Shown here in pieces: positions 1 to 64,000 of a stretch of DNA of 64,000 nucleotides. Source of the DNA: Bdellovibrionales bacterium (GTDB lineage Bacteria; Bdellovibrionota; Bdellovibrionia; Bdellovibrionales; UBA1609); the NCBI GenBank assembly GCA_965205945.1, contig CBDBIB010000002.1, positions 64,001 through 128,000 of the forward strand, read 5' to 3'. Both the position numbers and the translations under genes were made by a program. The notes below the pieces were generated by a model that ran no database searches, was not told the origin of the DNA, and saw only the letters and a list, made by a program, of their open reading frames with translations. Numbering within the stretch: the first letter of the stretch is position 1; each line of letters starts with the position of its first letter.

Positions 1-1
1 C

Positions 2-148
2 TTAACGCTAAAGCAAGAAACCACAAGGCCTCTAAGAAAGAATGCTATAGCTTAGCAAGAAGAGTTTGAGAAATTTATAAAAATCTATAATTATGAGCGT
101 CCCCATGAAGGGATCAATAATAAATACCCCTGTAAAGCAAGCTATTAA
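2..148 (+). pseudogene. IS481-family transposase C-terminal relic
   Basis: Frame 2 reads LTLKQETTRPLRKNAIA*QEEFEKFIKIYNYERPHEGINNKYP, with the integrase-core YNxERPH motif; in-frame TAG at 53-55; cut by the window edge. Confidence 0.8.
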
Positions 149-458
149 GAGGCTTTGCAAACACCCCAGGGGCTTTAAAAAGGCTTCAAAATTTGAAATG
201 ACATGAAATTTCTTGAAATATTGACCTTCAAAACCTCCCTCAAACCAAACACTACTAAGTGTAAGCGGTTATTAGTGTTTTTTATTTTTGTTAAATTTAT
301 ACTTAAAAAATGGTCGGGGAGACAGGTCGGACTGTTACCCAGACCTAAGTATTTTGAAAATAATAAATAATTTAACAATAATAACAACTTAAAGTCTTTC
401 TGGCTTGGAGCGAATTGGAATATTTTGGTAGGTTTTGGAGTGTATTCTGGGGGTGGTG

Positions 459-719
459 TTAGGAAATTTGGAAAGGTCCCACATGCGGTCCACTAGACTC
501 AGAAGGGCTGTCGACACCTGAGACTCTAACTTTAACTTTCTTACCAATGAGAGGGTGAAGCCCAGGGGTACTTACCTTAAATGTGTCACCATCTACAGGT
601 CTTTCATACTTAACGCAATTGAATGAGGTGGTGGTGTGAGTGCAGGGTGAGCTGAAAGCTATTGATGGTAAAAAAATAAACAAAAGCAGAAAAAAGGTGA
701 GTGTGCACTTAGAGGTCAC
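459..719 (-). pseudogene. Truncated thermonuclease (SNase-like) with signal peptide
   Basis: Hydrophobic N-terminus then VDGDT...VRVSGVDSP (SNase DGDT/RLxGIDAPE motifs); similarity ends there, far short of a full domain. Confidence 0.65.
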
Positions 720-981
720 GGCTATTTATTCCATTTACATAAAATTCATTTTTGTCACTTTTCCCATATTCAATTTCAAAAAAGCCATTATTTTTAGATT
801 TCAGGGAGAGAAGATCATTGTATAGATCAATTGAAATATTTTTAATGATAGTCCCTTTAAATACCTTAATTGAATCTTTTGACTCCCCGGTGCTTCTTTT
901 AAGAAGCTCAATTTTAAACTGTGAGGTTTCATTTATCTCTTCATCTATTGTTAGTATTCTGCACATTGAAACTTTAGGCAT
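709..981 (-). CDS. hypothetical protein
   Basis: 90-aa ATG ORF with GGGA upstream, co-oriented with lon. Confidence 0.45.
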   Translation of the reverse strand: MPKVSMCRILTIDEEINETSQFKIELLKRSTGESKDSIKVFKGTIIKNISIDLYNDLLSLKSKNNGFFEIEYGKSDKNEFYVNGINSRDL

Positions 982-1043
982 TGTACATTCCCATTTTTAT
1001 AATAGTTAAAAGCCCCGTGAGAATTTAAGGGTGTGGGCTATAA

Positions 1044-3455
1044 TTAAGCAGCTAAATTATTTCCAGTACCTGTTGCAGGAAAAGAGTTCTCCATATCATC
1101 ACCTTCAAAGACTTCACAGAAAACTTCATTTAGATGTCTAACTAAAATAAAGTTTAGTTTATTTTTAAATTCATCAGGAATATCTTGAATGTCTTTTCTA
1201 TTTTGAAAAGGAATGATTATATTTGTAATTCCTTGATTAAGAGCGGCTAAGGCTTTTTCTCTAATTCCACCCACAGGAAGGACTCGCCCTGTTAGAGTGA
1301 TTTCACCAGTCATTGCAATATCCATTCTTACAGGCCGTTTTGTTATAAGACTTAATAGAGCCGATGAAAGAGAGGTTCCTGCTGAAGGGCCATCTTTTGG
1401 AACAGCTCCTGCTGGTAAATGTATATGGATATCATGATTTTCAAACCAAGAAGAGTCTAAATTAAGAGTATCCGCGTTAGCTTTAATATATGTAAGCGCT
1501 GCAGAGGCGGACTCTTTCATTATATCGCCTAGTTGACCAGTAAGTTTAATGGCCCCTTTTCCAGGAGTTGCAATAGATTCAATATATAAAATTTCTCCAC
1601 CAACTTGAGTCCATGCTAGACCTATTGAAACACCTACTGGGTTATTGTGATAATGCTCCTCACGAATGAACTTTGGAGGGCCCATAAGTTCTACTAAGGT
1701 TTGTGAATTGACTAGAATTTTATCAGTTTGACCTTCGACAACAAGTTTAGCAACTTTTCTACAGACTGAGCCAATCTCTCTTTCTAAATTTCTTAGACCT
1801 GCTTCACGAGTAAAGCCTGAGATGAGTGTTTGAAGGCCATCATCTGTAAACTCAATATGAGAAGGCTTAAGTCCATTGTCTTCTATTTGGCGAGTGGTTA
1901 AATGTTTTTGGGCAATAAGTAATTTATCATTTTCCGTGTATCCAGGAATATTAATAACCTCCATTCGATCTTTTAACGCAGGGGGAATATTTTGTAGGAT
2001 ATTTGCTGTAGCTAAGAAGATTACGTTTGAAAGGTCAAAGTCAGAATTGATATAATTATCTTTAAAAGTGTTATTTTGTTCAGGATCTAAAACTTCAAGC
2101 ATTGCTGCTGATGGATCACCTCTAAAATCAGAGCCAAGTTTATCGATTTCATCTAATACAATGACAGGATTGTTAGTGCCTGCAGCTTTAAGGGCTTGGA
2201 TTATTTTACCAGGCATTGCTCCTACATAAGTTCTACGATGTCCTCTAATTTCAGCTTCATCTTTTAGGCCGCCAAGTGCAATGCGCTGATATTTTCTGCC
2301 CATTGCGTGGGCGATGCTTTTGCCAAGAGATGTTTTTCCAACTCCCGGAGGGCCTCCAAAACAGAGGATGGGGCCTTTAAGTTTAGTTTTCAGTTGTCGA
2401 ACGGCTAGGAATTCTAAAATACGATCTTTTACTTTATCTAAATCGTAATGATCTGAATCTAAGATTTTTCTAGCTTGAACAAGGTCTAAATTGTCTTTAG
2501 TAGATTTCGACCAAGGAAGGTCACACATCCAATCAAGGTAGCTTCTAATCATGGAAGATTCACTTGCATCAGGATGCATTTTTTCTAAACGAGCAAGTTG
2601 TTTTAAAACCTCAGTTTCAATTTCAAGAGGCATTTTTGCCTGTAAAACTCTATGGTTATAATTATTAACATCATTTTCTTTATTAGAACCTTCACCGTTT
2701 TCGTTAAGTTCATGTTTAATAGCCTTCATTTGTTCACGTAAGAAATATTCTCTTTGTGATTTTGTAAGCTGATCTTTAGAGGTGCCTGTAATTGTTGATT
2801 GCACTTTTAATAGATCTAACTCAGTAGATAAGAACTCATGAACAAGGCGTAGCCTTTTTAGATGGTCAGCTTCTTCTAATATGCGCTGTGAATTTTCAAT
2901 TTTTAAATTAAGGTTGCTTGCTAGGTGGTCTGCAAATTTACCTGGATCTTCAGAAACACTGTCTAAATCAAAAAGAATTCCTGCAGAAAGAGATTTTCCG
3001 TAACTAAGAGATTCTTCAACTATTGATTTACATTCTTCTATAAGAAGGCGTACTTCAGGCGTAGGTTTAATAGTTTTAGGTTCAAGAAGTTGTTTAATTT
3101 CTACTTCAAAGAAAGGGTCTTCATTTGAAAAACTTAAAACTTTGGCTTTACAAATACCTTGAGCTAAAATTTTAATGCGTCCATCAGAAAGTTTTCTAAT
3201 AGGCCTAACAATTTTTGCAATGGTTCCTGTTCTATAAATAGCATCTGAGGTAGGCTTATCATCAGTTTTTTCAACTTGTGTAGATAAGAAAATATACCTA
3301 TGTGTAGAAAAAGATTTTTCTACAGCTAGCACAGATGAATTTCTTCCAATGTATAATGGCAATGCCATGTAGGGAAAAACAACCATGTCTCGTACAGGAA
3401 GTAGTGGCAGTCGTGTTGGAAGAGAGTGGTTTGTTTTTTTATTTTTTGAGCTCAT
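1044..3455 (-). CDS. lon: ATP-dependent Lon protease
   Basis: LON N-domain, Walker A GPPGVGKTS, DEIDK, catalytic PKDGPSAG; GAGGAGG RBS. Confidence 0.98.
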   Translation of the reverse strand: MSSKNKKTNHSLPTRLPLLPVRDMVVFPYMALPLYIGRNSSVLAVEKSFSTHRYIFLSTQVEKTDDKPTSDAIYRTGTIAKIVRPIRKLSDGRIKILAQGICKAKVLSFSNEDPFFEVEIKQLLEPKTIKPTPEVRLLIEECKSIVEESLSYGKSLSAGILFDLDSVSEDPGKFADHLASNLNLKIENSQRILEEADHLKRLRLVHEFLSTELDLLKVQSTITGTSKDQLTKSQREYFLREQMKAIKHELNENGEGSNKENDVNNYNHRVLQAKMPLEIETEVLKQLARLEKMHPDASESSMIRSYLDWMCDLPWSKSTKDNLDLVQARKILDSDHYDLDKVKDRILEFLAVRQLKTKLKGPILCFGGPPGVGKTSLGKSIAHAMGRKYQRIALGGLKDEAEIRGHRRTYVGAMPGKIIQALKAAGTNNPVIVLDEIDKLGSDFRGDPSAAMLEVLDPEQNNTFKDNYINSDFDLSNVIFLATANILQNIPPALKDRMEVINIPGYTENDKLLIAQKHLTTRQIEDNGLKPSHIEFTDDGLQTLISGFTREAGLRNLEREIGSVCRKVAKLVVEGQTDKILVNSQTLVELMGPPKFIREEHYHNNPVGVSIGLAWTQVGGEILYIESIATPGKGAIKLTGQLGDIMKESASAALTYIKANADTLNLDSSWFENHDIHIHLPAGAVPKDGPSAGTSLSSALLSLITKRPVRMDIAMTGEITLTGRVLPVGGIREKALAALNQGITNIIIPFQNRKDIQDIPDEFKNKLNFILVRHLNEVFCEVFEGDDMENSFPATGTGNNLAA

Positions 3456-3478
3456 GAAGCCTCCTCTATGTGATATTT

Positions 3479-3505
3479 TAATCGGGAGGTAGCGTTAAAG
3501 CCTTA
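3479..3505 (-). promoter_or_regulatory. Putative sigma28 (FliA) promoter of lon
   Basis: TAAG-N15-CCCGATTA versus consensus TAAA-N15-GCCGATAA. Confidence 0.5.
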
Positions 3506-3748
3506 AAGGGGTGGAATTTTGACACTAAAAGTCTAGACATTTGTTTAGTTAGACTAAATTAAAACGCTTGTTAAAGCGTTGTTATTAAGAGAAATGTGCT
3601 TTTTTACCACATACTTAGTACTACTGTTTATAAATGAGATTCCTTTAATCTTGTTTATTTTTATAAATTAATTTTTTATCAAAAAAAGTGATCAGTTTTA
3701 CTCAAAGTTATTTAGAATTTTTTTAAATCTATTTGATTGTTTTAAAGC

Positions 3749-5713
3749 TTATTTGTTTTCTTTTATGTCATTTATTAACACAATCCTCTTATCTTTAACA
3801 GTTAGAGGGAGAAGGGGGCTTGCAAAATTGTGACCTTCTCGGATTAAACCTTGAGGTAAGCATTTATGAGTGATGATGGAGGTTTTGTTTAATGCTGAAA
3901 GGAGAGTTTTTCTAGACGTGATTTTAAAATAATTATGTATACTATTTAAAATAACACCTATTTCAATGCCTTTAAAAACATAAGAATTAATAGGCTCTTG
4001 AAATTTTGATAAAAATTCTTGTTCACACTTAGAAATAAGAATGTGAGGTTTAAAATAAGAACTTGCAAAGATGGAATTTTCTACAAAACGCTGCCCACGT
4101 TCTAATAAATCAGGATCATTCCATAGGTGAGTGCCAAGTAAAGTAAGGTTTTCTACATCAAAGTAAGCAAGTGTAGAAGCAATAAGACCTCCATTTTTAG
4201 CTCCATCAGAGATAAAAAGGGCATCAAAATCTATTTGAGGCTTTAAAAGCTCTTCTATTTTGGGTGAAGTGTTTCCTCTAGAGTGGAAAGATTTTTGCCA
4301 ATTCTTTAAAGCAACATTGTATTCTTCTTCTCGTCCTTTAATTGTAAGAAGTCCAACTAAGTTTTTAACAGTATTTGGAAGGGCTTTTTTTTCAGAAAGG
4401 TCATACTCAAGGGTTTGTATAATCTGACCACCTTTTTTAGTAAAACTTTTAAAAAAGGCTTTAGCATATTTTGTAGAAAAAGATTTTTTTGAATGAAGAA
4501 TAGACATACGTTTAATATTTAATTTTTCAATGGCAATGCTGGAGATTAAATCAGTATATTTTTCTAAAGATTGCAAACTTTGAAAGCCATATTTAGAAGA
4601 ATTAATAAGGCCCTCTTTTTGGCTTAAGGTTAGCGTTGGAATTTTGTATTCTTTTGATTTTTGTAAAAGAATTTTAGTGGTTTTTCCAATGAGCCCACCA
4701 ATAATAGCAATGGGCTTATCATTTTTAATCAGTTCATCAAAAGCTGAGGGAACTTGATTAGGGTCACCTTGAGAATCTAGAACTGCAAGTTTAAACTTAG
4801 TTTTATTTGTTGAATCCCAAATATTTAATGAGTATTGAAGACCTTTTAAAATTTGTTCACCAACAATCCGATATTTCCCGCTTAATGGAATGATTACGCC
4901 AATAACATCTTTATTTGTCGATTCATAAAGGCGACCTCGTGTTATAAGTTCAGCCCTTTGATTTTTATAAAAAGGTTGGTTTAAAAGATGAGAATATGCC
5001 TTAAGATTTGAAAGGGCTAATTCAGGAGAGTTATTTTCAAAATAATAAGTTGTAAGATTTAATGCGGCTTGAGGATGAAAGATACTAAGAGAAGGCTGAT
5101 TAAGAATTTTTTTAGTTTTTTCGCCTGTTAATTTTATTTTTAAAACATCTTGAGCCTGCTTAAATGTACTTTGAGCAAGTGTTTGATCTTTGGTTGTTAA
5201 AATAATATCTTTGGCATTATATAAATAATCAAAGTATCTTTCATTTTGAATAAGAAGAGGGGATTTAAGGAGCTGGATTTTTTTTAAGGAGCTTTGATCA
5301 ATAAGCTTATGGTGTTTAACATAGTTTAATGTTTTAAGGGCTTCTTTGCTATTTCCAAATTGTAACAAAAGATTTACTTTTCTTATAAGTGTACGTCCAT
5401 CAAGAGGAGATGAATATTTTGAATCTAAAATTTTAGAATAGGCTTTAAGTGCACCTTTTAAATCCCCTGCTTTTTCTAGAAGGAAACCTAAAAGAAACAG
5501 GGCGTCATCAGATAAATTATTTTTAGGATGGGTTGATAAGAGTTGATTTAGATTAGAAACTGCAAGGTTAGGATTGTTTGCAGAAATTTTTTGAATTCTT
5601 ATTAGGGTATTTTGGTAATTTTTTGAAGCTTGTAAAGCTTCTTGCTTAAGCTCTAGGGTCTTACAGCTGGAAAGAAAGGTTAAAATTAAAACTGTGTATT
5701 TAAGCATAGGCAC
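3749..5713 (-). CDS. LppC/LpoA-like lipoprotein (TPR + periplasmic binding fold)
   Basis: Lipobox LSSC, TPR-like helices, IGVIIPLSG motif, DFDALFI. Confidence 0.75.
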   Translation of the reverse strand: MPMLKYTVLILTFLSSCKTLELKQEALQASKNYQNTLIRIQKISANNPNLAVSNLNQLLSTHPKNNLSDDALFLLGFLLEKAGDLKGALKAYSKILDSKYSSPLDGRTLIRKVNLLLQFGNSKEALKTLNYVKHHKLIDQSSLKKIQLLKSPLLIQNERYFDYLYNAKDIILTTKDQTLAQSTFKQAQDVLKIKLTGEKTKKILNQPSLSIFHPQAALNLTTYYFENNSPELALSNLKAYSHLLNQPFYKNQRAELITRGRLYESTNKDVIGVIIPLSGKYRIVGEQILKGLQYSLNIWDSTNKTKFKLAVLDSQGDPNQVPSAFDELIKNDKPIAIIGGLIGKTTKILLQKSKEYKIPTLTLSQKEGLINSSKYGFQSLQSLEKYTDLISSIAIEKLNIKRMSILHSKKSFSTKYAKAFFKSFTKKGGQIIQTLEYDLSEKKALPNTVKNLVGLLTIKGREEEYNVALKNWQKSFHSRGNTSPKIEELLKPQIDFDALFISDGAKNGGLIASTLAYFDVENLTLLGTHLWNDPDLLERGQRFVENSIFASSYFKPHILISKCEQEFLSKFQEPINSYVFKGIEIGVILNSIHNYFKITSRKTLLSALNKTSIITHKCLPQGLIREGHNFASPLLPLTVKDKRIVLINDIKENK

Positions 5714-6586
5714 CTATTTTTTTCTACTTATTAAAGTTTCTTGAATTTTTTTAGAATATTCTTGCACAAGGGGGGTGGTTCTTTTACTAAGTAACTGTAA
5801 AGCTCTTAGTTCCTCAGGGGTAAGGTTTTCTGGAAAATCTACAATAATTTTAATAAGCATATCACCACGGCTGGTACCGCCAACTTTAGAAAAACCTTTT
5901 TGGCGAAGACGAAATATTTTTCCAGTGTGTGTGTTTTCAGGTATGTTTAAAACAGCTTTTCCAAAGAGCGTTGGAACATTAACCTTTCCTCCAAGTACTG
6001 CAGTGCCTAGATTTAATGGAAGGTCCATATAGAGATTGCGACCTTTTCTTTCAAAAAGAGGATGTGGTAAAACATCAATATACACAAAGAGATCCCCCCT
6101 TTTTTTAGAGGACAATACAGGGCCTTCCCCTTTAAGCTTTAGTTTTTGCCCTTCTTTAACCCCACGAGGCACTACGACTTCTAAACGTACCTCTTCTTTT
6201 TTACCAAGGGGTGAACTTTTGTAGAAATGAATTACTTTAGAGCAGCCTTGTCCACATTCTTCAAGAGATAGAAGAAGAGAGTATTTATAGTGAGGGGTTT
6301 TAGATTGATTAAAACTAGGATCCGTTGCTGCGTTATTAGGGCTCCAGCCAGGGCAGGTGTTTTCATCAAAGGTGTCTTCATCCTTATTTAACTCAGCAGA
6401 TAGGGCGTATTCAGATAACTTTTTATAGGCATCATTGATTTTATTAAAAACTTCTTCAGGATTGTTAATACTAGGATTCTTATCTGGGTGGTATTTTAAC
6501 GCAAGTTGTCGGTAGGCCTTTTTAATGTCAGCAAGAGAGGCCCCCGATTTTAAGCCTAAAGTAGTATAGTAGGCGTTTAAATTCAA
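5714..6586 (-). CDS. DnaJ/CbpA-type co-chaperone lacking zinc finger
   Basis: J domain with HPD plus DnaJ_C domain; no CxxCxGxG repeats. Confidence 0.9.
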   Translation of the reverse strand: MNLNAYYTTLGLKSGASLADIKKAYRQLALKYHPDKNPSINNPEEVFNKINDAYKKLSEYALSAELNKDEDTFDENTCPGWSPNNAATDPSFNQSKTPHYKYSLLLSLEECGQGCSKVIHFYKSSPLGKKEEVRLEVVVPRGVKEGQKLKLKGEGPVLSSKKRGDLFVYIDVLPHPLFERKGRNLYMDLPLNLGTAVLGGKVNVPTLFGKAVLNIPENTHTGKIFRLRQKGFSKVGGTSRGDMLIKIIVDFPENLTPEELRALQLLSKRTTPLVQEYSKKIQETLISRKK

Positions 6587-6588
6587 AG

Positions 6589-7146
6589 TTAGCTTTTGCT
6601 TGATACAGGTTTAGTTGCAATGATTACTTGTGCGTGGCGTAAAACTTTTTCATGGTAAAAATAGCCCTTTCTCATAACATTATAAACAAGGCCTTCTTTT
6701 ATATCTGCTGAGGGAAATTGGCTTAGTGCTTCAGCCTGAGAAGGGTTAAAGGGTTTATTTTTGCAATCTATTTCACTTATTCCATGTTTGGAAAATACAC
6801 CTTTAAGCTCTTTTTCAGTGAGCTTTACTCCATCAAGAAAAGATTGAAAGTTTTTAGGGGAGACTTTCATTTCTAAAGCTTTTTGAAAAACATCTAACAC
6901 AGTTAAAAGGTCTCTTGCAATAGCTTCTCCTCCAAATTTAATAAGTTCTGAGTGCTCTTTAATTGAGTGCTTTCTAAAGTTGTCAAATTCGGCTCTAAGG
7001 TAAAGGTATTCTTTTTTTGAGTTTTTAAGTTCAGTCTTTAAGGACTCAAGCTCTAGGGCTTTGGGCTCTTCTTCTGAATTTACATTAGGCGGTTCTGGGA
7101 TTTCATTTTCAGTGTCTATTTCAGAATTATTTGTATTGTTATTCAT
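6589..7146 (-). CDS. grpE: Nucleotide exchange factor GrpE
   Basis: AEFDNFRK, FNP, KGY...LRHAQV motifs. Confidence 0.95.
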   Translation of the reverse strand: MNNNTNNSEIDTENEIPEPPNVNSEEEPKALELESLKTELKNSKKEYLYLRAEFDNFRKHSIKEHSELIKFGGEAIARDLLTVLDVFQKALEMKVSPKNFQSFLDGVKLTEKELKGVFSKHGISEIDCKNKPFNPSQAEALSQFPSADIKEGLVYNVMRKGYFYHEKVLRHAQVIIATKPVSSKS

Positions 7147-7158
7147 ATAAATCTCCTT

Positions 7159-8343
7159 TTAAAAGCAAAGCTTTTTAAATACTTCATTAGGAATTTTAAA
7201 TCCAGTAGATGTTAACGCCCATTGGCCATTATTATAAGATATTAGTCCATTTTGTTCCAATTTGGACAGGTTGTGCTCAAGTTTAGGGGGAATATTTTGG
7301 TATCCATATTTTAAGAGTAAACTTTTACGACTCATACCTTTAAGTTGCCTTAAAGAAGTATGACAAAAATCTGTAAGAGATTCATGGAGCTTTAAAATTT
7401 CTTTTTTTTGATGTGGCCTTAAAGGATTGCTTACACAAGTCTTATATTTTGAATAAACGCCACTGTTCCAAGATCGAGTTCCCCACTTAGAAGATTTTAA
7501 ATAAGAATGGGCCCCCATCCCTAGACCTAAGTATTCGCAATCTTGCCAATAACCTTTATTGTGTTTAGACTCATACCCACTTTGAGCATAATTTGAAATC
7601 TCATATTTAAAAATCTTATTTTCAGAGAGTCTATTTGTGATTAAGTCCATCATTTTAATTTGAATCTGGTCATTAGGGCGGTTTTTATTAAAGAAATGTT
7701 GGGTGGGAAGAGTTAAGTTGTACGGACTTACATGTTTTAAAGAAAAAGGTAAGAGCTTATTTAAGTCCTCATTTAAGTGTTTAAGTGTTTGATTAGGAAG
7801 GCCAAATAAAATATCTATAGAAAAATTAATATTTAGGTGGCTCATGTTTTCTAAGTCTTTTAATGTTTGCTCAGGGCTGTGTTCTCTATGACATGCCTTT
7901 AAGAATAGGGGATTAAGGGTTTGAACTCCTAGACTAAAGCGATTTACTCCAAGATCTAAGAGTTCTTTAAAATCATTTAAAGACAAGGTGCCAGGATTAA
8001 TTTCTAAAGTGATTTCAGGGTTTTTAACAAATGAGTACGTTTTTTGGACATCATTAAGAATACATTTTATTTGTTTAATAGAGAGAAGGGATGGGGTGCC
8101 ACCTCCAAAGTAGAGAGTTTTAATTTTTTTGGGTCTATCAATGCTTTTAAGTTTAAGTTCTTTAGATAGCAGTTTAATGTAATCGGTAAGAGGTGGTAAT
8201 TCATTTATTTGAAATTTCACAAAATCACAGTAATGACACTTTTGTATGCAGTAAGGAATATGAATATAAAGACCAAAAGTTAAAGACGATCCCCTTTCTG
8301 GAGGAGAATTTGATGAAAAATTTGAAAGTTGAGAGTCTATCAA
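7159..8343 (-). CDS. hemW: Radical SAM heme chaperone HemW (start uncertain)
   Basis: LYIHIPYCIQKCHYCDF, GGGTPS, YEISNY, HN motif. Confidence 0.9.
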   Translation of the reverse strand: MIDSQLSNFSSNSPPERGSSLTFGLYIHIPYCIQKCHYCDFVKFQINELPPLTDYIKLLSKELKLKSIDRPKKIKTLYFGGGTPSLLSIKQIKCILNDVQKTYSFVKNPEITLEINPGTLSLNDFKELLDLGVNRFSLGVQTLNPLFLKACHREHSPEQTLKDLENMSHLNINFSIDILFGLPNQTLKHLNEDLNKLLPFSLKHVSPYNLTLPTQHFFNKNRPNDQIQIKMMDLITNRLSENKIFKYEISNYAQSGYESKHNKGYWQDCEYLGLGMGAHSYLKSSKWGTRSWNSGVYSKYKTCVSNPLRPHQKKEILKLHESLTDFCHTSLRQLKGMSRKSLLLKYGYQNIPPKLEHNLSKLEQNGLISYNNGQWALTSTGFKIPNEVFKKLCF

Positions 8344-10889
8344 ACAATATACCTTTATTTACGTTAAAATCTAAAAAAGCGCCTGTAGTTACATTGCAAG
8401 TTTGGGTGAAAACAGGCAGTGCACACGAGTTTAAAACAGAAGCTGGTCTAAGTCATTTCATTGAACATCTTGTTTTTAAAGGAACCGATTCTTTTGCACC
8501 TGGTGAAATTGCTCAGTTAATAGAGTCTGTTGGTGGCGAATTAAATGCCTATACATCTTTTGAACAGACTGTTTTTTATACAACAGTACCTTATAAAAGT
8601 TTACATGTTGCAGCACATGCTTTATCTGAAATGGTGAATTCTCCTCGTTTTGATCCTAAGGAGGTAGATAACGAAAGAGAAGTTGTTATTGAAGAGATTA
8701 AGATGGGCCTTGATCAACCAAGTAGAGTGGCTAGTAAAATGTTGTTTTCTCAAATGTATGCAGGACATTCATATGCCCTTCCTGTAATAGGAACAAAAGA
8801 AAATATACGTAGAGTGGGTCTTAATGAAATTAAAAATTATTTTAATGAACGCTATGTAGGAAAAAATATGGCTCTTATTTGCGTAGGAGATTTTAAGGAT
8901 GAAGTTAAAGAGCTTTTAGAAAAGTATTTTTCAAAGCTTAAGTATGAAGGACCTTTAGGGCAGGATCGAAAAATAACGCCTAGAAGGTTAGAGAAAGAAA
9001 ATGCTGTTAAGTTTGTAAAGTCGAAATTTGAAAAGGATCATTTTTATCTTTCCTGGCCTGTAGAGGGTTTTTTAAATGATATTGTAGATAACTATGAGCT
9101 TTTAGCTTTGATACTTGGACAGGGAGAAAGCTCTTATTTGTATAAAGAATTAAAATTAAAGAAAGGAATATGTAGAAGTATTGGGGCTTCTTACTTTGGT
9201 GATCCTAAAGAAGGTGTTTTTGTTATAAGCGGGGTAACAACGTTAGGCGAAAGAGCGGCTTTGTTTAAGGAGTTGCCCGTTGTACTTAATACATTTTTAA
9301 ATCAAACAGATATACGTTTTGATTTAGAAAAAGCTAGAAACATTTTTGAAAGTGAAGCCTCTTATGCAGAAGAATCGATATCTTTTTTGTGCAAAAATAT
9401 TGGGAATGATTGGTTGTACTATGATGATCCATTTGTTAGAGAGAAGAGAAGAGAAAAAACGTTAAAATTAACAGAAAAAGATTTGATTAAAGCTGTGGAA
9501 AAAATCTTTTCTAAGAATGTATATTTAAGTGTGTTGTCTCAAAATGAACCTAATAAAGGCATTGATGAAATGATGACGGCTCTTACAAATTTAAAAAACG
9601 TAAAGGCTCAATTTCAAGAAAGTACAGGGCATAAAAAAAATAAGACTTCTTTGGTGGCTAAGGGGCTTGAGCAAAAAAATTATTTATGGAAAACCTCTAA
9701 GGGGAGTGATGTTTTATTTGTATCACAGTCATTAGGTTCTGTGGTGTCATTTAAGGTTGCCTTTGAAGGTGGGGAACTGTTGTCATCTGACAAAACTCAA
9801 GGGTTAGTGGCTCTTTTTGGGAGCGTTTGGGCTAGAGAGTTTAAGGGTGTTATAGAGCAAGAATTTATTCAAGAGATTGATTTTTATTGTTCAGATTTTA
9901 GTGTTTTTTTTGGTAAGCATTCTGTGGGTTTAAGTTTATCTACACAGGACAAACATTTTGAAAAATTATCTAAATACTTTGTAAAAGCTGTTAAGCATCC
10001 AGTTTTTTCTAAAGCCGTTATTGATAGAGAAAAGGAGAGCCTTCTTCAAAATTTAAAAACTAGATTGGATAGGCCCTCAGCTATGGCATTTAAGGAATTT
10101 TCAAAGCTTTTATTTAAAGGTTCTATTTATGCTAGGGACGGTATTGGTGTAGAAGAACATATAAAAAAACTTACGCAAAAAGATTTGGAAATGTTTTTTG
10201 AAAAATCAAAAAAGAAAAAACGTATCTATAGTGTTGTTGGAAACTTGACGAAAAAACAAGTTGAAAAGACTGTGGAGTCTATTGAAGAACATCTTCCTGA
10301 ATCAAAAGAAACTTTTTTCCATGAAAAGATTTTTTTTGACTGGAGTAAGGGGCAGAGAGTTGAAATAGAATCTGAAAAAAAACAATCTCATATTATTATG
10401 GGTTATCCAGGAGTAAGGTATTCTGATGAAAAAAAAATTCACTTAGAACTTTTAACTTCTTTACTTGGAGGTCAAGGTGGAAGATTTTTTATTGAATTAA
10501 GAGATAAGGCGTCATTGGCTTATTCTGTGGTTCCCTTAGAATATTCAGGGGCATTTGGTGGATATTTTGGGGGGTATATTGCCTGTGATCCTTTTAAAAA
10601 AGAACTGGCAATAAAAATGATGAGAGAGGAGTTGCAAAAGCTATCTAAACAGACTGTATCTAAAGAAGACTTAAGGTGGATGAAAAATCAAGTTTTAGGT
10701 AGTTTTTTAATATCCTCACAGAAGAACTCTTTTATTTGTGATATTATGTTGTTTGATTTTTTTTATGGTCTAAATGCATTTGCTTATCAAAGATTAGAAG
10801 AAGTATTAGAAAAAATAACTCCAGAGGAGTTAAGAGTTACAGCATCAGAGATTTTAAAAGGACCTGAGTATGTGGTTTCAGTTGGTTAG
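8313..10889 (+). CDS. M16 family zinc protease (pitrilysin-like)
   Basis: HFIEH inverted zinc motif, NAYTS; start placed at ATG 8313 after GGAGGAG. Confidence 0.9.
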   Translation: MKNLKVESLSNNIPLFTLKSKKAPVVTLQVWVKTGSAHEFKTEAGLSHFIEHLVFKGTDSFAPGEIAQLIESVGGELNAYTSFEQTVFYTTVPYKSLHVAAHALSEMVNSPRFDPKEVDNEREVVIEEIKMGLDQPSRVASKMLFSQMYAGHSYALPVIGTKENIRRVGLNEIKNYFNERYVGKNMALICVGDFKDEVKELLEKYFSKLKYEGPLGQDRKITPRRLEKENAVKFVKSKFEKDHFYLSWPVEGFLNDIVDNYELLALILGQGESSYLYKELKLKKGICRSIGASYFGDPKEGVFVISGVTTLGERAALFKELPVVLNTFLNQTDIRFDLEKARNIFESEASYAEESISFLCKNIGNDWLYYDDPFVREKRREKTLKLTEKDLIKAVEKIFSKNVYLSVLSQNEPNKGIDEMMTALTNLKNVKAQFQESTGHKKNKTSLVAKGLEQKNYLWKTSKGSDVLFVSQSLGSVVSFKVAFEGGELLSSDKTQGLVALFGSVWAREFKGVIEQEFIQEIDFYCSDFSVFFGKHSVGLSLSTQDKHFEKLSKYFVKAVKHPVFSKAVIDREKESLLQNLKTRLDRPSAMAFKEFSKLLFKGSIYARDGIGVEEHIKKLTQKDLEMFFEKSKKKKRIYSVVGNLTKKQVEKTVESIEEHLPESKETFFHEKIFFDWSKGQRVEIESEKKQSHIIMGYPGVRYSDEKKIHLELLTSLLGGQGGRFFIELRDKASLAYSVVPLEYSGAFGGYFGGYIACDPFKKELAIKMMREELQKLSKQTVSKEDLRWMKNQVLGSFLISSQKNSFICDIMLFDFFYGLNAFAYQRLEEVLEKITPEELRVTASEILKGPEYVVSVG

Positions 10890-11356
10890 TAGCTGTTAAA
10901 TTTGGCTTTTCTATTACATTATAATATTAATGGTTAAAATTTAAAAAGAAAGAACAAAGAAAATCTTCGTATTTAAATTTTTATAAAAAGTATTTATTAT
11001 AGATTATAATTACTCTTAAATTGGATTAATAAGACTAAAGTCTTAAAAATGATTGGGTGAAATAAGGGAGCATTCTTTATTAAATTCTTCTTTTTATGGG
11101 GAAGTTATGGATTTAGTTTTAAATAGGGTTTTTTTACGTTTAAAGAGGCTGTATTGACATGCTCACTACCAGGGCTCAAGCTTTTAGTAAGGCTTAAATA
11201 GATTCTTTTTAAATTATAATCATGAATAAAGCCTAAAGGAGTATTAAAGACTTAGAGAGCATATTTTTTAAACTAATTTCGTATAAAGTTCGATGAACCT
11301 GTAATGGAGGTGATTTTATTTGTAATCAAAGTGACTCAATTTTATTAAGAGCTTCA

Positions 11357-11908
11357 ATGACGGACTTATTTAGGCCATTGATTAAAGAAGCTGCTAGAAA
11401 ATCAAAATTTAAACTTAAAGATAGTTCTTATGCTTATATACTTTCAATTTTAGAGCGCTGCTTGTTTAGTGAGGGGCTTTTTACAGGAGGTAAATCGGAT
11501 CCTATGATTTTAGAGATTTTGTTTAAAGCACTTCAAGAAGAGGGGGTTCAAAAAAAACAAAGGCAACTAAAGTCTTTAGGAGAGGCGATTTTGTTTAAAA
11601 GTGGCTTTTTTGCTGAATCTTTTAAAAGAAAAATGGTTGGTATTGAGTACTATATTAATATGGGAAGCCTAGTGTATAAAAACTTATATGAATTTTCAAA
11701 GAATCAAGTTCACGAGGATCTTTCAGATAGATTTTCTGGCTATGTGGATTTATTTTCTCAAGTAAGCTCTAAGGTGAATTTTAGTGATCAGGAAGATCTT
11801 TTGGTATTATTTGATCGTTATTTAAGCGCTGATTCTGAGAGTGCTATGACTAAGCTTATAGAATTAGGGGCTGTTCCTGCGCAGTATAAAAAATCTTCAA
11901 ACCAATAA
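11357..11908 (+). CDS. Hypothetical protein upstream of tatB (start may be ATT 11318)
   Basis: 183-aa ORF; LGE..LF.SGFF..S..RK....YY..MG pattern recalled from deltaproteobacterial hypothetical proteins. Confidence 0.75.
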   Translation: MTDLFRPLIKEAARKSKFKLKDSSYAYILSILERCLFSEGLFTGGKSDPMILEILFKALQEEGVQKKQRQLKSLGEAILFKSGFFAESFKRKMVGIEYYINMGSLVYKNLYEFSKNQVHEDLSDRFSGYVDLFSQVSSKVNFSDQEDLLVLFDRYLSADSESAMTKLIELGAVPAQYKKSSNQ

Positions 11909-11946
11909 AATTTTACAAATTTAAATAACTAAGTTAGTTTTAACCT

Positions 11947-12156
11947 GTGTTTAACTTAGGTTTTTGGGAAATGGTTGTTTTAGCGGTTATTGCGCTTTTG
12001 GTAGTGGGTCCTGAAAGGTTGCCTTCTTTGGCTAGAAATATTGGTCAATTTTTAAATCATTTAAAAAGAACGGTAAATACAATTACAGCAGATATTAATG
12101 AAACAATAGATGAGGATGAATTTTTAAAAGAATGTAGAAAAAAACCAGAGCATTAA
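11947..12156 (+). CDS. tatB: Twin-arginine translocase TatB (possibly prematurely terminated)
   Basis: MFNLGFWE...GPERLP signature, upstream of tatC. Confidence 0.88.
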   Translation: MFNLGFWEMVVLAVIALLVVGPERLPSLARNIGQFLNHLKRTVNTITADINETIDEDEFLKECRKKPEH

Positions 12157-12232
12157 CTTAAGAGCAATCTTGATAAAGGTTTAAAAGCTTTACATGACCT
12201 TAAAAAAGAAAATGAGTTAAAAAGTTTTAAAG

Positions 12233-12973
12233 ATGAAGGGTAGTATTTTAGAAGAACTTAAGCAAGAAACTTTGATTGATCATTTAAGGGAACTTAAAAA
12301 ACGTTTAGTTTATAGCATGTTTGGTATAGTTGTTGGGGCTGGTGTTTGTTGGCTTTATAAAGAGCTTTTGTTTGATATAATTAGAATGCCCATTGAGCCA
12401 TTTTTATCTACAGAAGAAAGAGGGCTTATTTATACAGGCCTTATGGAAAATTTTATAGCATATGTAAAGATTTCTCTTCTAGGTGGTGTAGTAGTTTCTT
12501 GTCCTTTTTGGATGTATCATTTATGGTGTTTTTTATCTCCAGCTTTGTATAAGAAAGAGAAAAAATATGGAGTTGGATTTATTCTTAGTGGAACTTTGTT
12601 GTTTTTATCAGGTATTTTGTTTGTTTATTTTCTTGTTTATCCTCTAGCTTTTGATTTTTTATTAAGTTTTGGTCAAGGGCAAGATATGGCCTTAATTACT
12701 GTTAATGAGTATTTGTCATTTTTTTTAAAAACAACTTTCTTATTTGGAATGGCTTTTGAAATTCCACTGGCTCTTACAATTTTGGGGATTTTAGGAATAG
12801 TGAGTGCAGAGTTTTTATCAGAAAATAAAAGATATGCCATACTTTTTTTGTCTTTTATATCAGCACTTATGACACCTCCAGATCCATTAAGCATGATTAT
12901 GATGGTTGGTCCTATGTGGGTCTTGTATGAGCTTTCAATTATTGCCATTAGATTTTTTGTTCCAAAGGGGTGA
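12233..12973 (+). CDS. tatC: Twin-arginine translocase TatC
   Basis: HLRELKKRL, F.SPALY, FEIP, TPPDP; six hydrophobic segments. Confidence 0.96.
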   Translation: MKGSILEELKQETLIDHLRELKKRLVYSMFGIVVGAGVCWLYKELLFDIIRMPIEPFLSTEERGLIYTGLMENFIAYVKISLLGGVVVSCPFWMYHLWCFLSPALYKKEKKYGVGFILSGTLLFLSGILFVYFLVYPLAFDFLLSFGQGQDMALITVNEYLSFFLKTTFLFGMAFEIPLALTILGILGIVSAEFLSENKRYAILFLSFISALMTPPDPLSMIMMVGPMWVLYELSIIAIRFFVPKG

Positions 12974-13008
12974 AATTTATTAAAACTAGTTTTTAAACTA
13001 ATTTACCA

Positions 13009-13333
13009 GCATATGCACATAGCTACACTTAGCGTTTTCTAGCCGTTATTTCCTTGTAGGGAGTGGGAGCTACACAGTATTAAGTTTTCTATAACTCTTT
13101 GGAATAAAAGACCTCTCGCCTTAGATGTTCTCCTGTTAAACCTAAAAATAAACTCCTTAAAATAACTATCCATATGTTTTAAATCCAGTCTTCCATGGAG
13201 CGTACCCATCAACTATCTTTTTAAAAGTGCTGTTACAGTATTTATTCTCGGCAACAATTTATCAGGATCTACACTCGCTGATTTTCTTGGCAAATGGTTG
13301 TATCCTAAACTTCCAACATCATTATAACTTTTT
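13009..13333 (-). mobile_element. IS1595-family transposase 3' relic with probable right end
   Basis: Minus strand reads KSYNDVGSLGYNH...LLPRINTVTALLKR*LMGTLHG...HMDSYFKEFIFRFNRRTSKARGLLFQR, the DDE_Tnp_IS1595 C-terminal pattern; TAG at 13213-13215 replaces a conserved Trp. Confidence 0.85.
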
Positions 13334-13548
13334 TAGTTTTAATTGAACAAGGTTTTAATCCTTTAGTTTTTTTAGCTCATGAAATGTTTGTTTAGATAAA
13401 CATGTGTGCTATGAAAGACTTAAGAAATATTGATATTGTCTTTAAAGGGTTTTGTGAGTTTAACTCTATAAAAGCTCAATAAACTTACAGAATTTTTTTT
13501 AGTGTTGACCAAGGGGGGGAGATGGGTTTTATCCTTCTTTCTTGTTTA

Positions 13549-13624
13549 GCTGGATTAGCTCAATTGGTAGAGCAGCTGATTTGTAATCAGCAGGTTGCGG
13601 GTTCGAGTCCCATATCCAGCTCCA
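13549..13624 (+). tRNA. tRNA-Thr(TGT)
   Basis: Cloverleaf, anticodon loop TTTGTAA, encoded CCA. Confidence 0.95.
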
Positions 13625-13627
13625 AGT

Positions 13628-13713
13628 GGAGAGATGTCCGAGTGGTTAAAGGAGACGGGCTGTAAACCCGTTCGTGTATGCGTACGCAGGTTCAAATCCT
13701 GCTCTCTCCACCA
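13628..13713 (+). tRNA. tRNA-Tyr(GTA)
   Basis: Long variable arm, CTGTAAA loop, CCA. Confidence 0.96.
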
Positions 13714-13729
13714 TTATTTTTTACTCCGA

Positions 13730-13805
13730 GCGGGAGTAGCTCAATTGGTAGAGTATCAGCCTTCCAAGCTGAGGGTTGCGGGTTCGAGACCCGTCTCCCG
13801 CTCCA
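13730..13805 (+). tRNA. tRNA-Gly(TCC)
   Basis: GCGGGAG acceptor stem, CTTCCAA loop, CCA. Confidence 0.96.
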
Positions 13806-13837
13806 TTTTAAAAGGGTAAGGTGTTTAAGTTACTTAT

Positions 13838-13912
13838 GCCCATATGGCTCAGTGGTAGAGCACACCCTTGGTAAGGGTGAGGTCGAGGGTTCAATTCTCT
13901 CTATGGGCTCCA
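13838..13912 (+). tRNA. tRNA-Thr(GGT)
   Basis: TTGGTAA loop, CCA; canonical thrU-tyrU-glyT-thrT-tuf order. Confidence 0.96.
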
Positions 13913-14067
13913 TTATAATAATGGTTTGCTTTGGTTCTTATGCTAAGGGGAGTAAAAGATTTTAAAAATGTGTGACAAGACTCTTTTTTAATGGCACTTT
14001 TTTTTAATTGGTTTTTAAATATTAAAAACGCTATAAGCGTTTATTTTGTCATTCTAGGAGGAATAAA

Positions 14068-15258
14068 ATGGCTAAGGAAAAATTCGAGCGTAATAAGCCG
14101 CATATAAATATTGGAACTATTGGTCACGTAGACCATGGTAAGACGACTCTTACTGCTGCCATTTCTATGGTTTTAGCTGAAGCTACGGGCTCTAAGGCCA
14201 TGAACTATGCTGATATTGATAATGCTCCAGAAGAGAAAGAACGTGGAATTACAATTTCAACTTCTCACGTTGAGTATGAGACAGAGAATCGTCACTATGC
14301 TCATGTGGACTGTCCAGGTCATGCTGATTATGTAAAAAACATGATTACTGGAGCTGCACAGATGGATGGGGCTATTCTTGTTGTTAACGCCGCAGATGGC
14401 CCTATGCCACAAACTAGAGAGCATATTTTGCTTGCTAGACAGGTTGGAGTTCCTTCTATAGTGGTTTTTTTAAACAAAGTTGATCAAGTTGATGATGCTG
14501 AACTTTTAGAGTTAGTTGAGCTTGAGATTAGAGAGCTTCTTTCTAAATATGAATACCCTGGAGACGAAGTTCCAATAATTGTAGGCTCTGCTCTTGCTGC
14601 TGTTGAAGGAAGAGACCCTTCTATTGGAAAAGATGCTATTCTTAAGCTTATGACTGAAATTGATAGATATGTTCCAGCTCCAGAAAGAGCAGTGGATTTA
14701 CCTTTCTTAATGCCCATTGAGGATGTTTTTTCTATCTCTGGTCGTGGTACAGTTGTTACTGGTAGAATTGAACGTGGTGTTGTTAAAGTCGGACAAGAGA
14801 TTGAAATCATAGGTATTAAAGAAACAACTAAGACTACAGTTACTGGTATTGAAATGTTTAGAAAGCTTCTTGATGAAGGTCATGCAGGTGATAATGCTGG
14901 CTGCCTATTAAGAGGTGTGAAGAAAGAAGATGTTGAAAGAGGACAGGTACTTGCTGTTCCTGATTCAATAAAACCACATAAAAAATTCAAATGTGAGGCC
15001 TATATTCTTTCTAAAGAAGAAGGGGGAAGACACACGCCATTTTTTAATGGATATCGTCCACAGTTTTACTTTAGAACTACTGATGTTACAGGTGTTGTGA
15101 CTCTTAGTGCTGGTGTTGAAATGGTTATGCCTGGTGATAGAGTTGAAATGAGTTGTGAGCTTATTTGCCCAATTGCCATGGAAAAAGAACTTCGTTTTGC
15201 TATCCGGGAAGGTGGAAGAACTGTTGGAGCAGGTGTTGTAACTGAAATTGTTGAGTAA
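14068..15258 (+). CDS. tuf: Elongation factor Tu
   Basis: [21 protein letters not shown], full-length EF-Tu. Confidence 0.99.
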
Positions 15259-15282
15259 TATTAGTACTAAGCCCTAAATGCT

Positions 15283-15311
15283 AAAGAGTCTTTTTTTAAG
15301 GCTCTTTTTTT
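15283..15311 (+). terminator. Hairpin terminator after tuf
   Basis: AAAGAGTC/GGCTCTTT stem followed by a T run. Confidence 0.55.
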
Positions 15312-15330
15312 GAAAATTGAAAGTTTATAA

Positions 15331-15407
15331 AGGGTAGTAGCTCTAATTGGTAGAGCAGTGGATTCCAAATCCACCGGTTGTGGGTTCGAATCCCTCCTGC
15401 CCTGCCA
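15331..15407 (+). tRNA. tRNA-Trp(CCA)
   Basis: AGGGTAG/CTGCCCT acceptor, TTCCAAA loop, CCA; usual position before secE. Confidence 0.96.
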
Positions 15408-15492
15408 TTTTAAGTGCTTTTTTTTTCTAGGAAAGTGTAAGCCATGTCTCCGGTATAAATTGTAAACTATGTGTCAGGATGGACACATTGTG

Positions 15493-15546
15493 AGAGTGTT
15501 AGAATCTAAGTCCACTGGCTGTGGTTTGAATATCCCTTGCTTCGCC
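15493..15546 (+). pseudogene. Degenerate partial copy of tRNA-Trp
   Basis: Colinear similarity to the 3' two-thirds of tRNA-Trp (20 of the first 29 nt identical). Confidence 0.6.
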
Positions 15547-15683
15547 TATTTAATCAGCATAAATTGATAACTTTTTGTTTTTTAAAGGAATAGTTGGAAA
15601 ACAAGTTTTTTGTTGATGATTCGAAAAAAATAACGTGACAAGGCATAGGTTTTCTGTGAGACATAAAAGCTCTGGAGTAAAAA

Positions 15684-16067
15684 TTGGATAAAGCAACGAC
15701 AAATAAAATTATGACGTTTTCCTTCTTATTGGCTGCGGTTCTTGTGTTTTGGACTGCTGGTGTTTTATTTGAGACTGCCTCTGATAGCTTTGCCGTTATA
15801 GCAAATTTTAAAGCACAGCCTATTATAAGGCACGGGTTTCCGTTTTTATGTGGTTTAGGAGTATTTTCGTGGCTTCAGTTTAGTGAGAAAAATAAAATTT
15901 TTGTTGACGAAGTGATTACTGAGACAGCTAAGGTTGTTTGGCCTTCGCTTCAAGATGTTAAGGGCATGACTATTGCGGTGACTATTATGTTGATTATATC
16001 GGGTATTATTATTTCTGGATTTGATTTTGGGGCTAGTAAGACTATAAAACTCATATTAGGTATGTAA
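15684..16067 (+). CDS. secE: Preprotein translocase SecE
   Basis: E..KVVWPS motif, three TM segments, position before nusG. Confidence 0.92.
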   Translation: MDKATTNKIMTFSFLLAAVLVFWTAGVLFETASDSFAVIANFKAQPIIRHGFPFLCGLGVFSWLQFSEKNKIFVDEVITETAKVVWPSLQDVKGMTIAVTIMLIISGIIISGFDFGASKTIKLILGM

Positions 16068-16072
16068 GGACA

Positions 16073-16612
16073 GTGAACGTGGATAAAAAATGGTACATTG
16101 TTAATGTTCAAACTAGCTGTGAAGGGATTGCAAAATCTGCAATCCAAGAGCGAGTTGAAGCAAAAGGGATGGGAGATCTTTTTGGGGAAATTCTTGTTCC
16201 TACTGAAAATGTAGTTCAGCTTATTAAAGGTAAGAAGCAAAATAGGGTTAAAAAATTTTTTCCTGGTTACATTTTTATCCAAATGTTTTTAAATGATGAC
16301 ACTTGGCATTTAGTAAGAGGCAGTTCAAAAGTTACAGGTTTTGTTGGAAGGTCAAGTAATCAAAAACCTATGCCTGTTCCTGAGGAGCAAGTAACTCGGA
16401 TTACAAATATGGAGTCTGGGGCTATTAAGTCTATAACCAAGGCTGATTTTAATGTTGGTGAGTCTGTAACGGTTATAGATGGTCCATTTAATAACTTTTC
16501 TGGAACAGTTGAAGAGATTAATGAGGATAAAGGTAAAGTTAAGGTGTCAGTGATGATTTTAGGCCGCTCGACACCTGTAGAGTTGGATTTTGTTCAAGTT
16601 GAAAGAGGTTAA
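16073..16612 (+). CDS. nusG: Transcription factor NusG
   Basis: WYIV, FFPGYIF, KOW GPF motif. Confidence 0.98.
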   Translation: MNVDKKWYIVNVQTSCEGIAKSAIQERVEAKGMGDLFGEILVPTENVVQLIKGKKQNRVKKFFPGYIFIQMFLNDDTWHLVRGSSKVTGFVGRSSNQKPMPVPEEQVTRITNMESGAIKSITKADFNVGESVTVIDGPFNNFSGTVEEINEDKGKVKVSVMILGRSTPVELDFVQVERG

Positions 16613-16677
16613 TTAAATTGTATTTTTTCCTAAATTAATTTAGGAGTACATTACAACTGTGTGTTGAGGAGTGGTAA

Positions 16678-17103
16678 ATGATAAAAAAAGTAGCAGGTGT
16701 GATTAAGCTACAGATACCAGCAGGGAAAGCGAATCCATCGCCTCCTGTTGGACCAGCACTGGGACAACATGGTGTTAATATAATGGATTTTTGCAAACAG
16801 TTTAATGCAAAAACTCAGGCCATGGGTGATACAATCGCTCCAGTTATTATTACTGTGTATACGGATCGTTCTTTTACATTCATCGTAAAAAGCCCACCGG
16901 TTTCAGTTTTATTAAAAAAAGCTGTAAACCTAAAGAGTGGATCTAAAATGCCTCAAAAAGACAAAGTTGGAAAAATTTCTAATGCACAAGTTGAGGAAAT
17001 TGCAAAAATTAAACTTCCTGATTTAAATTGTATAGGTCTAGAGCCTGCAATGGAACAGATTAGAGGAACGGCTAAGTCTATGGGCTTAGAGGTGGAGACT
17101 TAA
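16678..17103 (+). CDS. rplK: 50S ribosomal protein L11
   Basis: [15 protein letters not shown]. Confidence 0.99.
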
Positions 17104-17104
17104 G

Positions 17105-17800
17105 ATGGGTAAAGTGTCTAAGAAAATGAAAGAGCTCGTAGTTAAGATTGATAAGGGTAAACAATACTCTTTAAATGAGGCTTTTAACTTAGTAATGTCT
17201 GGCAAGAGTGCTAATTTTGATGAATCTATTGACTTCTCCATTCGTTTAGGAATTGATCCTAAACAATCGGATCAACAAGTAAGGGGGGCTGTTGCTCTTC
17301 CTAACGGTCTAGGCAAAGAGGTTAGAGTAGTTGTCTTTGCTAAGGGTCCTAAAGAGGAAGAGGCAAAAAATGCTGGAGCTGATTTTGTTGGAGCTAATGA
17401 TTTGATTGAGAAAATTCAAGGAGGGTGGCTTGAATTTGATAAAGTTTTAGCAACACCAGATATGATGGCAACTGTTACAAAAGTTTCAAAAGTTTTAGGT
17501 CCAAGAGGATTGATGCCTAATCCAAAAGTTGGAACCGTGACTTTAAATATTGGAACAGCTGTTGAGTCAGAGAAAAAGGGGAAACTAAGTTTCAGGGTTG
17601 AGAAGAATGGTATTCTTCATGCCTCTGTAGGTAAAAAATCTATGGGTACAGAAAAACTTAAGCAAAATGCTGCTGTATTTTTATCAGCTGTAATTAAGGC
17701 TAAGCCTGCATCAAGCAAAGGTATTTATTTAACAGGTATTGCGATGTCTTCAACTATGGGCCCTGGGGTTAAAGTTGATGTGAGGTCTGTTATTGATTAA
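17105..17800 (+). CDS. rplA: 50S ribosomal protein L1
   Basis: LGPRGLMPNPK, SSTMGPG. Confidence 0.99.
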   Translation: MGKVSKKMKELVVKIDKGKQYSLNEAFNLVMSGKSANFDESIDFSIRLGIDPKQSDQQVRGAVALPNGLGKEVRVVVFAKGPKEEEAKNAGADFVGANDLIEKIQGGWLEFDKVLATPDMMATVTKVSKVLGPRGLMPNPKVGTVTLNIGTAVESEKKGKLSFRVEKNGILHASVGKKSMGTEKLKQNAAVFLSAVIKAKPASSKGIYLTGIAMSSTMGPGVKVDVRSVID

Positions 17801-17821
17801 TTTTTTTTAATTTCTCTAGCT

Positions 17822-17900
17822 AGCCAGAGATATATTGGTGCCCTGTTTTATAAGTTATGCAGGGTTTAAATAAGTCAAAAGACTTAGCCATGTGAGGTAA
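17822..17900 (+). promoter_or_regulatory. L10 leader autoregulatory RNA
   Basis: GAGA...GGTG-CCCTG/CAGGG-TTAAA-hairpin...GAGG layout between rplA and rplJ. Confidence 0.6.
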
Positions 17901-17954
17901 AGGGAAAAAACCTTCTTGCCTGGTTAGAGAAAATATATGAAAGGAGGTAGTAAA

Positions 17955-18473
17955 TTGTTAACACGTGAGAGAAAAGCTGAAATGATAAAAGGTCTATCTA
18001 GTAGATTTGAACGATCTAAAGCGGCTTTTCTTGTGGACTTTAAAGGTCTTTCAGTTGAGCAAGTGACAATGTTAAGAAAGCAACTAACAAAAGTGGGGGC
18101 AGAGCTTAAAGTGGTACGTAATACCCTTGCAGTAAGAGCTTTAGCTGATCATAAAATTGAAAGTGGCGTTTTAGAGTCGAAACTTGTTGGAACGAATGCT
18201 TTTGTGTTTGCCTACGAAGAGGTTTCAGCACCAGCAAAGACTCTAACACAACTTGCAAAGGATATGGAAAATTTAAAGATCAAATCTGGTGTTATGGGTG
18301 GGGAAGAACTTGATGATAATAAAATTAAGTTCTTATCAACTCTTCCGGGGAAAAATGAGCTTAGAGCAATATTGTTAAGAACTTTGCAAGCTCCGGCTAG
18401 TCAATTTGTTCGTGTTTTAAATGCTGTCCCACAAGGAGTGGTAACAGTTCTTAAAGCTTATGCTGAAAAATAA
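17955..18473 (+). CDS. rplJ: 50S ribosomal protein L10
   Basis: KVVRNTL motif; TTG start after AAGGAGG. Confidence 0.97.
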   Translation: MLTRERKAEMIKGLSSRFERSKAAFLVDFKGLSVEQVTMLRKQLTKVGAELKVVRNTLAVRALADHKIESGVLESKLVGTNAFVFAYEEVSAPAKTLTQLAKDMENLKIKSGVMGGEELDDNKIKFLSTLPGKNELRAILLRTLQAPASQFVRVLNAVPQGVVTVLKAYAEK

Positions 18474-18516
18474 ATAAATAAATTTAAAAGTTATAAAAAA
18501 TATTGGAGAAAATAAA

Positions 18517-18882
18517 ATGACTGATTTAAATAAAATTGTGGATGAATTATCAACGCTACCTGTTTTAGAAGTAGCTGAACTAATTAAAATGCTTGAAGAA
18601 AAATGGGGGGTTTCTGCTGCAGCACCTGTTGCTGCTGCTGCTAACCCTGCTGCTGGGGCTGTTGAGGAGAAAACAGAATTTGATGTTATTCTTACAAGTG
18701 TTGGTTCAAGTAAAATTAATGTGATTAAAGAGGTGAGATCACTTACTGGATTAGGTCTTAAAGAAGCAAAAGATTTAGTTGAAGCAGCTCCTAAGGCTGT
18801 AAAGGAAGCGGTTAATAAAGAAGAGTCTGTAAAGATTAAAGAAGCTTTAGAAAAAGCTGGAGCAACTGTAGAAGTTAAATAA
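18517..18882 (+). CDS. rplL: 50S ribosomal protein L7/L12
   Basis: [18 protein letters not shown]. Confidence 0.99.
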
Positions 18883-18911
18883 TTTCATCACAGTTGATGT
18901 AATTTACTTTA

Positions 18912-18940
18912 AACCAGAGCCGCCCTTTAGAGCTCTGGTT
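18912..18940 (+). terminator. Hairpin/attenuator between rplL and rpoB
   Basis: AACCAGAGC...GCTCTGGTT stem. Confidence 0.55.
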
Positions 18941-19013
18941 GCTTTGGTTTAAAGAGAGCAAGAACTTTTTGTGTTTAATTTAAATCGTAACTTTAAAAAA
19001 ATGGAGATAAAAT

Positions 19014-22000
19014 ATGGCTAAGAATGCAGTCACAGCTTCTAACCTCAGATTAAGAAAGAGTTTCTCTAAAAATAGTGTCGTAATTGACATCCCAAATTTA
19101 ATTTTACTACAAAAGCAATCATACGAAAAATTTCTTCAAAAAGATGCTGATTCTGAAAGAAGAGAGGAGTTTGGTCTTCAGTCTGTATTTCAGTCTGTAT
19201 TTCCAATTTCTGATTTTAATGGAACATCTAATTTAGAGTTTGTTAATTATACCCTTGAACCGCCTAAGTATGATGTTGATGAGTGTAGACAAAGAGGGAT
19301 GACATTTGCCTCCCCACTAAAAGTAACATTACGTTTAATTGTTTTTGAAGTTGATGAAGTTACTGATGCTCGTTCTATTAGGGATGTAAAAGAGCAAGAG
19401 GTATATTTAGGTGAAATTCCGCTTATGACAACAAATGGATCATTTATTATAAATGGAACAGAAAGAGTTGTTGTAAGTCAATTACACCGTTCACCAGGTG
19501 TTTTCTTTGACCATGATGGTGGAAAGGGAAGTACAACAGGAAAATTTTTGTACAATGCACGGGTCATTCCTTATAGAGGGTCTTGGTTAGATTTTGAGTT
19601 TGATCAAAAAGACCTTCTTTATTGTAGAATTGATAGGAGAAGAAAATTTCCTGTAACAATTTTATTAAAAGCTTTAGGCTATAACGATGAAGAATTACTA
19701 CAGTTTTTCTATGATTTAGATAAAGTTATTTTTGAAAATGGAAAATACTTTAGATATATTAGTGTTGAAAAATTATCAGGTCAAAGAGCAATTTCTGATA
19801 TTAAAGATCCAAAAACTAATGAAGTTTTAGTTAAAGCTGGGCGTCGTATTACGCGTGCTTTAGTTAAAAAGATGGAAGCTGTTAATTTGGAAAGAATTGA
19901 AGTTTCTACTGAAGATATGATTGGTAAAACTTTAGCAAGGCCTATTGTTGATCTTACTACAGGTGAGGTTTTGGCTGATACAAATACAGAAACAACAGCT
20001 GATTTATTAGAGTTGGTAAAATCTGTAGGAGTGTCGGAATTTTCGGTAATCTTTTTTGATGGTTTATCAGTAGGTCCTTATCTTAGAAACACTCTTTTAA
20101 TTGATAAGGTTTCGACTAAGGATGAAGCTCTTGTAGAGATTTATAAACGTTTGCGCCCAGGAGAACCTCCGACAATTGAAGCAGCGGCGGCTTTTTTTAA
20201 GCGTTTATTCTTTGACCCAGAAACCTATGATTTAAGTGAGGTGGGTCGCTTAAAAATCAATCATAGATTCGGATTTGATAGTGGTAATAAATCTTTAGAA
20301 CTTCAAACGCTAACTCAAGATGGTATTATGGCTGTTGTTAAGACTTTGATTGATCTTAAAAATGGTCAAGGAAAAGTTGATGATATTGATCATCTTGGTA
20401 ACAGAAGAGTGCGTTCGGTTGGTGAGCTTTTAGAAAATCAATATAGAATCGGTCTTGTTAGAATGGAACGTTCAATTAAAGAAAGAATGAGCCTTCAAGA
20501 TTTAGAGACAATGATGCCACATGATTTAGTTAATGCTAAACCTGTAAATGCAGTTGTTAAAGAATTTTTTGGATCTAGCCAGCTTTCTCAATTTATGGAT
20601 CAAACAAATCCACTTTCTGAAATTACTCATAAAAGAAGACTTTCTGCTCTAGGTCCAGGGGGGTTAACTAGAGACAGGGCTGGTTTTGAAGTTCGTGACG
20701 TACATCCTACGCATTATGGTCGTATTTGTCCCATTGAAACTCCGGAGGGGCCCAATATTGGTCTGATCGCCTCACTTGCTACATATGCAAGGATTAACAA
20801 ACATGGATTTATTGAAACCCCTTATAGAGAGGTTGTGGAAGGTAAGGTATCTTCTGAAATTAAATATTTTTCTGCACTTGATGAATTTGGGAAAACAATT
20901 GCTCAGGTTGATAGGGATGAGAGGAAAACAGATAAGATTATAAAAGATAAAGTTAATGTTAGGCATGATGGAGAATATGAAATTCTTGATAAGAACTGCG
21001 TATCTTTAATGGATGTATCGCCAAGTCAGTTGGTGTCTATTGCTGCATCGTTGATTCCTTTTTTGGAACATGATGATGCAAATAGAGCTTTAATGGGATC
21101 AAACATGCAGCGTCAGGCCGTTCCGTTAATGAGATCTAAAGCTCCACTAGTAGGAACTGGTGTTGAAAGGCTTGTAGCTAAAGACTCTGGAACATCTATT
21201 GTTGCAATGAACGATGGTGTTGTTGAAGAGGTGGATGCATCTAGGATAGTGATAAGAAGGTTTGCAAGAGCTGGAGAACTTGGGGCGAATATTGATATTT
21301 ATAATTTGACAAAATACCAAAGGACCAACCAAAATACTTCGTTTAATCAAAAACCAATCGTTAATCTTGGTGATGTAGTTAAAAAAAATAATGTTGTTGC
21401 AGATGGTCCATCTACTGAGCTTGGTGAATTGGCTTTAGGCCAAAATATTTTAGTCGCATTCACACCTTGGATGGGTTATAATTATGAGGATTCAATTCTT
21501 ATTTCTGAAAGACTCATTAAAGATGATGTGTACACATCAGTTCACATTGAAGAGTTTGAGTGTGTTGCAAGAGATACTAAGCTTGGAAAAGAAGAGATAA
21601 CTAGAGATATTGCAAATGTTGGTGAAGAGGCTTTATCAGAGCTAGATTCTTCAGGTATCATTAGAATTGGTGCCGAAGTAACTCCGGGAGATATTTTAGT
21701 CGGTAAAGTGACTCCTAAGGGGGAGACTCAGCTTTCTCCAGAAGAAAAGCTTTTAAGAGCAATTTTTGGCGAAAAAGCTGGGGATGTTAGAGACAGTTCA
21801 TTAAGAGTACCATCTGGAGTTCAAGGCACTATAATTGATGCTCAAGTTTATTCAAGAGATGCAACTAATCAGAGTGAACGATTGCTATCAATTTTAAATG
21901 ATAAGAAAATCAAGCTTGAAAAAGATCATGGCATTGAACAAAATGTAATTAAAAACGCAGCTTTAGATAAGCTTAAGACTTTGTTAATTGGTAAAAAAAT

Positions 22001-23177
22001 AATTGGTGAACTCTTAAATGAAGATGGATCTAAAGTCTTATTAAATGAGGGTGATATAATTACAGGTGAAGATCTTGAGAGTATTCCATTTGGGCTTTTA
22101 AGCTATTTACCACTTGCTTCTGAAATCGAGCAACAGGTTGTTTATATTGTTGATGGCGCAAGAAATAAGCTTGAGGCCATTAAAATGGTTTTTGAAGACA
22201 AGATTGAAAATCTGTATAAAGGTGATGAGCTTCCTCCAGGCGTTGTAAAGATGGTTAAAGTTTATGTTGCAATTAAACGTAAGCTGCAAGTTGGTGATAA
22301 ATTTGCCGGTCGTCACGGTAATAAAGGGGTTATTTCTAGAGTTATGCCTGTAGAAGATATGCCTTATTTAGAAAACGGAACTCCTGTTGATATGGTTTTA
22401 AATCCACTAGGGGTGCCTTCTCGTATGAACATTGGTCAGATCTTAGAGATTCATTCAGGTATGGCAGCTAGAACACTAGGTGTTCAGATTGGTGATATGC
22501 TTGAAGATTTTAATGCAGATCAAGTAAGGGAAAAACTTAAAATTTCTTACTCAGATGATGTTATTTCAAAAAAGATCAATAGTGCAGATGACAATTCAAT
22601 TAAGAAGATGGCTATTAAAGTTAAAGATGGAATTCATTTAGCAACACCAGTTTTTGATGGTGCTAGAGAGTTTGAAATTAAAGAAATTTTAGCTCGTGCA
22701 GGACTTTCTACAACAGGTCAATCATTATTATTTGATGGAAGAACAGGGGAGGCCTTTGAAAACCCAGTTACTGTTGGAATCATGTATATGCTAAAACTCC
22801 ACCACTTGGTTGAAGAAAAAATTCATGCCAGATCTATCGGTCCATATTCACTAGTATCTCAACAGCCATTAGGTGGTAAGGCGCAATTTGGTGGACAAAG
22901 ACTTGGAGAGATGGAGGTCTGGGCCATTGAAGCATATGGAGCAGCATATTGTTTACAGGAATTCTTAACAGTTAAATCAGACGATGTGGCTGGTAGGACT
23001 AGAATGTATGAGAGTATTGTTAAAGGTGAGTATGTATTAGAGCCAGGTCTTCCTGAGTCTTTTAATGTGCTTCTTAAGGAATTACAGTCTTTAGCGCTAG
23101 ATGTGCAATTAGTAGAATCAAATGTTTTATCTGATGATGAAGTAGATGCTGTTAAACCTCAACTAGAATTACAATAA
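19014..23177 (+). CDS. rpoB: RNA polymerase beta subunit
   Basis: [26 protein letters not shown]. Confidence 0.99.
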
Positions 23178-23192
23178 GTAAGGAGTTAGAAA

Positions 23193-26100
23193 TTGAAAGA
23201 TTTATTAAACTTTTTTGATAAACCAAAAGATCCATTAGCCTTTGAAGGTGTTAAAATTGGTTTAGCTTCCCCAGAGCTTATTCAAAGCTGGTCGTTTGGT
23301 GAAGTTAAAAAACCTGAGACGATTAATTATAGAACGTTTAAACCTGAAAGAGAGGGTTTGTTCTGTGCTAAGATTTTTGGGCCAATTAAAGATTATGAGT
23401 GTTTATGTGGAAAGTATAAGAGAATGAAATTTCGTGGTGTTGTTTGTGAAAAATGTGGTGTTGAGGTGACTCAATCTAAAGTGCGCCGTGAACGTATGGG
23501 TCATATTGAACTTGCATCTCCAGTTGCTCATATTTGGTTTTTAAGATCACTTCCAAGTAGAATTGGAAACATTCTTAATTTAACATTAAAAGATGTAGAA
23601 AGAGTTCTTTATTGTGAAGCTTATGTGGTTATTGATCCAATGGAGACAACATTAGAAGAGTCTCAAGTTCTTGGGGAAGAAGCTTACCAAGCTGCTTTAG
23701 AGGAGTTTGGCCCCAATTTTCATGCTGATATTGGAGGCAATGCAATTTCAGAGCTTCTTAAAAAAGTTGATGTTGAGTACTTATCTAAAAAACTTAGGAT
23801 GGAGCTTAAAGAAGTTAAATCTGAAGCGGCAACTAAGAAACTAACTAAAAGACTAAAGGTTTTAGAGGCTTTTAAAGGTACAGTAAATAAGCCTGTGTGG
23901 ATGATGCTACAAAATGTTCCGGTAATTCCACCAGACCTAAGACCTTTAGTGCCTTTAGATGGTGGTCGCTTTGCAACTTCTGATTTAAACGATCTTTACA
24001 GACGAGTAATTAATAGAAATAACCGTTTAAAAAGGTTACAAGAGCTAAATGCTCCTGATGTTATTATTAGAAATGAAAAAAGAATGCTACAAGAAGCTGT
24101 GGATGCGCTTCTTGATAATGGAAGGCGAGGCAAAACTTTTACTGGTCCAAATAAAAGGCCTCTTAAATCTTTAAGCGATATGCTTAAAGGCAAACAGGGT
24201 AGATTTAGGCAAAATTTGTTAGGCAAGCGTGTGGATTATTCTGGGCGTTCAGTTATTGTTGTCGGTCCAAATTTAAAGCTCCATCAATGTGGTCTTCCAA
24301 AGAAAATGGCTCTTGAACTATTTAAACCATTTATTTTTGCAAAGCTTGAAGAACGTGGTTTTGCTACTACAATTAAGCAGGCTAAAAAATTAGTTGAAGA
24401 GCAGACTGTAGAAGTTTGGGATATTTTATCTGAAGTGGTTAAAGAACATCCGGTCATGTTAAACAGAGCACCTACTCTTCATAGGCTTGGTGTTCAGGCA
24501 TTTGAGCCTGTTTTACATGAAGGAAAGGCAATTCGTCTACACCCTCTTGTATGTACAGCGTTTAATGCTGATTTTGATGGTGATCAAATGGCTGTACATG
24601 TGCCGTTATCTGTTGAAGCACAGGTTGAAGCACGTGTGCTTATGATGTCAACAAATAATATCTTGTCTCCTGCAAATGGTAGACCAGTAATTAATCCCAC
24701 ACAGGATATTGTTTTAGGTTGTTATTGGATGACAAGAATTAAGCCTGGAGCAAAAGGTACGGGTAAACTTTTTGGAAACGTAAATGAAGTTCTTTATGCT
24801 TATGAAGCAAAGAATGTGGATTTACAAGCAGCTATTAAGGTTAGAGTTCATGGAAAAATTTATGATACATCTGTTGGAAGAGCTATTTTTAGTGATATTC
24901 TTCCTTTAGAGGTTCCTTTTAATGAAATCAATAAACCATTAGATAAGAAAGAGCTTGCTAGTGTGATTGATAAATCATTTAGACTTGCTGGCGGCAAAGC
25001 TACGGCAATTTTAGCAGACAATATTATGGAAAAAGGCTTTACCTATTCAACTAAAGCAGGGATTTCAATTTGCCTTGATGACTTAAAGATTCCTGAGGCA
25101 AAAACTAAAATGATTCAAACTGCTGAAAATGAGGTTTTAGAGATTCAAGGGCAGTACGATGAAGGTTTAATCACTGACGGTGAACGCTATAATAAAGTTG
25201 TAGATATATGGGCTCAAACTGGTGATAAAGTGGCCAAAGAAATGATGAGGCATATTGAAAAAGAAGAGTTTAATGTAAATGGTGAAACTGTTATAGGGGA
25301 TAGTTTTAATTCAATTTTTGTTATGGCAGACTCTGGAGCAAGAGGTTCAGCTGCACAGATTAGACAACTTGCAGGTATGAGGGGTTTGATGGCTAAACCA
25401 TCTGGTGAGATCATTGAAACACCAATTACTGCAAATTTTAGAGAAGGTTTATCAGTGCTTCAATACTTTATTTCTACCCATGGTGCACGAAAGGGACTTG
25501 CCGATACAGCACTTAAGACAGCAAATTCAGGCTATTTAACAAGAAGGCTTGTAGATGTGGCTCAAGATGTGATTGTTACCCAGCAAGATTGTGGAACAAC
25601 TGATGGAATGGCACTTGTGCCGTTAATGGAGGGTGGAGAAATCATTCAACCGTTAAGTGAAAGAGTGCTTGGTCGTACCTGCATGGAAGATGTTAAAGAT
25701 CCATATAGTGAAGAGGTTCTTGTAGAGGCGGGTGAAGAAATCGCTGAAGGTCATATTGAGAAAATAGATAAAGCTGGCGTTATTAAAGTTATGATTAGAT
25801 CAGTATTAACTTGTAAATCTAGACGAGGCGTTTGTGTTAAATGTTACGGTCGTGACTTATCTCGTGGAACAACGGTTAACCTTGGTGAAACTGTTGGTAT
25901 TATAGCAGCACAGTCTATTGGTGAACCGGGGACACAACTTACAATGAGGACATTTCATGTGGGTGGTACAGCAACTAGAGCTGTTGAGCAGTCAGTTCAT
26001 ATTTCTAGAATGGATGCACTGTTTAAATTAGAAGGTGTTTCCACGGTTACTAATAAAGATGGAAAGCTTGTTTCTATGAATAGAAGTGGATATATTTTGC

Positions 26101-27338
26101 TTATTGATCCTGAAGGAAGAGAGAGGGATCGTTATGCAGTTGTTTATGGCTCTACAATTTATTTTAAAGATGGTGATCAGGTTAAAAAAGGTGATACTAT
26201 TTGTGACTGGGACCCTTATGCAAATCCAATTATTGCAGAAGTTTCAGGTAAAATTAATTTCCTTGGAATTGTTGAAGGGCAAACAATGTCAGAGCAAATT
26301 GACCCTGTAACAGGTTTTGCAACTAAAGTGATTACAGATTCAAAAACTGTAGATGACAATAAGCCAACAGTATTTATTTCAGATGTCCAGGGAAATCCAG
26401 TTGAAATTAAAGGAAGGGCTGCACCAGCAAGATATGTCATTCCAATGGGAGCGCAATTGTTGGTCTCAGTTGGAGATGAAGTTTGTGCTGGTGAAATTAT
26501 TGCAAAAATCCATAGAGAAACATCTAAGACAAAAGATATTACGGGGGGTTTGCCAAGAGTTGCTGAGCTTTTTGAGGCAAGAAAACCAAAAGAGGCTGCC
26601 ATTGTAACTGAAATTGATGGTTATGTGACTTTTGGAAAAGATATTAAAACTAAGCAAAGAGTGATTATTACTCCAGAGCTTGGTGAGCCGAGAGAGTATT
26701 TGATTCCAAAAGGAAAGCATTTTGCTGTTCGTGAGGGTGAGTTTGTTCAAGCAGGTGATGCTTTAATGGATGGACTAATTAATCCGCATGATATTTTAGC
26801 TGTTAAAGGTGACCAAGAGCTTGCAGCCTATATGGTGAATGAAGTTCAAGAGGTTTATAGGCTTCAAGGCGTTGGAATTAACGATAAACATATTGAAACT
26901 ATTGTAAGGCAGATGTTAAGAAAAGTTACTGTGACAAGTCCTGGTGATACTATTTTCTTAAATGATATGCAGGTTGAAAAATATAGACTTGAAGAGGAGA
27001 ATGAAAGAGTTCTGGCAGAAGGTTTAGAGCCAGCAAAAGTTCAACCACTTCTTCTTGGTATTACTAAAGTTTCATTAGGAACTGAGAGTTGGATTTCTGC
27101 TGCATCATTTCAAGAGACTACTAAAGTACTTACTGAGGCATCTATTAATGGAAAAGAAGATAAGCTTAAAGGTCTTAAAGAAAATATTATTATGGGTAGA
27201 TTGATTCCTGCAGGAACAGGGGTATCAGCTTATAAAAAATGGAAGCTTAAGGTTGACGAGATTGAGGAGTCCTCAGGAGCTGTCTTACTGGGATTAGGAA
27301 GGGAATTTTCAACTCAGGATGGGATAAATAGAGTTTAG
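23193..27338 (+). CDS. rpoC: RNA polymerase beta' subunit
   Basis: NADFDGDQM catalytic motif, zinc finger. Confidence 0.99.
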
Positions 27339-27392
27339 GAGAATTAGGTGGAGGAGTTACTTAAAAAATAAGTGAAAGCCTGTTAATTAGGC

Positions 27393-27421
27393 TTGACGGC
27401 AAGGTTTTTGAGTCTTATTTT
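27393..27421 (+). promoter_or_regulatory. Putative sigma70 promoter of rpsL
   Basis: TTGACG-N17-TATTTT. Confidence 0.5.
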
Positions 27422-27503
27422 TCCTCCTTTATATGAGTTTAAAATAACTAAATTTTATTTTTTGTTGGGTTTAAAAGTAAGTAAAAATTAGAAAAGGAAA
27501 GCT

Positions 27504-27878
27504 ATGCCAACTATTAATCAGTTGATTAGGAAAGAAAGAACAATTCAAAAGAATAAAACAACTTCTCCTGCATTAGCGTCATGCCCACAAAAAAGAGGCG
27601 TATGTACAAGAGTTTATACAACAACTCCAAAGAAACCAAATTCAGCTTTAAGAAAAGTTGCAAAGGTTAGACTGTCTAATGGGTTTGAAGTGATTTCATA
27701 TATTCCAGGCACTGGTCATAACTTACAAGAACATAGTATTGTTCTTATTCGTGGTGGCCGTGTAAAAGACTTACCGGGTGTGAGGTATCATATTGTAAGA
27801 GGGATTTTAGATACTCAAGGTGTTAAAGATAGAAAAAATAGCCGTTCTAAATATGGAGCTAAAAGGCCAAAAGTCTAA
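27504..27878 (+). CDS. rpsL: 30S ribosomal protein S12
   Basis: [20 protein letters not shown]. Confidence 0.99.
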
Positions 27879-27891
27879 GGAGAGGAGTTAA

Positions 27892-28365
27892 ATGTCTCGT
27901 AGAAGAAAAAGTGTAAAAAGAGAGATCCTTCCAGATCCGATTTATAATGATCTTACATTGGCTAAGTTTGTAAATACTCTTATGCTTGATGGGAAAAAAT
28001 CAACTGCGCAAAATATTTTATATAGCGCTTTAGATGAGTTAAAAGATAAAGTTCCTGGTGAGGAACCTTTAGCAGTATTTAAAAAAGCAATTGAAAATAC
28101 AAAGCCTGCTGTTGAAGTTAAATCAAGAAGAGTTGGTGGTGCTACATATCAAGTTCCTGTTGATGTAAGGCCTTTAAGAAGACTTGCTCTTTCTATGAGA
28201 TGGCTTGTTGAGTATTCAAGAAAAAGATCAGAGAAAAACATGGCCAGTAGACTTTCTTCTGAATTTGCAGATGCTTTTAACGGGAGGGGAAATTCTGTTA
28301 AAAAAAGAGAAGATGTTCATAAAACAGCTGAAGCTAATAGAGCATTTTCGCATTTTAGCTGGTAA
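27892..28365 (+). CDS. rpsG: 30S ribosomal protein S7
   Basis: [18 protein letters not shown]. Confidence 0.99.
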
Positions 28366-28400
28366 GCTTAGTTAAGGCTTAAAGTTTTATGGAATTTATA

Positions 28401-28430
28401 AGACACTTCTTTTTAAGAGGTGTTTTTTTT
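28401..28430 (+). terminator. Intrinsic terminator-like hairpin between rpsG and fusA
   Basis: GACACTTCTT/AAGAGGTGTT stem followed by a T run. Confidence 0.65.
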
Positions 28431-28453
28431 ATTAAAAGGTGTAAATAAACATT

Positions 28454-30550
28454 ATGGTATATAAACAGCCTGGAACAATTAAAGATTTAAAACTTACAAG
28501 AAATTTTGGTATTATGGCGCATATTGATGCGGGTAAAACAACTACTACTGAAAGGATTTTGTTTTATACAGGAAAGAGTCATAAAATTGGTGAGGTCCAC
28601 GATGGACAAGCTGTAATGGACTGGATGGAGCAAGAGCAAGAACGTGGGATCACGATTACTTCTGCTGCAATAACAAGTTACTGGAAAAACCACAAGATTA
28701 ATATCATTGATACGCCTGGACATGTGGACTTTACAATTGAAGTAGAGCGATCGCTACGAGTTTTAGATGGGGCTGTGGCTGTATTTGATGGAGTCAATGG
28801 TGTTGAGCCTCAATCGGAAACAGTTTGGCGTCAGGCTGATCGCTATAAGGTTCCAAGAATTGTCTTTATTAATAAAATGGATAGGGTGGGAGCAGATTTT
28901 TATTATTCTATTAAAACTATTAAAAAAAGACTTAGTGGAAACCCCCTTGCATTACAACTTCCCATTGGTGAAGAGGATGGGTTTCAAGGTGTTGTAGATC
29001 TTATTTTAAATAAAGCTTATATTTGGGATGGTGAAGGTTTAGGGGTAGATTTTAAAGTCACAGAGATTCCCGAATATCTAAAAATAAAAGCTAAAGAGTA
29101 TAGGCAAAAGGCTATTGAAACTATATGTGAATTTGATGATGATCTTTTAGATGAATATCTTAAGGGTAAGCAGCCTAGTTTAGAAAAACTAAAGACTGTA
29201 TTAAGACAAGCAGTTTTAGACTTAAAGATTTGTCCAGTTTTTTGTGGATCTGCTTTTAAGAACAAAAGTATTCAGCCTTTACTTGATGCCATTTTAGATT
29301 ATTTACCAAGCCCTTTAGATAGATCTGCAGTAATAGGGAGAGACCCTAAAAGACAGGATAAGGCGATCATTTGTAAAACTGATTTTAAAGAAGCTTTAAG
29401 TGCTTTAGCTTTTAAAATAGCAAGAGATCCTTTTTCTGGAGTTCTTACTTTTATAAGAGTTTATTCAGGAGTAATTAAGACTGGAGAGGCGTTATTAAAC
29501 CCAAGAACTCAAAAAAAAGAGCGTATTAGTAAGATTTTTAAAATGCATTCAAATACTAGAGAGGAAATATCAGAAGTTAAAGCTGGGGACATAGCAGCAC
29601 TTGTAGGGTTAAAAGATACGGGAACTGGGGATACTCTTTGTGCTTCTAAGAGACCGGTTGTCTTAGAAAGAATTAAATTTCCAGATCCTGTGATTTCCGT
29701 AGCTATTGAAGCTAAGTCATCTATGGATCAAAAAAAGTTAGAAGAGGGTTTAGCTGCTTTATTAAGGGAAGATCCTTCTTGTAAGCTTGATATGGATCCT
29801 GACACTGGCCAAACGCTTCTTTCAGGAATGGGGGAGCTTCACTTAGATATCTTAGTAGATAGGCTTTTAAAGGAATATAAGGTGAGCGCAAATATTGGTA
29901 AGCCACAAGTTTTTTATAGAGAGTTTTTAGAAAATAAATCTAAGGGTGAAGCTAGATTTGAAAGAGTAGTTTCTGGCACTACTGAGTGGGCAAAGATATC
30001 TTTAGAAATTGAGCCTCAAAAAAATGGTGAAGCCCATATGTTTATTAATAATTTTAAAACAGATAAAAAGCTAGATTCAATGTTAATTGATGCCATTAGG
30101 GATGGGGCTATGGATGCTGTGGGTATAGGTCCTTTAGCGGGTTATCCAATGATGGGGATTAAAATTATTTTAAAGCACTTAGAATGGGATGTTTTTACTT
30201 CTAGAGGCGTTTGTAAAATTGCAACGTCTCAAGCGCTAAGGCAGTGTTTAAAAGAAGCAAAAGTGAGTGTGTATGAACCAGTTTTTAAAGTAGAGGTTTT
30301 ATCTCCAGGAGAATTTGTAGGTTCTATTGTTGGGGATATTAATGCTCGAAAAGGAAAAGTGTTAAACATGGAGCATAAGGGTGATAAGCAAATAATACAT
30401 GCACAGATTCCATTGGCCTCTTTGTTCGGTTATGCAACTGATATTAGGTCTTTAAGCCAAGGGCGTGCAATGTTTTCTATGGAGTTTTATAATTATGGAA
30501 TGCTTCCTAAAAAATCTCAAAATGAATTTCTATTAAAATTTGGACGGTAA
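28454..30550 (+). CDS. fusA: Elongation factor G, divergent (spdEFG2-like)
   Basis: [26 protein letters not shown] intact; domain IV loops degenerate. Confidence 0.93.
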
Positions 30551-30552
30551 GC

Positions 30553-31704
30553 TTATCTACTTTTTTCAATAAGTTTTAAGCCAATTAGAGTATTTTTTTT
30601 AAATGGAGGCATGACAGGAGCATCGCTTCCAAAGTGATATTCGTATCCATGTGTATCTAGGAAAGTAAAGGGGTAAATTTCATGGGGCATGAGTAAAGCC
30701 TTATTCTTTTCATACCAAATCTTATCTTGAATCCAGTGTGCAGGCTGAAAATGGAAGACACATTTTAAATGGTGCGCACTTAAGATTTTTAAAGCATGTT
30801 TTGTAAAAATAGGAGCATGTTCAAGGTGTAGTGTTGGAATAGAGGTATTGTTTTTACTTAGAACTTGATAAACTTTTAAAACTTCTTGTAATGCTAAGTC
30901 TCCAATGGTGTGAACGGCTAGTGGAACTTTTTGTACACATAAAATAAAAGTCATTTTTTTTAAAAGATCTTTTTTACTCATGCGGGGAGAGGAGCTTTTA
31001 AAAGAGCTAGTGTATGCAGTGTTTGAGTTTAAAGAACCATCATAAAATATTTTTATACCTTTAGCCGAGAGTATTTTAGAGTTTGAAGTTTTAGCTAAAT
31101 CCAACGCATTAAGTGCAGTCTTTATAGTTTGCCCCATGAATTCAGAGAAAAACACCTCGATATTAAGTTTTAAAAGATTCCTAGATTCAAGTTTTTTTAG
31201 GCAGATCCAATGATCGATGTTTCCGGTGAGATGTCTGATTTTTTTAATGCCATTTTCCAAAAAAACATTTTGTGCAAATAATGCTATTTTTTTAAGTTCC
31301 TTTATTGAACGTGAAGGGATAAGTGCGTAGAAAGAATCTCGTTCAGCCTCTGAAAGGATAGATCCTGTTTTTAAAGGAATTGCATTTTTAGAAGAGAATT
31401 TTAAATGATCTAAAAGATTTTTTGAAACAAAAGAGCTGTGACCATCAATATATGAAATACAAAAATATTTATTAGGATACTTTTCACAAAGCTGGTTAAA
31501 TTCTTTAAGAGGAAGTTTATTTGACCATCCAAAACCTCGAATTAAAGTTTGATTTTTTAGATTTTCTGGAAGATTTAGGGTGACAGCATTTTGATCAATA
31601 ACAAAGTCTACAGCAGAAAGGCCTACACCAAAAAAGTGTACGTGGCTATCATAGTTTAGTTTTTTATATAAGCTAGTATTTGACAGGTTCAATTCTAACT
31701 TCAT
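30553..31704 (-). CDS. Amidohydrolase family protein (YtcJ-like, short)
   Basis: DSHVH, KIFYDGSL, HTIGD, LEHA, GSDAP. Confidence 0.85.
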   Translation of the reverse strand: MKLELNLSNTSLYKKLNYDSHVHFFGVGLSAVDFVIDQNAVTLNLPENLKNQTLIRGFGWSNKLPLKEFNQLCEKYPNKYFCISYIDGHSSFVSKNLLDHLKFSSKNAIPLKTGSILSEAERDSFYALIPSRSIKELKKIALFAQNVFLENGIKKIRHLTGNIDHWICLKKLESRNLLKLNIEVFFSEFMGQTIKTALNALDLAKTSNSKILSAKGIKIFYDGSLNSNTAYTSSFKSSSPRMSKKDLLKKMTFILCVQKVPLAVHTIGDLALQEVLKVYQVLSKNNTSIPTLHLEHAPIFTKHALKILSAHHLKCVFHFQPAHWIQDKIWYEKNKALLMPHEIYPFTFLDTHGYEYHFGSDAPVMPPFKKNTLIGLKLIEKSR

Positions 31705-32647
31705 TGTTATTGTTGTTTAATAAGATGATAAGAATTGACGCTAGTGTCACTCCTGTTATTGCATACCATGTTGATTTTTTTTGAAAAAAATTCTTTTTGT
31801 GTGGTAGTTTTAAGGGTTTATCGGTATGAATTTTAAAAAGTTTTTTTTGAGCAGGGTGGTTTATTTGTTTAGAAATTTTCTTTATACAGGATTTTGAAAA
31901 AAAGATTTCATCTACTCTAAAACCTTGATGTGTAATAAAATTAGGATTAGCACATGTTCCAAGGTTTAATTTTTTAAGTTTAATAGGTTTAGTCTTTAAA
32001 ATATTATCTCCTGATAAGTTTAAGGAGAGTTCTTTGTAACCTTCTTTGAAAAATTTAAAATTATAATTTCCTGAGGGGTTAAGGTTAATTGTTCCAATGG
32101 TGAGCACACCATTAAAATAAATATGGGTATTCTCATCTGCTAAAGCAGATAGATCATAAGGAAAAGAGTAATTTTTTATTTCTTCTAATTTTATTGTATA
32201 ATTACGAATAATATCAGGGTTAAATATTTGATCAGAGAGTTTGTAATCAGGATTAAATAACAATCCTTGCTTAATCCAAAAATTAGATTTAATGCGTTCA
32301 AGATTTGAGAGTCGAAAATAGCTTTCTGAAATATGATTTTGAGCTTTTTTGGAAAAAATAAAATGAGATTTTAATTCAGTGAGTTCTTTAAAAAGATAAA
32401 TTGAAGGGGTTAAGTCTTCTAAAAGTAAGCCTTTTACAGCAAGACTATGTTTATCAGAAATAGTTTTTTCACTAGATAAGAGTTGTTTTTCCATAAGGAG
32501 ATTTGTGAGAGATTTTTTATTAGAATTCTTTTTTAAATATAAATTAAAATTATTAATCTGTTTTGGGTTTCCAAGGGTAATAACGTTTGCATGGGAGAAT
32601 GTAAAATGGGTTATTATGAGTAATGATAAGAATATACTTTTTTTCAT
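31673..32647 (-). CDS. Hypothetical exported protein with C-terminal TM segment
   Basis: GGAGG then ATG 32647; signal peptide; PEGA-like G.Y..K..KEGYK segment. Confidence 0.65.
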   Translation of the reverse strand: MKKSIFLSLLIITHFTFSHANVITLGNPKQINNFNLYLKKNSNKKSLTNLLMEKQLLSSEKTISDKHSLAVKGLLLEDLTPSIYLFKELTELKSHFIFSKKAQNHISESYFRLSNLERIKSNFWIKQGLLFNPDYKLSDQIFNPDIIRNYTIKLEEIKNYSFPYDLSALADENTHIYFNGVLTIGTINLNPSGNYNFKFFKEGYKELSLNLSGDNILKTKPIKLKKLNLGTCANPNFITHQGFRVDEIFFSKSCIKKISKQINHPAQKKLFKIHTDKPLKLPHKKNFFQKKSTWYAITGVTLASILIILLNNNNNEVRIEPVKY

Positions 32648-32648
32648 A

Positions 32649-33134
32649 TTAACCTCCAAATGTAATTTTATTTTTAGATTTTTTATTTAACATCCAAACA
32701 GGGGGTTTGTTTATATATTTTTGCAAAGCTATTTTAAATTCTAGTCCAAAAGAGGCTAATTTATTAGCAATATCTACAGGAACTACAAATGCTAAATGAG
32801 AAGGATCTTTTGGAGCCCTTAAAATCTTAATGTTTTTTGCAATTAAAGTGCCTGTTTTAGGGTTATATACTTGAACGATATTGTAGGCACTAAGGAGGGG
32901 TTGAATATGTTCAAAATTTACAGCCTGAAAAGGGTAGAGAATATAACCTTGTGGAATCATAACGGCTAAATTGATTTCTAGTTCTTTTAAAGCTGGTTTT
33001 TTTAAGTCAGAATTGTCTTTAAGCATATAAATCAGTAGTGAAATAATGAAAGATATTGTAAGCCCTAAGATAACCTTAAAACGTTCTTCATTAGTATTTT
33101 TAAAGATATAGGCTTTGAATTTTTGTATGTTCAA
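32649..33134 (-). CDS. Putative CpaB/RcpC-like Flp pilus accessory protein
   Basis: N-terminal TM, IPQGY motif, position in the Flp cluster; family call is inference. Confidence 0.5.
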   Translation of the reverse strand: MNIQKFKAYIFKNTNEERFKVILGLTISFIISLLIYMLKDNSDLKKPALKELEINLAVMIPQGYILYPFQAVNFEHIQPLLSAYNIVQVYNPKTGTLIAKNIKILRAPKDPSHLAFVVPVDIANKLASFGLEFKIALQKYINKPPVWMLNKKSKNKITFGG

Positions 33135-33288
33135 TTTCTTTCTCCAAGGTTTTAAATTTTGAGGATTTAAGAAAACAAAGGAAGATTAATAAAATAGGAA
33201 TAATGATTAGCAATTCAATGCTTAGTTGTCCAGAATTAATTTTATATTTGATGGTAAACCTCCTTGAATGGTAAGCGTGCTTCCACAT
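33100..33288 (-). CDS. Small TadE-like pseudopilin (probable start 33252)
   Basis: Prepilin motif G|QLSIE followed by a hydrophobic helix. Confidence 0.65.
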   Translation of the reverse strand: MWKHAYHSRRFTIKYKINSGQLSIELLIIIPILLIFLCFLKSSKFKTLEKEIEHTKIQSLYL

Positions 33289-33857
33289 TTAAAATTAAAG
33301 TTTGTATTAAAATTTAGATTTTTTTTTAAAAGAGTGGGAAGTATCTTTGTTATATTGATTCTTTTATAAAATATAGTTTTCTTTTTATTTTGATAATCTT
33401 TTTGTAAGCGGTAACTTGGGCTATCTGAATTTTTAGGATAAGCTTTAACAAGCAGACCTTGAGGAGGGCTGGTTGATAGATATCCATTTTTAAAGAGTTT
33501 TCTAGATCTTTTATAAGAATCTAGAGTTGCTTGATATAAAATATTTTTCTGATATGTGACAAGAGTTTTTTGAAGAACTTTTACACTATTTAAAGCTGCT
33601 AAAGCAGCGGCTTTGGCATAAGCAGGAGCTAATTTATATGTGATCTCTAAAGCCTTTCTTGATGCTCTTAGAGTAAAGGCCGTATTATTTTTTAAGAAAA
33701 GTGCTTTAGTCAGCTTTCGGTGTGAGTGTTGAAGTTCTGTAAGTTCAGTTATACAAAATTTTAGCTCTTTAGAAATATTTTTTTTAACACCTAAGATAAA
33801 AAGAAGGCTTAAAAAAATCATAGTTAAAAATGAGAATGATAAGTAAATTAAATACAT
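33222..33857 (-). CDS. Membrane-anchored protein in the Flp/Tad minor pilin cluster
   Basis: ATG just after the upstream stop; N-terminal TM; operon context. Confidence 0.6.
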   Translation of the reverse strand: MYLIYLSFSFLTMIFLSLLFILGVKKNISKELKFCITELTELQHSHRKLTKALFLKNNTAFTLRASRKALEITYKLAPAYAKAAALAALNSVKVLQKTLVTYQKNILYQATLDSYKRSRKLFKNGYLSTSPPQGLLVKAYPKNSDSPSYRLQKDYQNKKKTIFYKRINITKILPTLLKKNLNFNTNFNFKCGSTLTIQGGLPSNIKLILDN

Positions 33858-33861
33858 GAGC

Positions 33862-34209
33862 TTATTTTTGTTTTTGAAGTTTTTGAGACCATATAAAGTC
33901 TTTTCCAAAGAAAGAAGATTTAACCTTAACTTTATTAATAGAACCTTTTAAGGAGAGTTTTACTGAAATATTTTTTTGAAAGAATAAAAGCCGTTTTAAT
34001 TGATGTGTTAAATTATTTTTACATTTATAATTTGAAGAGTTTAAGCTTTCTAAGCAAAGAAGACTTTTTTGCATATAAAACTCAGAAATATATTTTGCAT
34101 AAATTAAATAAACAATGCAGGAACTCCCCATAAATAGGAGAAGTATCACTTTTAAAGTCAGCAGGGCTTCAAGTGTAGCTTGTCCTAAGTTCTTCATATT
34201 AATTGTCAC
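33862..34209 (-). CDS. TadE-like pseudopilin
   Basis: G|QATLE prepilin motif plus TM. Confidence 0.7.
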   Translation of the reverse strand: MTINMKNLGQATLEALLTLKVILLLFMGSSCIVYLIYAKYISEFYMQKSLLCLESLNSSNYKCKNNLTHQLKRLLFFQKNISVKLSLKGSINKVKVKSSFFGKDFIWSQKLQKQK

Positions 34210-34453
34210 CTTTATTAGAAGAATTTTTTAAAAAATTACTTAAATCCTTTTGACTGTGGTGACTGTCATTAATTCCTATAGATTTTATTTTTGTAGAATG
34301 GTTGCCTTGAAGTGCATTAGTGATATTTGAAAGTTGAGCTCTTGTAGTTTGCCCAAGAACTCGAATAACACCAATTGAAGAGATGGCAATTAAAGCGACT
34401 AGTATGAGATACTCTGTTAAACTTTGTCCAAGTTGTTTTTCTCTATTTTGCAT
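34199..34453 (-). CDS. Flp family type IVb pilin
   Basis: G|QSLTEYLILVALIAI, the Flp motif with E5-Y6. Confidence 0.9.
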   Translation of the reverse strand: MQNREKQLGQSLTEYLILVALIAISSIGVIRVLGQTTRAQLSNITNALQGNHSTKIKSIGINDSHHSQKDLSNFLKNSSNKGDN

Positions 34454-34738
34454 ATAAAGCTATCCTTTAATAAGAAGATCTTATGCAAAAAAAAGGAGTC
34501 ACTTGAAAAAGTAGTTTTAGATGATTTGACTAAAAAAATATCCGATTATTGGTTTAGTTCACCATAACCATTGTTTATAAACTAAGCTAGAAATCTTTGA
34601 TAATGGTTGGTTATATTTTTATTACCGTTTTTTAAAACTCTAGGGGAATTATATTGATTTTTTTAACTTTTTTTATTTAAAGATCAGAAAGGCTTAAAGA
34701 TTCTAGGAATATTTTTTAGATATAGTTTTAAAGTTGGA

Positions 34739-35044
34739 TTATTTTATTTTCTTTTTTTTAGAGGTTTTTTTTGATTTAACAGAGGGATTTGCAGCTTTTG
34801 CTTTTTTACGAGCTAGTTGGCGTTCTTTTTTGCGCTCCTCTTTCTCTATGATTCTAAGCTCTTCTCGCTCATCCTGGATAACGGTAAGGATGGCCAGGGC
34901 CTCTTCTCTTAAATCATTTTCATTTACAAATCTGTAAAAAGCTTCAATTTCAGGGCTTTGCTTAAATCTTTTTGCTGTAGATGGAACAGCCTCATCTGCT
35001 TTAAAATCAATTGTTCCATCAGTGCTGACTTTTACTTTTTCCAT
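34739..35044 (-). CDS. Hypothetical protein with lysine-rich C-terminal tail
   Basis: 101-aa ORF with AAGGTAGAG upstream. Confidence 0.7.
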   Translation of the reverse strand: MEKVKVSTDGTIDFKADEAVPSTAKRFKQSPEIEAFYRFVNENDLREEALAILTVIQDEREELRIIEKEERKKERQLARKKAKAANPSVKSKKTSKKKKIK

Positions 35045-35142
35045 ATGACTCTACCTTATATTTATGTTTAATATTTTAAATCAATATAGTAAAAAGAGCA
35101 ATAAATATATACCTGCAGTATTTTGCAGATAGTAGGGGATTA

Positions 35143-35989
35143 TATGCTTATTTTAGATGGTAAAAAATCAGCTCAAATACGTATTCAAGGTTTTAAAAAG
35201 AGAGTTGCTAATATAACAAAGAAGCTAGGAAGAAGCCCAAATCTTTTGGCAGTATTGGTTGGAGAAGATCCTGCAAGTAAAATTTATGTAGATCATAAAA
35301 AAAAGCAGTGCTCTAAAGTAGGTATACAAAGCACAGTTATAGGGCTTTCAGAAAAAATCACACAAGTTGAGTTGATATCTGAAATTGACAAATTTAATAA
35401 AAATAATTGTATTGATGGCATATTGGTTCAACTGCCTCTTCCAGATCATCTTTTAAGTTTTGATCCATCAAATTATATTTTAGATCAAAAAGATGTTGAT
35501 GGGTTAACTGCTAAAAATATGGGACTGATGGTTAAAGGAAGGGCTTTTGCTGAGCCCTGTACGCCAAGGGGTATTATTGAACTTTTAAAGTATTATCATA
35601 TTGAGTTAAGGGGTAAAAGAGCTGCTGTTCTTGGGCGAAGTCAAATAGTGGGATGGCCTATGGCTTGGATGCTGACTCGTGAAAATGCGACTGTTACAGT
35701 TTGTCACTCAAGAACAAAAGATTTAAAACCCATTCTTAAAGAAAGTGATTTAGTTGTTGTGGCTGTAGGAAAACCTCACTTTTTAAATAAGAACTTTTTT
35801 AAAAAAAGGGCCGTTGTAATTGATGTGGGTATACACAGACTACATTCAGGTAAACTTATAGGAGATGTTGATACTCAAGGTTTTAAGGAGAAGAATATTT
35901 CCTACTCTCCTGTTCCTGGTGGAGTAGGACCTATGACAGTGAATCAACTTGTAGGAAATTTAATAGACCTTGTGACATTAAAAGTATAA
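35143..35989 (+). CDS. folD: Methylenetetrahydrofolate dehydrogenase/cyclohydrolase
   Basis: GILVQLPLP, KDVDG, PCTP, PGGVGPMT. Confidence 0.97.
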
Positions 35990-36001
35990 GGGTTTTATAA
36001 T

Positions 36002-37075
36002 ATGAAAAAAACACCTTTGAATAAATGGCACCATGAAAATGGCGGGAAAATGATTTCTTATGCAGGATGGAATATGCCTGTGCAGTATAAAACGGGCTTA
36101 TCCGTAGAGCATAAGTTTACAAGAGAAATAGCCTCTCTTTTTGATGTTTCTCATATGGGAGAATTTAGGTTTAAAGGACCTGAAGCTTTGATGGCTTTAG
36201 AGTATTTGTCTCCAACAAATATTTCTAAGTTAAGTAAAGGGGAGTCTTGTTATAGTTTTTTTCCCAATGAAAACGGTGGAGTGATAGATGACCTTTTAGT
36301 ATATTGTTTTGTAGAAGGTGTAGATTATTTGATTTGTGTGAATGCTTTAAATACTGGAAAAATTAGTAAGCATATTAATAAATTTGCTCATAAGTTTAAA
36401 GTTTCTATTATAGATGAGTGTAGAATGTGGGCACAGATTGCTATTCAAGGGCCTAAAGCTGTAGAGATAACTAATAGAATTATTCATGGAGTTTCCTTGA
36501 TTAAACGATTTGGCTTTTTAAGCTTTGATTTTAATGGAGAAATAATATGGGTTTGTAGAACAGGTTACACAGGAGAAGATGGTTTTGAGATTTTTGTGCC
36601 ACCTGTAAAGACTGAACAACTTTGGGTATCATTGTTAGGTGAAGGGGCAAGGCCTTGTGGCTTAGCAGCAAGAGACACTTTGAGGCTTGAAGCGGCATTA
36701 AACTTATATGGAAATGAGCTTTCTGATAACTGTAATCCTTTTGAGCGTAGAATGGGGTGGACTATTGATTTTTCAAAATCTAACTTTTTAGCAAAAGATA
36801 AGCTGATTGATTTTAAAGAAAAAGCTACACGTGTTCTTATGGGCTTAAAGGTTTTAGAAAAGGCTATTCCAAGAGCGGGTTATAATGTTTTAGTCAATGA
36901 TAAAGTTGTGGGGGTTATAACTAGCGGAACAATGTCTCCAACGTTTGCAGAGCCCATAGCTATGGTTTGGATTGACAAAACAGTTGCTTGGGGAGAGAAA
37001 CAGCTTAAGGTTCAGATTAGGAATAAACAGGTAAATGCTGTAATAGTGTCTTTGCCATTTTTAAAGAAGAATTAG
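36002..37075 (+). CDS. gcvT: Glycine cleavage aminomethyltransferase T
   Basis: FDVSHMG, RTGYTGEDGFE, GLAARDTLRLEA. Confidence 0.97.
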   Translation: MKKTPLNKWHHENGGKMISYAGWNMPVQYKTGLSVEHKFTREIASLFDVSHMGEFRFKGPEALMALEYLSPTNISKLSKGESCYSFFPNENGGVIDDLLVYCFVEGVDYLICVNALNTGKISKHINKFAHKFKVSIIDECRMWAQIAIQGPKAVEITNRIIHGVSLIKRFGFLSFDFNGEIIWVCRTGYTGEDGFEIFVPPVKTEQLWVSLLGEGARPCGLAARDTLRLEAALNLYGNELSDNCNPFERRMGWTIDFSKSNFLAKDKLIDFKEKATRVLMGLKVLEKAIPRAGYNVLVNDKVVGVITSGTMSPTFAEPIAMVWIDKTVAWGEKQLKVQIRNKQVNAVIVSLPFLKKN

Positions 37076-37103
37076 AAAATTATTACCAATAAAAGGGGTT
37101 TAA

Positions 37104-37490
37104 ATGGCGTATAAAGTACCAGAAGATATTTATTATACTAAAGAACATGAGTGGGCTTACGTTGATGAGAATATTGTTACTGTAGGTGTAACGTCTTTTG
37201 CTCAAGAAAGTTTAGGAGAAATTGTTTATGCTGAGCTTCCTGATGAAGGGCAAAAAGTTACTCAAAATGAGCCTTTTGGAGTAATTGAAAGCGTTAAAGC
37301 AGTTAGTGACCTTGTTTCTCCTGTAACAGGGACTGTAATTGAAACAAATGCTGTCTTAGTGGATAAACCTGGAATTCTTAATGATGATCCATGGAATGAT
37401 GGCTGGTTGATTCGAATTGAAATGGATACAGAAAAAGAACTAGCCTCACTACTAAAAGCTTCAGAATATAAAAAATTAATTGATAAATAA
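37104..37490 (+). CDS. gcvH: Glycine cleavage system H protein
   Basis: HEWA, ESVKA lipoyl motif. Confidence 0.97.
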   Translation: MAYKVPEDIYYTKEHEWAYVDENIVTVGVTSFAQESLGEIVYAELPDEGQKVTQNEPFGVIESVKAVSDLVSPVTGTVIETNAVLVDKPGILNDDPWNDGWLIRIEMDTEKELASLLKASEYKKLIDK

Positions 37491-37537
37491 AGAAAAGTTT
37501 CTTACATTAAATTTTTAATATTAATAATAGATTACGT

Positions 37538-37622
37538 GCCCGTGTGGTGGAATTGGCAGACACGCTAGACTTAGGATCTAGTGCCGCAAGGCTTGGAGGT
37601 TCGACCCCTCTCGCGGGTACCA
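37538..37622 (+). tRNA. tRNA-Leu(TAG)
   Basis: CTAGA/TCTAG stem, CTTAGGA loop, long variable arm, CCA. Confidence 0.96.
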
Positions 37623-37682
37623 TACGTTTTGTTGGGATTTGAGCCCCAAACCAAAATTAACAGCAAAAGAAGCTTAACTATC

Positions 37683-37952
37683 TTAAATTTTATTTTTAGG
37701 TTTAGAATTTATACTTTTATGAAGAATAAAACTGAGGCCAAGTTTGAGGTAGTCTTTTAAATATCGTTGAATTGTTCTTCTTGATTTATTTAAAATTTTT
37801 TGAGCATTTAGAATACTTATTTTTTCATTATCAATTTTAAGCTGTTTTGTTGAATTTATAATCACTGCCTACCTCGCCCCTTCATTTTATTATTTAAAAT
37901 ATAATACAATAATTTAACGCTGTGTGAGTGTCAGTTTCCCTTGGTAATGACA
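37683..37952 (-). mobile_element. IS1202 (ISNCY)-family relic: left end plus N-terminal HTH fragment
   Basis: AQKILNKSRRTIQRYLKDY..GL....H....KPKNKI resembles the IS1202 transposase N-terminus; TGTCA...TGACA end motif at 37929-37952. Confidence 0.7.
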
Positions 37953-38171
37953 CACGCCCTAGTTTCTTCTTCTGGTGAGAAAGTGAGATTGGTGCTCCCG
38001 AGTGTTTATAGAAGTCTTCTTGAGACCTGTTTTACTATATTAGTGGTAGATTTAAGTTGTTGATTTTTATAGACTTATTGGATTTAGATGTTTTTTCTAC
38101 AACAAAATGACATATAAATTGTAGTTTGTGACAAAATATATTTTAATATTAGTAGAAAGGGTTGAGAGTAT

Positions 38172-39428
38172 ATGGTTTTAAAAGAAGAGTTTGAATTTTT
38201 AAATAGTGACCTTTGGTTAAAGTACACTCAAGAAAAATACACCCCTTTAGACGACATTAAGTATCGCTTGGATAAGCTTGGTATTTTAAAGAGCAATTGG
38301 TCGGAGTTAAGACAAAAAATACAAATATATAGAAAGATGAGTGCTGTGCCATTTTTTCTAAAGTCCATTGATAAGAGATTTTGGTATTTTCCTTCAGATT
38401 CGATTAATAAAAAAATACATCGTGTAGAAAGCTTGGGAAATAAGTTGTTCGAAAAAATAGAAAATCATAGCTCATTTAAAATAGAATTTTTAGCAAATGC
38501 AGCTGTGGAAGAGGCTGTAGCATCTGCAATTTATGAAGGTGCTAACAGTACTCGTTTAAAAGCTAAGGCTTTAATTGCTTCAGGAAATAAACCTAAGGAT
38601 AAAGATGAGTGGATGTTAGTTAATAATCACCTAGCAATGAGGTGGGTTAAAGAGAATTCAAAACTTCCTGTATCCCATGGTCTGGTCTTAAAAATACATG
38701 AAATAGTTTCAAAAAATACTCTTCAGGGAGATGATATAAGTTTTTGTGGAAAGTTTAGAAATGATGTTGTTTATGTGGGGAATCATCAGGGAACTATTCA
38801 TAGAAAAATAAAGGAAGCTTTAACTGAGGTAATAGAATTAACGACAAATCACCCTCGCTTTCTACATAGCTTAATTAAGGGAATCTTGCTTCACTATTTC
38901 GTTGCATATATCCATCCATTTTTTGATGGGAACGGTCGTACTGCAAGAACATTATTTTATTTTAAGGCTATAAAAAATGATTTAAAATTTGTTGAATTAT
39001 TATCAATTTCAGCAGACTTAAAAGAGCATGGAAAAAGATACAAAAGGTCTTTTGATTTAGTGAATGAACATGAGTTGGATATAACTTTCTTTATAGATTT
39101 TTGTTTGGATTCTTTAGTTACATCTTTAGGTAAGGTTGAGAAAAAAGTTAATTACTTATTTGATATTTCATTGCTTATTGAAAAAGAAGGACTTACTTTT
39201 AACCAAGTGTCATTGTTGCAAAGGATGGCATTAAATAAATATAGAGCAACATCAATAGAGAAATATGCTAGAGAAATTAGGAAATCTCGTGAGATAGCAA
39301 GGCGGGAATTAAAAGATTTGCTTAAAAAGGCTTATTTAAAAGAAGAAAAGAAAGGTAGAAAATTTATTTACTACGTGAATAGTAAAGAGCTAAGGGCGAG
39401 AGTTGTAGGGTTAAACTACCGCAGTTAA
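38172..39428 (+). CDS. Fic family protein (class II) with C-terminal HTH
   Basis: HPFFDGNGRTAR active site; SAIYEG inhibitory motif N-terminal to it. Confidence 0.92.
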   Translation: MVLKEEFEFLNSDLWLKYTQEKYTPLDDIKYRLDKLGILKSNWSELRQKIQIYRKMSAVPFFLKSIDKRFWYFPSDSINKKIHRVESLGNKLFEKIENHSSFKIEFLANAAVEEAVASAIYEGANSTRLKAKALIASGNKPKDKDEWMLVNNHLAMRWVKENSKLPVSHGLVLKIHEIVSKNTLQGDDISFCGKFRNDVVYVGNHQGTIHRKIKEALTEVIELTTNHPRFLHSLIKGILLHYFVAYIHPFFDGNGRTARTLFYFKAIKNDLKFVELLSISADLKEHGKRYKRSFDLVNEHELDITFFIDFCLDSLVTSLGKVEKKVNYLFDISLLIEKEGLTFNQVSLLQRMALNKYRATSIEKYAREIRKSREIARRELKDLLKKAYLKEEKKGRKFIYYVNSKELRARVVGLNYRS

Positions 39429-40085
39429 ACCCTCTAACAAACCCCACGTCCTAATTCAGAATAGTCTATAGGCTTAGATTTCATGCTAATGGTGTTATTT
39501 TTAGAAAGCGGGAAGCGGATTTTAGTTTTAGTTAAATAGTAATAACTAGATTTTGGTATGTTTAAAACACCACATCCAATGGTGTTTCCGGACAAGATCC
39601 CACTATTATCTTCAAGGTATTTATCACTTGGTATGCGTTCATTTGATCTGCTCTGTAAAATTTAAATCACAAGGCCTCTCGCTTCATGTGCAACAACGCC
39701 CTTTTATTGTTGTTTTTTTCGGAGTTATAATAATATCCAGAGATTTGTATTCGGCCTGAAAAGTTATGAATATTAGTTTTTGGAGGAATGTGAGCTTTAG
39801 CAAGGTAAAGGAATAAGTCATTAAACTCTAAGAGGTCTGAGTTTGTTTGTGCTCTAAGTTCATTTATATCATTATAAATACTTTTTGTTTTTAAATTAAA
39901 ATTAGTTAAAATTTTTTCTTTTAGTGACCCTGAGATTTGAAGAATAGAATTTTCTTTTTGTAGAGTAAAGAAATTTATAAAAAAGCTATTTTTTTCCAGA
40001 GAAATCTTGTGTTTAAGTGAAAATTATCTTTTAAAAATTATGTTCATATAACAGATCAGGCCAGAATTGATTGGGGGAGAAAAAT

Positions 40086-41121
40086 ATTTTGAAAAAACTG
40101 GGGACAGCTATGGGGACATTACTACTATTGTCTAGTAATTTAAATAAGATACGAGATTATTTTTTACCTCTCTCGCAGGTACCATATATAAAATGCCAGT
40201 ATATTGCATCTAATTCTTTTAAGTATTATCAAGTCAAATATAGCAGCAAAACAGATATAAATCCTTGTTTTTTTTTAAGGTTTTATTGGGTGCTTTTGTT
40301 CCGACACAAGAGACGTGTGCAACCATACGTTAGTAACAATTACTACTAGGAATGTGAAATTTATCGGACCAATAAACAGAATGATTAATGTAAGGAAATA
40401 TATTCTTATTCATATGTAATTCCATTTCTCCAGAAAAGACATTTTCATGTTCAAATGAAAGTTTGAGATATCCACCAAACCTTAAATTTAAATTCCAATC
40501 AGAGTCGCCATTTCCATATGAAATAAAGGAAAGCACAGTGCTTACTTCTCCACTCTCTCCATGGTCTTGAGTTGAAAAAGATAGCTTTCTTCCTGTTTCT
40601 AATGATTGAATTTCTAATATTCCATTTGAATCTGACATTGAATACCTAAACAAAGCACTCTCACATACTGTCGTCGCGGAAGAAATTTGAGAATAGAATA
40701 AAATTAAGACAAGAAAATAAGTAGTGATTTTCATATGAGCTCTCCAAATATACCGTTTATAACCTAAGCATAGATAACAAACATTCGTTTAAAATTCAGT
40801 ATATAAGTTCTTGTATGCAATAAAGCAAGGGTTTATTTTTGTTCTTCGTTTTAAATTTCCGAGTGATTACAGTTGACTTGGAGGTTTTTTTTATGGAAAA
40901 TTCAGCCACTTTTGTAAAGCTTTCTAAATTTTTAAAGTTTGCCTTTAAAAACGAGATTTCTCAAACGTAAAGAAAAAGGCGACTTTAAGGTCTTGCCTTT
41001 TTATCATTTCTTAGTTTTGTCGTTTAGGGCGTAATTATTTATCTGGTGATTTTGAAAAAACTGGGGGTAATACTACTATTATCTAGTAATTTAAAATAAG
41101 ACACGAGATTGTTTTTTTACC
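40086..41121 (+). repeat. Imperfect direct repeats (40086-40168 and 41049-41121)
   Basis: ATTTTGAAAAAACTGGGG...TACTACTATT.TCTAGTAATTT(A)AAATAAGA.ACGAGATT.TTTTTTACC present twice. Confidence 0.85.
40330..40734 (-). CDS. Hypothetical secreted protein
   Basis: GGAG RBS, signal peptide ending SSA, paired Cys. Confidence 0.7.
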   Translation of the reverse strand: MKITTYFLVLILFYSQISSATTVCESALFRYSMSDSNGILEIQSLETGRKLSFSTQDHGESGEVSTVLSFISYGNGDSDWNLNLRFGGYLKLSFEHENVFSGEMELHMNKNIFPYINHSVYWSDKFHIPSSNCY

Positions 41122-41312
41122 CCTTTTGTGGATGGCATACGTTTTATTGGGTTTAGACTTTGATAAAAACCAAATAGGAGAGGCCTAAAGATCAGGCAGT
41201 ACTTATAAAAGAAAAGTAAGAAACCATGGGCTTTTAATTTTTTAGGGTTTTATATGCAGAATAAAAAGAAATAATAATTTCACTGTATTTGTTAAAATAA
41301 AGAAAGAAAACT

Positions 41313-42041
41313 TTAGAAGTAGTTATCATCGTCATTAGTATCTTCGTCGACTAAGCTACTGATATCTTCATAGAGCTCATCTTCTTGTTCATCATCTAAC
41401 GTTAATTCCTCTAGGTTTCCATTATCAACTAAAAGGTCACTTATTAAAGACGTATGTTCATCTGAGTTATAATCATCACCATTTCTTTTTTTCTTTGTAT
41501 TTTTAATTACAAAGGGATTTATGGGGGTTACGTAAGATTTACTTTTTAAAATTTCCTCTAAATTAGGAGTTATAGGTCTTTTACCTTCATTTTTTTTAGA
41601 TTTTTGAGCAATAGGTTTTTTAGTTGTAGTTTTTATGGAATCTACAAGTTTTTGAGTTTGAGTTTTTCTGTTTGCAGCTTCTTTTTTTAATATTTTTTTA
41701 AGAAGAGTATTTTTTTTCTTAGTTATTTTTTTAGTTGTATTTTTTTTCTTAGTTATTTTTTTAGTTGTATTTTTTTTCTTAGTTATTTTTTTAGTTGCAT
41801 TTTTTTTCTTAGCTGATTTTTTAGTTGCATTTTTTTTCTTAGTTATTTTTTTAGTTGTATTTTTTTTCTTAGTTATTTTTTTAGTTGCATTTTTTTTCTT
41901 AGTTATTTTTTTAGTTGTATTTTTTTTCTTAGCTGATTTTTTAGTTGTATTTTTTTTCTTAGCTATTTTTTTAGTTGTATTTTTTTTCTTAGCTATTTTT
42001 TTAGTTGTAGTTTTTTTTATAGTTTTCTTTTTTCTAGCCAT
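41313..42041 (-). CDS. Histone H1-like lysine-repeat protein with acidic C-terminal tail
   Basis: GAGGTG RBS then MARKKK; 10 x KK(I/S)(T/A)KKKN(T/A)T; D/E-rich end. Confidence 0.75.
   Translation of the reverse strand: MARKKKTIKKTTTKKIAKKKNTTKKIAKKKNTTKKSAKKKNTTKKITKKKNATKKITKKKNTTKKITKKKNATKKSAKKKNATKKITKKKNTTKKITKKKNTTKKITKKKNTLLKKILKKEAANRKTQTQKLVDSIKTTTKKPIAQKSKKNEGKRPITPNLEEILKSKSYVTPINPFVIKNTKKKRNGDDYNSDEHTSLISDLLVDNGNLEELTLDDEQEDELYEDISSLVDEDTNDDDNYF
41703..42002 (-). repeat. 30-bp tandem repeat x10
   Basis: Plus-strand unit TTAGTTG(T/C)ATTTTTTTTCTTAG(T/C)T.(A/T)TTTT. Confidence 0.95.
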
Positions 42042-42134
42042 AATACACCTCATATATTGATAATGAAGTAGAAATGTTTAAGGAGCAAGAGTGAAAAACA
42101 CTTTGCTCCAAATTGGCCTTATTATAACGATGTA

Positions 42135-42824
42135 TTATTGGACATTTGCAAGCAGTACAGAAAGCTTTTGAGGTAGACGAAGTGAGATGAATACACCTCC
42201 ACTGTGTTCATTGATAGGAGCAAGCCAATGTATGTTTCCTATATGGCTGTTATTTTGCTCAGATCGTATAGGAACGGTTAAGTTAAGTGGAAGTTTAAGG
42301 CCTATCTCTACAAAAATTGAAAAGGAGTCAAAGGCAGCATATCCATAGGCATTAAGACCTAAAAACTTAAGTGGAAAACTAAATGATGGTGGCTCTCCAC
42401 CATTTATATCCGGAAGAGGTCTTCCATTAGGCAAAGTTGTTGGGCTTTCTACAAGTTCTATATAGTCTAGTATGGGAATAGTTAGAGTTATTGTGCCTTC
42501 AATAGGATCAGTCTCAAAAGTGATGTTAGAGTTTTGGCGTATTGTACCTGATATGCCTGGAAGTGAAGCTCCTAAAGGAAAACGAATTGTAATTTCAAGG
42601 CTTTGGGTTGTATTGTTATAGTTAATAATTTGACCATTATCTAAAAGGTTAGAGGGATCATCGAACCTTGCGCTAAACGAAATATTTTCATTTATTAAAT
42701 TAGGGGTTTCACTAGAATTAAAGTCTTCACTGCGGGAGGTTGAATTTGAAAGTGAATTTAAATCATTTGTACAGCCTATAAAAAATAATAAGACTATATT
42801 TAAAATTAATTTTTTAGTTTTCAT
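42135..42824 (-). CDS. Hypothetical lipoprotein
   Basis: Lipobox FIGC, AAGGAG RBS. Confidence 0.75.
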   Translation of the reverse strand: MKTKKLILNIVLLFFIGCTNDLNSLSNSTSRSEDFNSSETPNLINENISFSARFDDPSNLLDNGQIINYNNTTQSLEITIRFPLGASLPGISGTIRQNSNITFETDPIEGTITLTIPILDYIELVESPTTLPNGRPLPDINGGEPPSFSFPLKFLGLNAYGYAAFDSFSIFVEIGLKLPLNLTVPIRSEQNNSHIGNIHWLAPINEHSGGVFISLRLPQKLSVLLANVQ

Positions 42825-43022
42825 ATGTAGTTTCTCCTTATAAAATATTTCACCCAGTTAATCGAGGACTTAGACTATTGTCTTTAGGCCTTTTGTTTTA
42901 TTTAAAGGGTGTTCTCAAAAAAAGACTTAAAAGTTAAAGTTATATATATATTTTTTAGACAGTTTAAAGTGGCATTGTTGGAATAATGTTTTGTTAGCCT
43001 TGACGAAGGCCTTTGACCTCTC

Positions 43023-45560
43023 ATGTTTTATATATGGGGGTGTGCTGTGGATAACATGAATTCTAAATTCACACAGATTGTGGTAGAGAGTTTACAAGTA
43101 GCTTATGACAAAGCTTTAAAGAGTTCTTTTTCTGAAGTTAATGCAGCATGTTTATTTCTTGAATTTATGGGGTATGGAGAGGCTCTTTTTGGAAAATTTT
43201 TTATAGATCATAAAATTGAAATGAAAAGTGTTTTTGAAAAAAAAATGGAAAGTGCACCTAGGCTAAGAACCTTACCTCAAGGGCAAATTCCTTTTTCAGT
43301 ATATATTCAACGAGCAATGTCTATGGCTTCGGAAAAGGCAAAAGAGATGAAGGATCAATTTATCTCTACAGAGCATTTTTTGTTCTACCTTATGTTAAAT
43401 CAATCTGAATTTTCAGAGTATTTTAAGGGAATTAGTTTTACAGAAAACTTATTAAAAGAATGGATTTTAAAAAAACGAGGTGGAAAAAGAATCACCACAG
43501 ATAATCCTGAAGGTACACATAATGCTCTTAATAAATATTGTAAGAATTTAAATCAAATGGCATTTGAAAATAAGTTAGACCCTGTAATAGGTAGAGATCA
43601 AGAAATACGTAGAGCCATTCAGGTTTTATTAAGGCGGACAAAGAATAACCCAGTTCTTATTGGAGAGCCCGGCGTAGGTAAAACGGCCATTGTTGAAGGT
43701 CTTGCTGGTAGAATCGAAGATGGAGATGTTCCAGATATTTTGTTAGGTAAAAAAATTTATAGCTTAGATATGGGCCTTTTAGTTGCGGGAGCTAAGTATA
43801 AAGGTGAGTTTGAAGAAAGGCTTAAGGCTGTAGTTCAAGAAATTATTAATTCAAGGGGTGAGATTATACTGTTTATTGATGAGCTCCATACTTTGGTTGG
43901 AGCAGGGAAATCAGAAGGAGCTATGGATGCGGCTCAATTATTAAAGCCAGCACTGTCTAGGGGAGAGCTTCGTGTAGTTGGTGCCACAACCCTTGATGAG
44001 TATAAAGAGTATATTGAAAAAGATAAGGCTTTAGAAAGAAGGTTTCAGTCGACTGTTGTGGATGAACCAACTAAAGAAGATGCACTAGAAATTTTAAGAG
44101 GATTAAAAGAAAAGTATGAACTTCATCATGGCGTAAGGATTAAAGATGAGGCTTTAAGTGCTGCTGTGGAATTGAGTTCTAGGTATATTAATCATAGATT
44201 TTTACCAGACAAAGCTATTGATTTAATTGATGAGGCAGCAAGCCAGCTAAATATTGAAATTAATTCAGTACCTGTCAAGATCGATGAACTTCAAAGAGAA
44301 ATTATTAGGTTGCAGGTGAAAGTTAAGGCTTTAGAGTTTGAAGAAGGTATGGATGTGAGTTCTATAAAAAAACTTTTAGATGAAAAACTTTCTAGAAAAA
44401 GTGTACTTGTAAGGATTTGGGAAAAAGAAAGGGCTATTCTTAATAAAGACAAGGGTTTAAAGGTAGAGTATGAAAATGCAAAGCTAAAACTTCAACAGGT
44501 TGAGAAAACTGGAGATTTAGAAATTGCTGCAGAACTTAAATATGGAACCTTACCTAGGCTTGAGCAAAAAATAGCTGAAGTAGAGAACTCTTTAAAAGTA
44601 ACAAGTCTTTTAACCGAAAGCTTGGGTGCTGAAGAGGTTGCAAAGGTGGTCTCTAAATGGATAAAAGTTCCAGTTTCAAAACTTATAGATAGTGAGCGAG
44701 AAAAGCTTCTTAAGCTTGAGCAAAATTTAAAAAAAAGAGTTGTGGGTCAGGAGAAGTCCTTAAAAAGTATATCTCAAGCTGTATTAAGATCAAAGGCGGG
44801 ATTTTCAGACCCTAATAAACCTTTAGGAGTGTTCTTATTCTTAGGTCCTACGGGGGTTGGAAAAACAGAAACTGTAAAGGTTTTAGCTGAACAGCTTTTT
44901 AATGATGAAGAAAAAATTGTTAGATTAGATATGAGTGAATATATGGAAAAACACTCAATATCTAAACTAATAGGTTCTCCTCCAGGGTATGTTGGTTATA
45001 AAGAGGGAGGACAGTTAACTGAAAAGATTAGAAGAGCTCCGTTTTCAGTGATTTTGTTAGATGAAATTGAAAAAGCACATCTAGATGTTTTTAATGTGCT
45101 TCTTCAAGTCTTTGATGAAGGGAGACTTACTGATGGTCAAGGAAAGATTGTGGATTTTAAGAACATCTTAGTGGTAATGACATCAAATTTAAAAAACAAC
45201 AATTTAAAAACACATTTTAAGCCAGAGTTTTTAAATAGAATTGATGAGGTTTTAGAGTACAAAGCTTTAAACGATGAATGTTTAATAAAGATTGTAGATC
45301 TTTTAGTATTAGAGGTTCAAGATCGTATAATGAGTAGAGGAATTAAAATTTGTTTAAGTGATGGGGCTAAAAAGTTTATTTTTGAAAAAGGTTACAATCC
45401 AGAATTTGGAGCAAGACCTTTAAAAAGAACAATTGAAAAATTTGTTGTAAATCCATTGGCGTTTATGGTTCTTAATGAGGAGGTGAAAGAAGGTGCGGTC
45501 GTAAAAGTTGGTGCTTTAAAAGAAAAGCTAACTTTTAAGGTGGAATCGATTTTACAGTAA
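43023..45560 (+). CDS. clpB: Chaperone ClpB (true start possibly 43047 or 43056)
   Basis: Two AAA+ modules ([16 protein letters not shown]) and a coiled-coil middle domain (AAELKYG). Confidence 0.95.
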
Positions 45561-45870
45561 ATTGTAGTTACACAATTTAATTTACAAGGCTTAGAATAAA
45601 AATCTTTCTAAGAAATTTTGGCTTGTTTATAACTCAAATCAGCGTTGTTGCACATGAGTGTTTAACCTAAGATTAAAGGTTTAAGAAAAACTTCCTACCC
45701 ATTCTAAAATAAACATACTAAAGATGCTTAATCCTAGTTTATTGTTAAGTAGTCATACAATTTGTTTTACAGGTCTCCATAAAATCCTATTAAAACCTGG
45801 AATAGTCATTTTTTACAAGAAATTAAAAAAATTCGAATTTGGCAGCTTCTATTCATCAAAAAAAAATAAA

Positions 45871-48800
45871 TTAATAATCAGGGCTACAACGTGTAAAATT
45901 AGGTTTTTCAGCAAGAGTCCAAGAAGTTAAAGTTTGGTATGAAAAACTTCCACACTCGACAACGTTAGAAACATTCCATGAACTGATGTCTTGATCAAAA
46001 GAATCTGCATTAGAAAACATAGACCTCATATCAGTAACCTTAGAAGTGTCCCAGTTAGAGGTGTCAGGGTTAGCTAAATCTGCACTTAAAAACATAGACC
46101 TCATATCAGTAACCTTAGAAGTGTCCCAGTTAGAGGTGTCAGGGTTAGCTAAAGCTGCACTATTAAACATAGAGCCCATATTAGTAACCTTAGAAGTGTC
46201 CCAGTTAGAGGTGTCAGGGTTAGCTAAAGCTGCACTATTAAACATAGAGCCCATATTAGTAACCTTAGAAGTGTCCCAGTTAGAGGTGTCAGGGTTAGCT
46301 AAATCTGCACTAAAAAACATCCGGCTCATACTAGTAACCTTAGAAGTGTCCCAGTTAGAGGTGTCAGGGTTAGCTAAATCTGCACTAAAAAACATCCGGC
46401 TCATATTAGTAACATGTCTAGTTGAGCCACCATTAACAAGAGTTAAGTTATCTGCTTTATAAAACATATGACTAAAACTTTCCCACCCTGTGTCTCCTAA
46501 TTCTGTAACCTCAATTATTTGCTCGCTATCACGAAAGTTAAGATATGGGCAGCGCCCAGTGATTTTAACTATATAAGTCCCTGAAGATGAATAAGTATGA
46601 TTTTTATCTAAATCACTTGATGAAGTAACAACTCCCGAGGTTCCATCCCCCCAATGAACCATAAAGTTATATGTATAAGAAGAACTTAAACTAAGATTTA
46701 AATTTAAATCACTACCATAAATACTAAATTTAGCTGTAAAAGGGGTTCCTAAATTTTGTATTTCAGTGCTTAAACTAACTACATCAGACAGGTTTCCGGC
46801 TGCATCTTGTGCAACACCAGAGGCGATTGTAATTTGAATATTTCCGGTTTCATCACTGCAGTCTGAAATCCTAATACTTGGATTAATAGTTGTTCCATTT
46901 GTTACTAAAACTGTGCAACCTGTAGTAGCTCCAGTAAGGCTGACATTGCTCTTTTCTAGGTTTATACTACTAAAGTCTTGGCTTACAGTTATGGGAAAGT
47001 CTATAGAATTTGAACTGCTTATTATATGGCTTCCAATACTGACAATAGGGGGTTTAGTATCTTTTATTAGATTTAAAACACCTGAAGTTTTAGAATTTCC
47101 AGCAATGTTTGTGATACTAGCAGTTAGTGAAAGTGGACCATCACTTAGGCTTGAAAAATCAATATCACCACTAAAGCTTTTATTAGAACAAGTAATAAAG
47201 CTTGTACCATGTGAAAATGTGATAAGCTCACCATCTTCAGAACATGTTCCTAAAACCCTAAAACCCCCCTCATTAATAGAATTAATGTAAGATCCACTTA
47301 AAGAGTTTGTAATAGAAATTGTTGGATCATTGTTACTTAAAAAAGTTTTCCACACTACCCCATCGCAAAACTCCAGTTTTTTTCCTAAAGAATTATACCT
47401 TAAAGTACCCTCAGTTAAACTGTCACAAGGGGTTGTAACTGTTCCAACTTTTTTTAAAAATGTAACAGTAGATGTACTAATAGATCCTGGAGTAGAAATG
47501 CTTCCAGAGACAGAAACATCACCATTATTGTTAATAGTGATTCCTTCATCATCGCCGTCTCCACTTAAATAATTTTGGTTAAGATTTATATTTAATCGAG
47601 CCCTGCCATCTCCCATATTATCAGCACTGCTTGGTAAGTTTATAAGCCGACTTCCATCAACAGCAGGCAGTCTTAAAGAGCTATCAAGCTTAATAAGCTG
47701 ATTGCTCCCTGTGCCAACATCTAATCTAGCTGTGCTAATGGTTCCTGAAGTGATCTTTTCTCCATTTAAATCTGGTATATCAGATTTTAATAAACTTAAA
47801 CCCTCAACCACTCTTCCTTTAACATCAACTCTAACTTTTGGGTACGTCCCTTGGGTTACACCCGTTGGTATAAGACTAGGGTTCGGGTAGGTTCCTGTAA
47901 GATCCCCTTGAGCCTGGCTTCCTAAAAGACTTGTGTCTGTCACACATGACCATAAATAAATAGGACCTTCACTCATTTGAAGTTTTTCATTGCTTTCACA
48001 ATTAGGCACTCCACCAGCATCCATTGCGTTGCCTGCATTTTTTCCTAAAGAAGCTTTTAAATAACCGTTTAAAAAGTTTGAATGTGTTATTTTTTTAAGA
48101 CCACTTTGAGAAACATCATACATTAAAACACTGTCTAAAGAATCAGCCGTAGTTTTTTCTGTAGTTTTGTTAATGTCTACACTTAAACTTCTATTAGTTG
48201 ATAAATCTCCACCTCCACTTAATCCACTGTTTAAAGCCGTTCTAATAGTTCTAGTTATTGGAGCTTTTCTAGATTCAAGTTCATTAAGTGCACCTTCTAC
48301 ATCTGTAGCCTGAATGTTTCCAAATGGAGTGTAGGTCACCGTGTTTGCCGCCAGACTTGCTAAACTCCAACCTTCAGACACATCCTTACAATTTGCTCCT
48401 CTTTCATCACAAATTTGTGTTATTCTTGCTGTTCCAGCAACGTCTAATAAAGCCTCAGGACTAGCCTTACCAACTCCAACCCTTCCATTAGCATCAATAA
48501 TAATTCCCTCATTATCACCGTCTCCACTTAAATAATTTTGGTTAAGATTTATATTTAATCGAGCTATACCATCTCCCATATTATCAGCACTGCTTGGTAA
48601 GTTTATAAGCTGACTTCCATCAACAGCAGGCAGTCTTAAAGAGCTATCAAGCTTAACAAGCTGATTGCTCCCTGTGCCAACATCTAATCTAGCTGTGCTA
48701 ATGGTTCCTGAAGTGATCTTTTCTCCATTTAAATCTGGTATATCAGATTTTAATAAACTTAAACCCTCAACCACTCTTCCTTTAACATCAACTCTAACTT

Positions 48801-51800
48801 TTGGGTACGTCCCTGGGGTTACACCCGTTGGTATAAGACTAGGGTTCGGGTAGGTTCCTGTAAGATCCCCTTGAGCCTGGCTTCCTAAAAGACTTGTGTC
48901 TTGATCAACTTCACATGACCAGGAATAAATAGGGCCGTTACTCATTTGAAGTTTTTCATTAGTTTCACAACTAGGCACTCCACCAGCATCCATTGCGTTG
49001 CCTGCATTTTTTCCTAAAGAAGCTTTTAAATAACCGTTTAAAAAGTTTGAATGTGTTATTTTTTTAAGACCACTTTGAGAAACATCATACATTAAAACAC
49101 TGTCTAAAGAATCAGCCGTAGTTTTTTCTGTAGTTTTGTTAATGTCTACACTTAAACTTCTATTAGTTGATAAATCTCCACCTCCACTTAATCCACTGTT
49201 TAAAGCCGTTGTAATAGTTCTAGTTATTGGAGCTTTTCTAGATTCAAGTTCATTAAGTGCACCTTCTACATCTGTAGCCTGAATGTTTCCAAATGGAGTG
49301 TAGGTCACCGTGTTTGCCGCCAGACTTGCTAAACTCCAACCTTCAGACACATCCTTACAATTTGCTCCTCTTTCATCACAAATTTGTGTTATTCTTGCTG
49401 TTCCAGCAACGTCTAATAAAGCCTCAGGACTAGCCTTACCAACTCCAACCCTTCCATTAGCATCAATAATAATTCCCTCATTATCACCGTCTCCACTTAA
49501 ATAATTTTGGTTAAGATTTATATTTAATCGAGCTATACCATCTCCCATATTATCAGCACTGCTTGGTAAGTTTATAAGCTGACTTCCATCAACAGCAGGC
49601 AGTCTTAAAGAGCTATCAAGCTTAACAAGCTGATTGCTCCCTGTGCCAACATCTAATCTAGCTGTGCTAATGGTTCCTGAAGTGATCTTTTCTCCATTTA
49701 AATCTGGTATATCAGATTTTAATAAACTTAAACCCTCAACCACTCTTCCTTTAACATCAACTCTAACTTTTGGGTACGTCCCTGGGGTTACACCCGTTGG
49801 TATAAGACTAGGGTTCGGGTAGGTTCCTGTAAGATCCCCTTGAGCCTGGCTTCCTAAAAGACTTGTGTTTTGATCAACTTCACATGACCAGGAATAAATA
49901 GGGCCATTACTCATTTGAAGTTTTTCATTGCTTTCACAACTAGGCACTCCACCAGCATCCATTGCGTTGCCTCGACTTTTTCCTAAAGAGGCTTTTAAAT
50001 AACCGTTTAAAAAGTTTGAATGTGTTATTTTTTTAAGACCACTTTGAGAAACATCATACATTAAAACACTGTCTAAAGAATCAGCCGTAGTTTTTTCTGT
50101 AGTTTTGTTAATGTCTACACTTAAACTTCTATCAGTTGATAAATCTCCGCCTCCACTTAATCCACTGTTTAAAGCCGTTCTAATAGTTCTAGTTATTGGA
50201 GCTTTTCTAGATTCAAGTTCATTAAGTGCACCTTCTACATCTGTAGCCTGAATGTTTCCAAATGGAGTGTAGGTCACCGTGTTTGCCGCCAGACTTGCTA
50301 AACTCCAACCTTCAGACACATCCTTACAATTTGCTCCTCTTTCATCACAAATTTGTGTTATTCTTGCTGTTCCAGCAACGTCTAATAAAGCCTCAGGACT
50401 AGCCTTACCAACTCCAACCCTTCCACTAGCATCAATAATAATTCCCTCATTATCACCGTCTCCACTTAAATAATTTTGGTTAAGATTTATATTTAATCGA
50501 GCTACGCTATCTCCCATATTATCAGCACTACTTGGTAAGTTTATAAGCCGACTTCCATCAACAGCAGGCAGTCTTAAAGAGCTATCAAGCTTAATAAGCT
50601 GATTGCTCCCTGTGCCAACATCTAATCTAGCTGTGCTAATGGTTCCTGAAGTGATCTTTTCTCCATTTAAATCTGGTATATCAGATTTTAATAAACTTAA
50701 ACCCTCAACCACTCTTCCTTTAACATCAACTCTAACTTTTGGGTACGCCCCTTGGGTTACACCCGTTGGTATAAGACTAGGGTTTGGGTAGGTTCCTGTA
50801 AGATCCCCTTGAGCCTGGCTTCCTAAAAGACTTGTGTCTGTGTCTGTATCAATATCAGCCACGCAAGAATAGCTTATTATAGCACCAGGGTTTCGTTGAA
50901 TCTTTTCCCCACTAGTACACACAGGAAGAGTGTCCACTTGCATGAGCTGTCCTAAACCACTTCCTATATCTGCTTCTAAACCCCTTGGCGTAATTTTTAA
51001 ACCACTTCCTACTTTTACTTTTAATTTATTTATATTAAACTCTAAACCCCCAGAAGAATCTAAATCTAAATCTATGTTTCCACTGTTGTTGTATAAACCC
51101 CTACCAAGGTTGATGCTTATTGTTGGGTTGCTACCACCTGAAGAGGTTAAAGGAGCATTGACTAAAACACTTGATGCACTACTTAAGGTGCTTAAAACTT
51201 CTAAGCTAACACCATTCCAATACTTAAGCGCTCCAGAGTCACTATTGTACCAAGTAGCCCCAGCATTGCTCATGTTCATAGATCCTAAAAGACTAACTTC
51301 TTCTAAATTCGTATAAGAACCTAAGGTCATGGTACTTCCTGGGTTTTGCATAATATGACTTGTGTTTAGAATCTGATTATTATTAAAGTTAAGGTCACCT
51401 AATAAAACCCCTCCTGTAAGAGGAAGTTTTGTATTGTCAGTTCCTGTGGGAACCACTGAGCTTGGTAGAATTCCACTTGTGATTTTATTTGCATGAATAC
51501 CGCTTGCAAGATGACTGTTTAAAACACCCCCTGGTGCAATTAAAATTGTGCCACTGTTTGTAATGGTTCCACCACTTAAGCCGCTTCCTGCTGTAATACT
51601 GGTTACAGTTCCACTACCTTTACCAACAACAGTGGCTGCTGATCCATTGTAGTACATGATTTGATTATTTGTAGAGTTATACCAAATATCTCCTGCCTGA
51701 GAATTAGGTGGTGGATGAGAGCTTGAAAAACTAGGTAAAAAGCTAGCTCCACTGATGCTTAATGGGGAGTATTGATTAGAACTGCCATTAATTAAAGCCA

Positions 51801-52407
51801 TAAGCTCCCTTTGATTGGCATCATTATCAAACACGGTCTCTAAATTGCTTTGAGTAACACCACGACTTACTTGAATAAAATCATTAACAGCTTTTCCACC
51901 AAGTTTGCCGGCATACTGAGCATAGGGCACACTGTGAATTATATGGTCATTTGTTAAAGTAAGAGGGCCGCTGCCATGATCAAAAGTTACTCTAAGCCTT
52001 CTTGTATCGTTTAAGGTTGGAGTGTATGAAGACCCAAAGGCACAACTAAGACTTTTATTGTTTAAAAAAGAATTGTCTAAAGCTTTAGATAAATTTGTTA
52101 AGCCTCCATTTCCTGTGTTTATTCCAGACCCAACGTTTAAGTTAAAAACTCCCTTTGATCCTATCATATTAAGATTAAAACTTTCTTCGTAAAGAAGACA
52201 ATGATCCATGGAGGATAAAACTTGAACAAGAAAGCTGACATTATTTTCTTCTAAAGCGTCTCCATTGGGTTTTACAATTTGGCCTTGAAAAACAAAAGAA
52301 CTTGGGGTGGCTAGAGAATGGGGAGTTAATAGTAAAATTGTGAAGAAAGTTAAAGCTTTCACACTTATTTCTATGAAATTTTTTAATAAGTCATATACTC
52401 TATACAT
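45871..52407 (-). CDS. Giant secreted phage-tail-fibre-like (MAT-like) adhesin with Ig/PKD domains and DUF285 (BspA-like) tip
   Basis: Signal peptide; FQGQIVKP..G...CLLYEE N-domain; GTVTSITAGSGLSGG, GDLTGTYPNP, LPAVDGS, GRVGVG fibre motifs; WGDG; xMFxxA...SNWDTSKVT repeats. Confidence 0.8.
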   Translation of the reverse strand: MYRVYDLLKNFIEISVKALTFFTILLLTPHSLATPSSFVFQGQIVKPNGDALEENNVSFLVQVLSSMDHCLLYEESFNLNMIGSKGVFNLNVGSGINTGNGGLTNLSKALDNSFLNNKSLSCAFGSSYTPTLNDTRRLRVTFDHGSGPLTLTNDHIIHSVPYAQYAGKLGGKAVNDFIQVSRGVTQSNLETVFDNDANQRELMALINGSSNQYSPLSISGASFLPSFSSSHPPPNSQAGDIWYNSTNNQIMYYNGSAATVVGKGSGTVTSITAGSGLSGGTITNSGTILIAPGGVLNSHLASGIHANKITSGILPSSVVPTGTDNTKLPLTGGVLLGDLNFNNNQILNTSHIMQNPGSTMTLGSYTNLEEVSLLGSMNMSNAGATWYNSDSGALKYWNGVSLEVLSTLSSASSVLVNAPLTSSGGSNPTISINLGRGLYNNSGNIDLDLDSSGGLEFNINKLKVKVGSGLKITPRGLEADIGSGLGQLMQVDTLPVCTSGEKIQRNPGAIISYSCVADIDTDTDTSLLGSQAQGDLTGTYPNPSLIPTGVTQGAYPKVRVDVKGRVVEGLSLLKSDIPDLNGEKITSGTISTARLDVGTGSNQLIKLDSSLRLPAVDGSRLINLPSSADNMGDSVARLNINLNQNYLSGDGDNEGIIIDASGRVGVGKASPEALLDVAGTARITQICDERGANCKDVSEGWSLASLAANTVTYTPFGNIQATDVEGALNELESRKAPITRTIRTALNSGLSGGGDLSTDRSLSVDINKTTEKTTADSLDSVLMYDVSQSGLKKITHSNFLNGYLKASLGKSRGNAMDAGGVPSCESNEKLQMSNGPIYSWSCEVDQNTSLLGSQAQGDLTGTYPNPSLIPTGVTPGTYPKVRVDVKGRVVEGLSLLKSDIPDLNGEKITSGTISTARLDVGTGSNQLVKLDSSLRLPAVDGSQLINLPSSADNMGDGIARLNINLNQNYLSGDGDNEGIIIDANGRVGVGKASPEALLDVAGTARITQICDERGANCKDVSEGWSLASLAANTVTYTPFGNIQATDVEGALNELESRKAPITRTITTALNSGLSGGGDLSTNRSLSVDINKTTEKTTADSLDSVLMYDVSQSGLKKITHSNFLNGYLKASLGKNAGNAMDAGGVPSCETNEKLQMSNGPIYSWSCEVDQDTSLLGSQAQGDLTGTYPNPSLIPTGVTPGTYPKVRVDVKGRVVEGLSLLKSDIPDLNGEKITSGTISTARLDVGTGSNQLVKLDSSLRLPAVDGSQLINLPSSADNMGDGIARLNINLNQNYLSGDGDNEGIIIDANGRVGVGKASPEALLDVAGTARITQICDERGANCKDVSEGWSLASLAANTVTYTPFGNIQATDVEGALNELESRKAPITRTIRTALNSGLSGGGDLSTNRSLSVDINKTTEKTTADSLDSVLMYDVSQSGLKKITHSNFLNGYLKASLGKNAGNAMDAGGVPNCESNEKLQMSEGPIYLWSCVTDTSLLGSQAQGDLTGTYPNPSLIPTGVTQGTYPKVRVDVKGRVVEGLSLLKSDIPDLNGEKITSGTISTARLDVGTGSNQLIKLDSSLRLPAVDGSRLINLPSSADNMGDGRARLNINLNQNYLSGDGDDEGITINNNGDVSVSGSISTPGSISTSTVTFLKKVGTVTTPCDSLTEGTLRYNSLGKKLEFCDGVVWKTFLSNNDPTISITNSLSGSYINSINEGGFRVLGTCSEDGELITFSHGTSFITCSNKSFSGDIDFSSLSDGPLSLTASITNIAGNSKTSGVLNLIKDTKPPIVSIGSHIISSSNSIDFPITVSQDFSSINLEKSNVSLTGATTGCTVLVTNGTTINPSIRISDCSDETGNIQITIASGVAQDAAGNLSDVVSLSTEIQNLGTPFTAKFSIYGSDLNLNLSLSSSYTYNFMVHWGDGTSGVVTSSSDLDKNHTYSSSGTYIVKITGRCPYLNFRDSEQIIEVTELGDTGWESFSHMFYKADNLTLVNGGSTRHVTNMSRMFFSADLANPDTSNWDTSKVTSMSRMFFSADLANPDTSNWDTSKVTNMGSMFNSAALANPDTSNWDTSKVTNMGSMFNSAALANPDTSNWDTSKVTDMRSMFLSADLANPDTSNWDTSKVTDMRSMFSNADSFDQDISSWNVSNVVECGSFSYQTLTSWTLAEKPNFTRCSPDY
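46012..46411 (-). repeat. 75-bp (25-aa) DUF285 repeats, about 5 copies
   Basis: GTAACCTTAGAAGTGTCCCAGTTAGAGGTGTCAGGGTTAGCTAAA recurs every 75 bp. Confidence 0.95.
47540..50838 (-). repeat. Near-identical intragenic tandem repeat, periods 963/969/969 bp (3 full + 1 partial unit)
   Basis: Equivalent positions at 47702, 48665, 49634 and 50603. Confidence 0.95.
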
Positions 52408-52497
52408 ATTGTATATTTCGGATGAAAAGCTTAATAATTAGAGGAAATTAAATAGTTTTTTAGCTCTAATTCTACATTTTTATTTTCATTTAAAATC

Positions 52498-53039
52498 TGT
52501 GCTTTTACAAAATATGCCGATAAGGAGGATTATGTTACTACGTCTATTTTAAAATTATATTTAAGTTTAAAAGTATTTAATTATAAAAGTTTAGACTTTA
52601 TTTTTTTAAAATTATTATTTTCAATAAAATTTTTATCATTAAAAATAAGGACTGCTTTAGAATTTACTTTAAAAATATTTAATATTTAGCGCTCTTTTTT
52701 TAAAGCTTAGATTTAAATATCTTTATTTATCATAGCTGTTATTTTAACCAACATCTAAGTTTAAAAGTTATTAAGATACAGCATATGTATTATATAAAAT
52801 TAAATAAATATTTAAAGCGATATTCTTTAAGGTTTTTTTAATATTTATTTGTATAGAGATATTATTTAAACAAGAAAATCTTGTTAATTAAACGTAACTA
52901 TTTTGCAACATTTTTATGTTACAAAGAAATTTACACTTAAGCACCATAGTTAAAATCAGCAGGTCAAATCAAAAATAATGTGGTTTTAAGCAGAAATAGT
53001 AACATAATCCTCCTTATCGGCATGTTTTATAAAAGCACA
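52498..53039. repeat. 43-bp inverted repeat pair (52498-52540 / 52997-53039) containing dif-like XerC/D sites
   Basis: TGTGCTTTTA(C/T)AAAA-(T/C)ATGCCGATAA-GGAGGA-TTATGTTACTA on opposite strands, 2 mismatches. Confidence 0.9.
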
Positions 53040-53366
53040 CCATCCATATTAATAACTTTAAAAGTATTCCAACCAGAAATGTTAGGGGGGTTGCTAAAGC
53101 TGCATTACTCAATTTAATATTAGAGCTTTTGCGGGCAAATGACACAGAGCGCATTAGGAGTGTGAAAATAGTAGGGCTTTTGCTTATTTACCTATTCTAG
53201 GCAGATTCAAACTAGATTTAAATCAAGGGTATATTGTTGCATCACATTCTAAACTTAGAAGAGAGGAGTTATTTAAGTTATTCCACTAATATAAGCGCCT
53301 TTATCTAAAGGATAAAGTATTTTATGAGATAAAAACTCTAACATACTGGTATCTTTTGTGGTTCTT

Positions 53367-53423
53367 AAATCTTTTGATTATATGCATGGTAGAAAAGCTA
53401 TTTGTTTAGTGGTTAAATTTTAA
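53367..53423 (+). pseudogene. C-terminal relic of S-(hydroxymethyl)glutathione dehydrogenase (FrmA-like)
   Basis: KSFDYMHGRKAICLVVKF* resembles the FrmA end AFDLMHEGKSIR.V..F and stops 1 nt before the hydrolase ATG. Confidence 0.6.
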
Positions 53424-53424
53424 T

Positions 53425-54264
53425 ATGAAGTTATTAAAGAAGCATAAGTGTTTTAATGGTGTAACAGAGTTTTTTGAACACGATTCTATTTTTACAAAAA
53501 TCAAAATGAAATTTGCAGTGATTAGGTCTGAAAATTTAAAAGATATTAAAGGAGGTCTTATTTGGCTATCAGGGCTAACTTGTACTGAGGAGAACTTTGT
53601 AATTAAAGCCGGAGCTCAAAGAGTAGCTACTCAACTGGGTTTAGTTATAATTTGTCCAGATACTTCGCCAAGAGGTTTAAGCCTTTTAGGAGAGCATGAA
53701 TCTTGTTATTTTGGCTCTGGGGCAGGCTGTTATGTGGATTCTTTAACTCAAGATTATAAACACCATTACAATATGTATTCATATGTGAATGATGAAATCT
53801 ATGGGATTGTAAACAAAGAATATAAGCTTAATGGGAATATAAGTATCTTTGGCCATTCAATGGGTGGGCATGGTGCTTTAGTTATTGGTTTAAGAAATAC
53901 TAATAAATATAAATCCATCTCAGCTTTTGCTCCTATTGTAAATTTAACAAAAGTAAATTGGGGTAAAAAAGCTTTTAAAAAATATTTAGGATCTGATGAA
54001 AATTTATGGAATAAATATGATGCTTGTGAATTAATTAAGAGTGGTAAATTTCATAAAAATAAAATTTTAATTGATCAGGGTACGGATGATGAGTCTTTAA
54101 ATAAGAGCTTAATGATTCCTAATTTTGAAAAAGCATGTGAATCATCACCTCAAGAACTTAAAGTAAGGTATCATAAGGGGTTTGACCACTCATATTACTT
54201 TGTTTCTACGTTTATAAAAGACCATTTAAGGTTTCACCAAAGAAGTTTATTAAAACAAGTTTAA
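53425..54264 (+). CDS. fghA: S-formylglutathione hydrolase
   Basis: WLSGLTC, PDTSPRG, GHSMGG nucleophile, DHSYYF. Confidence 0.95.
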   Translation: MKLLKKHKCFNGVTEFFEHDSIFTKIKMKFAVIRSENLKDIKGGLIWLSGLTCTEENFVIKAGAQRVATQLGLVIICPDTSPRGLSLLGEHESCYFGSGAGCYVDSLTQDYKHHYNMYSYVNDEIYGIVNKEYKLNGNISIFGHSMGGHGALVIGLRNTNKYKSISAFAPIVNLTKVNWGKKAFKKYLGSDENLWNKYDACELIKSGKFHKNKILIDQGTDDESLNKSLMIPNFEKACESSPQELKVRYHKGFDHSYYFVSTFIKDHLRFHQRSLLKQV

Positions 54265-54544
54265 AACCATAATAACAGCATAAGAATTTAGTCTTAAATT
54301 AGGTTTTTTTTATGTTATTAAGTCTGGATAAATTAGAATTTAAAAACTTATTATTGTAAAAAGAATGATGAGTTTATGGTATTTTAAAAATGTATTGATA
54401 AGATATTTTAAATAAAATTAGTTTAATCCATTTAAACTATTTACAAGAATTCTAATAATAATTTTATTCCTAAAGTGCTTAAGAACAACTAAATAGGCAG
54501 TTAAAACTGTTCTTTTAAAGTATAAAGAGTGGTAGATAGAAAAT

Positions 54545-55690
54545 ATGAACAGGGTGTTTCTTGATAATAATGCAACTACGATGCCTTCTTGTGAAGTTTT
54601 AGAGGCTATAAGGACTTTTTCTTCTTGGGGGAATCCAAGTTCTGTTCATAGCTCAGGGAGAGCGGCAAAATTTTCAATTTTAAAAGTCAGGCGCTCTTTA
54701 GCAGAATCATTTGGTTGCACTCCTGGAGAACTTGTATTTACCTCTGGCGGTAGTGAGGCTAATAATTCTATTGTAAAAGGTCTTATATCAAAGCTTTATA
54801 AGTGTGGGCAAGACACAATTGTATCATCAACCATAGAGCATCCAGCTTTATTTAAAGCTCTTAATCAGGTAAAAAATTTAGGTTTTAAGATTATTCAGGT
54901 TCCGGTTACAGTGGATAAAGGTTTTGATTATTCTTTTTTAGAAAAAATTTTATCTGAGAATAAAGTAGGTCTTGTTAGTGTTATGCAAATTAATAATGAA
55001 ACTGGTGAAGTTTTTAATTTAAAAAAAATAAGGCAAATAATTAATAGTATACAATCTGATAAAAAGATTTATTTTCATTCTGATATGGTTCAAACTTTGG
55101 GTAAAATATCAGTGGATTTATCTCCAATAGATTTTGCAAGTTTTTCAGCTCATAAGTTTTATGCTCTTCAAGGTGTGGGTCTTATTTTTCAGAAAAAAGG
55201 TTTAAGTTTAGATCCTTTAATTATTGGTGGCGGTCAGGAAAAAGGTAGAAGAGCAGGGACAGAAAATCTTTTAGGAATTTATGCTTTTGGTGAACAGATT
55301 AAGAAACTAGATCAGGTTGAACAGGTGTCAGAAAGAATGACTAAGTTAAGAGACTATATGGAGTCTATGATATCTAGAAAAATAAAAAAAATTAGGTTTT
55401 TATCAAAAACTAGATTGCGAGCTCCAAACACGTCTTTAATGCTTATTTGTGGAGTCCATGGAGAGACTCTATTAATGAATATGGATCTTTTAGGCTTTGA
55501 GATTAGCACAGGAGCCGCTTGCAGTTCAGGAAACCCTAAACCCTCATCAGTTTTAATTGCAATGGGCCTTAGCAATCATGAGGCTTCAAAATCTCTTAGA
55601 GTGAGTTTAGGTTGGCAAACTACACAAAACGAGATAGATAGATTTATTCAGGCTTTGGTTAAAGTAGTGAAAAAATTAAGAGGGCTTTAG
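54545..55690 (+). CDS. Cysteine desulfurase (IscS/NifS type)
   Basis: DNNATT, SAHKF, RAGTEN, STGAACSS. Confidence 0.93.
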   Translation: MNRVFLDNNATTMPSCEVLEAIRTFSSWGNPSSVHSSGRAAKFSILKVRRSLAESFGCTPGELVFTSGGSEANNSIVKGLISKLYKCGQDTIVSSTIEHPALFKALNQVKNLGFKIIQVPVTVDKGFDYSFLEKILSENKVGLVSVMQINNETGEVFNLKKIRQIINSIQSDKKIYFHSDMVQTLGKISVDLSPIDFASFSAHKFYALQGVGLIFQKKGLSLDPLIIGGGQEKGRRAGTENLLGIYAFGEQIKKLDQVEQVSERMTKLRDYMESMISRKIKKIRFLSKTRLRAPNTSLMLICGVHGETLLMNMDLLGFEISTGAACSSGNPKPSSVLIAMGLSNHEASKSLRVSLGWQTTQNEIDRFIQALVKVVKKLRGL

Positions 55691-55692
55691 CG

Positions 55693-56796
55693 GTGGTATT
55701 AAATAAAAAAAAACTTAGAATTTTAGTTGCTATGAGTGGTGGAGTGGACAGTTCTGTTGCTGCAGCGTTGTTAGTAGATCAGGGTTTTGATGTCATCGGG
55801 GCGACTATGCAGGTTTGGGATTATTCTAAAAACAAAGCTAAACAAGATTCTGATTGTGATGTAAATGGCACATGTTGTAGTAGTGATGACGTAGATGATG
55901 CAAGATGGGTTGCTGATCAACTAAGGATTCCTTTTTATGTTTTAAATTGTGAAGATCAATTTCAGGCAGAAGTTATTGATCCTTTTCTTGAATCTTATCT
56001 TTGCGGTAAAACACCAATTCCATGTATAAACTGTAATACTTTTTTAAAGTTTTCACACTTGATTCAAAAAATGAAAGAACTTGATTGTGATTATCTAGCA
56101 ACAGGTCACTATGCTAAGATTGTCACTGGTGATAATAATGAGCAGTTAATCCAAACTTCTGAAGATGGACATAAAGATCAAACGTATTTTTTATTTACAT
56201 TAAACAAAGAAGTGATTTCTAAAATCATATTTCCTGTGGGAAATATGAATAAATCTGAAGTAAGAAGAATTGCTGAAGAAAAAAAATTAATAGTTGCAAA
56301 AAAGAAAGATTCAATTGGAATTTGTTTTATTAAAAAAAATAGTTACAAAGAATTTTTTTCTGATCATGTGGCTCCAGATCTATTAAATAAAGGACCCATT
56401 GTACTTTATCCTGAAAATAAAGTAATGGGTGAGCATTCAGGTCTGTATGGTTTTACCTATGGTCAAAGAAAATCCTTGGGCGTTAATTTTTTAGAACCTT
56501 TATTTGTTAAATCTCTTGATATGGAAAATAATAAACTGATTCTGTGTCGTAAAGATGATCTTTATGCTTACAATGTTCAGGTTAGAGACTGTAATTTTTT
56601 TACAGATGTTTTTAAAGGTGAAGTTTATAGAGTTAAACTAAGATATCAGCATAAAGGTGCTGATTGTACAGTTGAGGATATTAAAAACAGCTTAGTGAAG
56701 CTAAAATTTAATGATCCTCAAAGAGCTATTACTCCAGGTCAGGCTGCTGTTTTTTATAAGGAAAATAACCTTGTTGGAGGAGGTTGGATTGTGTAA
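55693..56796 (+). CDS. mnmA: tRNA 2-thiouridylase MnmA
   Basis: SGGVDS, ATGHY, KDQTYFL, TPGQ. Confidence 0.97.
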   Translation: MVLNKKKLRILVAMSGGVDSSVAAALLVDQGFDVIGATMQVWDYSKNKAKQDSDCDVNGTCCSSDDVDDARWVADQLRIPFYVLNCEDQFQAEVIDPFLESYLCGKTPIPCINCNTFLKFSHLIQKMKELDCDYLATGHYAKIVTGDNNEQLIQTSEDGHKDQTYFLFTLNKEVISKIIFPVGNMNKSEVRRIAEEKKLIVAKKKDSIGICFIKKNSYKEFFSDHVAPDLLNKGPIVLYPENKVMGEHSGLYGFTYGQRKSLGVNFLEPLFVKSLDMENNKLILCRKDDLYAYNVQVRDCNFFTDVFKGEVYRVKLRYQHKGADCTVEDIKNSLVKLKFNDPQRAITPGQAAVFYKENNLVGGGWIV

Positions 56797-58114
56797 AAAA
56801 AACAAAGATTCTCAGATACAGTATCATACGTTTGGTTGTAAGGTAAACACCTATGATACAGGCCTTATTCAAAAAAACTTAAAAGATATAAACATAGACA
56901 AGATATTAAATACTAATAAGAAAATTCATATTTTAAATACATGTGCTGTAACAGCTGAAGCAACTAAAGACGCAGTAAGATTGACAAAAAAAATTAAAAA
57001 AGAAAACCTTCAGGCCATAGTAGTAGTGACGGGCTGTTCTGCTCAAATTGATAAAAAATATTTTGAATTAGAAGATTCAGTTGACCTTTTAGTAGGAAAT
57101 TCACATAAAGAAGAATTTAAAGATTTATTACAAAAAAAAATTAATGGAGAGAATTTAGAACGGTTTTATCATAAAAATATTTTTAAGAAATCCTCAATGG
57201 GTGAAGGTGGTGGAATTGAAGAAAATCATACAAGGGCTTTTTTAAAAATTCAAGATGGATGCGATTCTTTTTGTTCATTCTGTGTTATTCCGCATACTCG
57301 AGGAAAAAGCAGATCATTGCCATTAAATGCAATAGTGAAAAAAATTAAAGATTTTGTTTTAAATGGTCAAAGAGAAGTGGTTATTACAGGCATTCATATT
57401 GGAGACTATGTTAATGAAGGTAAGAACCTTGAAGATATGATTGAGGCGATATTAAAAGAAACCACACTTCCAAGATTGAGGCTTACAAGTTTAGAGCCCT
57501 TAGAACTTACACCAAAGCTTATAAAAATTTGTAAAAACCCTAGAGTCTGTCCTCATTTTCATATGAGTGTTCAGTCTATAAACACAAAAATTTTAAAAGC
57601 CATGAAGCGTAAATATACAAGGCAAGATGTTTTAGAGTCTTTTAAAAAAGCAAAATCTGTGAGAGAGAATGTTTTTGTAGGTATGGATATTATTGTAGGG
57701 TTTCCTGGAGAAACTGAAGAAGATTTTAATGAAACATATAACGCTCTAAAAGATTCTCCTTATTGGGATAGAGTTCATGTTTTTCCTTATAGTGAGCGTC
57801 CTAAAACAAGAGCAAGCCTTTTAAAGGGTTTTGTTCCGGTAATGGAAAGAAAAAAAAGATCTAAGGCTTTAAGAGAGCTTTCAAAAAAACGTTTTCAAAG
57901 TAGTTTGGTTAAACAAATTGGTAAAACTCTTAAGGTTTTGGTTTTTGAGGAAAAAAATTTAAAAAATCAAAGATCTTACTCACAAGGTTTGTCAGAAAAC
58001 TACTACCCTGTAATTTTTCCAGAAGGAGCTCCTCAACTTAAAGAAGTAAAAGCCCGGGTGGTTAAGGTAGATTACAATTTTAAATTAAATGGAGCTTTAA
58101 TTTGTAAAATTTAG
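56789..58114 (+). CDS. mtaB: tRNA methylthiotransferase MtaB
   Basis: GCKVNTY, NTCAVT, QDGCDSFCSFC; TTG start after GGAGG. Confidence 0.9.
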   Translation: MCKKNKDSQIQYHTFGCKVNTYDTGLIQKNLKDINIDKILNTNKKIHILNTCAVTAEATKDAVRLTKKIKKENLQAIVVVTGCSAQIDKKYFELEDSVDLLVGNSHKEEFKDLLQKKINGENLERFYHKNIFKKSSMGEGGGIEENHTRAFLKIQDGCDSFCSFCVIPHTRGKSRSLPLNAIVKKIKDFVLNGQREVVITGIHIGDYVNEGKNLEDMIEAILKETTLPRLRLTSLEPLELTPKLIKICKNPRVCPHFHMSVQSINTKILKAMKRKYTRQDVLESFKKAKSVRENVFVGMDIIVGFPGETEEDFNETYNALKDSPYWDRVHVFPYSERPKTRASLLKGFVPVMERKKRSKALRELSKKRFQSSLVKQIGKTLKVLVFEEKNLKNQRSYSQGLSENYYPVIFPEGAPQLKEVKARVVKVDYNFKLNGALICKI

Positions 58115-58424
58115 TCTAAAAATAACGTAAGCGAACAGTCCTTCTTTGTTTTAAAATTAGACTTGCCATGCCTTTTTAAGCTAAACCATTTATTTTACTC
58201 GCTCTATGGTTTTATCAAGCTAGAAGTTATGAGTTTAGAGCAGAAAATTTTTCAGACAGGAATAAAGATGGAGCTAATCTTAAAGGTCTAGTAAGCTGCC
58301 CTCGTTGAACATTTAAAGCAGTTTGAGCTTTGATACAAATTTTAATTTAGAGTTAAGATTATTAAAAGTTATTGACTTAAGCCTATTTAATAAGCTATAT
58401 GGATATAAAAGATAGGAATTTCCT

Positions 58425-59090
58425 TTGATGATCTTAAAATTAGACGAACTTATAAAATCTTTAGATTTATATAAAGAGGCTTTTACACACAAGAGCTTAT
58501 CTGCTCATAAGAATTTTGAGCGATTAGAGTTCTTAGGTGATGCTTTATTAGGGGCAAAAATCACAGAGCTTTTATATCGTTATTATCCTAAGCATAAAGA
58601 GGGTGATTTAAGTCGTTGGAAATCTGGAATTATTAGTCAAAAAACCCTTTTAGAGGTTTCTAATGAGCTAGGGTTAATTCAATATTTAATGTGTAAGAAC
58701 TCTGAAAAACCTATGCTTTTAAAAAATGATAGAATTAAGGCTTCGATTTTAGAGTCATTTTTAGGAGCATATTATTTAGAAAAAGGCTATGAAGAATTTT
58801 CAACTTATGTGATGAATTTATTTAAAGATAGGATTAAAAATGCTCAGATATTTTTTTTAAAGCAAGATCCTAAAACAATTCTTCAAGAAAAAGCACAGAA
58901 CTTTTTAAAAGTAACACCAATATATAAAATATTAGGGCAAACAGGCCCCCCTCATTGTCTTATATTTACTGCTGCAGTTTTAATAAAAGATGAAATTTAT
59001 GAATCAGGAAAGGGTCATTCAATAAAAGAGGCACAAATGCAAGCTGCAAGAAAAGCAATAGTTAGGTTGCAGAAGAGTAAATATGTTTAA
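58425..59090 (+). CDS. rnc: Ribonuclease III
   Basis: ERLEFLGDA plus dsRBD. Confidence 0.96.
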   Translation: MMILKLDELIKSLDLYKEAFTHKSLSAHKNFERLEFLGDALLGAKITELLYRYYPKHKEGDLSRWKSGIISQKTLLEVSNELGLIQYLMCKNSEKPMLLKNDRIKASILESFLGAYYLEKGYEEFSTYVMNLFKDRIKNAQIFFLKQDPKTILQEKAQNFLKVTPIYKILGQTGPPHCLIFTAAVLIKDEIYESGKGHSIKEAQMQAARKAIVRLQKSKYV

Positions 59091-59994
59091 AGCAGCTACT
59101 AAGAAAAAAGCAGGTTATGTAGGAGTAGTGGGCCTACCAAACGTAGGTAAAAGTACTTTAGTAAATCATTTTATTAAAGCAAAGGTTTGTATAACTAGTA
59201 ATAAACCACAGACAACAAGAAAAAATATATTAGGTATTTTAACTAGAAATGAGTCACAATTTATTTTTGTGGATAGCCCAGGTTTTATACAGACTAAGAG
59301 TGGGCTTAATTCTTTTTTAGAATCTGAATGGAAAAAGGTGATTAAAGATATTCAAACACTAATTTTTGTTTTTGCTGTAGATTCTAAGAAGGAGAGTTTT
59401 CAAAGAACTCTAGATATGCTTGATTCTATTGGGAATAAAAAAGTTGCAATAATCACAAAGGTTGATTTAGGGTTTTATGAAAGAGAATTAATTATTCAAA
59501 GAGAGTTAGAAAAACGAGGGATACGTTTTTTTAAAGCCAGTAGAAAAGGAAAATCTGAAAGTCTTCAGATAACAGATGGTTGTTTAGATTATTTAGAAAG
59601 TAACCTTTTAGAAGTTAAAGAATTTTATTACGATAAAAAATTATATACAACTCAGACATTAAGAGAGTTGTCTGCTGAGATTGTATTAGAAAATATTTTT
59701 AGACATTTAAGTGATGAACTTCCTTATGAAATAAGTGTTCAACCCATTAAGTTTGAAGAGCTTCCTACTATTTATAAAATTTATGTTCAAATTCTTATTT
59801 CAAAAGAAAGGTATAAAAAAATTATTATTGGAAAGAATGGAAATACGATTAAAAGAATAGGAACTTTATCTAGAAAATCATTGGAGTTAGAGTTTGGAAT
59901 GAAAGTGTTTTTAGATTTAAGGGTTAAATTTAAAAAAGATTGGAATAAGAACATTAGATCGTTAAAGGAGTTAGGTTATGGGCAGAAGCAATAA
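59083..59994 (+). CDS. era: GTPase Era
   Basis: GLPNVGKST, QTTR, ELPY, IIGKNG KH domain. Confidence 0.96.
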   Translation: MFKAATKKKAGYVGVVGLPNVGKSTLVNHFIKAKVCITSNKPQTTRKNILGILTRNESQFIFVDSPGFIQTKSGLNSFLESEWKKVIKDIQTLIFVFAVDSKKESFQRTLDMLDSIGNKKVAIITKVDLGFYERELIIQRELEKRGIRFFKASRKGKSESLQITDGCLDYLESNLLEVKEFYYDKKLYTTQTLRELSAEIVLENIFRHLSDELPYEISVQPIKFEELPTIYKIYVQILISKERYKKIIIGKNGNTIKRIGTLSRKSLELEFGMKVFLDLRVKFKKDWNKNIRSLKELGYGQKQ

Positions 59995-61354
59995 AGATTT
60001 ATTTTCTGTTGCATTAGTGGGGAGGCCAAATGTTGGAAAATCTAGCTTATTTAATGTTTTATGTCAAAAAAAAATAGCTCTTGTTAAAGATCAACCTGGT
60101 GTAACTAGAGATATTCGACGTGGTGTTGCTAAATGGTGGGGGAAAGAGTTTTTTGTTTGTGATACTGGTGGTTGGACAAATGCTAAAGACACTATATCAA
60201 GAGCAGTTAAAGAAAAACTTCAAACCCAGCTTGAAAATTTTGATCTTCTTATTTTTATTTGTGATATTAGGCAAAAGCTGACTGCTGATGATAAGAATTT
60301 TTTTTCTATTATACGCGGTATAGGAAAACCTTTTTTAGTAGTTTTAAATAAATGTGACTCAGACTCTCAAGATGAAATAGAGTTTTATGGTTTGGGTGTA
60401 GATGAATTTTTAAAAATATCTTGCGAGCATAAAATAGGTATAAGCCCTATAATTGAAGCAATACATCAAAATATAGATGATCTTAATATAGAATTAGGAG
60501 ATGAGAAATTAGGTGCATACGAACTAAAGAATTTTCCAATCACTGTTGTTGGTAAGCCTAACGTTGGTAAAAGTTCATTAGTGAATAGAATTCTTAAAAG
60601 AGAGCAACAGTTAGTATCACCAGTTGCAGGTACTACAACAGACACATTGTCTTTTAATGGAAATCATAGAGGTTTTAAATTTAAAATTTATGATACAGCT
60701 GGAATTAGAAGAAAAGCAAAGCTTGATGGTGAGCTTGAAGGTTTAACAATGATTAAAGCTTTAGAGACAATTAATAAAGCTGAGTTTATTTTAATTGTTA
60801 TAGATGGTACAGATAAGCCATCTTTTGCTGATGCAAGGCTTATTGAGCGTTGTAGTGAGGAAAATAAACCTTTTTTAATAGTGGTAAATAAATGGGATCT
60901 TGCAAAGGAAAAAGAAGGTTTATTTAATAAGGATACTTTTAAAAAAGACTTAATTAAAGAATTTCATTTTTTAAAATTATTTAAAGTAGTTTTTGTTTCA
61001 GCACTTACAAGTAGTGGTATTGATAAGCTGTTTAAAGAGCTTTATATGCTTAAAGAAAAAATGGGTAAACATATAGGAACAGGGGAATTAAATAGATTTT
61101 TTAAGAAAGCTATAAAGCTTACACCAGCTCCTTTTTATAAAAATAAACAGGTTAAACTTTACTATATTACTCAGACAAAACAAAATACACCAAGTTTTTT
61201 ATGCTTTGCAAATCACCCTAAAGGAGTAACTCCTTCCTATAGAAGATTTTTAGAGAATAGGATCACAGAAGAATTTGGTTTTGATGGTGTGCCAATAAGA
61301 GTGTTGTTTCTTCCTAAGAACACTGTAAAAAGAGGAATTTTTTTTAATGATTGA
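59978..61354 (+). CDS. der: GTPase Der (EngA)
   Basis: Two tandem G domains (GRPNVGKS, GKPNVGKS). Confidence 0.97.
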   Translation: MGRSNKDLFSVALVGRPNVGKSSLFNVLCQKKIALVKDQPGVTRDIRRGVAKWWGKEFFVCDTGGWTNAKDTISRAVKEKLQTQLENFDLLIFICDIRQKLTADDKNFFSIIRGIGKPFLVVLNKCDSDSQDEIEFYGLGVDEFLKISCEHKIGISPIIEAIHQNIDDLNIELGDEKLGAYELKNFPITVVGKPNVGKSSLVNRILKREQQLVSPVAGTTTDTLSFNGNHRGFKFKIYDTAGIRRKAKLDGELEGLTMIKALETINKAEFILIVIDGTDKPSFADARLIERCSEENKPFLIVVNKWDLAKEKEGLFNKDTFKKDLIKEFHFLKLFKVVFVSALTSSGIDKLFKELYMLKEKMGKHIGTGELNRFFKKAIKLTPAPFYKNKQVKLYYITQTKQNTPSFLCFANHPKGVTPSYRRFLENRITEEFGFDGVPIRVLFLPKNTVKRGIFFND

Positions 61355-62697
61355 AGAAAAGTCAGTCTGGCGTAGTCGATTCGGGTTTTATATTGCTTCT
61401 ATTGGAACAGCTTTTGGTTTAGGAAATCTTTGGAGATTCCCTTATGTTTCTATTGAGTACGGTGGTGGAGCCTTTGTTTTTATATATATATTAATGGCCT
61501 TTTTCATTGGTATTCCTTTGCTTATTTCAGAAATAAGTTTAGGAAAATACTTACATAAAAAGGGGGTAAGCCTTTCAACATTAATCTTAAAAAAGAATTC
61601 AAAAATGAATATTATTTTACAGCCACTTTTATGGTTGCCGTACTTAATTTCATTTATAGTCTTGTCTTATTACTGTATTCTAAGTGGATGGACTGTATAC
61701 TTATTAGTGAAAGCTATAATGTATTTATCAAAAGGGATGTCGCATTTTGATGAATCGATATTTTTAACTCTAAAAGAAAAACCTATATTGCAGGTATTTT
61801 TATTAAGTATTTACTTAATAACGGTATTTCTTATATCAATTAAAGGTTTAAAAGCCGGAGTTGAAAAATGGCTATCGTTTGTAATGCCTTTTTTTGTATG
61901 TTTTTTAATTTATTTTTTATTTAAAATTATAAATCAAGCTGATCTTTTTGAGGCAGTTCGTTATATGATTTATCCGAATTTTCATTTACTAACATTTAAA
62001 TCATTTTCTTATATTTTAGGGCATGTGCTATTTACTATGAGTCTTGGTTTTGGTTCTGTTTTTACATTAGGTAAGTATTTGCCTAAATATGCATTATCAG
62101 GTATGGCGAGTGTGAGAGTTGTTGCTATAGATACATTAGTTTCTATTTGTATAGGTATTGTGATTTTTTCTATTATTGCTTTTTCAGGTTATAAAGGGGC
62201 TTTAAGTGAGACATTATTTAGGGCGATTCCAAATTTTATTCAAATTAAAGGCTTGTCTATATTTTTGTTGTTAGGGTTTTATATTTGTATATTGATTGCT
62301 TTTATTAATGCTTCAATTGGTTTGATTGAAAACAATAATGTATAAATTAAACGATTCCACTGGTTGGAATAGAAAAAAATCTTCATTCTTTCTTTATACA
62401 GTTACAATAATAGTTTCAACTTTAATAATATACTTAAATAAAAATGGAGTAGGAGTTTTTCTAGGTAGAAGTTTTTTAGAGCAGATAGATGATGTAGTTA
62501 TTAATTATATTCTTCCACTTTCAGCGATAGTGATTTCAGTGCTTACACTAAAATATGTTGAGAAAAGTTTTTTAAAAAATGAGTTTGATGTGGATGAAAA
62601 AATTGAAAATTTAAAAATTTATTATTTTTGGAGATTTTTTTTATATTTTATAATGCCAAGTATTTATATATTTTTTTTAGTACTCCGTGTGCTTTAA
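61347..62697 (+). CDS. Sodium-dependent transporter (SNF/NSS family), frameshifted near 62330
   Basis: GLGNLWRFPY signature; two ORFs join if one A is removed from GAAAAC. Confidence 0.85.
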
Positions 62698-63435
62698 AAG
62701 TTAAATCCAAGACCTAGTTGAATAGATATAGGGTCGCCCTTAGGTATTAATGAAGTGGTAACAGTGCGATCATTGGGGGTGAGTAGTGTTATATTTTCAC
62801 CTTCATCTGGAAAATCTGCTTTGTAATATGTGGCTTGAAGTGATATAAAATTTTTGTTATTTATTAAACAAGTACTCAATACCAGCTCCAAAATCAAAGC
62901 TTCCAACAGTATCTTTTGCTAAAAGATAAGGGCTTGCTGTGCTTTGTGAGTTTCTGTTGATTTGAGAGAAGCCACCAATAAAGAATGGGTTGTATTTAGA
63001 AATACTTTTTCTAAGGTTTTGAGTGTTAATAAAATATTTACCATGAAAAGAGGTTGTTGAAAAAGTTGAGGATCCGTTAAATAATATGTTTTCTTCAGGA
63101 AAATTATAAGAAAGAGTATGAGTTCCTGTATGGTAAGAGATATGAACTGCAAATTGTAAATTCATATAATATGTGAATAAGGCTCCAAAATAAGTTCCGG
63201 TAGAGTAATTTGACCCTAGATTTCCAGTAAAAGTACGTGTGCCTAAAAGGATACCTATACTTAACATTCTACCAAATTTAAAAAAGTTAGTATCAGTTTC
63301 TTCTGTAGAAATATCTATAAAATCACTGTAATCAGCAAAAGGATCAAAAGCATCATCGGTTAGGCTATCATCGCAAAAACATAGCGCTGGAACTAGTAAA
63401 ACCACTAAAATAATTTTGGAGGCTATTATTTTCAT
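62694..63435 (-). CDS. Outer-membrane beta-barrel protein, frameshifted near 62860
   Basis: Signal peptide, amphipathic strands, GAGIEY; downstream frame ends LGLGFNF with terminal Phe. Confidence 0.7.
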
Positions 63436-63658
63436 AGATGTCTTATTATCGGACATTTATTTTTAAATGATAAGTAGGAAATAGAGCAAAACAGCTTGAA
63501 TGAAACATAATATTAGTATTTTTTAATATTTAGGATTGGCATTTGCTCTCTTTTATCATATAAAAGCCTTTACTTTTAGAGGCTTATATTCAAGAGCAAA
63601 GTTTAAACTCTTGTTAGAGAGGGGAAGCATAGGCCGCCTGCTAATAAGAAAGGACAAT

Positions 63659-63848
63659 ATGAAAACACATAGTGGTGCTCAAGAAACGTTTTCGTCTAAA
63701 GCCAGGTGGAAAAATAAAAAGAAAAAAGCGTGGGCTTCGCCATATACTTACAAATAAAACATCTAAAAGAAAAAGACATTTAGGCATGATGGATCATGTT
63801 CATATATCTGATGTTAAACAGGTAAAGCGTATGCTAGGGGTGAGGTAG
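63659..63848 (+). CDS. rpmI: 50S ribosomal protein L35 with apparent +1 frameshift
   Basis: MKTHSGA, extra C, then KKRFRLKPGGKIKRKKRGLRHILTNKTSKRKRHL. Confidence 0.9.
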
Positions 63849-63851
63849 TTC

Positions 63852-64000
63852 ATGAGAGTTAAAAGAGGAGTCGTAGCACGCAAAAGAAGAAAAAAAGTTT
63901 TAGAAAGAGCAAGTGGCTATTACTCAGCAGGTAGCAGATTATTTACTGTTGCAAAAGAAAAGAAATGATAGAGCCTTAGTTTATGGTTATAGAGATAGAA
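63852..64000 (+). CDS. rplT: 50S ribosomal protein L20 (partial, apparent +1 frameshift)
   Basis: [21 protein letters not shown], extra A, then [13 protein letters not shown]. Confidence 0.9.

Follow-up and report, generated by a model that had tools for sequence, protein, structure and literature searches.

Just upstream of a giant adhesin gene in a Bdellovibrionales genome, the window (the whole stretch of 64,000 nucleotides analysed) contains a pair of inverted repeats that enclose a short AT-rich segment. The adhesin open reading frame begins with a signal-peptide-like N-terminus, continues through internal tandem repeats of ~963 bp, and ends in C-terminal DUF285 repeats of 25 aa. The features of the locus are the following.

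45871–52407, minus strand: open reading frame of the giant adhesin, 2178 aa counted from the first ATG
52357–52497, minus strand: flank A, a fixed leader separating switch and adhesin start, conserved in 9/9 paralogs
52498–52540, plus strand: left inverted repeat, 43 nt
52498–52513: outer 16 nt of the left repeat, the part staying with the adhesin-side flank
52513–52540: left dif-like core, with XerC-like arm (52513–52523), spacer GGAGGA (52524–52529) and XerD-like arm TTATGTTACTA (52530–52540)
52541–52996, no strand assigned: putatively invertible interior, 456 bp, non-coding
52883–52996, plus strand: conserved block of the interior, the part best kept relative to a congener; candidate promoter or regulatory end
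52914–52922, plus strand: lone XerD-arm-like half-site TTATGTTAC inside the conserved block
52997–53039, minus strand: right inverted repeat, 43 nt, with XerD-like arm (52997–53007), spacer (53008–53013), XerC-like arm (53014–53024) and outer 15 nt (53025–53039)
53040–53113, minus strand: flank B, conserved over 74 bp here and over 130–160 bp at other loci

Much of what the initial annotation had read at this locus was borne out, and those of its suggested checks that were run all pointed its way. The two 43-nt repeats differ at 2 positions, arm positions 11 and 16, and share a 27-nt core, ATGCCGATAA-GGAGGA-TTATGTTACTA, that is identical in both arms without a mismatch; a repeat search extended both arms weakly, to 56 nt at 88%. 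In a comparison with chance, none of 100 dinucleotide-shuffled sequences had a match with ≤3 mismatches, and the runner-up inverted repeat within 51500–54000 reached 27 nt at 78%. The proposed Xer-like layout is present in both arms as (T/C)ATGCCGATAA-GGAGGA-TTATGTTACTA, i.e., 28 bp in which two 11-nt arms, partly palindromic at their inner ends (..ATAA / TTAT..), enclose a 6-nt spacer, the 11-6-11 arrangement given for proteobacterial dif in the sections of PMC2731167 drawn on here. As annotated, the spacers match (GGAGGA on both sides) and the XerD-like arms face inward. The interior likewise proved AT-rich (GC content of 16.5–21.5% per 200 nt) and free of long open reading frames, the largest, which is also the only one wholly within 52541–52996, comprising 20 aa, and an Rfam search of this interval returned no match at E ≤ 1. 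Inverted repeats thus bound a short non-coding segment upstream of an adhesin gene, as in an inverton. The distance to that gene stood only in part: the 90 bp given at first hold for the first ATG, but homology with the congener start ATGAAAGCTTTAAC makes GTG 52356, 141 bp away, the more likely true start. On the other side of the segment, flank B looks like what decay has left of the 3' part of an adhesin gene with its DUF285 repeats, and it forms the other edge of a repeat unit of ~7.1 kb.

Copy number called for a correction, as the window pair is not single-copy. Within the genome of the window (G000), we found 17 such sites, arranged as 8 inverted pairs with a spacing of 483–541 bp plus 1 lone site, all of them with 0 arm mismatches. 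All 9 adhesin paralogs of this genome, which are ~98% identical and differ in repeat number, carry a pair or the lone site adjoining the adhesin N-terminus, and scanning the genome and its relatives revealed further copies only beside paralogs of the same fibre gene, in G000 and in one congener (G003, 98% complete). By arithmetic, the ~7-kb adhesin units occupy roughly 3% of the 1.87-Mb genome. The window's interior is 97–99.8% identical to those at 7 other G000 loci and 86% identical to that at an eighth. Partner sites have equal spacers in 7/8 G000 pairs, one of which reads GGGGGA on both sides, and unequal spacers at C1:521565 (GGAGGA versus GGGGGA). A metagenome search with a conserved 20-mer of the interior returned 10 loci, 0 of which had an inverted pair of dif-like sites or a switch related to this one, and a search for related loci using XerD found no relative.

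We found the interior in both orientations between identical flanks, at different paralogs (3 versus 3 in G000, 1 versus 1 in G003). Of the 6 G000 loci that share flanks A and B, C1:68060, C1:521565 and C2:116498 have the interior in the window's orientation, and C2:61989, C2:176016 and C3:99315 have it reversed, the reversed interior at C2:61989 being 99.8% identical to the window's; the two G003 loci, again with identical flanks, carry interiors of 99.2% identity in opposite orientations. Sequence variants within the outer 16 nt track the flank rather than the interior; past the XerD-like arm, the ends of the interior are exchanged. Specifically, T at arm position 11 occurs at 4/6 B-side and 0/11 A-side sites, the GTATGA variant at 4/11 A-side and 0/6 B-side sites, and the TGTAC variant at 2/6 B-side and 0/11 A-side sites. 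The variant at arm position 16 (T/C/G/A), just outside the XerC-like arm, tracks neither flank nor orientation consistently, and this position is therefore unusable for mapping the exchange point. Judged from these alignments, the exchange point is shown to fall within a 32-bp stretch containing the dif-like core, and, in both species, comparison of different paralogs shows that the segment has inverted between flanks that are identical. As the segment lies in either direction at different copies, it is probably an on/off switch turned by the housekeeping Xer recombinases. Matching assembled contigs start or stop inside the repeat core (e.g., 52514–53010 and 52514–53023); 0 of them bridge unique DNA beyond 53113 into the interior, and they contain no joints.

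The native dif of G000, AATGCTGATAA-GGTATA-TTATGTTACAA, is located at C1:58572 and is unique at ≤2 arm mismatches, and at ≤4 arm mismatches only one further site exists in G000, 4 mismatches from the switch arms. This dif lies on the cumulative GC-skew maximum (plateau 49–65 kb, peak 61,935) and dnaA (C3:43875–44363) lies opposite it, at the skew minimum (C3:44,125). Hence, the window is not the terminus, which agrees with the early view that its pair was probably not the terminus dif. Compared with native dif, the switch arms are identical at 19/21 compared positions, and the spacer of the window repeat differs at 3/6. The native dif 27-mer is identical and single-copy in G003. At ≤1 mismatch, a (T/C)GATAA-N6-TTATGTTAC site occurs in 64/81 family genomes, 32 of which have the spacer GTTATA by table count, and the part of PMC2731167 used here gives TCTTCTGATAA-GTTATA-TTATGTAACGG as the dif of Bdellovibrio bacteriovorus HD100.

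In G003, the two switch loci comprise 4 sites with all arms intact, the spacers match within 2/2 pairs, and the repeat consists of the 27-nt core only, without TGTGC termini. Between G000 and G003, the switch sites differ at 2/21 arm positions and 4/6 spacer positions (GGAGGA versus TATGGA), and the interiors are 67–68% identical. The block at 52883–52996, which in the window locus is the interior end distant from the adhesin, shows 68–85% identity to G003 per 40 alignment columns, compared with 42–72% for the aligned remainder of the interior and 15–17% for two stretches at the left end that span a G003 insertion. Its half-site at 52914–52922 is followed by AA here, as in native dif, and is also present in G003. 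Twelve further G003 paralogs are switch-less; at the place taken by the switch in the other 2, they have ~100 bp of conserved sequence in the distal upstream region, and all G003 paralogs, switch-bearing and switch-less, share a proximal leader that is homologous to flank A. Homology of the switch-less distal region to the conserved end of the interior was rejected (local alignment z of −1.1 to 1.5 versus shuffles), and we found no dif-like docking site at any of the 12. The switch was not found in 3 other congeners, which confines its bearers to two species and therefore makes for a narrow comparative base. In another genus of the same family, two genomes (G060 and G088) contain inverted dif-like pairs beside genes for type IV pilin-like and beta-solenoid surface proteins.

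That no recombinase gene is adjacent, as had been stated, was confirmed, with no PF00589 or PF00239 match in the window and the match nearest to its switch at C2:243052, 126 kb away, i.e., no dedicated invertase nearby. G000 encodes a XerD-like gene (L001; best NCBIfam match TIGR02225, 263 bits) and a XerC-like gene (L002; best NCBIfam match TIGR02224, 160 bits), both under the equivalog cut-off, as well as FtsK. It has three further PF00589 genes, a 430-aa integrase and two truncated ones (198 and 265 aa), none of them within the window, and no match to PF04754 or PF01548. The only 2 PF00589 matches of G003 are orthologs of the G000 XerC and XerD, with no other tyrosine recombinase. The serine recombinases of the two genomes are unlike each other, one of 238 aa beside an IS-like ORF in G000 and a large one of 576 aa in G003. 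Among the families searched, the two switch-bearing species have no recombinases in common other than the XerC and XerD orthologs.

On balance, we consider it somewhat probable that these loci are Xer-type invertons that phase-vary an adhesin family. The switch would comprise the 456-bp non-coding segment between two inverted 28-bp dif-like sites, 141 bp (or 90 bp) before the giant adhesin gene. We infer that the host XerC and XerD would bind the arms and swap strands across the identical spacers such that the segment flips, while the non-dif spacer would stop the switches from recombining with dif. Flipping would reorient a promoter or other cis-regulatory signal in the conserved block at one interior end, and each adhesin paralog could be turned ON or OFF independently, so that adhesins of differing repeat number would phase-vary in a combinatorial manner. 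Our weak guess, leaning only slightly one way, is that ON corresponds to the conserved block beside the adhesin, and the window copy would therefore be OFF. The position would fit a promoter swap, as the switch appears to stand in for the distal upstream region found in switch-less G003 paralogs. A fixed promoter in flank A is possible, given the homology of this flank to the proximal leader of those paralogs. A promoter consensus scan of the AT-rich interior yielded 12 sites on both strands, versus 8.1 ± 2.7 in shuffles, and no terminator-like sites were found at the switch in the same scan. Canonical XerCD–dif recombination is FtsK-dependent and restricted to the terminus region; the switch sites, unlike the terminus-confined dif, are scattered round the chromosome. 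This counts against the Xer reading, as do the sub-cut-off scores of both Xer proteins and the one pair with unequal spacers.

It is unlikely, in our view, that the inversions are real but arose by RecA-type recombination or are fossils, with sites that stem from a duplicated dif and are unused by a site-specific recombinase and an orientation that has no regulatory meaning. Homologous exchange is evidently active among the ~98% identical paralogs, judging from their sequences, and one paralog that ends 0.9 kb from native dif offers a source for a duplicated site. Also in favour of this view, the assembled contigs, which break at the repeat core, give no sign of population-level flipping, the promoter scan did not rise above shuffles, and the interior has no significant similarity to the switch-less upstream region (z ≤ 1.5). 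Against it, the perfect match is only 27 nt long in both species, which is near the lower limit for RecA-dependent exchange, and the oppositely oriented interiors are 99.2–99.8% identical, which argues for recent or repeated flipping. The arms are intact at 17/17 G000 and 4/4 G003 sites despite interiors at 67–68% identity, and the spacers changed at 4/6 positions between the species yet stayed matched within pairs. Less probable still is a dedicated invertase that is encoded elsewhere and acts, in place of the housekeeping XerC/XerD, at sites merely resembling dif. G003 has two opposite switches, yet its tyrosine recombinases are limited to the XerC and XerD orthologs, and its serine recombinase is of another kind than that of G000; moreover, the sites equal native dif at 19/21 arm positions, with the sole other near site 4 mismatches off. 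G000 does offer candidates for such an enzyme, namely one small serine recombinase and the three PF00589 genes other than the Xer pair (430, 198 and 265 aa), and there is a precedent in Ureaplasma, where, according to the portion of PMC3599477 consulted, a recombinase annotated as XerC performs phase-variable inversion and another protein binds the putative dif.

The remaining alternatives take the repeats to be something other than a switch. A mobile cassette, either a MITE or a dif module of the Acinetobacter type moved by Xer and only incidentally placed before adhesins, seems quite improbable. The terminal inverted repeats (TGT...ACA) and the many copies are in its favour, as is the inverted C/D–D/C anatomy that the parts of PMC6449649 and PMC13141974 used here describe for dif modules, but 0/9 copies lie outside the adhesin repeat unit, all having spread within a ~7.1-kb duplication, and 8/8 pairs lack a target-site duplication (flank A ends in ...AAAATC and flank B starts with CCATCC), which led us to drop the MITE alternative of the initial annotation. 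The interior, furthermore, contains no gene, the G003 repeat is reduced to the 27-nt core without TGTGC termini, and the 12 switch-less paralogs lack a docking site. The other early alternative, in which the repeat arose by duplicating a gene start in inverted orientation and contains a Shine–Dalgarno sequence plus ATG, has very little left to recommend it: the G000 core does read AAGGAGGATTATG, with an ATG within the XerD-like arm, but the frames from the core ATGs run inward for just 6 and 13 codons, and the spacer that gives the Shine–Dalgarno-like run is TATGGA in G003. This reading was rejected because it is not conserved there.

A Xer-type inverton at these loci would share traits with several known systems. 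Invertible promoters with one invertase acting at many loci include E. coli fimS (FimB/FimE) and the Bacteroides fragilis Mpi regulon. As in these systems, a short non-coding segment flanked by inverted repeats lies upstream of surface-structure genes, and one repeat consensus recurs across many loci in mixed orientations. Unlike fimS and Mpi, which have a dedicated invertase gene and repeats that are not dif copies, the repeats here are nearly identical to native dif, and no dedicated invertase is common to G000 and G003. The cwpV switch of Clostridioides difficile is flipped by RecV and forms a terminator in one orientation. The present loci resemble it in having the invertible segment between upstream DNA and a large surface-protein gene (PMC2784873, in the part drawn on here), though the signal acting here may be either a promoter or a terminator. 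At the mba locus of Ureaplasma parvum, XerC inverts DNA at short inverted repeats and thereby phase-varies surface antigens, as set out in the same portion of PMC3599477; there, the putative dif is bound by a separate recombinase, CodV, which makes the invertase a specialised paralog, whereas the only candidates here are XerC and XerD themselves, and the sites are dif-like. With integrative mobile elements exploiting Xer (IMEX) such as CTXphi and TLCphi, the loci would have in common that host XerCD acts at dif-like sequences with altered spacers beyond dimer resolution (from what PMC9226527 states in the passages used), but these elements integrate at dif near the terminus in direct repeats, whereas the pairs here are inverted, far from dif and without element genes. 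A further parallel is found in Acinetobacter plasmids, where, according to PMC9947245, pXerC/D sites that face opposite ways and have identical spacers bring about reversible inversions, and dif modules are likewise segments bounded by 28-bp 11-6-11 Xer-type sites in opposite orientation with no module-encoded recombinase. Unlike those modules, the switches here are chromosomal and occur as isolated pairs rather than as arrays of alternately oriented sites on plasmids, and their segment is 456 bp long, gene-free, and always at the 5' end of one gene family. We saw no sign of module mobility, the context being always the same.

Inverton flipping is as a rule the work of a dedicated invertase, and XerCD is usually viewed as a dimer-resolution machine that is sometimes hijacked by plasmids or phages. 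A broader reading, to which we would give slightly less than even chances, is that a phase-variation system spanning many loci relies on XerCD as its global invertase, in which spacer-variant copies of dif, insulated from dif itself, bound promoter-bearing segments before nine adhesins, and that Xer-site inversion is recurrent in the family. In this novel reading no dedicated invertase would be needed, because XerCD would take that role, and the recurrence of Xer-site inversion as a means of cell-surface variation in the family is suggested by the pairs in G060 and G088. In the literature outside subscription journals, including the parts of PMC11602134 and PMC11868660 covered, our searches turned up no account of chromosomal invertons with dif-like sites in control of surface proteins. 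If dif was indeed copied, altered in its spacer and set as inverted pairs before nine adhesins, an essential housekeeping system would have acquired a new regulatory role, and this would imply an FtsK-independent or otherwise activated XerCD route at inverted chromosomal sites. The organism would then offer a natural case for studying both the activation of XerCD off the terminus and the way in which spacer identity divides Xer sites into non-cross-reacting classes, and scans for phase variation that seek invertase genes beside inverted repeats would overlook such switches. With such a share of the genome given over to adhesin units, we suggest that surface variation is very important to the way of life of this organism.

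The initial annotation had described a 43-nt inverted repeat with two mismatches, and it is present, with arms at 52498-52540 and 52997-53039 that differ at arm positions 11 and 16; a repeat search weakly lengthened the match to 56 nt (88%). The inner 27 nt of both arms are exact, reading ATGCCGATAA-GGAGGA-TTATGTTACTA, and when the window was shuffled 100 times with dinucleotides preserved, no shuffle matched this core, even at 3 mismatches. As had been noted, no long ORF lies between the repeats (the longest frame wholly within the interior is a single one of 20 aa), and the interior has no Rfam match at E ≤ 1. The features concerned are:

52541-52996, interior of the switch, 456 bp, 16.5-21.5% GC in 200-nt windows
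45871-52407, minus strand, adhesin ORF of 2178 aa with a DUF285 repeat region at the C-terminus

Based on alignment with the gene start of the congener G003, GTG 52356 is the likely initiation codon rather than ATG 52407, which puts the switch 141 bp (or, with the ATG, 90 bp) upstream of the adhesin. The gene region (45846-52407) contains tandem repeats of ~963 bp (47533-50841) and 75-bp repeats encoding DUF285 units (46002-46413). Repeat number varies among the paralogs, whose open frames range from 1266 to 2838 aa, and two contigs, C1 at its end and C3 at its start, break off inside adhesin paralogs.

The switch belongs to a family within the genome under study (G000; 1.87 Mb, 32.5% GC, 5 contigs; the window is C2:64001-128000), in which 17 sites have unchanged arms, 16 of them in eight inverted pairs and one on its own. 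Elsewhere in the genome, seven interiors are 97.4-99.8% identical to that of the window, and an eighth (C3:99315) is 86% identical. An adhesin paralog abuts every copy: with the N-terminal 383 aa as query, nine paralogs were found at 99-100% identity, exactly at the nine switch loci. Self-BLAST defined a repeat unit of ~7.1 kb (96.6-98.8% identity) comprising the adhesin gene, its leader (flank A), the switch, and 74-160 bp of a conserved stretch on the other side (flank B). Its resemblance to the 3' part of an adhesin gene, with the DUF285 repeats, makes flank B a probable relic of an earlier tandem arrangement. Past flank B the genes vary by locus: this one has an esterase, and other loci have an IS5-like transposase, hypothetical genes, or different neighbors; the adhesin is the constant partner of the switch. 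At the lone site (C1:289256-289432) the paralog is rearranged: the interior is cut short at 134 bp, and the adhesin's 3' portion (C1:268690-270995) sits ~14 kb off in opposite orientation. At C1:651555-651729 and C3:590423-590554, an inverted partial copy of flank A (132-175 bp) replaces flank B with no gene behind it; recombination between switches at separate loci may have left this arrangement.

Comparison of these loci provided evidence for inversion. Six lie between flank A and flank B. At three of them (C1:68060, C1:521565, and the window's own C2:116498) the interior runs as in the window, and at the other three (C2:61989, C2:176016, and C3:99315) it is reversed. The interior at C2:61989 is flipped relative to the window's, yet only 0.2% different. 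As the assemblies consist of few contigs (5 for G000, about 10 for G003) despite 7-kb repeats at ~98% identity, the assembled orientation probably reflects reads spanning the switches. In the outermost 16 nt of each arm, variants track the flank regardless of interior orientation:

T at arm position 11: B-side 4/6, A-side 0/11
TGTAC at the tip: B-side 2/6, A-side 0/11
GTATGA: B-side 0/6, A-side 4/11

The two distinct interior ends, which start directly after the XerD-like arm, exchange sides between loci. Since outer-arm variants stay with the flank while the interior ends swap, the sequence pattern places the crossover within a 32-bp stretch, from arm position 11 to the arm end, that contains the whole 28-bp dif-like site. 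We consider a past site-specific inversion at the dif-like core highly probable.

The switch sites are spacer-variant copies of the lineage's own dif. An arm scan of G000 with any spacer returned the 17 switch sites, one site at 4 arm mismatches, and one at 2, namely AATGCTGATAA-GGTATA-TTATGTTACAA at C1:58572. The latter is located at the terminus, because it lies on the plateau (~49 to 65 kb) of cumulative GC skew on C1, which peaks at 61,935, while the skew minimum (C3:44,125) is at dnaA (C3:43875-44363). Skew rises throughout C2, bearing out the suggestion that the window pair is not the terminus dif. The identical native-dif 27-mer is single-copy in G003. At ≤1 mismatch, (T/C)GATAA-N6-TTATGTTAC was found in 64 of 81 family genomes, usually at just one site each, with the spacer GTTATA in 32 of the 64 by our own table count. 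The switch spacer GGAGGA and the native GGTATA disagree at 3 of 6 positions, which, from what is established for tyrosine recombinases, should block exchange between switch sites and dif. The published dif of Bdellovibrio bacteriovorus HD100 (PMC2731167) is one base off the family form in the part compared. The native dif (C1:58572-58598) lies ~0.9 kb from the 3' end of an adhesin paralog (C1:59458-68020) and is a possible source of the duplicated sites; the G003 dif is not near any adhesin paralog.

The search for copies in this genome and its relatives located two further pairs in G003; the switch sites of both species all lie at adhesin paralogs. Each G003 pair, GTGCTGATAA-TATGGA-TTATGTTACTA with sites 529 bp apart, stands upstream of a paralog 76% identical to the window's. 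The inverted repeat there is the 27-mer alone, with unrelated sequences outside it. The two G003 loci have both flanks in common, and their interiors are 99.2% identical but opposite; interior identity to G000 is 67-68%. Compared across the two species, the arms show 2 differences in 21 positions and the spacer 4 in 6; the spacer is matched between partners in 2/2 G003 pairs and 7/8 G000 pairs (one G000 pair has GGGGGA on both sides). Established Xer biochemistry would lead one to expect this of a tyrosine-recombinase core site: arms that are kept, and a spacer that may change as long as both partners of a pair agree.

Other members of the family also carry paired dif-like sites. In G060, of another genus (L146, C1:292000-297000), an inverted pair TGATAA-GTGTCT-TTATGTTAC at 1695(-) and 3186(+), 1.5 kb apart, brackets a PD-(D/E)XK/YhgA-like 'transposase' gene and is flanked by two divergent type IV pilin-like genes; the listed pilin ORFs start at an ATG within the XerD-like arm. 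G088 has 12 CGATAA-GCTT(A/C)A-TTATGTTAC sites, with four inverted pairs 2.6-10 kb apart (L142-L145; C1 ~222-228, 295-301, 1029-1042, and 1501-1510 kb) whose spacers match within each pair (GCTTAA with GCTTAA, GCTTCA with GCTTCA). YhgA/Rpn-like genes lie inside these pairs, accompanied in one by an IS110-family gene and in one by a phage portal gene, and genes for pilin-like or YdcK beta-solenoid secreted proteins adjoin them. Two identical canonical dif sites are inverted 9.7 kb apart in G052 (L147, C1:1165500-1178000), and in G034 (L148, C52, 2842/2883) two canonical sites face each other 40 bp apart, between small secreted-protein gene arrays. A dif-like site with spacer TTAAAC forms the very start of one contig of the congener G002 (L007, C94:1-27); a tyrosine recombinase gene follows 5.8 kb further along, so the contig may hold an integrated element of the Xer-exploiting or integrase kind.

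Which enzyme would flip the segment? None of the five PF00589 genes of G000 lies in the window, in agreement with the earlier remark that no recombinase is adjacent. They comprise a XerD-like gene (best NCBIfam hit TIGR02225, 263 bits) and a XerC-like gene (TIGR02224, 160 bits), both below the equivalog cut-offs and both with RHR..Y-type catalytic motifs by inspection, a 430-aa integrase, and two truncated genes. G000 further has an FtsK gene and one small serine recombinase adjoining an IS-like ORF, with no YhgA/Rpn-like or IS110/Piv-like matches. In G003 (98% complete), the only two PF00589 matches are orthologs of the G000 Xer pair, and the one serine recombinase it has, a large serine recombinase of 576 aa, is unlike that of G000. 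Mainly because XerC and XerD are the only recombinases, among the families searched, common to both switch-bearing species, we infer that they do the flipping. An unseen dedicated invertase could do so instead, but in G003 it would need to have escaped the searches with PF00589 and PF00239. The inversion might also be RecA-driven or a fossil; against this, the perfect match spans only 27 nt, the arms are intact at 21/21 sites in two species, and near-identical interiors occur in opposite orientations. A MITE or mobile dif module was rejected given the lack of target duplications, the single constant context, and the lack of TGTGC termini in G003. Duplication of a gene start was likewise rejected: the G000 spacer plus arm, AAGGAGGATTATG (52524-52554 and 52983-53013), opens inward ATG frames of 6 and 13 codons only, and G003 does not conserve its Shine-Dalgarno-like spacer.

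In G003 (L180, G003:C5:534145-537588) the xerC ortholog lies ~4.3 kb from one switch, just past that switch's adhesin, and that of G000 lies ~36 kb from the nearest adhesin paralog. Of two near-identical copies of a 166-aa IS3 OrfA-like ORF (L004 and L006; G000:C3, ~818-820 kb and ~211-214 kb; 3 residues differ), one adjoins a truncated integrase and the other adjoins the small serine recombinase, which looks like a repeated mobile element.

The position of the switch would fit a role in expression. G003 has 12 other adhesin paralogs without a switch, and no dif-like site or interior homolog was found within 1.7 kb upstream of them. All paralogs share a proximal leader of ~110 bp, which in the switch-less ones continues into a conserved distal stretch of ~100 bp; the switch occupies the place of this stretch in the two switch-bearing G003 paralogs and all G000 paralogs, where a promoter would be expected. 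The best-conserved interior end (52883-52996, 68-85% G000-G003 identity in 40-column windows, against 42-72% in the aligned part of the remaining interior) includes a lone XerD-arm-like TTATGTTAC. We favor a promoter in this block that would read out through the nearest repeat. The window copy, with the block distal to the adhesin, would then be OFF, and C2:61989, C2:176016, and C3:99315 ON, a weak assignment. A promoter consensus scan gave candidate -35/-10 pairs on both strands, uninformative in such AT-rich DNA, and the distal region of the switch-less paralogs has no detectable relatedness to the interior. A terminator-type mechanism like that of cwpV may operate instead of a promoter flip.

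The available text on Acinetobacter plasmids (PMC9947245) describes reversible inversions between oppositely oriented pXerC/D sites with identical spacers, as active pairs had; these pairs have the same anatomy as the switch. The accessible portions of the literature, including an inverton survey and a phase-variation review, yielded no chromosomal, dif-like, multi-locus switch before surface-protein genes. The proposal of a Xer-invertible switch is supported: the dif-like arms and the two orientations between identical flanks at different paralogs are observed, and XerCD catalysis and regulation are inferred. Taken as a whole, a switch both XerCD-catalysed and regulatory seems to us slightly more probable than not, and the family would share its biology with multi-locus invertible promoters.
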